From Plasmodiophora brassicae (Eukaryota), in NCBI GenBank assembly GCA_036867785.1, contig CP145411.1:1798001-1855648 (forward strand): DNA of 57,648 nucleotides. Direction: 5' to 3'. A program made the translations under genes and the position numbers. Each line of letters starts with the position of its first letter. Within the stretch, counting starts at the first letter, position 1. Shown piece after piece: positions 1 to 57,648 of the stretch. Below the pieces are notes generated by a model. The model saw nothing but the letters and a program-made list of their open reading frames with translations, had not been told where the DNA came from and did not search any database.

Positions 1-1209
1 TATGACGTCTGCCAGGGGTGGCCCCTGGAACGCCTGTCCGGTCCGCCACGACGCGATTGCAATCCTGTCTCATGTTCCAACGCAGGGAACGGGAGCGCGC
101 CAAACTGTCGCGGATCATAAACCGTATCATGTCGCGTCATGCCGGCCACCTGCATTACATCCAGGGGTACCACGACATCTGCTCCGTTGTCCTAATCGCC
201 TGCGACTACGACGAGCGCCTCGCCCTGGCTATCTGCGATCGCCTGTCCCGGGTCCACCTACGGTCCCCCATCGCTCCCTCGCACCGTTCCTGCTATTGAT
301 GAGAGGTGTGTAGGGAGTTTCTGCGCCCATCGCTGGATGTGGTGGTGGAGGTGCTGAACCTGTTGTTCCCGCTGCTGGAGTGCCTGGACCCGGCGGTGGC
401 CCGGTTCCTGCACCGTGCGAACATCCAGTCCTTCTTCGCGCTGAGCTGGGTCCTGACCTGGTTCAGCCACACGATTTACAAGTTCGACGTGGTCGTCCGC
501 ATCTTTGACTTCCTGATTGTATCCCACCCGACCATGCCGCTCTACATTGCTGCCGCCGTGGGTCGTCATTCCGTCGCACGTGATTCGCTTGCTGACTGCC
601 GTTCGTAGTTTGTCCATCAGCATCGCGGTAACCTGCTGCGATTGGAATGTGACATGCCGGCCATCCACCATTACTTCCAGCAGCAGAACGAGGTATCGAA
701 CTGCTGTGTGTCAACGTTTCCGACTGGCAGCTTGACAGGTCTGCCTAATAGGTCGACCTGGACAGCGTGCTGCCGCTAGCTCGTATCCTATACCGACGGT
801 TTCCCGTATGAGTGGCGCTGTTGCCACCGATTGTCGACGCTGTCTGACGGTGTTCGTCTTCAGCCTCGCGACCTGTTCAGACAATATCGACCTCGAATTC
901 CGCTCGAGTCAGTGTCCTTGCTACGACCTCTGGGGAACGCTCTGACTCATCGTTGCTCAGCTCGTTGCTCCCAAGGTCGGACATCGGGAAGCTGTACAGT
1001 GAGGGGTGGCCACCGTCGACGAAGCCAATGTCCGGGTTCCATACGTTCCCAAGGTCCACAACGACGCCGGAGCCGCCCCTGATTAGTTCTCGTGTTTCTC
1101 ATCGCCCTTCTTTGGTAGTGTCTACAGCGTCAATGCGGTCCCGATGCTGCTGATTGCCGTCTGGGCCATCATTCTGTGGCAGTTGTTACACTACCTGACA
1201 GGGTCGTAA
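1..1209 (+). CDS. TBC1D20: Rab-GAP TBC domain protein, TBC1D20/Gyp8-like; 5' partial, multi-exon
   Basis: Contains LHYIQGYHDICSVVL and FFALSWVLTWFSH...VVRIFDFLIVSHPTMPLYIAAA. The last exon encodes a tail-anchor TM (PMLLIAVWAIILWQLLHYLTGS*), stop at 1207-1209. Confidence 0.85.
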
Positions 1210-1278
1210 TGTTGCGGATACCTTCGCCAGACGCCCGCAGACAGCGGCGCGGACTGCTATGATGTTTACGTACTTGCT

Positions 1279-2826
1279 TCACAACAAGACAACGATGAAG
1301 AACGATAGGGCCACGGGGACGGCAGTAGCAGAGACCAGGGCGGGTGCACCTGACGATGGCACCAACTTCGAGGCACTGAGAATCGATGCAATGTTCACGT
1401 GCGGGTAACGCTGCTTGACGTGGACAACGCCTGCAGCAGCCCCGGCCGACAGCAAGGTGCCGGTAACGATCTTCTTCGCGCCGTGCTTCCACGCGCCGGA
1501 TAACCTCTGCGTCACCGTTGGGGGTATCAGCGCTCGTTCCGCGTTCCCCAGTGCCCATCTCGTCGCCATCCAAAAGGCGGCGAGCGCCAGCACGCCACCA
1601 GCAGCCGTGTCCAGCGCGCTCGGAGATGCCGATTGCAACGTCTTCCAGGTCGTTTTCGGCCTCTGTGTCCACATGGCCCTGTTCTCGGTGACAAGTCCGA
1701 CGATGACCGAGAACGGATGTTGCTCCCTGTCAGGGCTTCCCGCCTGACGTCTCCTTTCCAGCGCCTGCACCGAGTAAGACCGTGGCCGGTTCGAGGCAAC
1801 GGTGCCGTTTACCCTGTCCACGATGAGTTGAGGCAAAGAAGCGTCGCTGCTGTTGTTGCTACTGATGTCGCCGTCGTCGCCGTTGCTCTTGTCTCTGGCG
1901 AAGGATCGAACAATGCCAGCAACGTCGGTCTGCACCACACCTCGCGGTTTAGTTTCAAATGGCCCGATGCGAAATGGAACACGGACCAGGTTGAGCATCC
2001 GCATTGTGGCGGTGGACCCGGCAACAATGTAGTCGCCGGGCCTCAGACGCAGCGGCCGGCTCTGCACGAACGGCAGACCGCCGTCTGCGTCCCGATGGAA
2101 CGTCGCCTCCTCGACCTCCGGATTGTCGGGATCTCTAACGCGTTCCGTTCAGTGGCAGACATCAGTTATCCGGGCGTACATGGGCCTGACTCGGTGATCA
2201 ACGGCAGCGTCGCGAACACGGGCACGTACTGGTCCTCGTCCGCATCGTAGCGCATCAGCATGAGCTGTGCCCCGCCAGTGTACTCGCAGTGGAGCATGGA
2301 ATTGCGCACCGTCCCAACTGTGTCCACGAAACCCGTTTCAGTTTCACCATGGTCGAAGCCGCACGGCGGCGGTCGCGGGCGTACCAAGTGAAGAGAGTTT
2401 GGCGCTGGCGAAGGCGCCGAACCACCCGGTCGCAGGACGTACCTTCTCCTTTAGGACCTTGTCGTACGCGTGCTTCACGATTCGCTGTTTGCCGTCGAAC
2501 GCGAGCTGCTTGCTCCTGTACTGGACGTGGACAGCGTTCAGGAACTGGGCGGCAATCTCGGCGGCGTCACCTGGCTGCCGCTCCTCACCGCCTGCCACGA
2601 CGTTGTCAGGGTCCCATTACGAACGCCGTCACTCGGTACGTGACGAACGCGCTGTCGCTAGGCCGAAACCGTCGACGGTTTCATCGATGAACACCTGATC
2701 GGCCACGTGGCCATTGGCCGGCGCGGTCGCCATGTCCAGCTGCAATCGAAGCACCGGTTTCGCCGATTCGACCAGGAACGCCACCGCAACAACGCACCAT
2801 CCCAGCACCAGCGCCCACGGTCGCAT
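1279..2826 (-). CDS. Secreted/membrane protein: signal peptide, degenerate PTC7-type PP2C-like domain, three-hydrophobic-segment C-terminal tail (~4 exons)
   Basis: Signal peptide MRPWALVLGWCVVAVAFLVESA. The spliced product reads DQVFIDETVDGFGLATARG..DAAEIAAQFL..HAYDKVL..LHCEYTGGAQLMLMR..VFATLP..LRPGDYIVAGSTA, matching PTC7 motif order with the Asp motifs lost. It ends VPVALSFFIVVLL*. Confidence 0.55.
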
Positions 2827-2934
2827 CGTCTGCGATGGGTGAGTGTCTCGACGAAGTCTGAAGCGGCTAGGTAGGCGGGCCACCTCACGAGGCAATTCCC
2901 GATTTAGCGTCCGAGGCTAAAATGGTCAGACGGC

Positions 2935-3206
2935 AGCCAATCCGCTCGGTCAACCTGTGCTCGACCAAGCACAGTCGAAACCACAAGAGCTGCTACGAGC
3001 TATTTCACTCATCGCGGACGATACGCAGGCGTGAAGAGTCGCCGGGCCCCGATCCGGCGGGGTCGTAAGCGATCAACTGGATCCTGATCGGACCCCGCCC
3101 GCTCTTCACGCCTGCGTATCGTCCTCGACGAGTGAAATAGCTCGTAGCAGCTCTTGTGGTTGCGACTATGCTTGGTCGGACACAGGTTGACCGTGCAGGA
3201 TTGGCT
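2935..3206. repeat. Long imperfect inverted repeat / hairpin (~104-bp arms)
   Basis: 2935-3038 is the near reverse complement of 3102-3206. The loop holds an extra stem (ggcggggtc/gaccccgcc, gatca/tgatc). Confidence 0.9.
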
Positions 3207-4264
3207 TTAGGTCGTGGTACGGCCACCGCAGACGACGCAGGAACGAGATCGTCCGCTCCCCGACCCATAATGTCGTTGCTGAATGTCAGACGGAACGTTG
3301 CCACGTCCAGCTTGTTGTACCGCGGTACTCGCGGAGGGTCAAGACTGCTCGGACTGGCGATGACGGCTTCACCCACGACGAGTCCTCCTGACCTCATTCT
3401 CTGCGAGGGCACCCAGTGTGTGACGACGTCACAGAGAAAGTGTCGATGAATGATTTCTGGTGATTGAGGGACGTCTTCCACTTGTGGTACAACTGCCCAC
3501 GGTAGCCAGCCGTCCAGGCGGTCGTTTTGAACAGTGAAGACCGGGCGTCGAATTATTCGAATATTCGACGATTGCTGTGTCACCAACGATGTCCCTAGCT
3601 CTCTGTAATCGTGACCTGGCCTCTCGTTCCGTCAGGTTGTCCGTCGCCGACTTGAACTCGATCACACATACCAGGGACGATACAACAACGTCATGACGGT
3701 TCTCTCCAGAACAGCAACCCCATCAATGGACGTCGCATGCGCAGGAACTTCGCGGTTCTGGAGCGGTCCGCAATGAACGATTTCGCCGCTCGCGACCGTC
3801 CAACCGTTGCCGTAGATTCCCATCCAGGAAGGCAGAGCAGGGTCAAGACCGCTCGGACTGGCGACGACGACGTCCGACCTGTCGTCGTTAGCGATCGTCT
3901 GCGCGTATGACTTCGTGGCCCCGGACGATCGTCAGCCGACAGGAAGGCGCGTCGCCGGGCGCGAACCTTGTGCGGCGCTCGTCGGAGGACGCCTCGCCGG
4001 CGCCGGCAGCATCTAAGGCGACCACGACGTGCTCGGCGTTCCAGCCCGTGTCCAGTCGTCCTCGGCCAAGTCGCTCCAGATGGTGGATGCACGACCTGAG
4101 ACGCTCCTTGACGATGGCGTCGGCGCGACCTGCCTACAGTGCGACGGTGTCGCTGAGCAGGCGAGACCGTTCCCGCCGGTTAGAGGTGGTACTGGCCGCG
4201 CGCCGGTTGTGTGCGCGCCGGGCGCAGTGTTCGTGTCGCGGGCGCGGAACGGGCGTCGTCGTTC

Positions 4265-6660
4265 ATGACGAGTCACCTGCGCAACGCCTGCATTCCGCTG
4301 GTGCAACTGCGCCAGGCGGCCGCCGACCGCCTCGCCTCGATCCTGTCCGAGATCGATGGGCCCAAGGCGCTAGTCCTCGGCCCGGACCTGTCCGGCCCGC
4401 TGGTACGCGGGCAGGGGCGCCCTTCGTCTCTCTCCCTCTCTCGGTTCGTCGCAGCGCTGACCGCCTACCTGCGCAGGGCATGCTCGTCGACGTGTCGCTG
4501 CTGAAGCAGAACGGCGTCGATGCCATGTACGAGCTGGGGCCGCATGCGATCCGGTGCCAGCACCAGGACATCGTGTACGTCCTGCGCCCGGACCTGCCGT
4601 CCATTACGACGTTGTCGGAGCAGGTCCACGCCCACCGACAGGAGGCGCCCGCCCGCCACCATCATTACCATCTCGTCTTTGTGCCCCGTGCCACCCTCCT
4701 GTGCGAGAGCGCCCTCGTACAGGTACGCGTGACAATCGCGCGCCGTGTTGCGACGCTGACCCCCCGACCCCTCGCAGCTGGGCGTCTATGGCAACGTGAC
4801 ACGATACGAGCTCTGCATCGAGGCACGCCGCGTTGTTCGGTTAACGCCGTTCGCAAACCGTTAACGTTGTCGGTGTAGTTGTTCCCATACGACGACGACG
4901 TGGTCACGATGTGCCTGGAGCGTTGCTTCAGGGACCTGGCCGTCGCCAACGACCCGACCTGCTTGTACAGCGTCGCCTGCGCGCTGGTCCACTTCCAGGA
5001 GCTGTTCGGGCGCATCCCTCGGGTGGGGTGCTCCACGTGTTGCACCGGGACGAACTCTGGCTGAGCACGCCGCCGTATGTAGGTACTCGGCAAGGGCGAC
5101 TGGGCGCACCGCGTCGCCGAGTTGATGATGAAGGTGCAGGAGGAACCGTCGGCGACGCCCGCGAAGCGATCCGAACGCGTCGAACCCCTTGTCGACGAGC
5201 TCATCATCATCGATCGTCGTGTCGACCTGGTCACCCCGATGCTGCAGCAACGTAAACGCAGGGAACGCCCCCAACGTGATCCGCCCCTGCTGATGCGTTT
5301 GCCCGCACACAGTCAACTACGAGGGGCTCCTGGACGAGATCGTCGGCATTACGAACGGGTTCGTCGAGGTGGAGAAGCCAGCGGCGAAGGACAGCAGCAA
5401 AGCGGGGCGGCCGGCGGTCATGAAGCTGGGCCTGAACTCGGACGACGACCTGTTCCGGCAGATCCGCAACACGAACTTCAACGCCATCAAGCACGTCCTG
5501 AAGCGACGCGCCGCCCACATCCAGGCGACGTACGAGGAGCGGCACGCCGCCGAATCCATCTCGCAGATGTCGGCCTTCATGAAGAAGTTCAAAGCCGTCC
5601 AGCGCGAGCACACGTCGCTGCAGGCCCACATTGGCCTAGCGGAGCGCGTCAGCGATGTGACGCGGACGCCCGCCTTCCTGCGCCATCTGCAAGCGCAACT
5701 CGGCGTCCTGGTCGGGTCGGGCGCGGACGCACCGGCCGAGGCGGACGCGTACCTCGAGGAACTCGTCGGCAAGCGCGCGCCCATCGCACAAGTCCTGCGC
5801 TTCATCGTCCTCATGTCCACCGTCCTGAACGGCGTCAAGCAGAAACAGTTCGACTTCATACGTCGGGAGATCGTCCAAACCTGTAACCTGGCCGCGTACG
5901 ACGTCGACTAGCGCTGATTGCCTGTACCGTCCAGATGGGTTCCAGCACCTGCTGACACTGGACAGCCTGGAGCGCAGCGGTCTGTTCGTCAAGGTCGGCG
6001 CGTCCCCCGTCGCGGCCGCCCACCCGCTAACTGAGTCTGCAGCGGGAATCCCGATCGTCCTGGCCGTCCGTCAGGAGCGCCCTGAACCTGATTGGGGCGC
6101 CCGTCAGTGGCGGCGCATCGGACACGGCCCCGAAGACGATGCATTTCGCGTTCCACGGGTACGCGCCGATCACCTGCCGTCTCGTGGAAGGCGCTCTTCA
6201 GCCTGGATGGTCGCACGGCTACATGCGGGACGCCTTGGGTACGGTGCCGCCCCCTCCCGTTTGCTGTTCCAACGCACGCCACCGCCAACGCTTACGGTTC
6301 TGCCTAGCGCAACTGCCGGGGAAGACGTTCGCCCACACGGTCGACGATCAGAAGCGGCCGGCCGGGGCCGTCCAGGGCGCCAAGAAAATCGTCGTCGTGT
6401 GTTTCGTGGGCGGCGTCACGTTCGCCGAGATCTCGGTCCTGCGCTGGCTGTCGGGTAACGCCGCGCCTGCTACGTCGTCGTCGCGTCACCCTTCCGGGTG
6501 TTACTCACGCTGCCTGGCGTGTTTAGGGCGGCAGAACCACGACCGCGAGTACGTCATCCTGACGACGCACCTGAGCAACGGCGACCAGATGGTCGACAGC
6601 CTGGCCGTCGCCCTGGACAACGCGCTCACGCGGCACCATCCCGCATCGGCAACGCAATGA
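4265..6660 (+). CDS. VPS33: Sec1/Munc18 family protein VPS33 (multi-exon)
   Basis: Motifs: MTSHLRN..LSEIDGPKALVLGPDLSGPL; LIIIDRRVDLVTPMLQQ(L)NYEGLLDE; LNSDDDLFRQIRNTNFNAI; FAFHGYAPITCRLVE; VVVCFVGGVTFAEISVLRWL. Confidence 0.92.
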
Positions 6661-6783
6661 ACCGGGTTCGTTCGCTGGGGGTGGTGACGACGGGTTGCAG
6701 GTCTACCTACCGCTGGCTGATCGATGGGCGTCGGTGACACCTGCATCGTCTGCTGTAGTAGGCGGTGGTGATGACGACGACGA

Positions 6784-7514
6784 TCAGAAGCAGGCCATGG
6801 CGTCGTAGCAGGCCAGGTCGAGCCCGTGCGGCTCGTCGACCTCGACCAGGCGCATGCCGCCGGCGTCGGCAAAGTACGAACAGCACCGTTCCCTGCAGGA
6901 TGGCCACCGGTCAGGCCACGCGCGGACCGCCATCAGGCACGACCTACGCGTCGTACGGCGGGACGATCACGTCGAGGATCGCCGAGTGGGCATACGCGGT
7001 GATCCCGTGCACGTTGCCCGACGACGGCGTCAGGACGGTCGTCGGCAGCGACGCGTCCCGGATCGCATCGCTCTGGACGACGTACCTGCCGGTCAGGCGC
7101 CTGGGCGTCCGCGTTAGTCGATGTGGGCGCCGCCGGCGACGACGACGCTCGTGCGTGGTACCCGTTGGCGTCGACGGCGGGCGCGCCGTCGACCCAGTCG
7201 AGGTTCCTGATGCGGACGGAGCCGGCGAGGACGCGCGTGAACACGGTCATGCCCGGGTGGTCGTGGTACGGGAACGCGGCCCCCGCCGGCATCAGGAACA
7301 CGCCAATGTCGAACGCGTCGTCGTCGTGCGCTACCTCCAGGTAGGCGAACCCGGGCACCGACGGCGGCGCCAGCAGGCGGATCCCGTCCATCTCCCGGCT
7401 GATGGCCCGCACGGCCTCCTGCGACAGGACGCCGGCGCCGACGATCGCCCCGGGCGCCGACAGCGCGCGCCGCACGACGCCCTCCAGGTGCCGGAGCCGC
7501 TCCTTGGTCAGCAT
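6784..7514 (-). CDS. ADO: Cysteamine dioxygenase / plant cysteine oxidase family (PCO_ADO), 3 exons
   Basis: IGVFLMPAGAAFPYHDHPGMTVFTRVLAGSVRIRNLDW; LTPSSGNVHGITA..AILDVIVPPY; the first intron has a CTAAC branch site. Confidence 0.88.
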
Positions 7515-7714
7515 TGGCGCGCGTCTAGGTCGAACAGTGTCTGGCAGGCGACGGCCTCCATCTGGCGACACCGTCCCGAACCCACGCGCGACGTGTTGTG
7601 TGCCGAACACCACAGCGAGGCGAGGCGGGCACGTGTTCGCACGACGCCATCCCGCCCTCCGTCACACAGTACCCCCCGGGCATCACACAGTACCCTAAAG
7701 GGCACGCCAACGTC

Positions 7715-10025
7715 ATGGACGACACGGCGACGGCGACGACAACGACGGCGTCGACGACGATCGACGTCTACTGTCGGATCCGGCCGACGCGTCGGGCGTC
7801 GCGGTCGTACGCGTGCGACGAGTCGGGGACGCGCGTCATCCTGTCGGTGCCGCGCCGGGCGGGCGACGGGTACGTCAACAACCAGCGCGACACGTTCGAG
7901 TTCCCGTTCGCGGGCGTGTTCGACCAGGACGCCACCCAGGAGGACGTGTTCGCGCGTGTCGCCGCCCCCGTCGTCGACAGCGTCCTCGACGGGTACAACG
8001 GCACCATCTTCGCGTACGGGCAGACCGGGTCCGGCAAGACGTACACGATCACGGGCGGCGCCCGCGAGTACGACGAGCGCGGCATCATCCCGCGGTCGCT
8101 GGCCCGGATCTTCGCCCACGCCGACCGCCACGCCAGCGACAACGCGTTCACCGTCCGCATCCAGTACCTGGAGATCTACAACAACGCGGTCAGTGTGTGG
8201 GGCTGTGTGTGTGTGTTGTCTCTGCGCCTGACGCGCCGTCGACGTAGGGGTACAACCTGCTGGACGGCGACCGGGTCCCCGACCGGTACGACAACATGAC
8301 CAAGGTGGTGCTGCGCGAGGACGAGGACGGGCGCGTCCAGTACACGGGCCTGGACCCGATCACGACGACGTCGCTGGAGGACGCCCTGAACCTGCTGTTC
8401 TACGGCGACCTGAACCGGATCGTGGAGAAGACGCCGATGAACGACGGGTCGTCCCGGTCGCACTGCATCTTCATGGTGCAGGTCGAGTCGCGGTCGCAGC
8501 GCACCGGCCTGATCCGGCGGTCGCGCCTCAACCTGGTCGACCTGGCCGGCAGCGAGCGGGTCGCCAAGACGCAGGTGGACGGCAAGATCCTGACCGAGGC
8601 CCGCCGCATCAACCTGTCGCTGCACTACCTCGAGCAGGTCATCGTGGCGCTGCACGAGCAGGCGCAGGGCAGCGCCCGCGTCCACGTCCCGTACCGCAAC
8701 TCGATGATCACGACGATCCTCAAGGACAGCCTGGGCGGCAACTGCCGCACGGTCATGGTCGCCACGGTCAACGTCGAGCAGGCCCAGGTCGACGAGTCCA
8801 TCTCGACGTGCCGGTTCGCGCAGCGCGTCGCCATGATCGTCAACGACGCCAAAGTCAACGAGGAGCTGGACCCGGCCATCGTCATCGCCCGCCTGAAGCG
8901 ACGCGTCCAGGAGCTCGAGGCGCAGCTGGCCGTCGCCCGGCCCGGCGACGACGCCGACGGCGAGCCGGCCCCGTTCGACGACAGCGCCCGGGCGCGCTGC
9001 GACACGCTCGTCGACGAGTTCGTCAACAGCGCCGCCGCCGACGACGACGAGCAGGCGTCGGTGACGATCCTGTCGGCCCTGGCCGGCGACCGCATCGCCT
9101 ACTGCCTGCGACGGTTGAAGACGCTGGTCGGCGGCGCCCAGCAGCAACAGCGGGCGGCGTCGGCCGGGGACGCTCCCGCCAACCCGCACGCCATCGTGCG
9201 CCTGAAGAAGGTCATCGAGGACCGCGACAATGAGATCGTACGTGCGCGGCACCCGCTCGTGCCCACCACCATGCAGCCGTCCGGGTTCCTGACGCTGTGT
9301 GCAGGCGATCCTGGTTGGCATGCTGAAGGCGAAGGAGGCGAACGGCGTCGCGAACGTCAGGGCGGCGGTCGCGTCGACCGGCGCGTCGCTGACGCCGGCG
9401 CAGGCGGACGAGATCGTGGAGCGACGCCGGGCGTTCGACGAGTACCGGACGCAGGGCGACTCCGAGACGAGGAAGCAGATGCAGGCGGGCGTCGAGGACC
9501 TGCAGGCCAAGATCGTCGCGGCCAAGTCGCTGGGCGAGCGGTTGAACGCGACGATGAAGACGATCGACACGCTGAAGGACCAGCTGCAGCAGCAGCGGAT
9601 GCGGGCGTCGGTCCGCCAGATCACCGACGGGGAACCGTCGCACGACGACGCCAACGAGATCGCCGATCTGGAACGACGCCTGGACGGGGAGCGGCACGCG
9701 TACGGCACGCTGGTCGCGTCGTTGCGCCAGGCCAAGAAGGAGATCGAGCACGTGCAGCACTGGATCTCCAAGCTGCGCGTTCGCATGCAGAAGGAGTTCG
9801 ACAGGATGTGGGTGGCAACGCGCGCGCCCGCGCGTCCGCCCTAACGCGCGCGTGTTCAGGTGGGACGACGGCGCGAAACGCAACCCTGCAAGGACGGCGG
9901 TCGGTGACGCCCCGCGACGATTGGTGGCCACGGGAGACGCCGCCGTTGACGCCGACATCGCCAGGTTCTATCAGGCGAGCCGCTCGGCGACGCCGGCAAG
10001 GTCGCAGCCGACGACCAGCACCTAG
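7715..10025 (+). CDS. KIF6: Kinesin-9 family motor, KIF6-like (4 exons)
   Basis: P-loop GYNGTIFAYGQTGSGKTYT, SSRSH, LNLVDLAGSER, INLSLHYLEQVIVALHE, coiled-coil stalk, and C-terminal TGDAAVDADIARFYQA motif typical of KIF6. Confidence 0.9.
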
Positions 10026-10395
10026 CGCACCATATACGAGTCCTATATCGCCCGCTGCGACTGACCGGCCGTTGTGCCTGCCTGACGAAGCGACCGTCTT
10101 GTCAAAGACGACTGCCAATGGCACAGGCGGTCGTTTCCACATTCGTCACCCTGCTGCAACACGAGCATACCAGCCTGTTTCGGATGGGGGGTCCGTCGAC
10201 AACGGCCGTGTCGTCGGGCGTGCAACCGCTCATCCGCTGGCCCAGGCACTGACTGGCCCATAATGTCGAGTGGAAGTAGCGTTCAACCGCGTCATTATTA
10301 TAGGTCGAGGGGGTGCATCGTTGGACACTCCTCTGTTGAACGGGCGTTTTAGCGAGACACGAGCGCTGAAAGCAAACCGTGTGGCAACCTGACCG

Positions 10396-13300
10396 TTAGA
10401 ATATGTAGAACTTCTTGGTCGAGTCCAGGTCTTTGATGATGGGTTCCGCTTGCGTGGCGACGGGGCACAACGCGTTGTAGGCCTTCAGGACCGGCTGCTG
10501 GTCGGATTTCTTCATGCCCTTCAGGTCCATGATCCTGGACAGGTCTGCCTGGTTCGCCGATGGACACAGTGTCGAGAAGGTCTGCAGCAGAGAGGCAGAG
10601 ACGTGAGCAACCCACTGAGTGAGCGGGCAACATGAGAGAGCGCGCGAGCGTACCTCTGCAAGCGTATCCGGGGTCGCTGATATCGTCTTTAGAATCGCCT
10701 CCGTCTTCCCCAACTACAAACCGTGACAGATCTGAGCGTCGCGATTCGTTCGGAACGTGAGTTGCGGTCACCTGTTTGATCAAGACGGTCGCGTATGCTT
10801 TTGGCGCGCGCTTCTTTTCGGCCTCGAGCGTTGCTTGTTTATCACTATCCTGCAAGGGTCAGACGTTGCAGACCGACAAACAAGACCCCTAACTGGACCT
10901 TCCAAGCGAGGGCAAATTGAGCAGAACTGTCTTCAGGGCTTCCGTATCCAAGAGCAGTTGCTGGGCACCGAAATCGTTGATGCGCTTGCAGCGAAGGATC
11001 GTCAGCAAATACTTTGGCAGGAAGGTGGCCACGAGGCGACTGCAGAAGAAGTGGTGGTACACGGGCGATATCACGGACGACAACGTGGACACCTTCTCGT
11101 TGAACTGGCTTCGTAACTGCTGAACGTATGACGACGTATCGCCGACCTGGAATGCAGCATCGTGAGCCGACGCGCAAGGGCGAGACCAACATCGACACAG
11201 ACAGCGTCCATGGTTGCCAGCGGAAGTTTGGACATGCTGGCCAGGATCTTGTCCGCCTGGGCCGCCGTCACGGTGACGACCTCTTCGATAGCCATGTTGA
11301 TCAGGGAATCGAAACTCTCCTGTACGCGCACCCGTTCAGTATGTGGCCAGAGCGGCACAGGAACGACCAAGACCGACCTGGACATGGCCGAGGTCAACGT
11401 CTTGACCAATCTGTTTCGAGATTGATTCTTGCAGCTGGGGCAATGTCTCGCTGCAGTACCTGAGGCACACACATTACGGGGTCATTCGGGCCGGTGCATT
11501 GCCTGCATCGGCACGATACTCTGCCGTGTTGATCAGGACACCGAGCGATTGAAGCTGGGCAGTGGTCAGGTCGGGGACGGTGGGCGCCACGACCGGGATG
11601 GCCCCAGCCCCGGGGATCGCAGGTGCCTCGGGCGCGCGTTTGCTCAAGACCGGAACGTGAGACTCCAGGACCTTGCAATAGCCCTGGAGACCAGCGCAGT
11701 AAACTTCGTGGACGTCGAGCAAGATTTGCGGCTGGTCCAGCCGGATGCACCGTTTCATAGACCTGCCCCAGGAGCATTAGCTGGTGATGCTCCAACACTG
11801 TACAACTGCAGCACTTGGGCATACGTCTTGATGTAGAGAAAGATTTGGTCGGAGCCTTTGTACCTCTGGCAACTGGATGTCACCTGTACAGGATGCCACG
11901 TTTCGCCCGTTGTCAGGTTGTCTAGAAGCCTAGCGCAGTGTCAGACCAGGCACGGGAGGACAATCGTTCGGGTAACCCACTCGGCCATGTTCTGCTTCTC
12001 AAGCGTTACGTAACAGCCCATAAACGGCTGGAAGCAGGACGAGATCGAGTTCCGGAAGTTCAGCTTCACTTGGCCTGGCGACGAATCCTTTTCTGTGCAT
12101 GACACCTAATGAGCAGGCACCGCGGATGCATTCGGCGCGCAGGTCCCCACGTTGAGTTCCGGAGCGCCCAGCCGACGTTGTGCTTTCCCGGCGGTCGTCA
12201 GAGTCGTCAACCTGCACAGCAGGCCGGTGGGCACGCCTGGTACCTTCAACCTGGACTATATACGCACCACTTCCGAGAGTGCCTCTGGTTCGACACCGTG
12301 GTTGTTGTTGCTGTCGGCGCCAAACGACCGCTGCATGTCTCTCTCGAAGCTGATCGTCTTCGTCAAAATGCGGACCAGTACGGAGACCTCGATGTTGTCA
12401 CCAATCGACTCTGCTTTCAAAAGCGTCTTCAAGTGCTGCGACGCTGCACAAACCCAGTCAACACGTTGCTGGCCAACGTCACCAGGCATTCGTACTCAGC
12501 GAGCAGAACTCCTGCGCCAACAGGCCGGGCACATTCCAGCTCTCCGGAAACACGCCCTTGAACCGCTCCCGAAAGTTCTTCGACTGCAGTCGGAACCATT
12601 CATATCGTCGATCGACATTTTCCAGGCGCGCGTCCTCAACCTGGCGCGACATCAGACGGTGCGTTGAGCAGAACCGCCCGGCGGCACGCCTACCGGAGCG
12701 GAGCCACTGATCTCGCTGGGCGTGAACACTGATCTATACGGCTCCAGTGTGCGTCGCACAACGGAGTCGATCAGAGACGAGCGGCACTCGGGGCCAAGGA
12801 CGCTCACCACGGAGCACGCCTAGCGGAACGGAAATCAGGCGTCCCACTGGCAAGTTCCCACGTCCCGGGCGGTCGTCGCCTACGTCTGCGAGGACGCGCT
12901 GGTTCTCCAACGACCCGGCCCCCGCAGCCCCGAACGCCTCGAACACGGCCGCGCGTAACGATTCCCTGCATTCGGCCGCCTTCTTGTTCAGGTCGCTCTT
13001 CACGCGCGCATCGTGTGGTGGTCAGCGCCGGGATCGTCCGTTCAGAAAACGCATGGCCTACCAGCTTGCCCACGTTGGCGTAAGACGCGAACAGGTTGGC
13101 GACGTCGTGGTAGGCCTTGAGAAGGTTGGCCGCCTCCTTGAAGTCGCGCTCGGCCGTCTTGGAGCGCAACTGGGCCACCGACATGCTCATCATGTGCAGC
13201 TGCTTCAGCGCCAGGATCGTCCTCGACAGGTTCTTCTTGGCGATGTCCTGGACAGAAAACACGCCCCCGGTTCACTCCCAATGCGTTCGGTGCAGTCGAG

Positions 13301-13827
13301 CGGCGATCGGGCGGACCAGCGTACGAATGTCGCGGCAGATATCGGCGACCTGCTGCTGCGACGATTCGGACTTTGACGAGATCGATGCGATCTTCTTGAA
13401 CAGGTCGGACACGACCTCCTGCGTGTCGTGCAGCGCCGTTCGTGTCCGGACGCGGGAGCAGGCCGCTTCCCGAATCCCGCTGCGTGAACGTCGCCAGGAT
13501 CAGTCGGATTGCGTGTCGCTGCCGCAGTCGACGGCAGGCGAACCTTCGAATGTCGGCGTCCAGTGCAGCGCACTGGCGTTCGATTTCGGTGACGCGCGTG
13601 CCGAGGTCGCCCAGCGCATCCGGCCCCGGCAGCATCGCGTTGATGAACGCGTCCCGGTCGAACGTGGGCGCATCCAGCATCTCCCTAAGCCGTTCGTCGA
13701 CGTCGTCCTCGGGCGTGGCGCCTGGCGCCGCCGCCCCCGCCTGGGCCTGCTCCCGGCGCACATGGACGATCTCGCGCACGATGCCCTCGCATCGGTCGCT
13801 GAGCACAAAGTCGCCGCCTGGCACCAT
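10396..13827 (-). CDS. VPS53: GARP complex subunit VPS53 (many exons)
   Basis: LDAPTFDRDAFINAMLP; DIAKKNLSRTILALKQLHMM; ILTKTISFERDM; KRINDFGAQQLLLDTEALKTVLLNLP; DLSRIMDLKGMKKSDQQ. Confidence 0.9.
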
Positions 13828-14054
13828 TTTGCGACAGTGATGGGGCCAAAACGCGTCCGCCCGACAGAGTGGTTCGCCGGGTTCGGTGGGCGCGCGCCCG
13901 ACGCCGACCTGTCTCGCAGTGCGACGACTGCCGCCGCTGTACAGCAGAACGTGCGCGCCGCGAGTCGTCTTCTGTCACAGTGCGTGCGACTTGTGGGTCT
14001 GCAGCACCAGTCGTGAACAATGACGCGCGACGTCGCTCTATGCCCATCCGTGTG

Positions 14055-16078
14055 TTATTGTTGGCATCGATGCGTACCGCCATTGGATCGGAGGACAGCC
14101 CGGCGGGCGCATTCGTCCCAGTCGGTTCGATAGACGACCACGGCGGCGACGACGACAAAGGCCAGGTACCCGACCGACAGGCCCGTCCACAACCCCGCCA
14201 GGTACAGATGCCACTTGAACGCAAAGACGTACGCTAGCGGCAGCGACATGCCCCAGGTGCACTGCACAACAACAGACGTTGAGGGGTCGGGTCAACGCAG
14301 GCACCTGCAGGGGGGATTTACGAGGCAACCAAGGACGGCGACGGGCATGGGGCGACCCTGCCCGAACAGGATAGATTCCAGCGATATCAGAACGCTGCAG
14401 GCAGCAATTGGCGCAAACGGTCAGCGGGCGGATGACCAGGTAGAGCAATGACGGATGGCAACCTGACGCCCACGTAGGATATGGACAGGACGAACATGAG
14501 CGCCGACATGTCCTGCCAGACGGCGGGGTCGTTAGAGAACAGATGGCCGATGACGTTCCGCATGGCGAGCAGCGCGAGGCCAACCAGACCACCGAGGACA
14601 ACGGAAACCAGAAGCGAGACTCTTGCCGAACGCATCGCGTTCGTCGGGTGATTTGCACCTGTAGGTGGCATGAGACAATATCGCAGACAGGCTAGCGCTG
14701 CCGAATCGCTGCTACCGAGATGGTACCCGACACGGCAGGTCGTCGCCTTGGCCAAGCCGAACGAGAAGCAGTGTAACGCGAAGAACACGTTGAAGACGGC
14801 CGACTGCGTGGCAACATCGACAACGCCTGCCAGCAACGCACGCGTCAGCAGATGATTCAGAGCGGCCGGCAGCATACACGCGACCGGACCCAGGCTGGCC
14901 GCCATCAACGTCACGACTTCCATTTGCTGAACGAGGGACAGAGAGGACGTCACAACGGGGCGATGGCGAACGCTGGCAGCGCACCGACCCATTGCTCGAT
15001 CGCGTTGCCAATCATGGTCGGGAGCGTCTGCCGAAAGTATTCAGCAACGTCGCGCCTCGTGAACCAGTAGACGATGGAGGTATCCGGCCAGGTTTGCCGA
15101 TGCAGCCCTTTCCAAGCGCCCGCATACGTGATGAAGACCAGTGGTTGCAGGGTACGGGAGACGGAGGTGGCAATGGCGGACCCGACGAACCCCAGGCCAG
15201 GCCACGAGCCGATGCCGTGCACGAAGACGACATTGAGGACCAGGTTGACAGCAACGAACGCCATGTTGTTGTACAGTTGCGGCAGGACGATGCCCTGTGC
15301 TTGGAAGTACTGCCGAACGGCGTAGTAGACCTCGTTCGGGATCAGGCCCCAGATCGACCAGAACGCATACTCGTTCGCCAGGGACCTGCAGCGGGCAACA
15401 GCAGTCAGCCCCCCGCATCGAGCAGGTTGGTTGCCGCATCTGACGCGATGTGTGGGGGCGCGCCCAGCCAGAGAAGGATGTCCCCTGGGGCCAACGAGCG
15501 GGATGAGATGACGGCAGGAGGACGGATCGTACAGCAGGGCTGACCGGTGAACATCCAGCAGACCATGACGGGAACGCACATGAGCGTTGTGATGATCAGC
15601 CCGATCTGCAGCCACTGCCCAACGAGCCTATAATTCTGGGCGCCGTACGCCTGCGAGCATAGCGCTGACCACATGCAGGTTCGTCAGGCGGCGCGCTGCG
15701 ATGTGCGCCTAATCCGCGCAACACAGACCGTTCAGGGCATCGGCCGCTGTGGACGGGAACGTGCCGGTGACGTCCATGACGACGTAGGACATGGCGGCGG
15801 CGGCCAGGTATTCCGTTCCGCCCTGCAGGTGGCCCAGGACGGATATATCAGTGACTGCCACTATACAGGGAACGGGCACGTCGTGCCGCGTCGTTAGCCA
15901 TTTGCCGGGGACACGGGATGGCCCAACGCACGGAACTGATCATCCGGCAGAACGAGGAGAACCCGACGGGCCATCCGACGCGGATCAGGGTGGACAGCTC
16001 CGACCGGTAGGCGACGGGCTCATCACCGGCCAGCAGTGGCGACGTTAGCCCCAGCTGGGCGACAGGCTGCGGGTACAT
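14055..16078 (-). CDS. MATE family efflux transporter (multi-exon; 3' end approximate)
   Basis: ELSTLIRVGWPV; ALCSQAYGAQNY; GLGFVGSAIATSVSR; TCRVGYHLG; LAGLWTGLSVGY; about 12 hydrophobic segments. Confidence 0.88.
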
Positions 16079-16575
16079 GGGCCTCGCGCGGAGCACTTGT
16101 TGTTGTATTGCCCCTCCCCCCAAACAGGAATGTGTGGGCCGCGCGGCGCGCGCTTGTGCCGTACGCACCGCCCCCAGCCAGCCAGCGGCGCCCCGCCCAG
16201 ACCGACCAGGCCGTTCATTCGTTTTCTGCCAACCTGCCCCATGCCCCATGGGGCTACCCTGGGCGTCTCACCCGACTCCACGTTTCCGGACGCGGAAATA
16301 CGTCTTGAGCGGACAAACGTGGGCCAAAGTGCATAAAGGAACGCCCAGCGTCGGGATTGCCATTGTGACTGTTGGCCGGCCGATATCCATACCCGGTCTG
16401 TCAAACAGTTATAGCACTACTGTAATCCGCCCCGGGCGGTCGTGCTCCTAGGTGACGTCACGATTGTGTACGCCACCGGGATCTGCAGAGAGAGAGAGAG
16501 AGCAAGATATCGACAGCCCGGGGGGCACGTGCCGTCCCGCGGGACGACTAGTGGGATCATTCGCCTGGGTTGACG

Positions 16576-17685
16576 ATGGGGAAGAACTACTACGCCCTGC
16601 TGGGCGTTAGCCGCCTGGCGTCGGATGTCGACATCAAGCGCGCGTTCCGCAAGCTGGCCCTGATCTGGTAGGTTCGGGCGCACGCGGTGCACGTGTGTGC
16701 ACGCACCGACGCCCCGTTGCCCGTAGGCACCCGGAGCGGAACCCGACGGACGCCACGAACGCGCGTCGCAAATTTGACGACATTTGCGAGGCATACACCG
16801 TGCTCATCTCCTGTAAGTGTCACACCGTGCATGCACGCGCCGTTGTCGTTGAACGGAGCGCGGGCAGTGCCAACGCGTGCCATCTACGACCTGCACGGCG
16901 AAGACGTCCTGAAGCGCGGGCAGCCGGACGGGCAGGGCGGTTTCCAAGGCGCCTGGGCCATGAAGGACAGCAGCGAGGAGGTGTTCAGCAAGTTCTTTGG
17001 CGCCAACAACCCGTTCATGGTCGACGCGGCTCTGCTTGCCAGCGGGCAGCAACCGTCACGAGCGCTGGCTCCCGTCGAACCGATTCGGGTCGTCCTATAC
17101 GTGACCCTCGAAGAGGTGTATACCGGGTTCCTGCGCACAGTCACGGTTACGCGCCAGATCGTGGCACCGGACCAGCAGACCACACTGGATCAGCCGGTCG
17201 ACCTCCAGGTCCACGCGCAAAGGCGATTGCTTCCGTCGTGTACCCCCTGACCAGGTATTGTGCAGGTACCGATTCGCCCGGGTATGGCGGCGGGCACCCG
17301 CGTCCTGTTCCGAGGCATGGGGAATCAGACGTTGATGCACACGGGTGACATCGAGGTGGAGGTCCAGCTGGCCCCGCACCCGACCTACCGCCGCCAGGGC
17401 AACGACCTCATCGTCCGCCAGTCGGTCTACATTGCCGATGCGCTGGGCGGCGGCCTCGTCCGCGTACCCATGCTGGACGGTCGCACACTCAGCGTCCCCA
17501 TCGCCCAAGTCGTCTGCGCCGGATCCCACAAGAAGATCGCGGGCGAGGGCCTCGTCGGGCCCGACGGGCAGCGCGGCGACCTGTTCGTCGAGTTCAACGT
17601 CACGTACCCCGACCAGATCCCGTTCGACAACAAGGTCGCCATACGAGCGCTCCTTCCTGCGCCGATCGCCCCGTCACGCTCCTAG
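16576..17685 (+). CDS. DNAJB13: Type II Hsp40, DNAJB13/RSP16-like (flagellar radial spoke)
   Basis: [28 protein letters not shown] (non-canonical HPD); [26 protein letters not shown]-terminal DnaJ domain [11 protein letters not shown]...[13 protein letters not shown]. Confidence 0.8.
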
Positions 17686-17840
17686 GGCGGCGTTGTGGCG
17701 CGGACGCGCGCAGATCTCGACACTGCCTAATGCACACACTGTCGGACAATGCGCAAATGTGCGGCGCAAATGCAGTCGCGCAGTGAAGGTTCATCCAGCA
17801 CACTGAATGCTGCGGCCGTGCGTCGCGGGTTGCTGCTGCC

Positions 17841-20505
17841 CTACCGTGGGCCACCGGGCAGCTTCGGCGCTGCTAGACGGCGGCGGACGGGGCGGTCGGC
17901 GTCGGCGTCGAAATAGATGTGCACGTTGCCGGGTTTGTCCCGGAACTCGGACCGCCCCAACCGCGGTGATCGTCCCGTGTCGGATGGCGGATGCTTGTCG
18001 CTGCCCAAATGGTGGTCGACGCGATGACCTTGCTGATGAGCGATCCTGTGCGAGCCAGTGCTGCCTTCGTCGTCGACGCCGCCGTCGTCGCCGTCGACCT
18101 TGCGGCGGCGCGCACCAATGGCGATCTGTTCGTGTTGGAGGAGCAGGAACTCAGTGAAGGCCATCCAGTTACGATACGCGCGGTCGCGCGCCATTGGCCA
18201 CCCTTGGTATGCCTGGTCGTCATCATCGTCGGCATGCTCGGCGCTCCCGCGCAGCAGGTCGCATTGCACACCCCGACTGTTATCCATGACGCACCTCCAG
18301 GCTCTCTCCAGTTGCAGCTCGACCTCGTCGACCATATCATCGTCGTCTTCTGACGCAACCACATCGTCATATTCGTCATCGTACTCCTCCTCCGCTTCGT
18401 TTTCGTCGCCCGACGTTGTCGTCACCCCCGCTCGAGGGGCCGGTCGACCTCCTGGCGCGCCCCCATCCAGGACGTCATCTTCCTCTGGTTCAGCACCCGC
18501 CGACGAAGCCATGGACGACGAATCGTCATGGAACGCGTCAAAGTCGTCCCGTGCTGGCAACTGGAACGCCGCCTGGTCGTCGTTGTCGTCGGCCGCGTCT
18601 GTTTTCTGTCGGGTCGTGATGTCCTTCCGGCCACCCGCACCAGCGACCGTGTCGTTGCCGGCGACCACGCGCTCCTCGGTCTGCGCTGTCGCATGCTGAT
18701 CCGGACGCGCCGCCTTGTACCCCGAGCGCAGAGCAGAGGCAACGAGCACGGCGCCCCCCGCTCGTAGCAGTTCCGAGGACGATAGCGATCGGCGGTGTGG
18801 GCGCCGCTGGCCCCGTTGCGGCTCAGGTGACCTGGCCTGGTGCTTCGTCGCTGTGACGACGCCGGCGCGCCGCGTCTGCTCGGAACGCCAACCCGGTTCA
18901 TGCTGTGGCGGCGCGCCGTCGTCGCCCGCGAATGGTGGCAACAGGTCCTTCCCCGCCAGCACCTGGACGTGTTCCGGCTGCGCCTGCCCGCTGACCTGCA
19001 CCGCTGTGATGAACGGGGCGCCGTCGCCCTTCGGGTCCATTCCGGGCCCGCCCTTGTTCGCAACGTGGAACTCGGTCCGCATGGCGCCGATCATCGTGTC
19101 CGGCAGCAGGGAGAAGTCGCTCATCGTCTTACGGTTCTTGGGCGTCTCCGTGGCCGTGACCTCCCCCGACACGGCTCGTCGGGAGGAGCGCCGCCGCCGC
19201 CGGTTCTGTGCCTCGATGGACGCGAGCTGGCGAGCGCGACGCGCGATCTCCTCCTCCGATGTCAGCAGGTGCGTCGAGAACGAGTCCGCCAGCACCTCCT
19301 CCGTCTTCTGCCATTCCGTCTTCTCGGCCTCGAACGCGCTCTTCAGCGCGTTCACCTCGCGCTGACTGCGACACACACACACCGCGTTGTCAGATCGCAG
19401 GACGGGGCGGGCGCCGCGATACACCGATTACTGTTCCGCCTTCAGCTGGTCGATCGTCTGATGGAGCGCGGCGATCTGCGAGCGGAGGCCCTCCTCGCCG
19501 GCGACGAGCGCTCTGGAGACGGACGACGCCGACAGCGAATTGTCGAGGCGCTGCTCCAGGCTGGCGATGCGGGCGCGTAACGCGTGCACCTCGACCTGGT
19601 GCTCGTCGGCGGAAAGACCCTTCTCCTCCTTCAGCGACTTCATCTGCTCGCGCATCTCCTTCACCTGCCGGTGCAGGCGATCGGCCAGCTCGGCCTGCTT
19701 CAGGCACTCCGCCCTGCTGCTGTCCAGGTCGTCGTTCAGCAGCTGGACCTGCAGGATTGGCAGGTCAGGATTAGGGCCCAGCCGTGCCATACGCGCCGTC
19801 CCCTACCTGCATATCGAACGTCTTGCCGCGGTGCACGAGCTTCGCGTTGGCTTCCTGGAGCAGCCGGTTCCATTCGGCGGCCTCCAGGCGACCGTCGCCG
19901 TCGAACCGGATCCGGGACCCTTTGCGCTTCAGGTCGGGTTTGTAGTCGGCCGGGTACGTGGCCAGCGACACGCCGTGCAATTGCCTGGAGTCCAGGACGC
20001 GGTCCTTGTCGTACTGGGCGATCAGGGCCTTCAGCGCCAGGACCTGGTCGTAGTACTGGCGGCGCTGGTCGCAGAGCAGCGCGTTGCGCCTGTCGATCTG
20101 CGCCGTCATGTACAATTCTTGCTGGTCGCGTTCGGCAACGACGGCCTCGAGCTCCACGACGTACTGGCGGGTGTCCTGCACCTCGCGCTCCATGTCGGCG
20201 ACGCGCTGGTCGCATCGGTGCATGAGCGCGGCACAGTCCTGCAGCGTCCACAGCCGGGAGACGACATCGTCGAACAGCGACGCGATCGCCTGCGTCAGGT
20301 GGACCTGCGGGGCCTGGGCGCCGTCCAGCGATGACGCGGATAGCAGGGCGTCGCTGACGGCATTCAGGTCCAGCAGGTCGGGCAGGACCGGCAGACGTTC
20401 GTTGGTGGTGCTGCCTGTCGCCCCCTCCACCGTCGTTGTCCGATCGTCGACGTCGTAGTCGTCATCGACATGGCCAGGTACCGGCCCGATGGACGTCGTC
20501 ATCAC
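17841..20505 (-). CDS. Hypothetical coiled-coil protein with acidic low-complexity C-terminus (~3 exons)
   Basis: Three consecutive minus-strand ORFs (19771-20505, 19428-19790, 17841-19424) with heptad-rich E/Q/R/L composition, joined by plausible short introns. Confidence 0.65.
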
Positions 20506-20708
20506 GACAGCGGCGGTGCCTTGCCCATGATTAGACGTCGGTGCCGTTTATTACAGCGGTCGTGGGGCGGGTACCGTGTGCGACCTGAAACGATACGTCG
20601 ACGTCACGTACCACGCCTGACCGTCGTGACGTCATGCCTTCCGCTGTGGAACGTACGCTGGCGTATCGGAATGACGTCAGTTCGCCAACAAAACGTCACT
20701 GGCCACCG

Positions 20709-21192
20709 ATGCGCTCCCTCAGCAGCATTGTCGTCGTGCTGGCCGCGATCGGCATCGTGTTGTCGGTTGTGGTGCCAAGAGGTCACGCGGCCTGGCTTCG
20801 CACGGAATCAGGCGGGGTCGATGATCACCACGAAGACGGGGAGAAAGTACGGCCCATCAGGATGCGCACGCGCACGCAATTGGTCTGCTAAACGCGCGCG
20901 CTGCCTGCTACAGGACATACATCGGCACAGTTTCAAGCACGACGACTCGGACAGTGCGACGACGACCGGGAACGTCCAGGTGACAGGTAACGGGAACGCG
21001 CGCCCGCCCCCCGCCGTCCGTTGCTGAACCTCTCGACCTGTAGGCACGGACACGCTGAACGGGAACTACTTTCACGAGTACGGCCACGACGACGAAGACG
21101 ACGACCTCGACATGGGCGGCGATGACGACGGCGCGCACCACCACCACCACCACGGGCTGTTCGGCCTGTTCGGCCACGACGACCACTTCTAG
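20709..21192 (+). CDS. Small secreted His/Asp-rich protein (~120 aa, 3 exons)
   Basis: Signal peptide MRSLSSIVVVLAAIGIVLSVVVPRGHA. Introns at 20847-20913 and ~20987-21043 splice in frame to ...EYGHDDEDDDLDMGGDDDGAHHHHHHGLFGLFGHDDHF*. Confidence 0.7.
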
Positions 21193-21365
21193 GCGCCGCC
21201 CTATGATATTTGCTGCGCGCGTCCCGTATCATACATTTGGGAAACGACCTGTTCGCATGTGCGTTCCTGTTGCGCGCTGTGGGCGTTGTTGCACGGCCAG
21301 GTCGCCTCGCCCCCCGCCATGGCGGAGTCCGCCGTCGGAGTCGCCCTGATCATTGGCGCCGTGCG

Positions 21366-23789
21366 ATGCGCCTGGCCGCAGCCTGGCGCCCTTCGAGGCG
21401 CAACTGTACGTTGGCTGCCTGTCGCACGCGCGTTAACACCTTGACGTCTGCGCTCGGTGCTCCTCGTCGCTGCTCCCACGCAGCGCAGCACGACGCACCG
21501 GTCCGACGCGGGGCGCCTCGGCCGTCTCCGCCGACGGCTGCGTTCTTTCAGCATCCATCTGTCCCGCTGGCGATTCAGGTCCTGCGTCATCCCGGCACGG
21601 ATCCTCGTCAGGCATGGGCCGTGTTCGAACGCGTCGTCGACGGGCGATCCCCGGTCGCCGTCCCGTTCTTCATGCGCATGCTGCAATTCTGCCAGCGCGC
21701 CCTGCCGTCCAAGGCCGCGGAGGTCATGCGCGCCGCGATCGCCCAGCGCGTCCCGGTGGACGAGGCCCTGTTCTGCACGTTCCTCGCAGCGTGCAAGCGT
21801 GCGGTTCCTGCGCTGGACCGCGACGCCCTCGACCTGTACCAGCGCGCTGGACCCATCACCCATAACGTTCTGTGCAGCCTTGCTGGGGTTTGCCGGGCGG
21901 CCCACAATCCCGAGTCGGCGCTGCCGCTCGTGTCGGACGCTGCCGAACACGGCGTACAGATCAGCGATGTTCTGCTATCCGTGTTCGCCGCGTGCTGTGC
22001 CGAAGCGCACAGCGCGCTGGGTGCCGCGACGGCCGCGCGTATCCTGGGCCTGATTCGATCCAACCGGATCGCCCCGTACCGGAACCATCAGCTGTACGCC
22101 AACCTGGCCAAGGCGTTCCTGTCGCAGAAACGATTCGACGACGCCGTCGCCATGATCCCGTTCCTGGATTCCATCGGCATGCCGCCGACTCAGCACCTGT
22201 TCGGGATGGTCATTGGCGCGCTCGTCAACGACGGCGCCGTCGCCCCAGCGATGTCCGTCTTTCATTCGATGCGAGCGCGATGCGTCTCGTTGCTGCCCGA
22301 AGTGTTTACCAGCCTTGTGACGTCGTGCGGCAATGGCGGCCACCTCGACCCGCTTCAGACGCTGTACGCGTACGCCGTCGACGCCGATCAGGCCGTACTG
22401 CAAGACGCCTATATCGTCTCTGCATTCATCGTGGCATTCAGCCGGTGCGGCCGCGTCGACATCGCCCAAGTCGTGTTCCGGCGGGTGCCGGGCCCAAGTG
22501 CGGCCGTGTCCAGCGCCATGGTCAGCGCGCTGACCAGCGCCGAGCGTATCGACGACGCCCTGGACGTGTTCCAGGCGATGGTTGAACGCGGCACGGCGCC
22601 CCCCGGCCGAACGTTCGCCGGCCTTGTCACTGGCTGTGCCCGGCATTCCACGCTCGGCCCGCTTCAGGCATTGTACCAGCATGCGACCCGCTCGAACCCG
22701 GCGCTCCTGGACGACACGTTCATTCTGAGTGCATTCGTGTACGCGTTCGGCTGCTGGTCGGACCTGGCCACGGTGCGGTCGTTGCACGAGTACGCGGCGG
22801 GTCGCCCGATCACGATCGACGAGGCCGTCGTCAGTGCGTTCGTCAGCGCGTACGCCCGGTGCGGGCAGCTCCACGAGGCGGATCGTCTGCTGCTGCGCTC
22901 CGCACCGGGCCTGTCTGGGTACAACGCCATGATCGCGGCATACGGTCGCTGCGGGATGCTGTCCGATGCGGTGGCCACGTTCGCCCGCCTGAAGCAGTCG
23001 GGTCTGAAACCCGACGCGCGAACGCTGACGTCCCTGCTGTCCGCCTGTGCACACGCCGCGGATTCGCAACGCGCCCAGGCGCTGATGTCCGAATTCGAAT
23101 CGCAATGGAAGGTCCAGCTCGACGGTTGGCACCGGAACTGCCTGATCGACCTGCGATGCAGGCTGGGCGATCTGGACCTGGCCGAGCAGATGGCCAGGAC
23201 GTCGCCGACGAAGAACATCGTGGCCTGGCTGCCGATACTGTCGGCCTGTCTGACGCTCGGCGACCTGGGCCGGGCCGAGCGCTGCTTCGCTGCCCTGCTC
23301 CTGTTGCCAGTGTCTCGGCCGCACCTGCTGACCGCGTATGACATCATGGCCGACATCTATGCCGCCGCTGGTCGCCAGGCCGACGTGGACCGCCTGCGGG
23401 CCGACCTGCATGCCAGGGGCCTATCCAGCGTTCCTAGTCGCACGTCGCTGGTGCTCGCCAGCCGGACTGTGCAATTCCGATGCGGTGACGATGATGATGA
23501 TGATGGAGGTGACGTTCCCAGCCTCCTAGCGCAGGACCTGTCAAGCCGGGGCACCGACGCCGCTGCCTTGTTCCGGTGCCACAGCGAGCTCAGGGCAGTC
23601 TCGTACGGTCTGGAGGCGGTTCCGCCCGGCGACCCAATCTACGCGACCAAGACCACGCGCGTGTCCGCTCAGTGCCACGATGCGATCGGGCGCGCCTCGG
23701 CTCTGTACCGCCGCGAGATATCGATCCAGGAGGCGACCAGGTATCACCGGTTCCGCAACGGGCAATGCTCCTGCCAGGGGTATCGGTAG
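21366..23789 (+). CDS. Intronless PPR protein with E and DYW-like deaminase domain, predicted mitochondrial
   Basis: Arg-rich presequence; PPR motifs such as YNAMIAAYGRCGMLSDAVATFARLKQSGLKPDARTLTSLLSACAH; E motif IVAWLPILSAC..AYDIMADIYAAAGR; DYW-like end HSELRAVSYGL..TKTTRVSAQCHDAI..YHRFRNGQCSCQGYR*. Confidence 0.9.
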   Translation: MRLAAAWRPSRRNCTLAACRTRVNTLTSALGAPRRCSHAAQHDAPVRRGAPRPSPPTAAFFQHPSVPLAIQVLRHPGTDPRQAWAVFERVVDGRSPVAVPFFMRMLQFCQRALPSKAAEVMRAAIAQRVPVDEALFCTFLAACKRAVPALDRDALDLYQRAGPITHNVLCSLAGVCRAAHNPESALPLVSDAAEHGVQISDVLLSVFAACCAEAHSALGAATAARILGLIRSNRIAPYRNHQLYANLAKAFLSQKRFDDAVAMIPFLDSIGMPPTQHLFGMVIGALVNDGAVAPAMSVFHSMRARCVSLLPEVFTSLVTSCGNGGHLDPLQTLYAYAVDADQAVLQDAYIVSAFIVAFSRCGRVDIAQVVFRRVPGPSAAVSSAMVSALTSAERIDDALDVFQAMVERGTAPPGRTFAGLVTGCARHSTLGPLQALYQHATRSNPALLDDTFILSAFVYAFGCWSDLATVRSLHEYAAGRPITIDEAVVSAFVSAYARCGQLHEADRLLLRSAPGLSGYNAMIAAYGRCGMLSDAVATFARLKQSGLKPDARTLTSLLSACAHAADSQRAQALMSEFESQWKVQLDGWHRNCLIDLRCRLGDLDLAEQMARTSPTKNIVAWLPILSACLTLGDLGRAERCFAALLLLPVSRPHLLTAYDIMADIYAAAGRQADVDRLRADLHARGLSSVPSRTSLVLASRTVQFRCGDDDDDDGGDVPSLLAQDLSSRGTDAAALFRCHSELRAVSYGLEAVPPGDPIYATKTTRVSAQCHDAIGRASALYRREISIQEATRYHRFRNGQCSCQGYR

Positions 23790-24025
23790 CGCCCTCTATT
23801 TATCGTACACACAGCGAACGATGTGTGCTCGACCTACGACGAGAACGAGGACCTAGTAGCGTCGTAGTCGGCATGATCGTCTGTCTAGATGACAGGGCGC
23901 AGACCAACGCGTCTAGCAGATATCGTGCGCGTTTACGTATACGGGTATCGCCGAGATCAGGTGCAAATTGCTTGACGCTCGGCAGCACTCGATGGTATTG
24001 GACGCGACGGTTTCCGCCGAGGTTG

Positions 24026-24611
24026 TCACTGTGCGCTTCCCAGGCCAATCACGCCGCACGCGACCCGACCTGTACGAACGTCGTCAGACACGTTGCCTAG
24101 GCAGATCGAGGAGGATCAAGGGGGTCGCATGTACCTCCGGCGTTGCCGGTCGTCTTCGACAGTTCGTGGCCGCCCTTACCGAGGTCATCGACGCCTGCAG
24201 ACGACACGTCAGGTTTGGCCTGTTGTGGACACGCAGCAACAATACGGTACCCTCGTGAACGACGAACGCGCGTCCAACAATGGAGTATTGGCCCGTCAGC
24301 GACAGCTGGCGATCGACGATATCGACGACGGCGACGCCTTCGGCATTGGCGGTGATGTTGCCAAGGTCGCCGACGTGCCGCTCGGTGTCGGCGGGCGCGC
24401 CATGCGTCTTGCCGAACGGATTGTAGTGCCCGCCGGTCGATGCGCACCCTTGCGTCGTGTCGCCGTGCTCATGGACGTGGAAGCCGTGCTGGCCGGGCGT
24501 CAGCCCCTCGATCTTGCCCGTCACCTTCACCGGGTCACCGTCCGATCCCTGCGACAGGGTCACCAACCCATGGACGCCTTCGCCGCGGATCACACAGACG
24601 CCCTTGCGCAT
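24026..24611 (-). CDS. SOD1: Cu/Zn superoxide dismutase (3 exons)
   Basis: [78 protein letters not shown]. Confidence 0.97.
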
Positions 24612-25056
24612 CGTTCAACGACCTGCGGTCCACCCCCTCCCGGCTTCGCCGAACCAATCCGCGCTTGTCCGCCGTCCCGCTGCCCAAACCCGCGCGGACA
24701 ACTCGCGGTCCGGACCGTCCGCTGCCCGTGCGCTGTCCCGCGCAGACGCAGTCGCGCGTTGCTCGGCGCGCATTGCTCAGCAGACACACGGCACTGCGCG
24801 CAGGCCGCCGCTTCCTTCGGGCGGTCGACGCATGACGGGAGGTCGTTCGGCAGACCCCCGACGACGGTATGCATCCGACACGCGGGTGTCTCCTCCTCGC
24901 CTGCTGCGACATGCTCCGTCGACTCGGGCGTCATCGCCCTTTTGTGGGTGCGCACTGCGCTTGCGGTACCCGATGCGGTCCACTGAACGAATGCTGTCTC
25001 AAGAGCGCGCACGTTGCATTTACCCGTCGGGCGTGGCTGTGCTATCGACGTCGGTG

Positions 25057-26423
25057 TCATACGAATGCCGAGCTCGTGATGAACAGGACGACGGATAGCC
25101 AGGCGGCCGCGGTCGCTGCTACAGCTGCTGTAGGTGACAGGGCGGACGCCGACGACGCTGGAGGCGTTTCATAGCGGATTGGTCGCGTTCGCTGACGGTA
25201 ACTGTCTAGTACGTGGCGGGCCGCCAACGTCGTCGTCACTCCAACGAGTATGGCTGCTCGACGACGCAGGAAGGGTGTTGCGCGCGGGGAATCGCGGCCA
25301 TCGTCCGGCGGGCAGGTTTTGGTGCCGACCTGTGGCCAACGGCGACCGACAGCAATCCAGGCGGCGACGACACCGACCCCCAGAACATGTGCGCGATCAA
25401 CTTTCGACGGTTGCGGTCCACCAGCAGCACTCCCTGGCGTTGACGTTGACGCCGTCGGGTCCGCGTGGGCACGTGGCTTCCGCCGCCCAGCCCCCGTTGT
25501 TGGGCCCTCGACCTGCTGCCGTCCTCCTGCTTTTCGACGGAGCGGTTGCTTTGAACAAGGACCCGCCGGAATGTTGGGCCGTGGGCAACGAACGACGGCT
25601 CCCTCGGTCATGATCGGGTTGGGCACGACGCGGGATCGCTGCTTTCGACTATGCGGTACCCAAATCGTGAACTCGGTCCGGACCGGCATGTAGGGCGACC
25701 GCGCTCGCATGCGGATCTCGACGTCACTGCCGGACGCGTACACAATGTCGACCTGGACGCGCACGGCGCCCTGGCGCTGCAGCGCCCTGATCTCGTTCTC
25801 GACGGACGCCTGGGGCCCCTGATTCGAGGCCGGGTGCTGCGGGATCAGATTCAGGCCCGAGTCGCACCTGGTGGCGTCCGTCAACGACAACATCGAGTAC
25901 AGGCACACGCAGCGCAATCGTACTGTTTGTGGGAATGCATGATGATATGACCGGCGTGATAACCGGGGACCGGATGCCGAACGTCGGTCCAGGCGAGTAA
26001 TTTCGCAGCGTACTTCTGCCGGTTCGTTCGCAACCGGGTAGGCGCACGTGCCTGGGTGATCGATAACGACTCCATAGCGGACGTTAACGACACTTCGGGA
26101 TAGACGCCGTGCACACGAACAACGCGGGCGCGGGCGTCGGTCTCGTATGTGAACCCGTTCGTCAACGTCGTACGCTTGCGACCCTCGACAATCTGGTCAT
26201 CTGGGTACAGGTCGTTGCCATTCAGGATGGCGTCGTTCAAGCGCTGCCGCAGGGCTCGCAGGTCGCGTTTGTCATCCGGGAGACGCAGGAAATCCTGCAT
26301 ATACTTTGGCAGCTCGCCTACAATGGGGTCGTCGCCCACACACTCAACGACCACTGCCGCTGCTAGGGCCAGCCACAGTACAGCGAAGGCATACACAGCG
26401 GCCGACGAGGGGCGCGGCGCCAT
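25057..26423 (-). CDS. Secreted DNA/RNA non-specific endonuclease (bacterial-toxin type) with three-hydrophobic-segment C-terminal tail (2 exons)
   Basis: Signal peptide, then FTYETDARARV. After removing a ~56-nt intron (~25867-25922): YHAGHIIMHSHKQCDSGLNLIPQHPASNQGPQASVENEIR..VRVQVDIVY, the GH..N.PQ..N..E pattern of Endonuclease_NS_2-type nucleases. Confidence 0.7.
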
Positions 26424-26820
26424 CGCCGCCCTCCTTCAAACAGTTGTCCAACGGTGCCTCTAAATCGGGAGTGGAATTCATTACTGCTGTCGGCGGCAGG
26501 CCGCCAGGCCCGCGCTTCCCGCAACACGGCATCAGGTCTAGCGAAGGTTCAGGTTCCCCTTTGACTGTGCACTCCACGTTAAACCAGAGTCGAACAACTG
26601 CCAGCCAACGTCTGCGTAACCGCCATGGCGCCTAGCTGCTCGAATCACGTTTCATTTAGGACGTCTCTACCGAGGTACACTGAGCGACGCGGCATCATTG
26701 GCCGGCCGTACTCGCGAGCGTAGATATCGTCACGATCGCCAGCGCGCATCGAGGAACGAGCGGAGCAGGTTGCAGTACAGGTACGACCGTACCCTGCCAT
26801 TGTTGCACAGCAGGACGAAG

Positions 26821-27684
26821 ATGGTGGTCGCAGCGTTGGCACTGGTTGGCGTTCTGGCGCTGGTGGGTGCAGGCGCTCGAGGCGACAGCAGCGAGGCGAT
26901 GATCGAACAGCTATCGGCGCGCCCGTCATGGAGCGCATCCTGCTTTGACATGAAGTACTCGGGGGTGGCTGTCAGTGATCGACGTGTCCTGACGGTTCAG
27001 CGCGGTGCCGGCACACCGGACTCATACCTGGCCACCATCGTCATCAACGAGACACTGTACATGAATGGCGGATGCAATCCCGCGTTCGCCATGGTCACAA
27101 ACACGTTCCGCCTGGGCATTGCCAAGCAGGTCGCCTCGCCAACGGCAACCACCCCAGGCGCCCTGGACATCGACCTGGTCCCACTGCAGGTCGTTGTGCA
27201 CTTTGAGAGCGACCTGGCGGCCTCGTTCTTCTACACGCTGTGCCCCGGCATCGACGGGTTCGTCCCGGATGAGGTGACGTCTCTGGACATCACGACCAGC
27301 GGGTGCGGTGCGATATTCGCCGGCACGACTCAATGTCCAACCCGCTACACGTCCTGGGCCTTGAACGACAAGCTGGAGCTTGCCGATGTGTTTGTTCCGT
27401 TCAACCCGGGCGCCGCCTGCAACCAGGACAATCGGGCCGCCGATCTGGACGATCAGCCAATGTACAGCCCGGCACCACTGGCGACCACGGCTACCAAGGT
27501 GACGCAACCTTCCGCGGAATCGCAGCCTGGGAACCCGTCTAGCGGGTCCGGTGGTGGACAGGCGGTTGCTTCGGGTACAGGACACGATGCCACAGCAACG
27601 TCATCGGCCAGTCCGGTCCGCACTCAATCGGTCACGGCTGGTGTCGCCGTCACGCTGCTCGGCGTCATTGCAATCTCATTGTGA
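26821..27684 (+). CDS. Secreted, probably GPI-anchored Cys-containing protein, APCDD1-like domain
   Basis: Signal peptide; WSASC..RRVLT..LYMNGGCNPAF..LDITTSGC resembles the APCDD1 repeat; Ser/Thr/Gly-rich stalk; terminal hydrophobic GPI-type signal. Confidence 0.6.
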   Translation: MVVAALALVGVLALVGAGARGDSSEAMIEQLSARPSWSASCFDMKYSGVAVSDRRVLTVQRGAGTPDSYLATIVINETLYMNGGCNPAFAMVTNTFRLGIAKQVASPTATTPGALDIDLVPLQVVVHFESDLAASFFYTLCPGIDGFVPDEVTSLDITTSGCGAIFAGTTQCPTRYTSWALNDKLELADVFVPFNPGAACNQDNRAADLDDQPMYSPAPLATTATKVTQPSAESQPGNPSSGSGGGQAVASGTGHDATATSSASPVRTQSVTAGVAVTLLGVIAISL

Positions 27685-28564
27685 CGCGTTCCTGTACTTG
27701 AATACACTGGGGAACTGTTTGCCCAGAGGAATGCCCAGGAGGGTGCCCATGGAGAAGAGTATTGTCGACACAAAGAAGGCGATTCGCGCTGCGTCCATAG
27801 TGCAACGGGACACGAACGTGGTTTTTAGTGCGAAGGTCGCGGGTTCGCTCGACGGCCCCGCACTAAAAATGGCACATAAGGTGTTCCAACTGGCCAACGC
27901 CGAAGCGATGACGATTTGCAAAACAATCTAAACCTAGCTCATTCTGAATGACTGTGATCGATTACGCACCCATCAGAGCTTCGCTTCGCCAATAGTTTTC
28001 CTTTTATACCCGGTGCAATAGGGGTCGTTACTCAATTACGTCAACAGAGGATTCTGACTGCATCGTCCGGGGCGGCGCCCACAACCACCCAGCAGACGCC
28101 GGCAAGACGACGTTACGAATCAGCACTTCCTTCGCCATTTCAGAAAGCCTGCCGCTCCTGCTCGTGTCGGTCTCGCCAACAGAGGTTCAGTTGTCCAGCA
28201 TCGCCGTCCAGCCAGGGTCGGCAGGCACGGACGAACAGGCACTTATCGCTGACAATCGTTGAGTCGTTGCCCGCCCGTGGATCCGGATGTACTTGTGAGT
28301 GCACCCCATGTACACGTGACGCACGGGCAACTAAGCGCAGCGGGTCACCAGTCGTCAGGTCATGGCCAGATTGCGGGACTTCCGGAAATAGGCGGCGACG
28401 GCTGTGGTTGGGCGGAGAGGGACAGTGTTGCTGGAAATAGAACCAACCGACCTTTGTGTGTGTCGACGACGACCATCGAGTTGTGCATCGTGGTGCCGAC
28501 CTGCTGAGTCACCGGGCTTTACCGTGCGCACAGGTGGTGTAGAAGGTGTGGCGCGCGTGCGATC

Positions 28565-30357
28565 ATGTCCACATCGGCAGTTGGCGTAGCGGCTGGGGCC
28601 CACGACGAACTCCGCTTGGCCGACCGCCCCGACATCCAGCGCATGCTGACCAAGAATGGCGACCTGCACGAGCACGTGCGCTTCTCGGGCATCGTCACCA
28701 AGGTTTCGCATGCGTCCGAACCTGCCCCTGCTGTACAATCGTGCTGATTTGCTGTACATAGATTAACCGTCGGGGGCGGCAGCAGTCGCGTGTACTGCTT
28801 ATCACCGACAAGGCGGTCTACAACGTGGCGCCGAACGAGTTCAGCAAATGCAAGCGCCGGATCGCGATCGAGTCGATCGTCTCGATCACCGTCTCGCAGT
28901 CGTCGTCGAACGAATTCGTGATTCACGTGCCGGAGGAATACGACTACCGGTTCAAGTCGCCGGCCAAGTCGACGATCGCCCAGTGCGTATCGTCGACCCA
29001 TCGCGCCCTGACCGGGGCCAAGCTCGCCGTCAACTTCATCGATGCGCCCGCCTTGAAGGACATGACCATCACGAAGGATGTGGCGCGCCTGCACACCCGT
29101 GAGGACATCATGCGGCGTCGCAAGCAGCTGGCGCGCGAGGAGCACGATTCCGACCGCGAGGAGGACGACGGGCGCCAGGCTACGACCACGCAGCTGATGG
29201 CGTCGACCGAGAAGGTGTCCCTGGACGATTTTGATCTGCTGAAGGTCATCGGTCGCGGGTCGTTCGGCAAGGTCATGCTGGTGCGGAAGCGGTCGTCGGG
29301 GAAGATCTTCGCGATGAAGATCCTGAAGAAGTCGGCGGTCGTTGCGCGCAACCAGGTGGAGCACACGAAATCGGAGCGCAAGATCCTGCAGGACCTGCAG
29401 CACCCGTTCCTGATGGGCCTGCGGTACGCGTTCCAGACGCCCCACAAGCTGTACTTTGTCCTCGACTACTACAAAGGCGGCGAGCTCTTCTTCCACCTCA
29501 AGCACAAGCGCCGCTTCTCCGAGGAGGTCTCCCGGTTCTTCGTCGCCCAGGTCGGCCTGGCCCTCGGGCACCTGCACAAACACCAGGTCATCTACCGGGA
29601 CCTGAAGCCCGAGAATATCCTCATGGATGGTACGCGTGCTGTTGACCTCGGGCCGCCCGCCTGCACGCTCTGACTAGTGACGTGCTGGTGCCCATGGCAG
29701 AATTCGGTAACCTGTGCTTGACCGACTTTGGCCTGTCGAAGGACGTGGACCCAGCCGAGCAGGCGCACACGTTCGCCGGGACGCCCGAGTACCTGTCGCC
29801 CGAGGTCATCGCCGGGTGTGGCCATGGCAAGGCAGTCGACTGGTAACAACTCCATCCGGCGTCGCGATGTGCACATCGTCGATCATTGTCTGACGGAATG
29901 CACGCGTCCCTGCAGGTGGTCGCTGGGCATCCTCCTGTACGAGCTGACCGTCGGCATACCGCCGTTCTACTCGCAGAACGTCCACGAGATGTACCAGAAG
30001 ATCCAGACGGGCGTGCTGCGGTTCCCGCCGTTCCTGTCGTCGGACTGCCGCGACCTGATCACGCGCCTGCTGAACCGGGACCCGGCCGCCCGCCTCGGGT
30101 CGTCGCCCGCCGACTTCGAGGAGCTTCGCGAGCACCCGTTCTTCCGCACGATCGACTGGGACGCCATGATGCGCAAGGAGATCCCGCCGCCGTACGTCCC
30201 GCAGGTCGGCGGCACCGATAACGACACGAGCAACTTCGACGCGCAGTTCACGAGCGAACCCGTCGTCGACTCGTTCGTCGGCGAGTCCGCGCTCGACGAG
30301 GCCGCCGCCGGGTTCGAGTCGTTCACGTTCCTGGGCGACCAGTCCGTTCTGCAATGA
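28565..30357 (+). CDS. AGC Ser/Thr kinase (Akt/SGK/S6K-like) with N-terminal myosin-I TH1 (PH-like) domain
   Basis: TH1-like [45 protein letters not shown]; kinase motifs [28 protein letters not shown]; hydrophobic motif FESFTF. Confidence 0.88.
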
Positions 30358-30426
30358 ATGACTAACAACGACCGGCGCGATCACCTCACCGTCTACCTAC
30401 TGTAGGCACGCGTGCTCGGCGTCCGT

Positions 30427-32169
30427 TTACTCGTCGCTCGCTGGCGACAATGACGGTACCGGCGGCAGCGTCGTGCACTTGAACAGCAGCTGGCGGAGGC
30501 GCCCGCCGATGCTCGTCTGCATCAGGCGACGCCGTCGACCCGGGCGGCAGCATCGGTCGTCGGCGCCCGACGACCCAGCCAGGTCGGCAGACGCCCGGCC
30601 CGTCGAGCCGGACAGCGATGTCGTCGTCGTCTGCTTCATGCTGGATGACCATGCTGCCGACGCATCGCTCTGCGATCGACTGCTGTCGACCTCGTCCGCC
30701 ACGTTGTCGTCGTCGAGGGCGGATGGGCTGTCGGTCGCGACGGCGGCGTCCACATAGCTCGGCTGCGTCGTCATCGTCCCAGCGTCGGTGGACGCACCGG
30801 GTTGGGCAGCGATGCCCATCAGGGCGACAGGCGACGGGCGGATGGACGGCCGCCTGCATCGCTCCACGTCGGCCTGCTCGAGGTCGCCCTGCAGGACATC
30901 GATCATGGCCTGCTGGTCGTCGATGATCGACCTGCACGACTCGACCAGGTCGTGTAGGCGCGCGATCCCATCGGCAATGCGCATCGGGTCTGGGACCTCG
31001 TCCAGACGCGCGATCGGGCCCGTCTGTGTCGCCGCGTTCGCCTCGCACCGGCGACTTCGCGCGTCCTCGATCAGGTCCAGCAGCCCCAGGTCGTCGTCAA
31101 TATCGACCAGGGCGATCGGGTCTGGTTCGCCTGCCGCTGCTGCTGCTGCACCGGGGCCGTTATCATCGTCGTCGTTGTCGCGCGCGTCGACATCTGAATC
31201 GGTGAGGGACGCCTCCGACGATGCGACGTCGGCGACGAACCGGACCCGATGGCGCCCGGGCGTCTCGTGCTGCGGTTTGTCGGGCCGCCACGCCCGCTCC
31301 AGGTGCTGGATGGCGGCGTCCTTGGACGTGCACAGGGCCTTACAGGAGCGCAGCAGCAGGCGCAGGCGGTCGAGGTCGGCCTGTGGGCCATCCCGTCCGG
31401 GCGCGACGCCGCCTTGACGCATCGCGATCCCAATATCCGACGCCGTCATCGAATCGTCGACGACGACAATCGTGCAGATGCGCGCCTGGTCGCTGACGCG
31501 AACGACGGTGGGGTTCCGGCGCCGGGTGCCACTCGCCGTTGTCGTCGTCGGATGGCAGATGGACCGCAGGACATCGGGCGCGGACTCGATCGATGTCGTG
31601 TCGAACGGTGCGGACAGGCAGGCGAGGACCAGGGTCACCGTCCGGGCCGGATCGCCCGATCGGCGCTGGACGACGACGTGGTGACCGGACGGCGGGCGGC
31701 GCAGCACGCGATGCAGGTCATCGATGCCGCCGATCACGTTCGTGGCCGCTGTCGGGCACTGCCCCGGCATCAGCCACTGCTTGGCGATCAGGCAGCGCAC
31801 CGTCGACTGGCTGACGGCCGCGATCGTCCAGGACGCTGGCGCAGGGGACTGCCCTGCAGGCGGCATGACCTCCCAGGCGAGCCCGTCCGGGCCGAACAGC
31901 AACGACCGGCACAGGTGGGCGGATCCGCTGGCGACAACCAGCAGGTCGTCGTCGTCCGAATGCGACCGCAGGACGCCCAGCAGGGCGGAACGGGCCAGCC
32001 GGTTCTCCACCTGGCGCAGCAATGCGAATCAGACATGGGCGGGGCACTCGGGTGTGGTTGCACGGCCGATAGCGCTTACGACGAGGTCGGCCGCGTCGGC
32101 ATTGACGACCGAGGAGGCTTTACCGAAACCGGAAGGCAGGCAGACCGCGCGGCACACATTGTCTTGCAT
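30427..32169 (-). CDS. Hypothetical protein with coiled coils and a possible highly degenerate kinesin-like N-terminal domain (start uncertain)
   Basis: 531-aa ORF plus a likely upstream exon; motif order only faintly kinesin-like, with no P-loop. Confidence 0.5.
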
Positions 32170-32822
32170 GGAGAGGCGGGACCGCAGGCACAGGACGAGC
32201 GTCGACCGAAACGCCCGTCTGACACACGACTTTCGCTAGCGGGGGGCCGCCCTCCGCGACGGAGCGACCCCTTCCGTCCGGGAGGACGGCACGCGCGCGG
32301 CACAGGACCGTACCAGGGGCGACCTATGCGCCCTCCCACGATACGAATCGCTGGATCGGGTGTACGCCCCAGGCGTATGACGAATCGACATTGGTGGACG
32401 CGCACGCGACCAGACGTCCCATTATCCGGGCCGGCCCGACGAAACGAAACGGGTCGCCGTTGTGCTGACGACGACGTCGACGACGCTGTGCACCGTCTCA
32501 GCTCACTGACCACCTGCGCTGACGGCCAACACCTTTGCATGTCAGGCCTTAACTCCAGCGTCGCTCGGATTGTTCCTGGTTTGCTTGGTCTCCACGCAAC
32601 CGATAACCGACGTCTTGTTCTGCCACTCGTACCTCTGCGACCGAACTGCCGAGAAGCTGATATTGCCAACGCATACATACGTCCAGCCGACAAAGCATCC
32701 ATCACATCCAGCCAGCGAGCCCCGCACGTCGAAGGTCACGCTCGGTAGGCGGGTCGGCCAGCTCGTTTAGCTGTACCATGGTCAGTTGGTACCGTGTCGA
32801 CGATCGACAGTGGATTCTTGCA

Positions 32823-34542
32823 ATGCCGCCGAATGGTCCCACGGCGACCTCGTCGTTGCCAATGTTCGTCCTCGTAGTGGCATACGCCGTCAGCGCATTT
32901 CCGCTCGTGCATAGTTCGATGACGTTCCCGCTGGTGCCACCAGAGAGCCCGCTGGCCGGCGTGGACTTGTACGCAGCGTCGACTACTACGTTCATTGGGC
33001 CCCAACCGGGCGATCCCAACAGCACAAGGACCGGCCCACTTGTAGTCGTCACGAGCGACATGTGCGAGCCAACCACAATGCTGCTTCCCGGAGCCATCGT
33101 TCTTGCCTCGACAGAGGCCCAAGGGGGCGCATGCGATCTCGAAACCCAGTACTTGATGCTATATGGCACTGGGGCGGCTGCTCTCATTTGTGAGTGCGCG
33201 CACGCCACCATGCGCCCCATGTCAGATCTGACGATACTGCCCACACCTAGTTCCGGCGGTGGATGACGTTCCTTCACTGACCGCGTACTACAGCAACGAC
33301 GGGTCGCGCGGCGCCCTGACGCGGCATCTCCCGATGTTGTTCCTGCGTATCGGGCCCAGCAGCGATTTGTACAACGTGCTCCTCACAGACGCACCTGGGA
33401 AGAACGCGACGGTATTCCCCGATGTCAACGTCTGGCAGGCCACGCTCACATCCTGGTACTACCAGCTGTTCGTACGCATCCTACCTAGCTCTGTCCTGAT
33501 TGCATCGGGTGTGACGGCTGCCGTGTACTTTGCCTCACATATGGGCATCGTATACACCGAGTACCAGAGCGCTGTGACGGAAGGGTGTCGGTCGTTGCCG
33601 AGGCTCATCGGCTTCCTCCGGAAATCACTGAGTCCCTCACACGCTGTCCTGGCGGTCGAGATGACAACTGCTTCCTTGACAGGCGTCATCCTGGCCGTCG
33701 ATGGCTTCTACAGCACGGCGAACTTACCGTTCCCCGTCGTAGGATATTTTGTAACCATGTTAAGCGGATGGAGCTTCGCGTCGTCGTTGTTGTCAGCATC
33801 CGTTTGGGTCCGCCACCTGTCGCGTCTGGTCGCCTCGAACAGCCTGCTGACTCGCATCGTCCGAGGCGACTTCCGCATTGTATTCATCCTGCTGATTGTC
33901 GTTCCAATAGCCATCGACACGGCTGTAAGTGCCTTGCTCACGATGCACTACAACACGCAGGGCGTTACAACCGTCGTATCCGCCATCATCTTCTTGCTGC
34001 AGCTGACAGTTGGTCTGCATGTTCTCCTTGGCGTTCTGCGCTACTATTGGACTGTTCGAGACATTCAGTCGCACGTCAACAAACCTGCTGGACGTGGATC
34101 ACGCCTGGTCACTATTCTCCGCCGACTGAGCCACTGTGCCCTTGGCATGTCTTTGTCGATGTTGATGCTCTGCATGGGAACCGTTCTAATGGCTGCATCG
34201 TCAGCGTTTATGTACACTCCGGCAGGATGGACGATATGTTTTACGCTGTCCTATACAGGGCGTGCATTGGACAGCGCCTTCCGTGTTGCAATGTTCAAGC
34301 CTCGATCCAATACGAGCTCGTCATCCAGGACCACGTCTGGAGCTGCTGTAATCATTCCGAAGCCCAAGAAACCATGGACTGTCCCATTCTCCGGCGATCC
34401 CATACTTTCGAACAGCCGAGGCATGCACCACGGCATCCTGTCACCAGACCCGATCGTCCCGGGCGGCTGGCAGATTCCGGGCCAGGCGATTGCTACTACT
34501 ACTACTACTACTACTACGGCTGGCGAAACACCTGTTTCATAG
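32823..34542 (+). CDS. 7TM GPCR-like membrane protein with extracellular PA-like N-terminus (2 exons)
   Basis: Signal-like segment; GPLVVV..MC..GAIVL..GGACDLETQYL..GAAALI (PA-domain-like); intron ~33190-33250; about 7 hydrophobic helices in ORF 33259-34542. Confidence 0.6.
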
Positions 34543-35179
34543 GCAGCTTACGTGCCTGGCCGAGTGCTAGGATGTTCAGGATGCGTCTTGACATTTATCG
34601 TGAATACACTAGCTACAGCGTCGTCACTCAGGCACGCACCGTGCATTTGTACCGCGCCGATTTCAACGACGTCGATATTGCTGTGCGCCGGTACTGGCGT
34701 CTGAATCGAGGGTGACGGCGCCTTAGCGACGACGCCCATGATGAACTGCGCTGTCGAGTGTAAACCAGGTGGTCACTCGATCGGCATCGGTACTGCCATT
34801 GTCCGGTGCCCCCTCATTGGCCCGAAGACGAGGGATCGACGTCTTATCGGTGCCGTCCTTGGGAACGTCGACCTCGTGTTCCACGTTGGCTTCTCCTTGG
34901 TCACCACTGGCTTGGGTTGTGACCTCATTGCGGAGCGCATTGCGAGTACCCTGGGCTTACCATGAGAGTAGGAACCGGGAGAACTTAATTATCGGATCCG
35001 GCCCCGTCCGCCTTGGGATGGTTAATTACGGTTCCTCTCATTGTCGGTTGCAGGCCGTGAGATGGCAGACATTGACACTGCAGTCCGTTCGCGAATATAG
35101 CCATATTCATCGTCTGTATTTGTTTCGCCAAAAAGCATTGCAATCCCTGTCGTCGACATCATCGTCAACACCGTCATCA

Positions 35180-37486
35180 TCAAAGTTTATGCCCGCCGGC
35201 GTCGAGCGCCTCGCCCGTTCCGTCTGTCCCGGTGGCCTTGACCGTATTGGTGGTGTCGGTGTGCCCGGGTGCTGTGCCCGATTTCTTCTTGTAGACGCTG
35301 AGCGCCAGCACGATATTGGTCCCCGTGTTCCCGTGGTACACGGCAATGGCTTTGTGGGCGAACAGCGCCAGCACGGCAGATACGACAGAGAACAGCGTCA
35401 GCATCGCCGTCGTCAGCATGCGCGCATCCGCCTGCTCATTCGGGATGTTGTTGGCGATGACGGCAATCAGAGCGGTCAGCAACGTTGTCGAGTACACGCA
35501 GACGCCGATCTGTTTGGCGTCGTTGACCTCTGGGACATCATCGTCCGACGTCTTCACCGCCAGGAACACACCGGCCAAGAACAGCAACGCCTTGTACACG
35601 ACCAACAACGTCGTGACCGTCGGCATCTGCTTCGACGTACACGTCGTCACGTACGGGGTCAGCACGCTCGAGAACGGGTCCAGCGGATCGATTCGCGACG
35701 GCAACGTCACGTCCGCAATGACGATCGGATCAGACGCGAACCACACCGCCAAAACGATTAGGTCGACGACCGGTGCAACGCCAATGACGACGAACATCTG
35801 CCACGGCGGCATCGCGTCGCTATCGATGGTACCCGATTCGCGAATCACGATCCGGACCAGACGTGTGAGCTTGGCGATGTACGCCGACGCAGCCAGCGAT
35901 AGCGCCAGGCAGCAGGTCGCCACACGCGCTTGGCACACAGATCCAGATGATGGCACCGCCATCAGCACAGCGAACACGCACGCCAGTAGGCATGCGACGC
36001 AGATGATATCGTTGACAGCGGGCGCTGACCCCTGGAACAGCACCGTGGTTCGGTACTTGGCGTTGAGCGCCATTGCCGCCAGAACGACAGCGAAAACGAC
36101 CCCGGACATGACGAGCACGGCGGTTTGCGACGACGACGACGCCTGCAGTGGCCGCGACGTCTGCCTAGCGATGGCAACCGGCACCGTCTGGGCACGTGTG
36201 AATCCCCAGTCCACGGCATCGGAGAAGTTGGCTTGCGACTGGTCCACCGTCCCGATCGCTTGCCAAACCAGCTGCCCAGTCACCGCATCCCGACGCCGAT
36301 TGACGATCGTGTACAACGCGATCCGGTTGCCCGTTAACGCGCTCAGCGCGACACGGCCAGTAGCCCCGACCATCGTCGTCTGTCGGATCGCCGACAGCAC
36401 CGACGCCGGCGTCCACGCCTTGCCCGCCTGCTGCAGATTGTGCAATGCGGTGAACGCCATCACGACGCTGTCGTACGTGTAGATCAGCGGGATCGATGGC
36501 GATGCCAGGCCCCATGTGTTCGCCGCCGACGCTGCATGGGCTGAGGACCACGCGTGCTGCAACGCGACGAATTGTGGTGATGTCGCATCGGTGAACGCGA
36601 CTACGCCGACGGCGCCTTCGGGGATGGCATCGGTGTCGGTGGCGCCGACCCAGCCGTCCGTACCGATCCAGGCGTACTGCGGCCCGGTCATGCCGGCGGA
36701 CGCGGCCGCCGTGAACAGGTTGCCCCGGGCGGCTGAGGAGACGAGCGCGACGATGATGCGACGGCCGGTGGATTGCAATTTGACGAGCTGTTCGACGGGA
36801 TGCGTTGCAGGGTCGAATGTGACGGTGGCGTTGATGTTGAGGTGAAGCTTGGCGCAGGACGTGACGAAGGAGGCGAGCTGGGCGGCCCCGTCGGGGTCGC
36901 TAGACGATATAACGACGACCTGCGACCAGGCGAACGTCGAGGCAACGCGGGCGAGCGCCATGGCCTGGACGTCGATGCCCGGGATGATACGTGAGAACGT
37001 CGGGTACGTCGCTGCGGATAACGACGGGTCGGTCGCCGTTGGCGATAGGATCGGGACGTCCATCTGCGCCAGCCAGAACCCGAGGGCGATGGCGTCCAGC
37101 GACGACGATGGACCGATAACGGCTTGGACAGGCGAGGGCTCCAGCACGGACATGTTCCGTCCCAGGACGGTGCAGAACATGGCCGTCGTCGCCGACACCT
37201 GGCTGCCCCGCGAACTCTGCCATCTGACGCGAGCGGTCCGCCCGGGCAGAACGCTGCTGTCGGCGTTGATCGCGTCGACGGCCAGGCGGACGGCGGGGAC
37301 GAACGCGTCGGCGCCGAAATCGAGAATAACGGCCAGGTCGACGGTCGGCAGCGACGGCGTGCAAGGATACGTCGGGCAGCATGTGTACCCGGCGTACGCG
37401 CACGGATCCGAGTCGCACGTGATCACGGGCGACCCAGCCGCCAGGGCGAATGCGCCCAGCAGCAGCAGCACAATCGTCGTCGGCAT
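35180..37486 (-). CDS. Class C (GABA-B-like) GPCR: Venus flytrap/ANF domain plus 7tm_3; apparently intronless
   Basis: LAVDAINADSSVLPG; AVIGPSSS; PILSPTATDPSLS..YPTFSRIIP; YKALLFLAGVFLAVKT..NDAKQIGVCVY. Confidence 0.88.
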   Translation of the reverse strand: MPTTIVLLLLGAFALAAGSPVITCDSDPCAYAGYTCCPTYPCTPSLPTVDLAVILDFGADAFVPAVRLAVDAINADSSVLPGRTARVRWQSSRGSQVSATTAMFCTVLGRNMSVLEPSPVQAVIGPSSSLDAIALGFWLAQMDVPILSPTATDPSLSAATYPTFSRIIPGIDVQAMALARVASTFAWSQVVVISSSDPDGAAQLASFVTSCAKLHLNINATVTFDPATHPVEQLVKLQSTGRRIIVALVSSAARGNLFTAAASAGMTGPQYAWIGTDGWVGATDTDAIPEGAVGVVAFTDATSPQFVALQHAWSSAHAASAANTWGLASPSIPLIYTYDSVVMAFTALHNLQQAGKAWTPASVLSAIRQTTMVGATGRVALSALTGNRIALYTIVNRRRDAVTGQLVWQAIGTVDQSQANFSDAVDWGFTRAQTVPVAIARQTSRPLQASSSSQTAVLVMSGVVFAVVLAAMALNAKYRTTVLFQGSAPAVNDIICVACLLACVFAVLMAVPSSGSVCQARVATCCLALSLAASAYIAKLTRLVRIVIRESGTIDSDAMPPWQMFVVIGVAPVVDLIVLAVWFASDPIVIADVTLPSRIDPLDPFSSVLTPYVTTCTSKQMPTVTTLLVVYKALLFLAGVFLAVKTSDDDVPEVNDAKQIGVCVYSTTLLTALIAVIANNIPNEQADARMLTTAMLTLFSVVSAVLALFAHKAIAVYHGNTGTNIVLALSVYKKKSGTAPGHTDTTNTVKATGTDGTGEALDAGGHKL

Positions 37487-37676
37487 CGTAAGGGTGCCGG
37501 GCTCGACTCGAGGTACGATCACGTTGGATGGCGGACCCTAATCTGGTTAGGCCCCTGGCGCCGAACCTCGACCGACTCGCAGCAGGGTCGCCCCGGGTGT
37601 ACACTGTACTAGGTAGTACATACTGTAACTGGCAGTATAAGCGCGCGCAGGCACACATCAGACCGCCTAGGCAGAG

Positions 37677-40353
37677 ATGTCGGGCACGGCGCTCCTGGTC
37701 GTCGTGGTGGCGCTTGCCGGATCGACGCTGGGCAAGTTCGTCTGCCCCGGGAAGAATGCAGACCCGTGCGCGTCGACCAAACCAGGATGGAACTGGACGT
37801 GCTGTGCGACACACCCGTGCCCGGGTACGTACCCGCCGGGGACGAAGTACATCGATATAGCGCTGGCTGCGCAGTGGGACACGACGACGGGCGAGATCTT
37901 CCTGTACCAGCACGCGGTCGACCTCGTCAACAGCGACCCGACGTGGTTCCCGGGCGAAATCGTGCGCCTGCACCCGGTCAACACGCATTACACCCACGCT
38001 GGTGCCATCAATTCGTTCGGTTGCGACCTGCTCAACGACGACGGTTCGGTGCTGAGCCCCCCGAAGATCCAGGTCCTGATCGGCGACGTGTACAGCCTGG
38101 AATGCGCCGAGGTCGGCATCGTTGCCAACGTTCTCGATATTCCGATGCTGTCGGGGACGGCGGGGTCCGACGCCCTGTCCGACAAGACGCTCTACCGGAC
38201 GTTCAGTCGCACGGTGGCGCCGACCGTCTACCAGAGCCGCGCCATCGCCCAGCTGATGGAATACTTTGGCTGGGACCACATCGGCATCTTCTCCGAGGCC
38301 GACGCCTATTCCGCCGGCCTGCGCGACGCCATCATGACCAACTGTCGCGCCCGAGGCATCACCGTGCTGGCCACCGAAACCCTCGACGTCAACAGCGACG
38401 GGACCGCCGAACTCACCCGGATTCGCGACAGCGGCGCGCGCATCATCTTCCTGAGCCTGATCCTGTGGGACGACAACCTATACAACATCATCGACCGCCT
38501 CGGCATGAACAACCGCAAGTACCTGTTCCTCGGGCCGCACTCCTGGATCGCCGCGCCCTCGAAGCATGTCCCGGTCGGGTCCACCGGCACTATCCTCTAC
38601 ACCGACTCGGAGAACGAGATCTGGAAGAACCTGTCCAAGTTCTGGGCCGATGCCTATGCGCGCGATCCGAATCTGACCTGGAAGTACCCGACGATTCCGA
38701 TGTCGGCGCCGGCGCTCTGGGACGTAAGTGCGGCGCCGGGGAGGACCCGCCGAAACGATCGTTCGCGGCTGCTGACGACGTCTGCCTGCTGTTGACAGGC
38801 GATGTGGTTGGCGTTCCGCGCGATCAAGAACGTGTCGGATTCCGGGCTGCCGCGCACGGGGACCAACATCGTGAACGCGATCCGGACGCAGCACTTCTAC
38901 GGGGCCAGCGGCCCCATCCAGTTGCTGCCCAATGGCGACCGCATCACGCCGTACAACCTGATGAACTACGACGGCGTGTCGTGGCGGCACATGGGGTACA
39001 TCAACGACGGCGGCATTGATTTCAGGCGGCACGATTTCGTGTTTGGCGGCAACCGCACCGACGTGCCGCCATCGCAGGCCAGCGTCAACGCGCTGCGAAT
39101 TGCGGCGTCGACGGCTACGGCCGTGACGTTCATTGTTATGGGCGCCATTGTCGTCATAGCCGCTGCCACCCTGCTTGCCTTCAACGTCTACAATCGCGAC
39201 GTCCTGTTCATCAAGATGTCCAGCCCGCGTACGCCCTGCATCTCGCTGGCGGGATCGTGTGCGCTGATTGGGTCCCGTCTGTCGCTTAGATCTGAACAGC
39301 GTCATCCTGCTGGGGACAATCGTTGCCGCTGTCTACATGATCGCGTCGGCCGCTGCTGAATTCACGGCAGACACACGGGCGTTCAACAGCCTCTGCTCGC
39401 TGCGCCTCGTCTGCCTCGTCATTGGGTTCACATTGTCGTTCGGAGCGCTGTTTGCGAAGACGTACCGCGTGGCGCGTATCTTCGGCCAGAAGCAGATGAA
39501 GGTACGGACACTGCTTCGATAGGATTCCTGCCAGCAATACTATTATCTGATCGACACGTGGTTTAGGTCGTCCGCATTCATACCGCGACCCTGTTCTTCT
39601 ATGTCGGCGTCCTGCTCGTCGCCGATGTCATCCTGCTGTCCGTCTGGTCCGGCGTTGACCCGTTGCATCGTGTCGACGTCCTGCTCAAGTCGTACGCGGC
39701 GCCGCCCCCGCTCTCCGACGATGTCATCATTCAGCCCTACGTCATGACCTGCTCGTCCTCCAACGCCTCTGTTTTCTCCTACATCTTTTACGCCTACAAA
39801 GGTGCCCTCATCCTTATGGGTGCCCTGCTGGCTTTCAAGACCTACCACGTGAACATTCCAGCACTGAAGTCAGTCGAGTGCGCTTCCTTGGCACCGGTCC
39901 CGCCATTCTAACCGACCGTTGTGCAGTGACTCGAAACAGGTCCCGGCGTCGCGGATGAGTACTCATGTCGGTACTGAGTGGATCGCAGATTGGTTTGGCG
40001 ATATACGTCTGCACAGTCCTGGCCGGCGTAGTCGTCCCGGTGCTATCGACCCTGAAACCTGAGCAGGTCGACACGTCCCTGTCCATGTCGTCCGGATGCG
40101 TTCTGGCCTGCGCAGTCGGCCTGCTTACGCTGATCTTCGCGGGCAAGGTCGTCGCAATCTGGTACATACGTGGAGGATAGATGTTTCCAGGGTGTCATTT
40201 CATGCTGCGCTGACCAGGAACGGCGATGCGAACCTGCTGACACATACGCAAGGCACGAAGAACACGGTCTTGAAATCGGCGCGTTCTGGCCTAGGACGCA
40301 TGCAGGGACCAAAGGCATCAGGCACTATCGAGAAACGCGCCCCGGTCATCTAA
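37677..40353 (+). CDS. Class C (GABA-B-like) GPCR (multi-exon)
   Basis: AVDLVNSDP; LIGDVYS; ALSDKTLYRTFSRTV; FIKMSSP; GFTLSFGALFAKTYRVARIF; YKGALILMGALLAFKT. Confidence 0.9.
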
Positions 40354-40769
40354 GCCATCATCACGTGGTCTCTTTCGTGGTCTACCCCGTTTCGGCGCTC
40401 CTCGACAAAATAAAGTTGTATTGGTGACATCAGGCAGCGAGTGTTGGTACCAGAGGTCGCCGAGTGGTACACTTTGCTGATGCTCCTGGGCGCGCCCCCT
40501 GGTTGTTCGGGTCGCTCCCCAGCGGGTCGGTGTCCAGAGGGGCACGGCCGCAGAATGACGCCAGTGCAGAGATGGCGATTGGTTCGCCAGACAGGCAGCG
40601 GGCCTTGGCGGTCTCGACAACGATGCATGCCCGACGCGTTCATCCGCCGTTACTGCTGTTCAGTGAGCACCTCACGTGCGCCCTCTTGGATTCGGACCCA
40701 GACGCGGTCGTCTGGGAGCTGCGTCGCCGGCGGCGGGAACAGGCGCGCTGGGACGTTTAGCTGAACGAA

Positions 40770-41130
40770 CCATGCCCAGGTCAGCGTTCTTCGATCGATA
40801 ACCGACGTTCATCCAAGGCGTGATTACAAGGTGTTGATTGCGAGATGGGGCCACCGTCAGCTGAAACCAAAGATATCGTTTGGAAAGTGAAGTAAAAATT
40901 AGAGGCAACTTGGCCGTTTTCGTTGTCACATATGTGCCACCGTTCTTCTCGTATCGCGAAGAATGTAGAGCTGGTAGGGCAGATTTGTTGATTTCACGAA
41001 ATTAAGTCTGAACTCCGTGGAGAGCGCAAAATGCCGCGCGTGACCTCGTTTGGCGCTGCCGGTGAACCCTGGGATGGCGTCGCCTGGCGTCTCGTTCTCC
41101 AGCAGACCTGCGCCCTGATGATGAACCATG
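40770..41130 (-). pseudogene. Possible remnant of a non-LTR retrotransposon APE endonuclease
   Basis: AT-richer patch; LENETPGDAIPGF and LSKRYLWFQLTV..LVI..YRS resemble APE N-terminal motifs; frameshifted. Confidence 0.35.
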
Positions 41131-42299
41131 GCTAGACCGTGCGCTTAATCACTTCCGCCTGTCCTGTCAGGGTCAGGGCGCAGTGCATCGGCGCCGGCAG
41201 CACATGATCCGGCGGCGGCACACGACGTCTGAGACGCGTTGCCGCATCTGATCATCCATGCGAGCCCTGGCGTCCGCTGAACTGCGCCTGTCATCAACAA
41301 ATTCAGCGTCCTGTCTATGGCTCGAACAATCACATCTTTCGGGTCAGGCCATGCGTTAATCTTCGGCAATCCGTGGCACGGCACTGATTGTCTGTGTCGC
41401 CGACGTTTCAGCACAACTGTACGCAGCCGTCCAATGAAGGCGGACGCCGGGCAACGTGGAGCAGGCGCCACGGAACGTGGTGGATGATTGCGGCGCGACT
41501 GACGACCCGGCGACGCTGCCGGTCGCCAACGCCGCCCACTGCATCGTCGCACAGGGCCGCCCGCCATGCCGCAGCAGTCGTCCTGCCTACCTATGTAGGC
41601 GCGGAGGGACCCGCGTCGCGCCGACCTGCTCATCAGCTTAGGGTTCTGCCGGCATATCGCGACAAACAGAACCGCTCATTACAAGCCGACCAGGTCGACA
41701 CTCGCGCGTCGGCCTGGTGTGCTTGTATTGACCGGTTCTGCTTGTCGCCATATGCCGGCAGGGATGGCGGCGGGTAGTCGCCGACCACCGGCACGGTCCA
41801 ACGGACCGACTACGACCACAACAAGTCCTGCTGGACGCCTGCAGTCGCGACCGACCTGCCTGTTCGGTCGCTCTGCACCTCCAGGACAGGTACGAGTCGT
41901 CGCCTGATGCACTGGCGCCCAGGCCCTCTAACACCTGCTGTACAGGACACGCCAGCCGTCGCCTGTCCAGCACGAGCACGTGCAGGACAGCAGTCGTCCT
42001 GCCTAGGCGGGCGGGGCCATCATCACGTCTACCTGCCCTCAGCTGATTGGCGGTGCCCTGACCGCACGCCGATCGCTGCGCGCCCCTGTCCTTCTGACGG
42101 GCTGACCAACCAAGGGCGCCACCAAGCTCCCCATCTGTCTGGTGAGCTTCGCTTGCCTGCCCTGCAGGTCGTCGCGCAGGGCGGCGGCGTCCAGCCCCCG
42201 TTGCCGCCGGTCGATTTGCGAACGCTTGCTTGCGGTCGACGACCGGCCGTTTCCGAAGCAATTCATATCATTCTCACGATCCGAACATGCCATTCACGT

Positions 42300-42985
42300 C
42301 GTTGCAAACCCTACCGTTTGGTGCGCCCTGACAAGTGACACATCCCGGTATGCCCGACGTCCTCGTGGCTGCTCTGCATCACGTACGACCGCCCCGGATC
42401 CGTTTCCAGGGACAGTCAAGGTGCGCGCCCATACAAAGTCGCGGCATGTAAATGCATTTAGCTACCCTGTGTTAAAACTAATCGGTTTCTTCCCGGCCAC
42501 ATATCCGCATCGTCGACCGAACTCGGGCATGTTGACTCAGCAGGCCTTGCGACGGACCTCCCCAAGGGGTCCCAGTTTCCCACCGACCAGGCGTCTGCTC
42601 AATCGACGCCACATCAGCTGGATTCCGATAGTACTGAAGCGTGTATTATTCGAAGACAGTGCTGATGGACAGCTAGGCCTCCATAGTTTCCACGTTGACA
42701 ATGACGCGCACGGTTTCCTTCCAAACGTCGCCGAACGCCCGGTAAACGGATTCCAGCAGCGCCTCCAGTGAGTCGTACACGATACGGCGCCTTGGCCTGC
42801 TGTTTTGGCCTCTTCTTCAACCAGGCCTGGAATCGATCCTTGTAACGCTATGGCTGTTGCCGAGCTGAGCAAAAGAACGGTCCAGGCTCTGCAGGCCATT
42901 GAATGTAGCCCAACGGCAAGAGGAAGGTTCCGCGACCGCCTGGGGAAGCACTTCAACCATTGCAGGTCCCATTGCAATCCCGGGG
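42300..42985 (-). pseudogene. Possible LINE post-RT (thumb/C-terminal) remnant
   Basis: LQWLKCFPRRSRNLPLAVGLHSMACRAWTVL resembles the LINE 'LQ..LR......L...GL.S...R' segment; interrupted. Confidence 0.35.
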
Positions 42986-43140
42986 CCTCTAACATTTGCT
43001 GGACAGGACGCGACGACTTAGGGTGCGGGTCGGAGCGTCTAACGTCCCGACGACGCTGCCGATCGGCAATGCCGCCAATTGCAACTTCGTACAATGCCGC
43101 CCGATACTCGGTCGTCTCCGGCACCGCATGGCGCAGGTCG

Positions 43141-43620
43141 TCGGCGCCCTGACGCGACTGCCGGTAATGCCTGCTCCCGCGCCGATTCGCCGCCGTCCAG
43201 CGACACGGGCCAGCGGAGCCACTACGACCACAACACGGGGTGCTGGTCGCCAGCCGACGTCCCCGACACGTCTGCGAGATCGCAATGCACCTCGAGGACC
43301 GTCGACGCCCTGACGCGCCTGCCGGCACTTCCTGCACCCGCGCCGACGTCGCCGCCGACCAGCGCCTCGGGTCAACGGACCCACTACGACCACGCACGGC
43401 GTGCTGGACGCCAGCCGATGTCCCCTTCAACACGTCTGCAAGATCGCAATGCACCTCGAGGACCGTCGACGCCCTGACGCGCCTGCCTGCACTTCCTGCA
43501 CCCGCGCCGACGTCGCCGCCGACCAGCGCCTGGGGTCACCGGACCCACTACGACAACGAACGGCGTGCTGGACGCCAGCCGATGTCCCCGTCACGTCTGC
43601 GTGATCGCAGTGCACCTCCA
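43141..43620 (+). repeat. Three tandem copies of a ~161-164-bp unit
   Basis: cgccctgacgcg anchors at ~43145, 43306 and 43470; copies 2 and 3 are nearly identical. Confidence 0.9.
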
Positions 43621-44340
43621 GGACAGGTACGAGTCATCGTCTGCTGCACAGTCGCCCAAGCCCTCTGACACGCTGGAACAGGACACGTCTTCCGTCGCCT
43701 GTGGTCGAAGCGGGCCTGGGAAAGTATCGTCCCAGCCTGCTGCTCAGCTGATGCGGCGCCCTGGTCGTCCGACGATCGCTGCAATCGGTTCTGCGCGCAC
43801 CTGCCCTGCACCATGCGTCGATGACATCATGATGACGGCGTGCTGCTGACCACTCAAGGGGCGTTGCCGACATCACCGTGTGCATTACGAGCGGTGCCTG
43901 CCTGCCTGCTCTTCGTTAATCGAGGCGGCGGCACCCTGCTGCAAGCCATCGACGTCCCGCCGCCATCACTGCCGATCTTTCAACCAGAGCCGTTCCATAC
44001 AAGCAGATGAGGTTGACACGGGCGGACGGGCCCCAACTGGCGCCGAACGGCCGCGTTCGCTGCAGTTGGTGCCGGATGACGGACTGAGGACAGTGGCATC
44101 GCCCCCGTCTGCGTGGCTAAGACCAGACGAGCAGCGCGTGCATGTCGGGCGTCGCAACACGCACGTAGGATCGCTGATTGGGCCGACTTCCAGTAAACGC
44201 GGTTCAGTCCGTATGAGACCGCTCGAGCTCATTACCGCTGAGTTGTACTTCAGTGTGCCGGTTTGGGAGGATATGATCCAGTTCTGTTTGTACTGCATAA
44301 CGAGCGAGACAGCTCAATTTGGCTGTGGGTATGGGGTGGT

Positions 44341-45018
44341 TTACTGCGATCGCACCGCGCTACATCTGTAGAACAGGAGACGGAAGACGCGCTGCCTGAG
44401 CACGCACGCTACATGCGCCTCGGGACAACGCTTCACGCGACCCGTATCGCAGATCGCCCAGCAACCATGGTCCTGCTTGACCCAGGACACGTAATGGCCT
44501 TCGTCGTGTCCAGCGACGTGGGCACCATCCCAGAGGTCCACAAGGCCGACCAGCTCAAGGCGTCTGAGACTCGGACTACCGCCTGTGGCACGACATCCTG
44601 TGCAAAGGAGAAATCAGATATTCCAAGGTATCCATCCATGTTCGTTGTCGGGCCCTGCACCTAGCACCGTCGTCTTGCGGCGCGCCATGGTGACCACCTG
44701 GCCATCGCAACCTCGCTCTCTGACGATTTGGATGGGATCTTGCCGCACAAGCATCACCTGTCCCTGCACGACCTTCCCTTTCATCTGGCGCAAGGTCGTG
44801 CAGCGATGCTCCACACACCGGCCGGAATTGCACGGCCGTTCGGAGGAGCATCTTCTGCTGAGCGTCGTCGTGTGCTCGCTGACGAGCGCATCGGCGAGGG
44901 TCGTCCGGCTCCGCGAACCACCCAGCATAACAACCGGGAGCTCGCAGGGCGGGCGCTTCGAGGCATGGCCGCAGGTTGTGCACGTGTCGACGACGTGCTC
45001 AATGAACCCAACGATCAA
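44341..45018 (-). pseudogene. USP/peptidase C19 deubiquitinase pseudogene, copy A (fingers plus His box), frameshifted
   Basis: DTCTTCGH zinc-ribbon segment; DLWDGAHVAGHDEGHYVSWVKQDHGCWAICDTGRV..FRLLFYR; homologous to 56897-57301. Confidence 0.7.
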
Positions 45019-45244
45019 TGATGAGGCAGGCGTCTGCCGTTCGATTTGCTACGCCATCGCACCGATACAGATCTTGCGCGCGTTGCCCGGCTGGGAACGT
45101 GTCTCCGGGCACGCCCCTTGGGTTCACCTCTACAACCAGGTCATGAACCCACGTCTGGATCCGCAAGTGGCGCCCGATACGCTCGCTGACCTCATCGAGG
45201 TCGTCAGCAACGCTGACCGGGCGACGAGGTCGTTCGGTTTTTAG
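45011..45244 (+). pseudogene. Putative USP Cys-box segment in inverted orientation
   Basis: INDEAGVCRSICYAIAPIQILRALP resembles the Cys box LxN.GNTCY.N..LQ.L..LP; directly abuts the minus-strand fingers region. Confidence 0.45.
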
Positions 45245-45865
45245 CCGCTTCTTGCCCCATCTGCTCCCCGAACGCATGCAGCGTCGTGTCGTCCGCGTAC
45301 AATTGACAGGGCTCGGCTGGCCCGCGAGCATCGGGCATCGGTCGCCGAACCTGTCGACGAGCTCCCTCGGCAGGTCGTCGATGAGTACGTTGAACAAGTC
45401 CGGCGACCCGATGGCGCCCTGGAACAGGCCGACCAGAGCGGGGATGCGGCGGGACCGCTGGCCATCCATGGCAATAATAAAGAAGCAGTCGTCAAAGAGC
45501 GCCTGGATGACGGCCAAGACTGGCGGCGGCACGCCCCGACCAACCAGTTTGTCGTAGACAAGCCGGCGGCGCGCGGTGTCATACGCCTTGCGCATGTCGA
45601 GCAGCACCTCGGTGACTGGGAGCTTCGCGTGCGCATAGAACGACGTCAGCTCATCGGCGCACCAGATGGCTTCTGGTACGCCGATGCCTCAGCGGAATCC
45701 GAACTGCAGCGGGTGCATGTCCAGACACCGGCGGCGTGCATATGGGCGAACAGGAAGGCCTCGAAGGCCTTGCGCAGGTGCGCCTGTAGAGCGATGCCCC
45801 TCCAGTTCGTGGCTCGGCTCGGGTCTGAGTTGGCAATAGGGAGCGGCATGAGTAGACCCGTTTGA
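45245..45865 (-). mobile_element. Non-LTR retrotransposon reverse transcriptase fragment (pseudogenised)
   Basis: GLLMPLP..DPSRATNWRGIAL..LRKAFE; HPLQFGFR*; LLDMRKAYD; GLFQGAIGSPDLFNVLIDDL; QLYADD (45288-45299). Two frameshifts and one stop; truncated after YADD. Confidence 0.9.
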
Positions 45866-47324
45866 CAGGTGACAACGCGTGAAGCAAGAAGAAATCCGCA
45901 CCAAAAATAGGCGCATGGCTGGATGCCCGATTCCGGGGCGCACGCGTGTCTGCGGATTGCGGAGGCTGCTTTTCCAGCGTCATCGACGAACTGCCATTTA
46001 TGGGACCGTGCCGATCGAGCAGGTGCCATCTCCGTGGTGGGCGTCGTCAGCACGGCAGACGACCCGACGACGCTGCCGCCAACGCCGCGTACTGCGATAT
46101 CGTACACTGCCGCCCGGTCGGCACCGTACGGCACAAGTGGTCCAGACCCAGATGCGCCTGCCTGCCCTGTCCGCTCGCGCCGACGTCGCCGCCGCCGAAC
46201 CGAGGCACGGGTCAACACGACCGCTACGACCTCAATACGGCCTGCTGGACGCCAGGCGACGTTTCCGACACGTCTGCGAGATCGTACTGTACCTTGACGA
46301 TAGGTACAAGTCATCGCCTGCTGCACAGTCACGCAGGCCTTCTGACACGCTGGACGTCACAGGTCTGCCGTCGAAGCGGGATGGGTACAACGTCGCGCAG
46401 GCCTGGTGACGCACTCGTCGTCCGACAATTGCTACGACTTGGCATGCCGCGCCCCAGCCCTGCACCATGCGCCGGTGGCTGGCTGTCCAGCCAGGGTCGT
46501 CGCCGACCTCCCTGTCTGCGCGTCGAGCGGTGCCTGCCTGCCTGCGCTGTGTCCGGCATCGCATGTCGCAAGTCCTCGACGTCCCGAGGCGCCTGACGAC
46601 TGTTGCGACATCGTCGATGCATCCTTCAGGATGTCTGCAGATGCGCCGAACACTTCTGGGCGAACGCCATGCACTGGTACGGATTGTCGTCTAATGCAAA
46701 GGACCAGGTCCTCACACGTTCTGCACAGGACTCGCACCTCGCGTGTCGCCGACGACCTGTCGCGCCTGCTTGCCCTGCATGCGTCCTCGCCGTGGTCGTC
46801 ATCGACCGGCGCCACCGGCAAACGCGGCCGCCTACGACCATAACAGGGCGCTGCTGGCCGCCTGTTCACCTCCTGGTCAGCGGCGTGTCGTCGCCCTGAT
46901 TGCCCTAGCCACCGACGCCCGGATACGCCTTCCTGCCCCTGTTTGCGTCCATGTCGACGTCGCCGCCGACCATATCTGGACGGGCCAACTCATTCACGAC
47001 GAAGACAACGCCCCTGCGACGCCGCCGCCACCCTAACACCACGGGTCAATAGATCTACCACGACCGCGACACGTCCTGCAGGACGCCTGCTGACGCACCA
47101 GATACATGTGGCCGGACGCCCTGCACCTTCACGACAGGTACGAGTCGACGCCTGACGATGCACGGGGTCCCGGGACATTTGACATTCTGGACAGGACTCG
47201 AGTGCCGTCGCCTATCCAGCACGAGGACCGGCAGCGCAGCAGGCATCATGGCGATAACGCTGCTTTTCTGCAAGGCGAAGGTCCATTAACCTGTTGCCTT
47301 TCGAACCGGCTGACATTCATGTCG

Positions 47325-48233
47325 TTACCGGCAGGCGCCAGCATTGCTGCTCAGAATCCAGGCGAGTTCGGAACCATCGTTGTTGCCGCGTCGGCCCCTG
47401 CTGGTACTGGTTACAGGATATGATTTTGGCGTTCCAGCCATCATTGCCACCATTTCTTTACACCGTTCTATAGGAAATTGAAAATCACTGGCAGCAAGAT
47501 TATTGTCGGTAGCCAAATGGCAGCCGGTGTCTCACAATTCGTATTCAAAGTACAAGAAGATGTAACTTGAAGAAAATTCACAAGTTGAACGGACCTCCGT
47601 GGCGCCCATAAAAATAGAGACATCGCCGGTACCGGTGACGATGCTGTGTCGGCACTGAATTGCCATAGCTGCCCAGCGATCGCATCCATGTTGTCCGGGG
47701 CAAGCCGTACTTGCGATCGGCGCGTGTTTGCGGCCGAATACAGATGGCGTTCCATAGCTGGGGACCGCCATATGGTGCGCGGACGTGGACCTGGCCTCCT
47801 GCGCACTGTTGTCAATACATTACTGCTCGCCACAACACTCCGCACTGTTTACGCCTTCAAGTGACTGCGGTACCTCGGCAATAAAGTCTATTGCCGAAGA
47901 GATGAACATTGTCAAAAGTGATTTCTCGTCTGGTATGTCCTGGCACCTGTCGTCCTTCATCGTTATGAAAAGGTGAGCAAGGCGCGACTTCGCTTTGTTT
48001 CCAACGTCCTGCCAGAAATCCGGTTGGTGAACAACAAATAAGTGAGCCTCATGGAGGTGCTGAGCCCTCTCAGGATCGTTCTCCAGCTGGGCCTTCAGCA
48101 GGCCCTCGCACACGTTGACAAACTCGGCATTGCCTTGTACGTGTTGATTAGAAGAACAAAACGCTCTTGCCTCAGGAACACGGGTTTCAGCTGAAACAGG
48201 GGCGAGTCGGGCTAAAAATAGCGCCATCTGCAC
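47325..48233 (-). pseudogene. AT-richer ~300-codon frame broken by two stops; product unknown
   Basis: ORFs 47820-48233, 47532-47771 and 47325-47516 share one frame; composition differs from the flanks. Confidence 0.4.
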
Positions 48234-48533
48234 TATGAAGTCAGAGGGCTAAAATAGCGTCATCTGCCGCCGCCATTGTTTTCTGACGCCAACGGCCTAC
48301 GAAGAGACCGTTTTGTGAGGTCGCCGAAATGCCAGCCGCTATGGGACGAATCGGACTTTCCATGAGCGAGACGGCAACAGAACGGCGTCACATGTTCCAT
48401 GCGTCGATGGCGTGCCCAACAAATCAAGGACGTCGCCGAGCTCCCCATCTGCCTAGCAGGCAGCGCCTGCCTGCCGTTCATGTCGGCCAGTTGAGCGGCG
48501 TCGGTCGGCATGCGAATGCCGGCCTGCCGTCAA

Positions 48534-50104
48534 CGACCCGCCGCGATCCCTGCCGGCATATCGCCTCAGCCAGAACCGTTCACTACGAGCAGACCAGGTC
48601 GACACGCGCGTAAACCGATCCTGCAGGACATCGTGGTCTCGGACGGCGACGAACGGCAACGTTCGCGGCGATCAGTGCAGGGCGCGGTGCCCGTCGCCAG
48701 TCGAGGGCACGGATATCGCCCCCGCATGCATGCCGACCAGGACAGCCAGGACCAGACGAGCATCGCAGGAAGGTCGGGGAACGAAGCACCCACGTGTGAC
48801 AGATGCTGTCGCCCGATTCCCAGCAAACGGCACGCGTCCGCTGTCGCCAATGCGGGTTGGAGCGCCCCCGACCAGGACTGGGAAGGTGACAACCGCTCAC
48901 CGATCTGGTTAGGCAGGTTGTTCGTTCATGTTCGTTGCGGTGGTGCACCTAGTTGAAGTACTCCATAAATGCTGGTGCGGTGACGTTCACAGAAGCTCGT
49001 GGTGAAGGTCTTCGCGTGCTAACCGGCAGGTCAAATCCGAGGGTTTCCGAAAATAAGAAAATCATCGATCCAATCTGGTTGGGCAGATTGTGGTTCATGT
49101 TCGTCGCGGTGGTGCAGCAATCAGTTGTATTCCCTATCAGAATGGGGATCAGGCGACGTACCCAAAGGCTCGTGAAGATCGTCCAGTGGTACATAGCTCC
49201 AAGGTCATGCTCCGCAGATAGGCGGCACGAGCGAACGGACCCAAGACGACCACAAGGCATCCGGCTGGGCGCCTTCCGACGACCGCGACCTGCCTGCGAT
49301 ACCGTCATGCACGTTCATCACAGGTGCGAGCCGTTGTCTGATGCACAGGCGCCCAGGCTGACTATCCCGCTGGAAAGGACACGATACCGTGTGGCCTGAC
49401 GTGTTCCGTCCAGCATGAGCACGTGCAGGCCAGCAGCCGCCCTGTCTAGGCGGGATGTGGCCAGCGTCGCGCCGACCAGCTTCTCCGCTCAGGCGGCGCC
49501 CTGGACGTCCTCCGACCACTGCAAGCGGTCGCACGCTCATGTCCTGCACCATGCGTCGATGGCATGCCCAGCCAACCAAGGGCGTCGCCGACCTCCCTGT
49601 CTGCCTGGCAAGCAGCGCCTGTCTGCCCTTCAGGTCGGCCAGTTGAGCGGGGGCGCCCAGCGCCCGTTGTCGTTGGTCGACATGCGAACGCCGGCCTGTA
49701 CCGTCAGCGACCCGCCGCGATCCCTGCCGGCATATCGCCTCAGCCAGAACCGTTCACTACGAGCAGACCAGGTCGACACGCGCGTAAACCGATCCTGCAG
49801 GACATCGTGGTCTCGGACGGCGACGAACGGCAACGTTCGCGGCGATCAGTGCAGGGCGCGGTGCCCGTCGCCAGTCGAGGGCACGGATATCGCCCCCGCA
49901 TGCATGCCGACCAGGACAGCCAGGACCAGACGAGCATCGCAGGAAGGTCGGGGAACGAAGCACCCACGTGTGACAGATGCTGTCGCCCGATTCCCAGCAA
50001 ACGGCACGCGTCCGCTGTCGCCAATGCGGGTTGGAGCGCCCCCGACCAGGACTGGGAAGGTGACAACCGCTCACCGATCTGGTTAGGCAGGTTGTTCGTT
50101 CATG
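48534..50104 (+). repeat. Near-identical ~400-bp direct duplication (48534-48930 = 49708-50104)
   Basis: Identical ORF translations at offset 1174 (48566-48892 vs 49740-50066); diverged homology continues ~150 bp upstream. Confidence 0.92.
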
Positions 50105-51178
50105 GTAAAGGATGATATGACAGGTGTATCCCTTGTCTTGGTTACGCAAAAAACTCCTGAGACCTCCCAAAAAAAGCCGCGTTGTTTTTTGCTGGCGGCC
50201 CCGGTGGCGTGCGGCGGTGCGGCGTGCGGTCGCCTGGGCGGATGCGCTATACACCATGGAGCGTGCGCCGTCCTCCGACGCCTCCTACACGAGGTCGCGA
50301 TGCGCATGCCCGTTGGAGGGCGGTATACGGCACAGACGTGGAGTCCTCTCAACGTGAAGCAGGCGCCGACTCCATGGTGGGCGTCGCCCGCGACTGACTA
50401 CTCGACGACGCTGCCGGTCGCCAACGCCGCCTACTGCATCGTCGTCCACGCCCGCCGGATATGCTGTTGTGTTCAGCCTCGCACGTCGCAGGACGCCGAC
50501 ACCCTGACGCGCCTGTCTGCCGTGCCTGCACCCGCTGCGACGTCGCCGCAGATGGGCAGCACGGCCCAATGGACTCACGACGACCATATCGCGTCCTGCT
50601 GGACGCCTGCCGGCGTGCCCGATCTGTCTGTGTGAACGCCCTGCAGTTGCAGCACTGGTACGTGTCGTCGTCTGATGCACAGGCGTGCAGGCCCTCTAAC
50701 ACGCTGGACAGGACGCACCTGCTGGCTGTCGCCTGCCGTCGTCCGTCCAGCATGAGCACCTGCCGGGTAGCTGTCATCGTGTCTTGGCGGGGCTGGTCCA
50801 GCATCGCGCCGGCATGCTCCTCAACTGAGGCGGCGCGCTAGACGTTCCACAGGGAACCATCTGGGGTCAAATAAGGGTTCAAATGAGGCTTTTCAGCATT
50901 GCCCCAAGATGACCCCTGTTTGACTCCCACTTGCCATCCAGTCACACTGTCGTCGGGGTGCCCGTCACAACCCTACTAAATTTGGAAACCTACTATTTAT
51001 AGTTTCTCTCGGCGTGCACCTCGCTCGGAAACGTTGGGAGACATAAACCTTTTTATTACATAATGGCGTCTGGAGCCTCACTTTTTCCATGGCGATTACC
51101 TCCTAAAATGAAAAGTATACATTGGATAATACCAGCAACATTGAGATCCACAGAGCAAGCTTACCGGTAGGCGCCGTC

Positions 51179-51870
51179 TTACACGCGATCAAGGACTTGC
51201 AGAAGCCCAGCGACAACCATGTCAATGATGTGGCTCTCACGAAACTGCGCGTTCGCCTCATGTGGCATTAGTTGTTGTCTCAACTGTCGGAGAAAGTCAA
51301 ACAGGCAGTCGTCGTGACCATCTACACAATGATTATTAAATTGGCGACAAATATGTGAATCCTTCATCTCCGTACTTTCAGTATGTCGGCACAGCACGTT
51401 CGATTCGCGCGAACATACATTTTCGGCCTTACGCTTGCTCTTGCGCGTCTGCTTAATGACTGACACGAAGATACGTTTAGAATTTCGAGACAAGATTTGG
51501 TTGCAGACTTCGACAAACGTTGCTTTGTATCCTCTACGGTCCACCATTTGACCGGAAGTCCAATGGATGGACCCTCTCTTAACATCCTGATGTGTATCTC
51601 CACGTCTTTATGGCAATCCCTCGACAGGTCGGCCTTGTATGTCCTATACAATAACAGTTAATGTTCGTTTCGCCGGACAGACACGCGTGTAACGAACGAC
51701 GTGTATATCGTCCTGGCAAGGTTGATTGCACGTTTACGCTCTGCTGTGCGCTCTTGCCGCGCGCCTTGTGACCGAAACTTCTTCAGAAGTTCTTCCTCTT
51801 CCGCAGACGGCACGCCCGCTTGTCTCTGCGCCAGACTCAGGGAAACGGTATGCGACCCTGCACTCGCCAT
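51179..51870 (-). CDS. Putative second (accessory) spliced gene inside the CACTA element
   Basis: Three consecutive minus-strand ORFs downstream of the transposase, in the position where TnpA lies; no recognisable motif. Confidence 0.4.
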
Positions 51871-52457
51871 ACGCTTTCGTTATTGAGCAGCAACCGCCAG
51901 TCTCACGTCACACGAGGCAGCCGCACGCGCTCACCGGGCTGGCCGTACACTGTAACTGCATGCGACATCGGGTGCCGGTTGCTGCACTCTGCAGCAAAGC
52001 GCGCGACGGCACTCCGAGTCGCACCTTCTCGTTTCTGCCCTCCGTGGCAGGCAGCGGCGAATGCGATCGTGAAATCGGCAGTGGCCGTATCGATTCGCGA
52101 AGCAATTCAATATCGACGCGACTACTCAATACCCTTGTATTGCTTGCAAATGCTTAGGAGCTAGCTACCGTACAGGTACTTGATTCAGATAGTTTCGTAC
52201 AAGAGTTCAAACAACAATGCAATGTACCTTGACTCAAACTGCCGCACCGATATCTCGAGCAATTGTTGACTGTAATGTTTCAGCAGTCATGTTTCCTCTG
52301 GATTCAATACAAACCATTGTCGCTTGTACGACGGCATTGTTGTGGATGACTGATGCCGGAACCGTAACGATGTTGTTTGGAACGACCTCGTGAAGCGCCT
52401 GCCACATCGTATCTGCGCTTCCAGGGTTATACCACCCATTTCCTACACAATGACAAG

Positions 52458-55400
52458 TCAGTTACAAAACCAAGAGAAGAACTGCTGATAAATACGGTTG
52501 GGATAAAATCTGGGAAGAACTCGATCGTACGGCTTGTCGCAGGCGTGAAGTTTGTACCATCGGCCAACCAGAATTAAGCAAATCGAATCCGCCTCATGTG
52601 CCAACCGATGCGACCAGCCTAGATCGAGCTTGACGAGGTTGCTTATGTCACCCATGTAGAGGCCAGCCTCTTCGAATTCGACAACAAACTTCGAGTTGCA
52701 TGTCTTGTACGACTCGTCAACGTCCTGCTTCCGAAACATACATCTACCTGAAATGATTTCAAACCAATTGTCGTGAACCAAAATGGCAAGCTCAGTACCG
52801 ATGTCAGCACGAGAGCTGGATTGAACAGACTTTGGAAGGCAGACTGATCCGAACGACGATTTGTGCAACGAGCAGAACAGATCGAAGCTTCCAAGATGAC
52901 GAAACATGCCAGAGAATGAATTCAGACCTCTTGGATTCCCAGACGCCTGCGCATAAAGCGCCACCAAACGCCGATACCGGACCCTCCAAGAATGATTCTT
53001 GGTAGAGGCCCAGTGCGTATTTGAATACAGATGAACATGCAACCAACACCGCATCGTATCGTTAAGTTCTACAGACGACAGCGGAGGGCGCAGATCGATG
53101 GGTAGGGTCGACAGATGCGCGGTAGGAATTTCATCCATGCCTGTGGCATTACCAAACATCAAGGGGCAGTCATTCCTCAGCGAATATTGTCTGTAGAAGT
53201 CGCTGCGCAGGAACGTAGCAGCACAGATCAGCTGCATGTAGGACGCGATGTTGACCGTTTCAGAGACGGTCGCTTGTAGAACGTCTTTCATGAAGTGCAG
53301 CCATCGCTCCATTGGCCAGACCCAAATAAGACCGACCAGCGGACCCCATCGCTTGATTATTTCCGGCAAATGAACAAGAGAATGCATCTGACACGAAAAC
53401 ATCAGAACAGTATGAAATCGGTGAAGCCGTGAAGCCGTTTGTGAAACGTACCGATATGGTCATCAGCCCGCAGGGCATGACAGATTCTAGATGCGCCAGA
53501 GCGTCGAGAAAGTTAGAAAACACACGATCTAGGTTGCTTCTAACAAAAGCCTTCGAAAGCATTGATGACAGCGCATCGAGAAAACGAAACATCGCTATCC
53601 AGAACGAAGCAATGGGAGAGTCTGGACGGGTTCGAACCAGCACCCGCGAAACAACAGACCACCAGATCCCAATGCCAACGTCGCCGAGCCAAACAAGGGA
53701 GTCAGCTGCTTTCCACCAGGAACTCACCAAAGGGTTCCTTGGTTTCGTTGAACCACCGGTTCGCGATACCCACGTAAGGTTCTCCAAAACATGATCGATT
53801 TCAACAGCCAGGGAGGACCATTTTACACCAGCCTTCACTTTAGCGGGATAGGCAGTGTTATTGGGCCAAGCCCACACAGGACTGGGACAGTCTCCACGAC
53901 CGAACAGTTTCTCAGTCTGTGCAAACGGTGTTACAGTTGGCCGTGCAGTCGAGCAGGCCCGCTTACCTCAGGATTGTAATATGATGAACCCGATCCGTAG
54001 AAGTCGATCGCTTGAAAAAGCGGGCGAACAGCACGCATGCAGATGGCGTGCATAGGATCGTGCACGTAATTGGACGCGTGTCCAAAACTGCACAGAAGGC
54101 CAACGGAGTAGACGTCATAACCCGGGTGACGGTATCCACCACGGTCACCGACGTTCCTCGACGTCATGCGACGCCGAACTTCGTCGTCGTCTTTGCAGCG
54201 CACATCATCACGTAGCTGATCAAGTGAACGCACGTCGCTCGGCCTTTTATCGGAAGGCAATGCGTCGAGATACTCCAGCATGTCTTCATATTTTTTACAG
54301 AACTATATCAGCAAGCATAAATCTTCAGTGATCAACCCGTACTTAGCAACGCTACCAGTATACTGACATGGCGTTGGACATCCGATGACGCGAACATAAA
54401 TGCCCCATGGTACTTGACAGATCGGTTTGCTGAACGGCCTCTGATGCTGCATTTATTGCAAGCATCCTGCTTGCCGTTCTGGCTAGTACAGCTCGTGTGA
54501 CAGAGCTCGATATAATCCATTGGCTGATGGAGGCGGTTAATACGGGTATTGCAGCATACAAACTGTTATATGTGGACAACATACCATCACTGCCGAGATG
54601 CATCGAACATGCTTGACTCTCTTCTCGACTGCGTCGAACACTGGGAATCCATAGTAGTTCATCAAATTCAGCTCAAAAGCGTCCAGTCTCTGCACTGCAC
54701 GTCGATGACCCTTAGCAACGTTTGGGATCAATGCCACAGGGGACATAAGGCCCTGATTGCAGCGAACCGAAGCCGGTAACCCCATCACAATTTGGACAAG
54801 AGGAACAACTGACTTAGATCCCCAGCTGAGAAGATCTGCCCCGTCGATCATGGATGACAACGAGAGAGGGAACTCGCCGTTCTCGAGGCAAGACTTCATA
54901 AACGGCGAATACACCGTATAAAAGAAGTCTCCATCCGTCCAGTCTTGCATATACGTACTTCTCAAAGGAGCCGATGCGATTTCTCGATGGCGGTCGAGTT
55001 CGTCGTGGAGCATCTTGCAGAACGTGTTCGACCGGAACAGACACTGCAGAAACAAAATTCGCGAAAAGTAGATACACGGCTCTGACTGACGACAGCAGGC
55101 CTCTGACGATGGCACATCTGCGCCATCGGGCCACACATGACCACCGCAGCAGGCCTTGTACCTGATAAAGGGTGACGTCACCCCCATATCCAGAAGGTGT
55201 CTGCGTAACACACTGATAGATTCGGCTGTAGCATTCAGGTCCACATCCAGAGCATCAGTAAAGTCGTCACTTGGTACCCCTTTGGCCTCACAAATATCAC
55301 GAATCTACCAAATGACCATGAGAACTTACATTCGTGAACAAAGCGGTGTGTTATTACCAGTGCATTTCGACGAATACGTGACTCCTTAGCACGGTTGGAA

Positions 55401-55981
55401 GCAATCTTCAGCATATTATTGAGGGAGTTGTACGATCCCTTTGACCGCATCACCTCATCGAAATTGTCGAGAATTGTCGGATCGATGTTCGGTGCCTCGA
55501 GTTCCTCCAGCTTCTTGCTGATTTCGGCCACCAGGAAATCGGAAAGCCTGAGCTCATTCATGTACTCTTTGCAGTTAGTTTCGCGCCACTCGTTGAATTC
55601 CTGAACATTGGAACGGGCATTGTTCTCCAACAGCGCCGGGCGGATATCAAACGGCTCCACAGAAACATTGTCTCCATGCCTCGTTACAGTCATCGTCGGT
55701 CGACGTTGGCGCCGCCGACGGTGCTCATCGAAGAGCCGGAGAAACGGATTGTGCATGACGTCGACTGAAGGATTGCGCCGTTCGCTCAGAGCTCGACGAG
55801 CAATCTCAAGAAAACGGTTGCCGGCGGCGACGTTGTTCCGCTGGCGATCAGAATCGGCAGCTGCGCGACGACGCTGGTATTCGCGCACATGCTCAAAGAA
55901 GATATTCACGTCCCGAGAAGCATCACCGCCCGGATGCTCTGGTGAGTCGCTACTCGATCCCAGACTGCGTGGTCGACTCAT
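52458..55981 (-). CDS. CACTA transposase (Transposase_21/Tnp2 plus DUF4218-like), at least 6 exons; 3' end may extend
   Basis: MQDWTDG; LSLSSMIDGAD..SVVPLV..GLPASVR; PMDYIEL..ACNKC; VHDPMH; MHSLVHLPEIIKRWGP..WVWPMERW. Five GT-AG phase-0 introns join the ORFs without stops. Confidence 0.88.
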
Positions 55982-56896
55982 TCACAGACGCACACCAATG
56001 ACGCCGCGACTCACGCACTTCCGAAAACGATACTTATGTTGTGAAAATCGCAATGTGGCCAGTCTGGAGCAGAATGCCCCGAATTGACCCACAGTGGTAG
56101 CAATTCCTGCAGAGTCACCAAACACACCGTACGTGTGACCGAATGAAGGGATCTCTATAACTGTATGACAGGTTGACCGACCACCATTCTGGAGGCCGCG
56201 TTGCCCAATTGACCCCGATTTGACCCCGATGGGTTCCCTGTGTTCGCCGATCGTTGCAATCGGTCGCGCGCGCCGCTGTCGTGCACCATGCGTTGATGGC
56301 GGACCGAGCAACCAAAGGTCTTCTCGCCGATGTCCCCGTCGGCCTGTCGAGCGGCACCTGCCTGCCCTGCAGGTCTTCCAGCAGGCAGGTGGCGCCCAGT
56401 GTCCGTTGCCGTTGATCGACATGCGCACGCCTATCTGCCGTCGACCACCCGCCGCCGGCGTATCGCCTCACCCAGATCACTACAAGCAGATTAGGTCGAC
56501 ACGCGCGAACGCCGGCCCTGCAGGTCGTCCTGGCGTCAGGCGGCGCCGGACGGCATCCTTTGCTGAAGTGGCCGGCGGTCGACAGCGCCGACGTCGTCCC
56601 TGCATGCGTGTCAAGCATGGCAGGTCAGACCAGACGAGCGATGCAGGCGTTTCGGGTGTCGCAGCATGCACGTGAGGCAGGTGATTGCGCTCGACTCCAA
56701 GCAAACGCGGTTCAGTACGTGTCAGAGCGGTCCTACTTCATTATCCCTGAGTTGTACTGCAGCGTGCGGCCTGGCAAGAAGGCGTGAGGTACAACTTCTC
56801 AACAACGCAAACGAATACAACGTCTTTTACGGATCATATGTTCCACCATTCTTTCTACTGCATGGCCAGGCAGATGAACTCGACGATGGACAAGCT

Positions 56897-57301
56897 TTAT
56901 TGCCTTCGCAGTGCGAAGCACCTGTAGAACAGGAGTCGGTAGACCCGCTTGCTGAGCAAGTCGGCGACGTGCGCGTCGGAATACCCTTGCACGCGACTGG
57001 TGTCGCAGAACGCCCAGCCACCACGTGCCTGCTTCACCCAGGACACGTAATGGCCTTCGTCGTGTCCAGCGACGTGGGCATTACCCCAGTGGTCGACAAG
57101 GCCGACCAACTGGAAATACGCATCTCCAACTTGGAAGACCGCCTGTGGCACCACATCCTGCTCAAAGAAGAAATCAGATATGCCCAGGTTTCCATCCATC
57201 ATCGTTGTCGGGCCGGCACGTACCACCGCTGTCTTGCGCCGCGCCATACTGATGGTCTGACCATCGAGACCTGGCTCCTGGACGATTTCGATGGGATCCT
57301 G
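56897..57301 (-). pseudogene. USP/peptidase C19 C-terminal half, copy B, 5'-truncated by the telomere
   Basis: The frame is open from the telomere junction: QDPIEIV..YFQLVGLVDHWGNAHVAGHDEGHYVSWVKQARGGWAFCDTSRVQ..VYRLLFYR. Confidence 0.8.
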
Positions 57302-57648
57302 GGGTTTTTTAGGGTTAGGGTTTTTTAGGGTTAGGGTTTTTTAGGGTTTTAGGGTTTTAGGGTTTTAGGGTTTTTAGGGTTTTAGGCTTAGGGTTTTAGG
57401 GTTTTTTAGGGTTTAGGGTTTTAGGGTTTTAGGGTTTTAGGGTTTTAGGGTTTTAGGGTTTTAGGGTTTTAGGGTTTTAGGGTTTTAGGGTTTTAGGGTT
57501 TTAGGGTTTTAGGGTTTTAGGGTTTTAGGGTTTTAGGGTTTTAGGGTTTTAGGGTTTTAGGGTTTTAGGGTTTAGGGTTTTAGGGTTTTAGGGTTTTAGG
57601 GTTTTAGGGTTTTAGGGTTTTAGGGTTTTAAGGGTTTTTTAGGGTTTT
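57302..57648 (+). repeat. Telomere (TTTTAGGG)n with proximal variant units
   Basis: About 40 tandem TTTTAGGG-type units run to the window end, with the G-rich strand 5'->3' toward the end. Confidence 0.99.

Follow-up and report, generated by a model that had tools for sequence, protein, structure and literature searches.

The PLS-E-DYW factors of land plants are the closest described systems, and two of them served here for comparison, i.e., the DYW domain of OTP86 (7o4e) and a synthetic PPR-DYW protein with RNA (9kfx). In the OTP86 domain, according to the excerpted text of PMC7611903, the catalytic zinc (Zn1) is bound by H892, C920 and C923 next to the catalytic E894, and a second zinc (Zn2) by H924, H947, C954 and C956. 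R895 hydrogen-bonds C920, and the R895A protein is inactive; D958A and W960A have reduced activity, K928 is the partner of the Asp in DYW, editing drops markedly once the beta-finger is deleted, and an autoinhibitory function is ascribed to the gating domain (same excerpts). Non-plant DYW proteins, presumably mitochondrial, occur in Naegleria, Acrasis, Physarum, Acanthamoeba and Malawimonas and in the paradinid Rhizaria. In the latter, PPR-DYW transcripts co-occur with mitochondrial C-to-U editing, and the DYW sequences conserve the H, the E and both Cys, as stated in the excerpts of PMC11946409; a 2026 survey, in the part consulted, counted 31 DYW domains in Rhizaria (PMC13386178).

A likewise non-plant and presumably mitochondrial protein, laid out like the land-plant factors, with P2-L2-S2, probable E1 and E2 motifs and a DYW domain, is encoded in a 57,648-nucleotide stretch of DNA from Plasmodiophora brassicae (hereafter the window; Table 1). 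We consider it rather likely that this is a nuclear-gene PLS-E-DYW protein, probably a mitochondrial binder of specific RNA, with a dead deaminase domain and belonging to a lineage-specific family.

Table 1. The PPR-DYW gene, its product and its surroundings in the window. Conservation counts are alignment columns among the best 150 of 1143 DYW representatives.
Feature	Position	Strand	Remarks
Upstream gene, intron	20985-21041	+	57-nt, GT..AG
Upstream gene, 3' end	20985..21192	+	Stop 21190-21192, 173 nt before the ATG of the ORF
PLS-type PPR-E-DYW protein gene	21366..23789	+	807 codons, then TAG; ORF without intron
Residues 1-48, Arg-rich acid-free N-terminus	21366..21509	+	Presumed mitochondrial presequence; pLDDT <50
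Residues 55-240, family-specific N-terminal alpha-solenoid	21528..22085	+	About 6 helical hairpins; model helices and phmmer
Residues 241-617, PPR tract	22086..23216	+	Pfam PPR_2/PPR, 9kfx alignment, motif table, helices
Residues 618-688, E1 and E2	23217..23429	+	Helices 618-631, 634-645, 651-667, 671-683
Residues 689-807, DYW-type cytidine-deaminase-like domain	23430..23786	+	PF14432, PDB matches
P690 S691, degenerate PG box	23433..23438	+	'VPSRTS' against 'VPGQTS', 'VPGRTT' of paralogues
Residues 709-738, shortened gating region with poly-Asp run	23490..23579	+	30 residues
H739 S740 E741 L742	23580..23591	+	HxE kept; the following K/R is Leu
Ser767 replacing first Zn1-binding Cys (OTP86 C920)	23664..23666	+	Codon, 9kfx_A alignment
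C770 (second Zn1 ligand) and H771 (Zn2 ligand)	23673..23678	+	Both kept
Gly775 replacing Lys (OTP86 K928, partner of the DYW Asp)	23688..23690	+	K in 137/150
Zn2 ligands H794, C801, C803	23745..23774	+	All kept; invariant columns, 149/150 each
G805 Y806 R807 replacing D-Y-W	23778..23786	+	D 130/150, W 127/150, R 1/150 at the end
Convergent Cu/Zn superoxide dismutase gene	23917..24714	-	Pfam Sod_Cu 139.3 bits; two introns
Superoxide dismutase introns	24068-24132 and 24194-24249	-	Skipped in contigs of 3/4 and 4/4 runs
Contig across ORF, X9 rec18	20560-23828		
Contig across ORF, X11 rec7	20344-23800		
Contig across ORF, X16 rec14	21354-23832		
Contig across ORF, X1 rec4	21042-24067		

The gene is transcribed. 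The ORF is covered, with no other letter and no gap, by contigs of all four sequencing runs, which come from four studies and were taken as RNA because their contigs also contain the neighbouring genes in spliced form. The description of an intronless gene in an intron-rich region, given in an earlier note made from the letters of the window, held: no canonical splice joint falls within 21366-23789 in the contigs of the four runs, and the run contigs place four short introns in the neighbouring genes (20985-21041, 24068-24132, 24194-24249 and 24947-25002). For the putative retroposition named in the same note, this lack of introns is the observation obtained. Three non-canonical joints (21112-21760, TG..GG; 21784-23367, CG..CC; 22009-22102, CA..CA), whose sides measure only 20-23 letters, were ascribed to contigs from paralogues or other organisms rather than to introns. 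On the opposite strand an ORF of 478 aa spans 21975-23411, GC-rich DNA yielding long chance ORFs. A tblastn search with 23 family proteins found no second family member in the 57.6-kb window.

The overall architecture was established with profile and structure comparisons. The earlier note had proposed that a non-plant here carries a PPR-E-DYW homologue of plant type and had suggested a DYW HMM search, and the proposal is supported by Pfam DYW_deaminase PF14432 (E=2.3e-15, 56.6 bits, cut-off 24; residues 733-806 matching profile positions 19-92 of 93), by Pfam PPR_2 (86.4 bits, cut-off 30) and PPR (76.5 bits, cut-off 25), and by the best PDB-chain match in phmmer, the synthetic PPR-DYW 9kfx_A (E=3.2e-74, residues 471-806 to 260-611). 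The DYW domain further matches 7w86_A (3.8e-12), 7o4e_A (1.1e-09) and 1143 library proteins at E<=1e-3; in a word-based search with residues 640-807 the query itself was the sole match. The Pfam E_motif scores 23.7 bits (cut-off 27.3), and residues 618-688 align unbroken to E1/E2 of 9kfx_A and form two helical hairpins in the AlphaFold2 model. This model has a mean pLDDT of 87.5 and a pTM of 0.75, with values below 50 at residues 1-48 and 709-717, and its best Foldseek match is again the RNA-bound 9kfx_A (1.1e-25).

Within the PPR tract the P-L-S order is present at the end (P2 516-550, L2 551-586 and S2 587-617, with one gap relative to P2-L2-S2 of 9kfx_A) and is less regular further upstream. 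An automatic motif search using self-built HMMs returned only helix-A cores. Canonical PPR-code pairs are confined to the last three motifs, i.e., P2 (N/D, U), L2 (T/D) and S2 (N/N, C or U), which makes RNA binding via the code no more than putative; the upstream motifs have none, unlike those of land-plant factors. The N-terminal 240 residues likewise set the protein apart from the plant matches, in which this domain was not seen. In phmmer searches with residues 60-300, the domain of about 240 residues proved to be common to the paralogues (E 1e-93 to 1e-38), and 50 of 184 proteins were matched, these being the P. brassicae family, including variants from its clusters, and the environmental P0036, with weak matches to Balamuthia P0147, P0084 and P0133. 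The first 40 residues of the window protein hold eight Arg and no acidic residue.

At the deaminase site and the C-terminus, the codons, read directly, agree with the earlier note, which had reported an intact HxE, a CxxC reading SAQC and a terminus reading GYR: H739 S740 E741 is CAC AGC GAG (23580-23588), Ser767, the first residue of S767-A-Q-C770, is TCC (23664-23666) and one base off TGC, C770 H771 is TGC CAC (23673-23678), and the ORF ends with GGG TAT CGG TAG (23778-23789), i.e., G805 Y806 R807 and stop, CGG being one base from TGG. Editing of this last CGG to UGG, which would restore the Trp, was seen in no contig, contigs being prone to drop rare variants. A second allele, P0015, differs from the window protein by seven amino acids, none of them in the DYW core, and has both S767 and the GYR end. 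Since this allele has both and the contigs of all four runs are without another letter, assembly errors do not account for Ser767 or for the GYR end.

When the domain is aligned with OTP86, the Zn1 ligands H892/C920/C923 correspond to H739/S767/C770 and the catalytic E894 to E741; R895 corresponds to L742, K915 to K762, K928 to G775, D958 to G805 and W960 to R807, whereas the Zn2 ligands H924/H947/C954/C956 have their equivalents in H771/H794/C801/C803, a complete site. In the alignment with 9kfx_A, 'rvsaqch' of the window protein faces 'rvcgdch'. Thus HxE, the second Cys, K762 and the four Zn2 ligands are common to the window protein and the land-plant factors, whereas the former has Ser for the first Zn1 Cys, Leu after HSE, PS for the PG box, Gly775 for Lys, the GYR end and a gating region of 30 residues (median 47). 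The extent of these departures is apparent from the best 150 of 1143 representatives, where the first Cys of CxxC is C in 147 and the position after HxE is K or R in 139; the Cys is missing from three, with Ser in the window protein and in P0093, which on visual inspection is a repetitive protein and no DYW protein, and with Arg in the 120-aa fragment P0168. The gating region is the shortest among the 20 P. brassicae paralogues found (30-49 residues), the median of 47 being that of the non-P. brassicae proteins among the best 150 of 1143; in the model it consists only of helices 720-726 and 732-738 and has no beta-finger.

The deaminase centre of the window protein is most likely inactive, because Ser stands for Cys at one of the three catalytic zinc ligands, because Leu occupies the position that hydrogen-bonds this Cys, because Gly is found at both partners of the Asp-Lys pair holding the C-terminal motif in place, and because Arg takes the place of the terminal Trp, the PG box is disrupted and the gating region lacks its beta-finger. 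The structural Zn2 site is intact, and the domain would therefore be kept as a folded module and not be decaying. Between the two options left by the earlier note, mitochondrial editing machinery and a catalytically dead RNA-binding derivative, the second is thus favoured, by the change from Cys to Ser, by the changes at the other tested positions and by the short gating region. Against this reading stands the retention of HxE, the second Cys and K762, and there may be residual or altered chemistry. A still active C-to-U or other deaminase could be imagined, in which His739, Cys770 and either Ser767 or a water molecule would bind the zinc, and in which the short gating region would remove the autoinhibition ascribed to that of OTP86 (PMC7611903, excerpts); R765 is also retained, and the fold is predicted confidently. 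We regard it as improbable, since the window protein is changed at once at the equivalents of R895, D958, W960 and the beta-finger, whose loss in OTP86 inactivates the protein or lowers editing (PMC7611903, excerpts), and since none of the other true DYW domains in the best 150 of the 1143 representatives has a Ser at this position.

The nearest relatives of the window protein are all P. brassicae proteins. Protein searches found at least 20 DYW paralogues in this organism, the window protein included, among the best 150 of 1143 matches. The earlier note had suggested looking for paralogues with an intact CxxC, and these are present: HxE and CxxC are both intact in 11 of the 20 found, while a catalytic residue is lost in the other nine, which include the window protein and two paralogues with HSV instead of HxE. 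Among the 130 non-P. brassicae representatives in the same best 150, both motifs are intact in 126. The situation also differs from that of the paradinid DYW sequences, both in the first Cys, which the window protein lacks, and in the frequency with which a catalytic residue is lost (9/20 of the paralogues found). The four Zn2 ligands, on the other hand, are kept in all 20, and the eight other paralogues that combine a lost catalytic residue with this site suggest a retained non-catalytic role. In the P. brassicae family the deaminase fold appears to have become a non-catalytic module repeatedly, because nearly half of the members lost a catalytic residue and kept the structural zinc site.

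It might be argued that the window gene is an expressed but functionless relic, on its way to a pseudogene after the loss of catalysis. Its PF14432 score of 56.6 bits is the lowest of the family (56.9-113.9 bits in the 21 relatives scanned), many tested positions are altered, the two alleles differ at seven amino acids, and long open frames can arise by chance in GC-rich DNA, as on the strand opposite to this gene. However, identity to the closest paralogue reaches only 38-43%, which marks an old gene, and the 807 codons of the window gene are nevertheless unbroken; both alleles keep the frame, S767 and GYR, and none of their differences touches the DYW core. The intact Zn2 ligands, a model that is confident outside residues 1-48 and 709-717, and the eight paralogues of the same kind likewise speak for a maintained protein, so that a relic appears quite unlikely. 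Between strains, amino acid differences amount to 0.9-1.1% in the window protein, 0.12-3.0% in the intact paralogues and 0-4.4% in the degenerate ones, so that the window protein falls inside both ranges; this comparison of protein variants among strains does not separate intact from degenerate paralogues or point to a change in constraint.

The origin of the family was followed with a tree of DYW domains. The window domain falls inside a group of 20 P. brassicae domains together with P0205 (support 95/90) and P0036 (100/100), its nearest relative in the tree being PBRA_008312 with 48% identity over 132 columns. A branch with 100/100 support and a length of 0.9 divides the unrooted tree, with the P. 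brassicae domains, P0205 and P0036 on one side and all 20 domains sampled from land plants (angiosperms, Ginkgo, a conifer, mosses and a liverwort) on the other. The best reading of these data is that the P. brassicae DYW family is lineage-specific and stands apart from the sampled land-plant domains. For relatives of P0001 in metagenomes, 600 pattern matches were obtained, none of which was confirmed.

An organism that lives inside plant cells could have acquired such a gene recently from its host by horizontal transfer, with a product that may act on host organelles; transfer from plants is a frequent explanation for DYW domains found elsewhere (PMC11946409 and PMC13386178, in the parts consulted), and land plants do provide the best matches outside the family (41-50% identity). 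This identity, however, is equally low for every plant group, the family has its own N-terminal domain, and the 100/100 branch, in a tree that is unrooted, speaks against a recent transfer from a Brassica host. An action on host organelles would also fit poorly with the N-terminus, which when read from the sequence has no evident hydrophobic signal-peptide core. A recent acquisition from the host is accordingly regarded as very improbable; for an ancient transfer, the unrooted tree leaves room. In the excerpts of PMC11589745, Plasmodiophora is mentioned only as a source taxon of horizontal transfer.

The preferred reading, i.e., that of a lineage-specific RNA binder with a dead deaminase domain, leads to the following picture, for which we infer the location, the RNA target, the partner and the inactivity of the protein. 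It would probably be imported into the mitochondrion via its Arg-rich N-terminus and, judging from its fold and family, would bind a specific organellar RNA through about 19 helical hairpins. As a non-catalytic RNA-binding member of its family, it could recognise sites as one subunit and leave the deamination to an intact paralogue, or alternatively be a factor in another RNA step, e.g., stabilisation, splicing or cleavage.

The first of these roles has a parallel in plants, where PPR-E/E+ proteins that use DYW1/DYW2 in trans likewise provide non-catalytic site recognition beside competent family members (the E+/DYW1/DYW2 interplay is mentioned in the excerpts of PMC7611903 and PMC11121751). 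P. brassicae, like plants, has DYW-less members in the same family (PBRA_002491, PBRA_006474 and PBRA_002284). The plant E/E+ proteins are truncated, whereas the DYW domain of the window protein is complete and folded, though presumably disabled. A divided system of mitochondrial C-to-U editing, in which members with dead DYW domains and DYW-less members would recognise the sites and intact paralogues would deaminate, and which would have arisen independently of the angiosperm E+/DYW2 system, is a tentative and on balance unlikely extension of this comparison. A complex predicted for E2-DYW of the window protein (650-807) with that of PBRA_008312 (1062-1235) scored 0.30 (mark 0.34), a value that speaks neither for nor against a pairing of the two.

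Deaminase folds that have lost a catalytic residue are known to persist for binding the substrate next to an active paralogue, as in the ADAT2/ADAT3 tRNA deaminase and the double-domain APOBEC3 proteins, and ADAT3 carries a Glu-to-Val change. The two HSV paralogues of P. brassicae have the same change, an analogy that may be instructive, although it concerns a different deaminase family and substrate. The DYW:KP variants of hornworts and ferns, which are candidate U-to-C editors, have a KP-type N-terminal box and keep their zinc ligands; the window domain starts with VPSRTS, a degenerate VPG box, and has lost one zinc ligand.

The mitochondrial genome of P. brassicae is intron-rich and comprises 114,663 bp (PMC6823432), and in the excerpted text of that paper RNA editing appears only in the reference list. 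The literature searches turned up no account of C-to-U editing in the mitochondria of plasmodiophorids and, among the texts consulted, none that names or discusses DYW proteins of Plasmodiophora. The family is annotated in databases. DYW factors outside plants being few and patchy, at least 20 of them in P. brassicae make a large family for a non-plant. The prediction that follows is that the mitochondrial genome of the clubroot parasite would show C-to-U editing, with the 11 intact members as its enzymes; if there is no mitochondrial editing, the whole family would do something else with RNA. Either outcome would inform on how RNA editing systems spread and diversify, and on organelle gene expression in an important and uncultivable crop parasite.

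The earlier note had read the DNA at 21366..23789 as encoding a plant-type PPR-E-DYW homologue in a non-plant, and the DYW HMM search that it called for bore this out: the C-terminus of the 807-residue protein matched the PF14432 deaminase domain well above the curated cut-off (residues 733–806, E=2.3e-15, 56.6 vs 24 bits). Pfam also identified PPR repeats (PPR_2 86.4 bits, PPR 76.5 bits) and an E motif that scored slightly below its cut-off (23.7 vs 27.3 bits). Among all PDB chains, the top match was the synthetic PPR-DYW protein 9kfx_A (E=3.2e-74), in an alignment that spans residues 471–806 (S1, P2, L2, S2, E1, E2 and the DYW domain), and natural DYW domains were matched as well (7w86_A, 3.8e-12; 7o4e_A from the land-plant editing factor OTP86, 1.1e-09). 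An AlphaFold2 model, built from a 42-sequence alignment, was confident (mean pLDDT 87.5, pTM 0.75), with about 19 predicted helical hairpins spanning residues 55–683 and, after them, an alpha/beta domain that resembles a deaminase; pLDDT was below 50 at residues 1–48 and 709–717, and Foldseek again returned 9kfx_A as the top PDB match (E=1.1e-25, 648 columns). The PPR code, which the earlier note had suggested for target prediction, proved readable in the last three motifs only.

Features of the window and their coordinates
Feature	Position	Strand	Remarks
Kinesin ORF	8296-10263	+	starts mid motor domain (profile positions 151-326 of 327)
Intron, 57 nt	20985-21041	+	in gene upstream of the PPR-DYW ORF; spliced contigs
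Tail of upstream gene	20985-21192	+	stop at 21192, 173 nt ahead of the PPR-DYW ATG
PPR-DYW ORF	21366-23789	+	807 codons without interruption
478-aa ORF	21975-23411	-	antisense to the PPR-DYW gene; GC-rich DNA
HSE	23580-23588	+	CAC AGC GAG
Ser767	23664	+	TCC, position of the first Cys of CxxC
Cys770, His771	23673	+	TGC CAC
GYR and stop	23778-23789	+	GGG TAT CGG TAG
Cu/Zn superoxide dismutase gene	23917-24714	-	Sod_Cu 139.3 bits (Pfam); faces the PPR-DYW gene tail to tail; two introns of 65 and 56 nt
Superoxide dismutase introns	24068-24132, 24194-24249	-	spliced contigs
Intron	24947-25002		neighbouring gene; spliced contigs
768-aa single ORF, class C GPCR architecture	35180-37486	-	ANF_receptor ligand-binding region 164.5 bits, 7tm_3 107.6 bits
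Lower GC content	52001-56000		~0.50-0.51 vs 0.57-0.69 in the rest of the window

The intact HSE, the SAQC in place of CxxC and the terminal GYR were all found as the earlier note had described them, and judging from the alignments the catalytic apparatus is altered beyond what it saw. Residues of OTP86 were mapped onto the protein using its alignments with the family (A1 and A2) and a 171-sequence MAFFT alignment. In the structural account of OTP86 (PMC7611903), H892, C920 and C923 are the ligands of the catalytic zinc and E894 is the catalytic base; the corresponding residues are H739, S767, C770 and E741, of which the serine is the changed one. R895, which hydrogen-bonds C920 and whose replacement by alanine is described there as inactivating, is L742, and D922, which stabilizes the inactive state, is Q769, whereas the DYW-specific K915, ion-paired with E894 in that state, is kept as K762. 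The ligands of the second, structural zinc (H924, H947, C954 and C956) are all kept, as H771, H794, C801 and C803. D958, which bonds K928, and W960, which stacks on H924, are positions where OTP86 mutants are reported to be impaired (PMC7611903), and here D958, K928 and W960 are changed to G805, G775 and R807. The same source places a gating domain (H837–G891) ahead of HxE and reports that deletion of the beta-finger (875–890) markedly lowers editing. In the window's protein, the stretch between the conserved GD and HSE has 30 residues, the shortest among 20 P. brassicae paralogues (30–49), compared with a median of 47 in the non-P. brassicae representatives among the best 150 of 1143 matches; the model has two short helices in the gating region, the beta-hairpin being absent, and the PG box reads PS. 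These 1143 matches (E<=1e-3; 42 at E<=1e-10) were obtained from 1.84 billion representatives with the DYW domain (118 residues) as query. The first cysteine of CxxC is present in 147 of the best 150, the other three being the window's protein (S), P0093 (S), by eye a repetitive non-DYW protein, and P0168 (R), a fragment of 120 aa.

Every named relative found in the protein searches was a Plasmodiophora brassicae protein, and it is very probable that the gene belongs to this clubroot parasite (Phytomyxea, Rhizaria). Three kinds of protein search yielded at least 20 distinct P. brassicae DYW paralogues with pairwise identities below 50%; all 20 share an N-terminal helical domain of ~240 residues that is absent from the plant matches. 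The PF14432 threshold was passed by 21/21 relatives scanned (56.9–113.9 bits), the window's protein having the lowest score in the family. The earlier note had proposed counting paralogues with an intact CxxC, and 11 of the at least 20 retain both HxE and CxxC (PBRA_008312, PBRA_006811, PBRA_006614, PBRA_007680, PBRA_004378, PBRA_006358, PBRA_007047, PBRA_008979, XXQ37716, XXQ37841 and XXQ37579). Nine of 20, the window's included, lack the full set in the alignment, as confirmed by eye: the first Cys is replaced by Ser in the window's protein, the second Cys is lost in PBRA_007282 (CPAS, or CPAG in a strain variant), and the Glu of HxE is replaced by Asp in PBRA_001847 (HVD) and PBRA_003272 (HSD), Cys in PBRA_005679 (HAC), Thr in PBRA_002194 (HCT), Val in PBRA_002018 and PBRA_002268 (both HSV) and Pro in PBRA_002455 (HGP). 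The four structural-zinc ligands are kept in 20/20 paralogues, and all four catalytic residues are present in 126/130 non-P. brassicae representatives among the best 150 of the 1143 matches. The window's gene is one of the disabled members of this DYW family, which is sizeable and specific to the lineage of a plant parasite; the earlier observation was right and its interpretation essentially so. Family members without a DYW domain also occur (PBRA_002491, PBRA_006474 and PBRA_002284), and no second member was found in the 57.6-kb window. The variants of PBRA_007282 (P0029 / P0176) carry Ser in two cases and Gly in a third at the lost second Cys, and differ at up to 44/1001 residues, far above most other paralogue pairs.

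The gene is transcribed and intron-free. Its stretch is carried by 20 public runs from 8 studies, none recorded as RNA. Contigs of four runs from four studies (X1, X9, X16 and X11), compared over 19500–25500, cover the whole ORF in long contigs, free of gaps and of differing letters, and in the same runs the short canonical introns of neighbouring genes are skipped, so the contigs stem from spliced RNA; the earlier description of an intronless gene in an intron-rich region holds. As far as the contigs can show, the Ser767 and Arg807 codons are unchanged in transcripts. Three more joints over or near the ORF were rejected as stray matches, with non-canonical ends and sides of only 20–23 letters. 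P0015, a second allele, has 7 residue differences, all of them outside the DYW core, and retains S767 and GYR. The introns of the window (56–65 nt) and its GC content (0.50–0.69) fit the picture of a small, compact protist genome. One RNA contig of run X1 spans both the superoxide dismutase and the PPR-DYW genes, whose 3′ ends therefore seem to overlap or abut. The tail of the upstream gene is acidic and His-rich (...HHHHHHGLFGLFGHDDHF), the antisense 478-aa ORF is taken as a chance frame, and the kinesin ORF, starting inside the motor domain, must have upstream exons; a 536-aa ORF overlapping it on the opposite strand had no family match.

When the DYW region of a canonical paralogue was used as query, the best matches outside the family were land plants of all major groups (41–50% identity) and one Balamuthia protein. 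In each of the two top-scoring plant matches, P0025 (Carica papaya) and P0026 (Tetracentron sinense), the DYW region occurs twice in tandem in almost identical form, because of which they outrank true relatives; the gene models seem to have been duplicated or wrongly assembled. A maximum-likelihood tree was built by a careful search from 45 E2-DYW segments over 152 columns, with the bootstrap not fully settled; in it, 20 P. brassicae domains, P0205 and the environmental P0036 lie on one side, and 20 land-plant domains, Balamuthia and two further sequences on the other. The dividing branch (length 0.9, support 100/100) argues against recent acquisition from the Brassica host. The P. brassicae group has almost no internal resolution, and the pattern in these sequences fits a single origin followed by expansion inside the lineage. 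On this tree the dead or intact state requires at least four changes, and a quick tree agrees. An ancient transfer from plants is the usual proposal for protist DYW genes in the literature (PMC11946409, PMC13386178); the tree, being unrooted and built without heterolobosean, paradinid and fungal sequences, does not decide on it. P0036, a metagenome protein of 662 aa (ENA/SRC), carries the N-terminal domain of the family (E=6.6e-33) together with a DYW domain of canonical type (113.9 bits). Its branch lies between the plants and the P. brassicae group, and its source may be a relative of plasmodiophorids that has not been sampled.

The N-terminus, disordered, rich in Arg and free of acidic residues, would direct the protein into the mitochondrion, where the helical tract would bind a single RNA site; the DYW domain, in which one zinc ligand and a number of supporting residues are missing, would not deaminate and would be retained as a folded, zinc-stabilized module. 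Such a protein could serve as a recognition subunit, catalysis being provided by an intact paralogue, much as plant E+ proteins working with DYW1/DYW2 depend on another protein's catalysis; ADAT3 beside ADAT2 is a parallel of a recognition subunit with an active partner. Alternatively, it could be a factor in another RNA step; the mitochondrial genome is reported to be intron-rich, with a size of 114.7 kb (PMC6823432). Three paralogues on contigs of 1.2–2.1 Mb (SPQ95180.1, SPQ98792.1 and SPQ93623.1) are labelled “(mitochondrion)”; since contigs so large cannot be the mitochondrial genome, the label is probably a peculiarity of the records and is no evidence of location.

PPR-DYW proteins of protists have been published, Rhizaria included, with C-to-U editing described in paradinids (PMC11946409) and 31 rhizarian DYW domains counted in a survey (PMC13386178), and P. 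brassicae proteins are already named “DYW domain-containing protein” at NCBI. Our literature search found no publication discussing the P. brassicae DYW proteins, the matches being on host plants by title or abstract opening, although the 31 surveyed domains could include them, and none on plasmodiophorid C-to-U editing, judged mostly by title. The main value of the finding lies in a testable prediction on mitochondrial RNA editing in plasmodiophorids, along with a deaminase domain that seems to have become a module without catalysis more than once.
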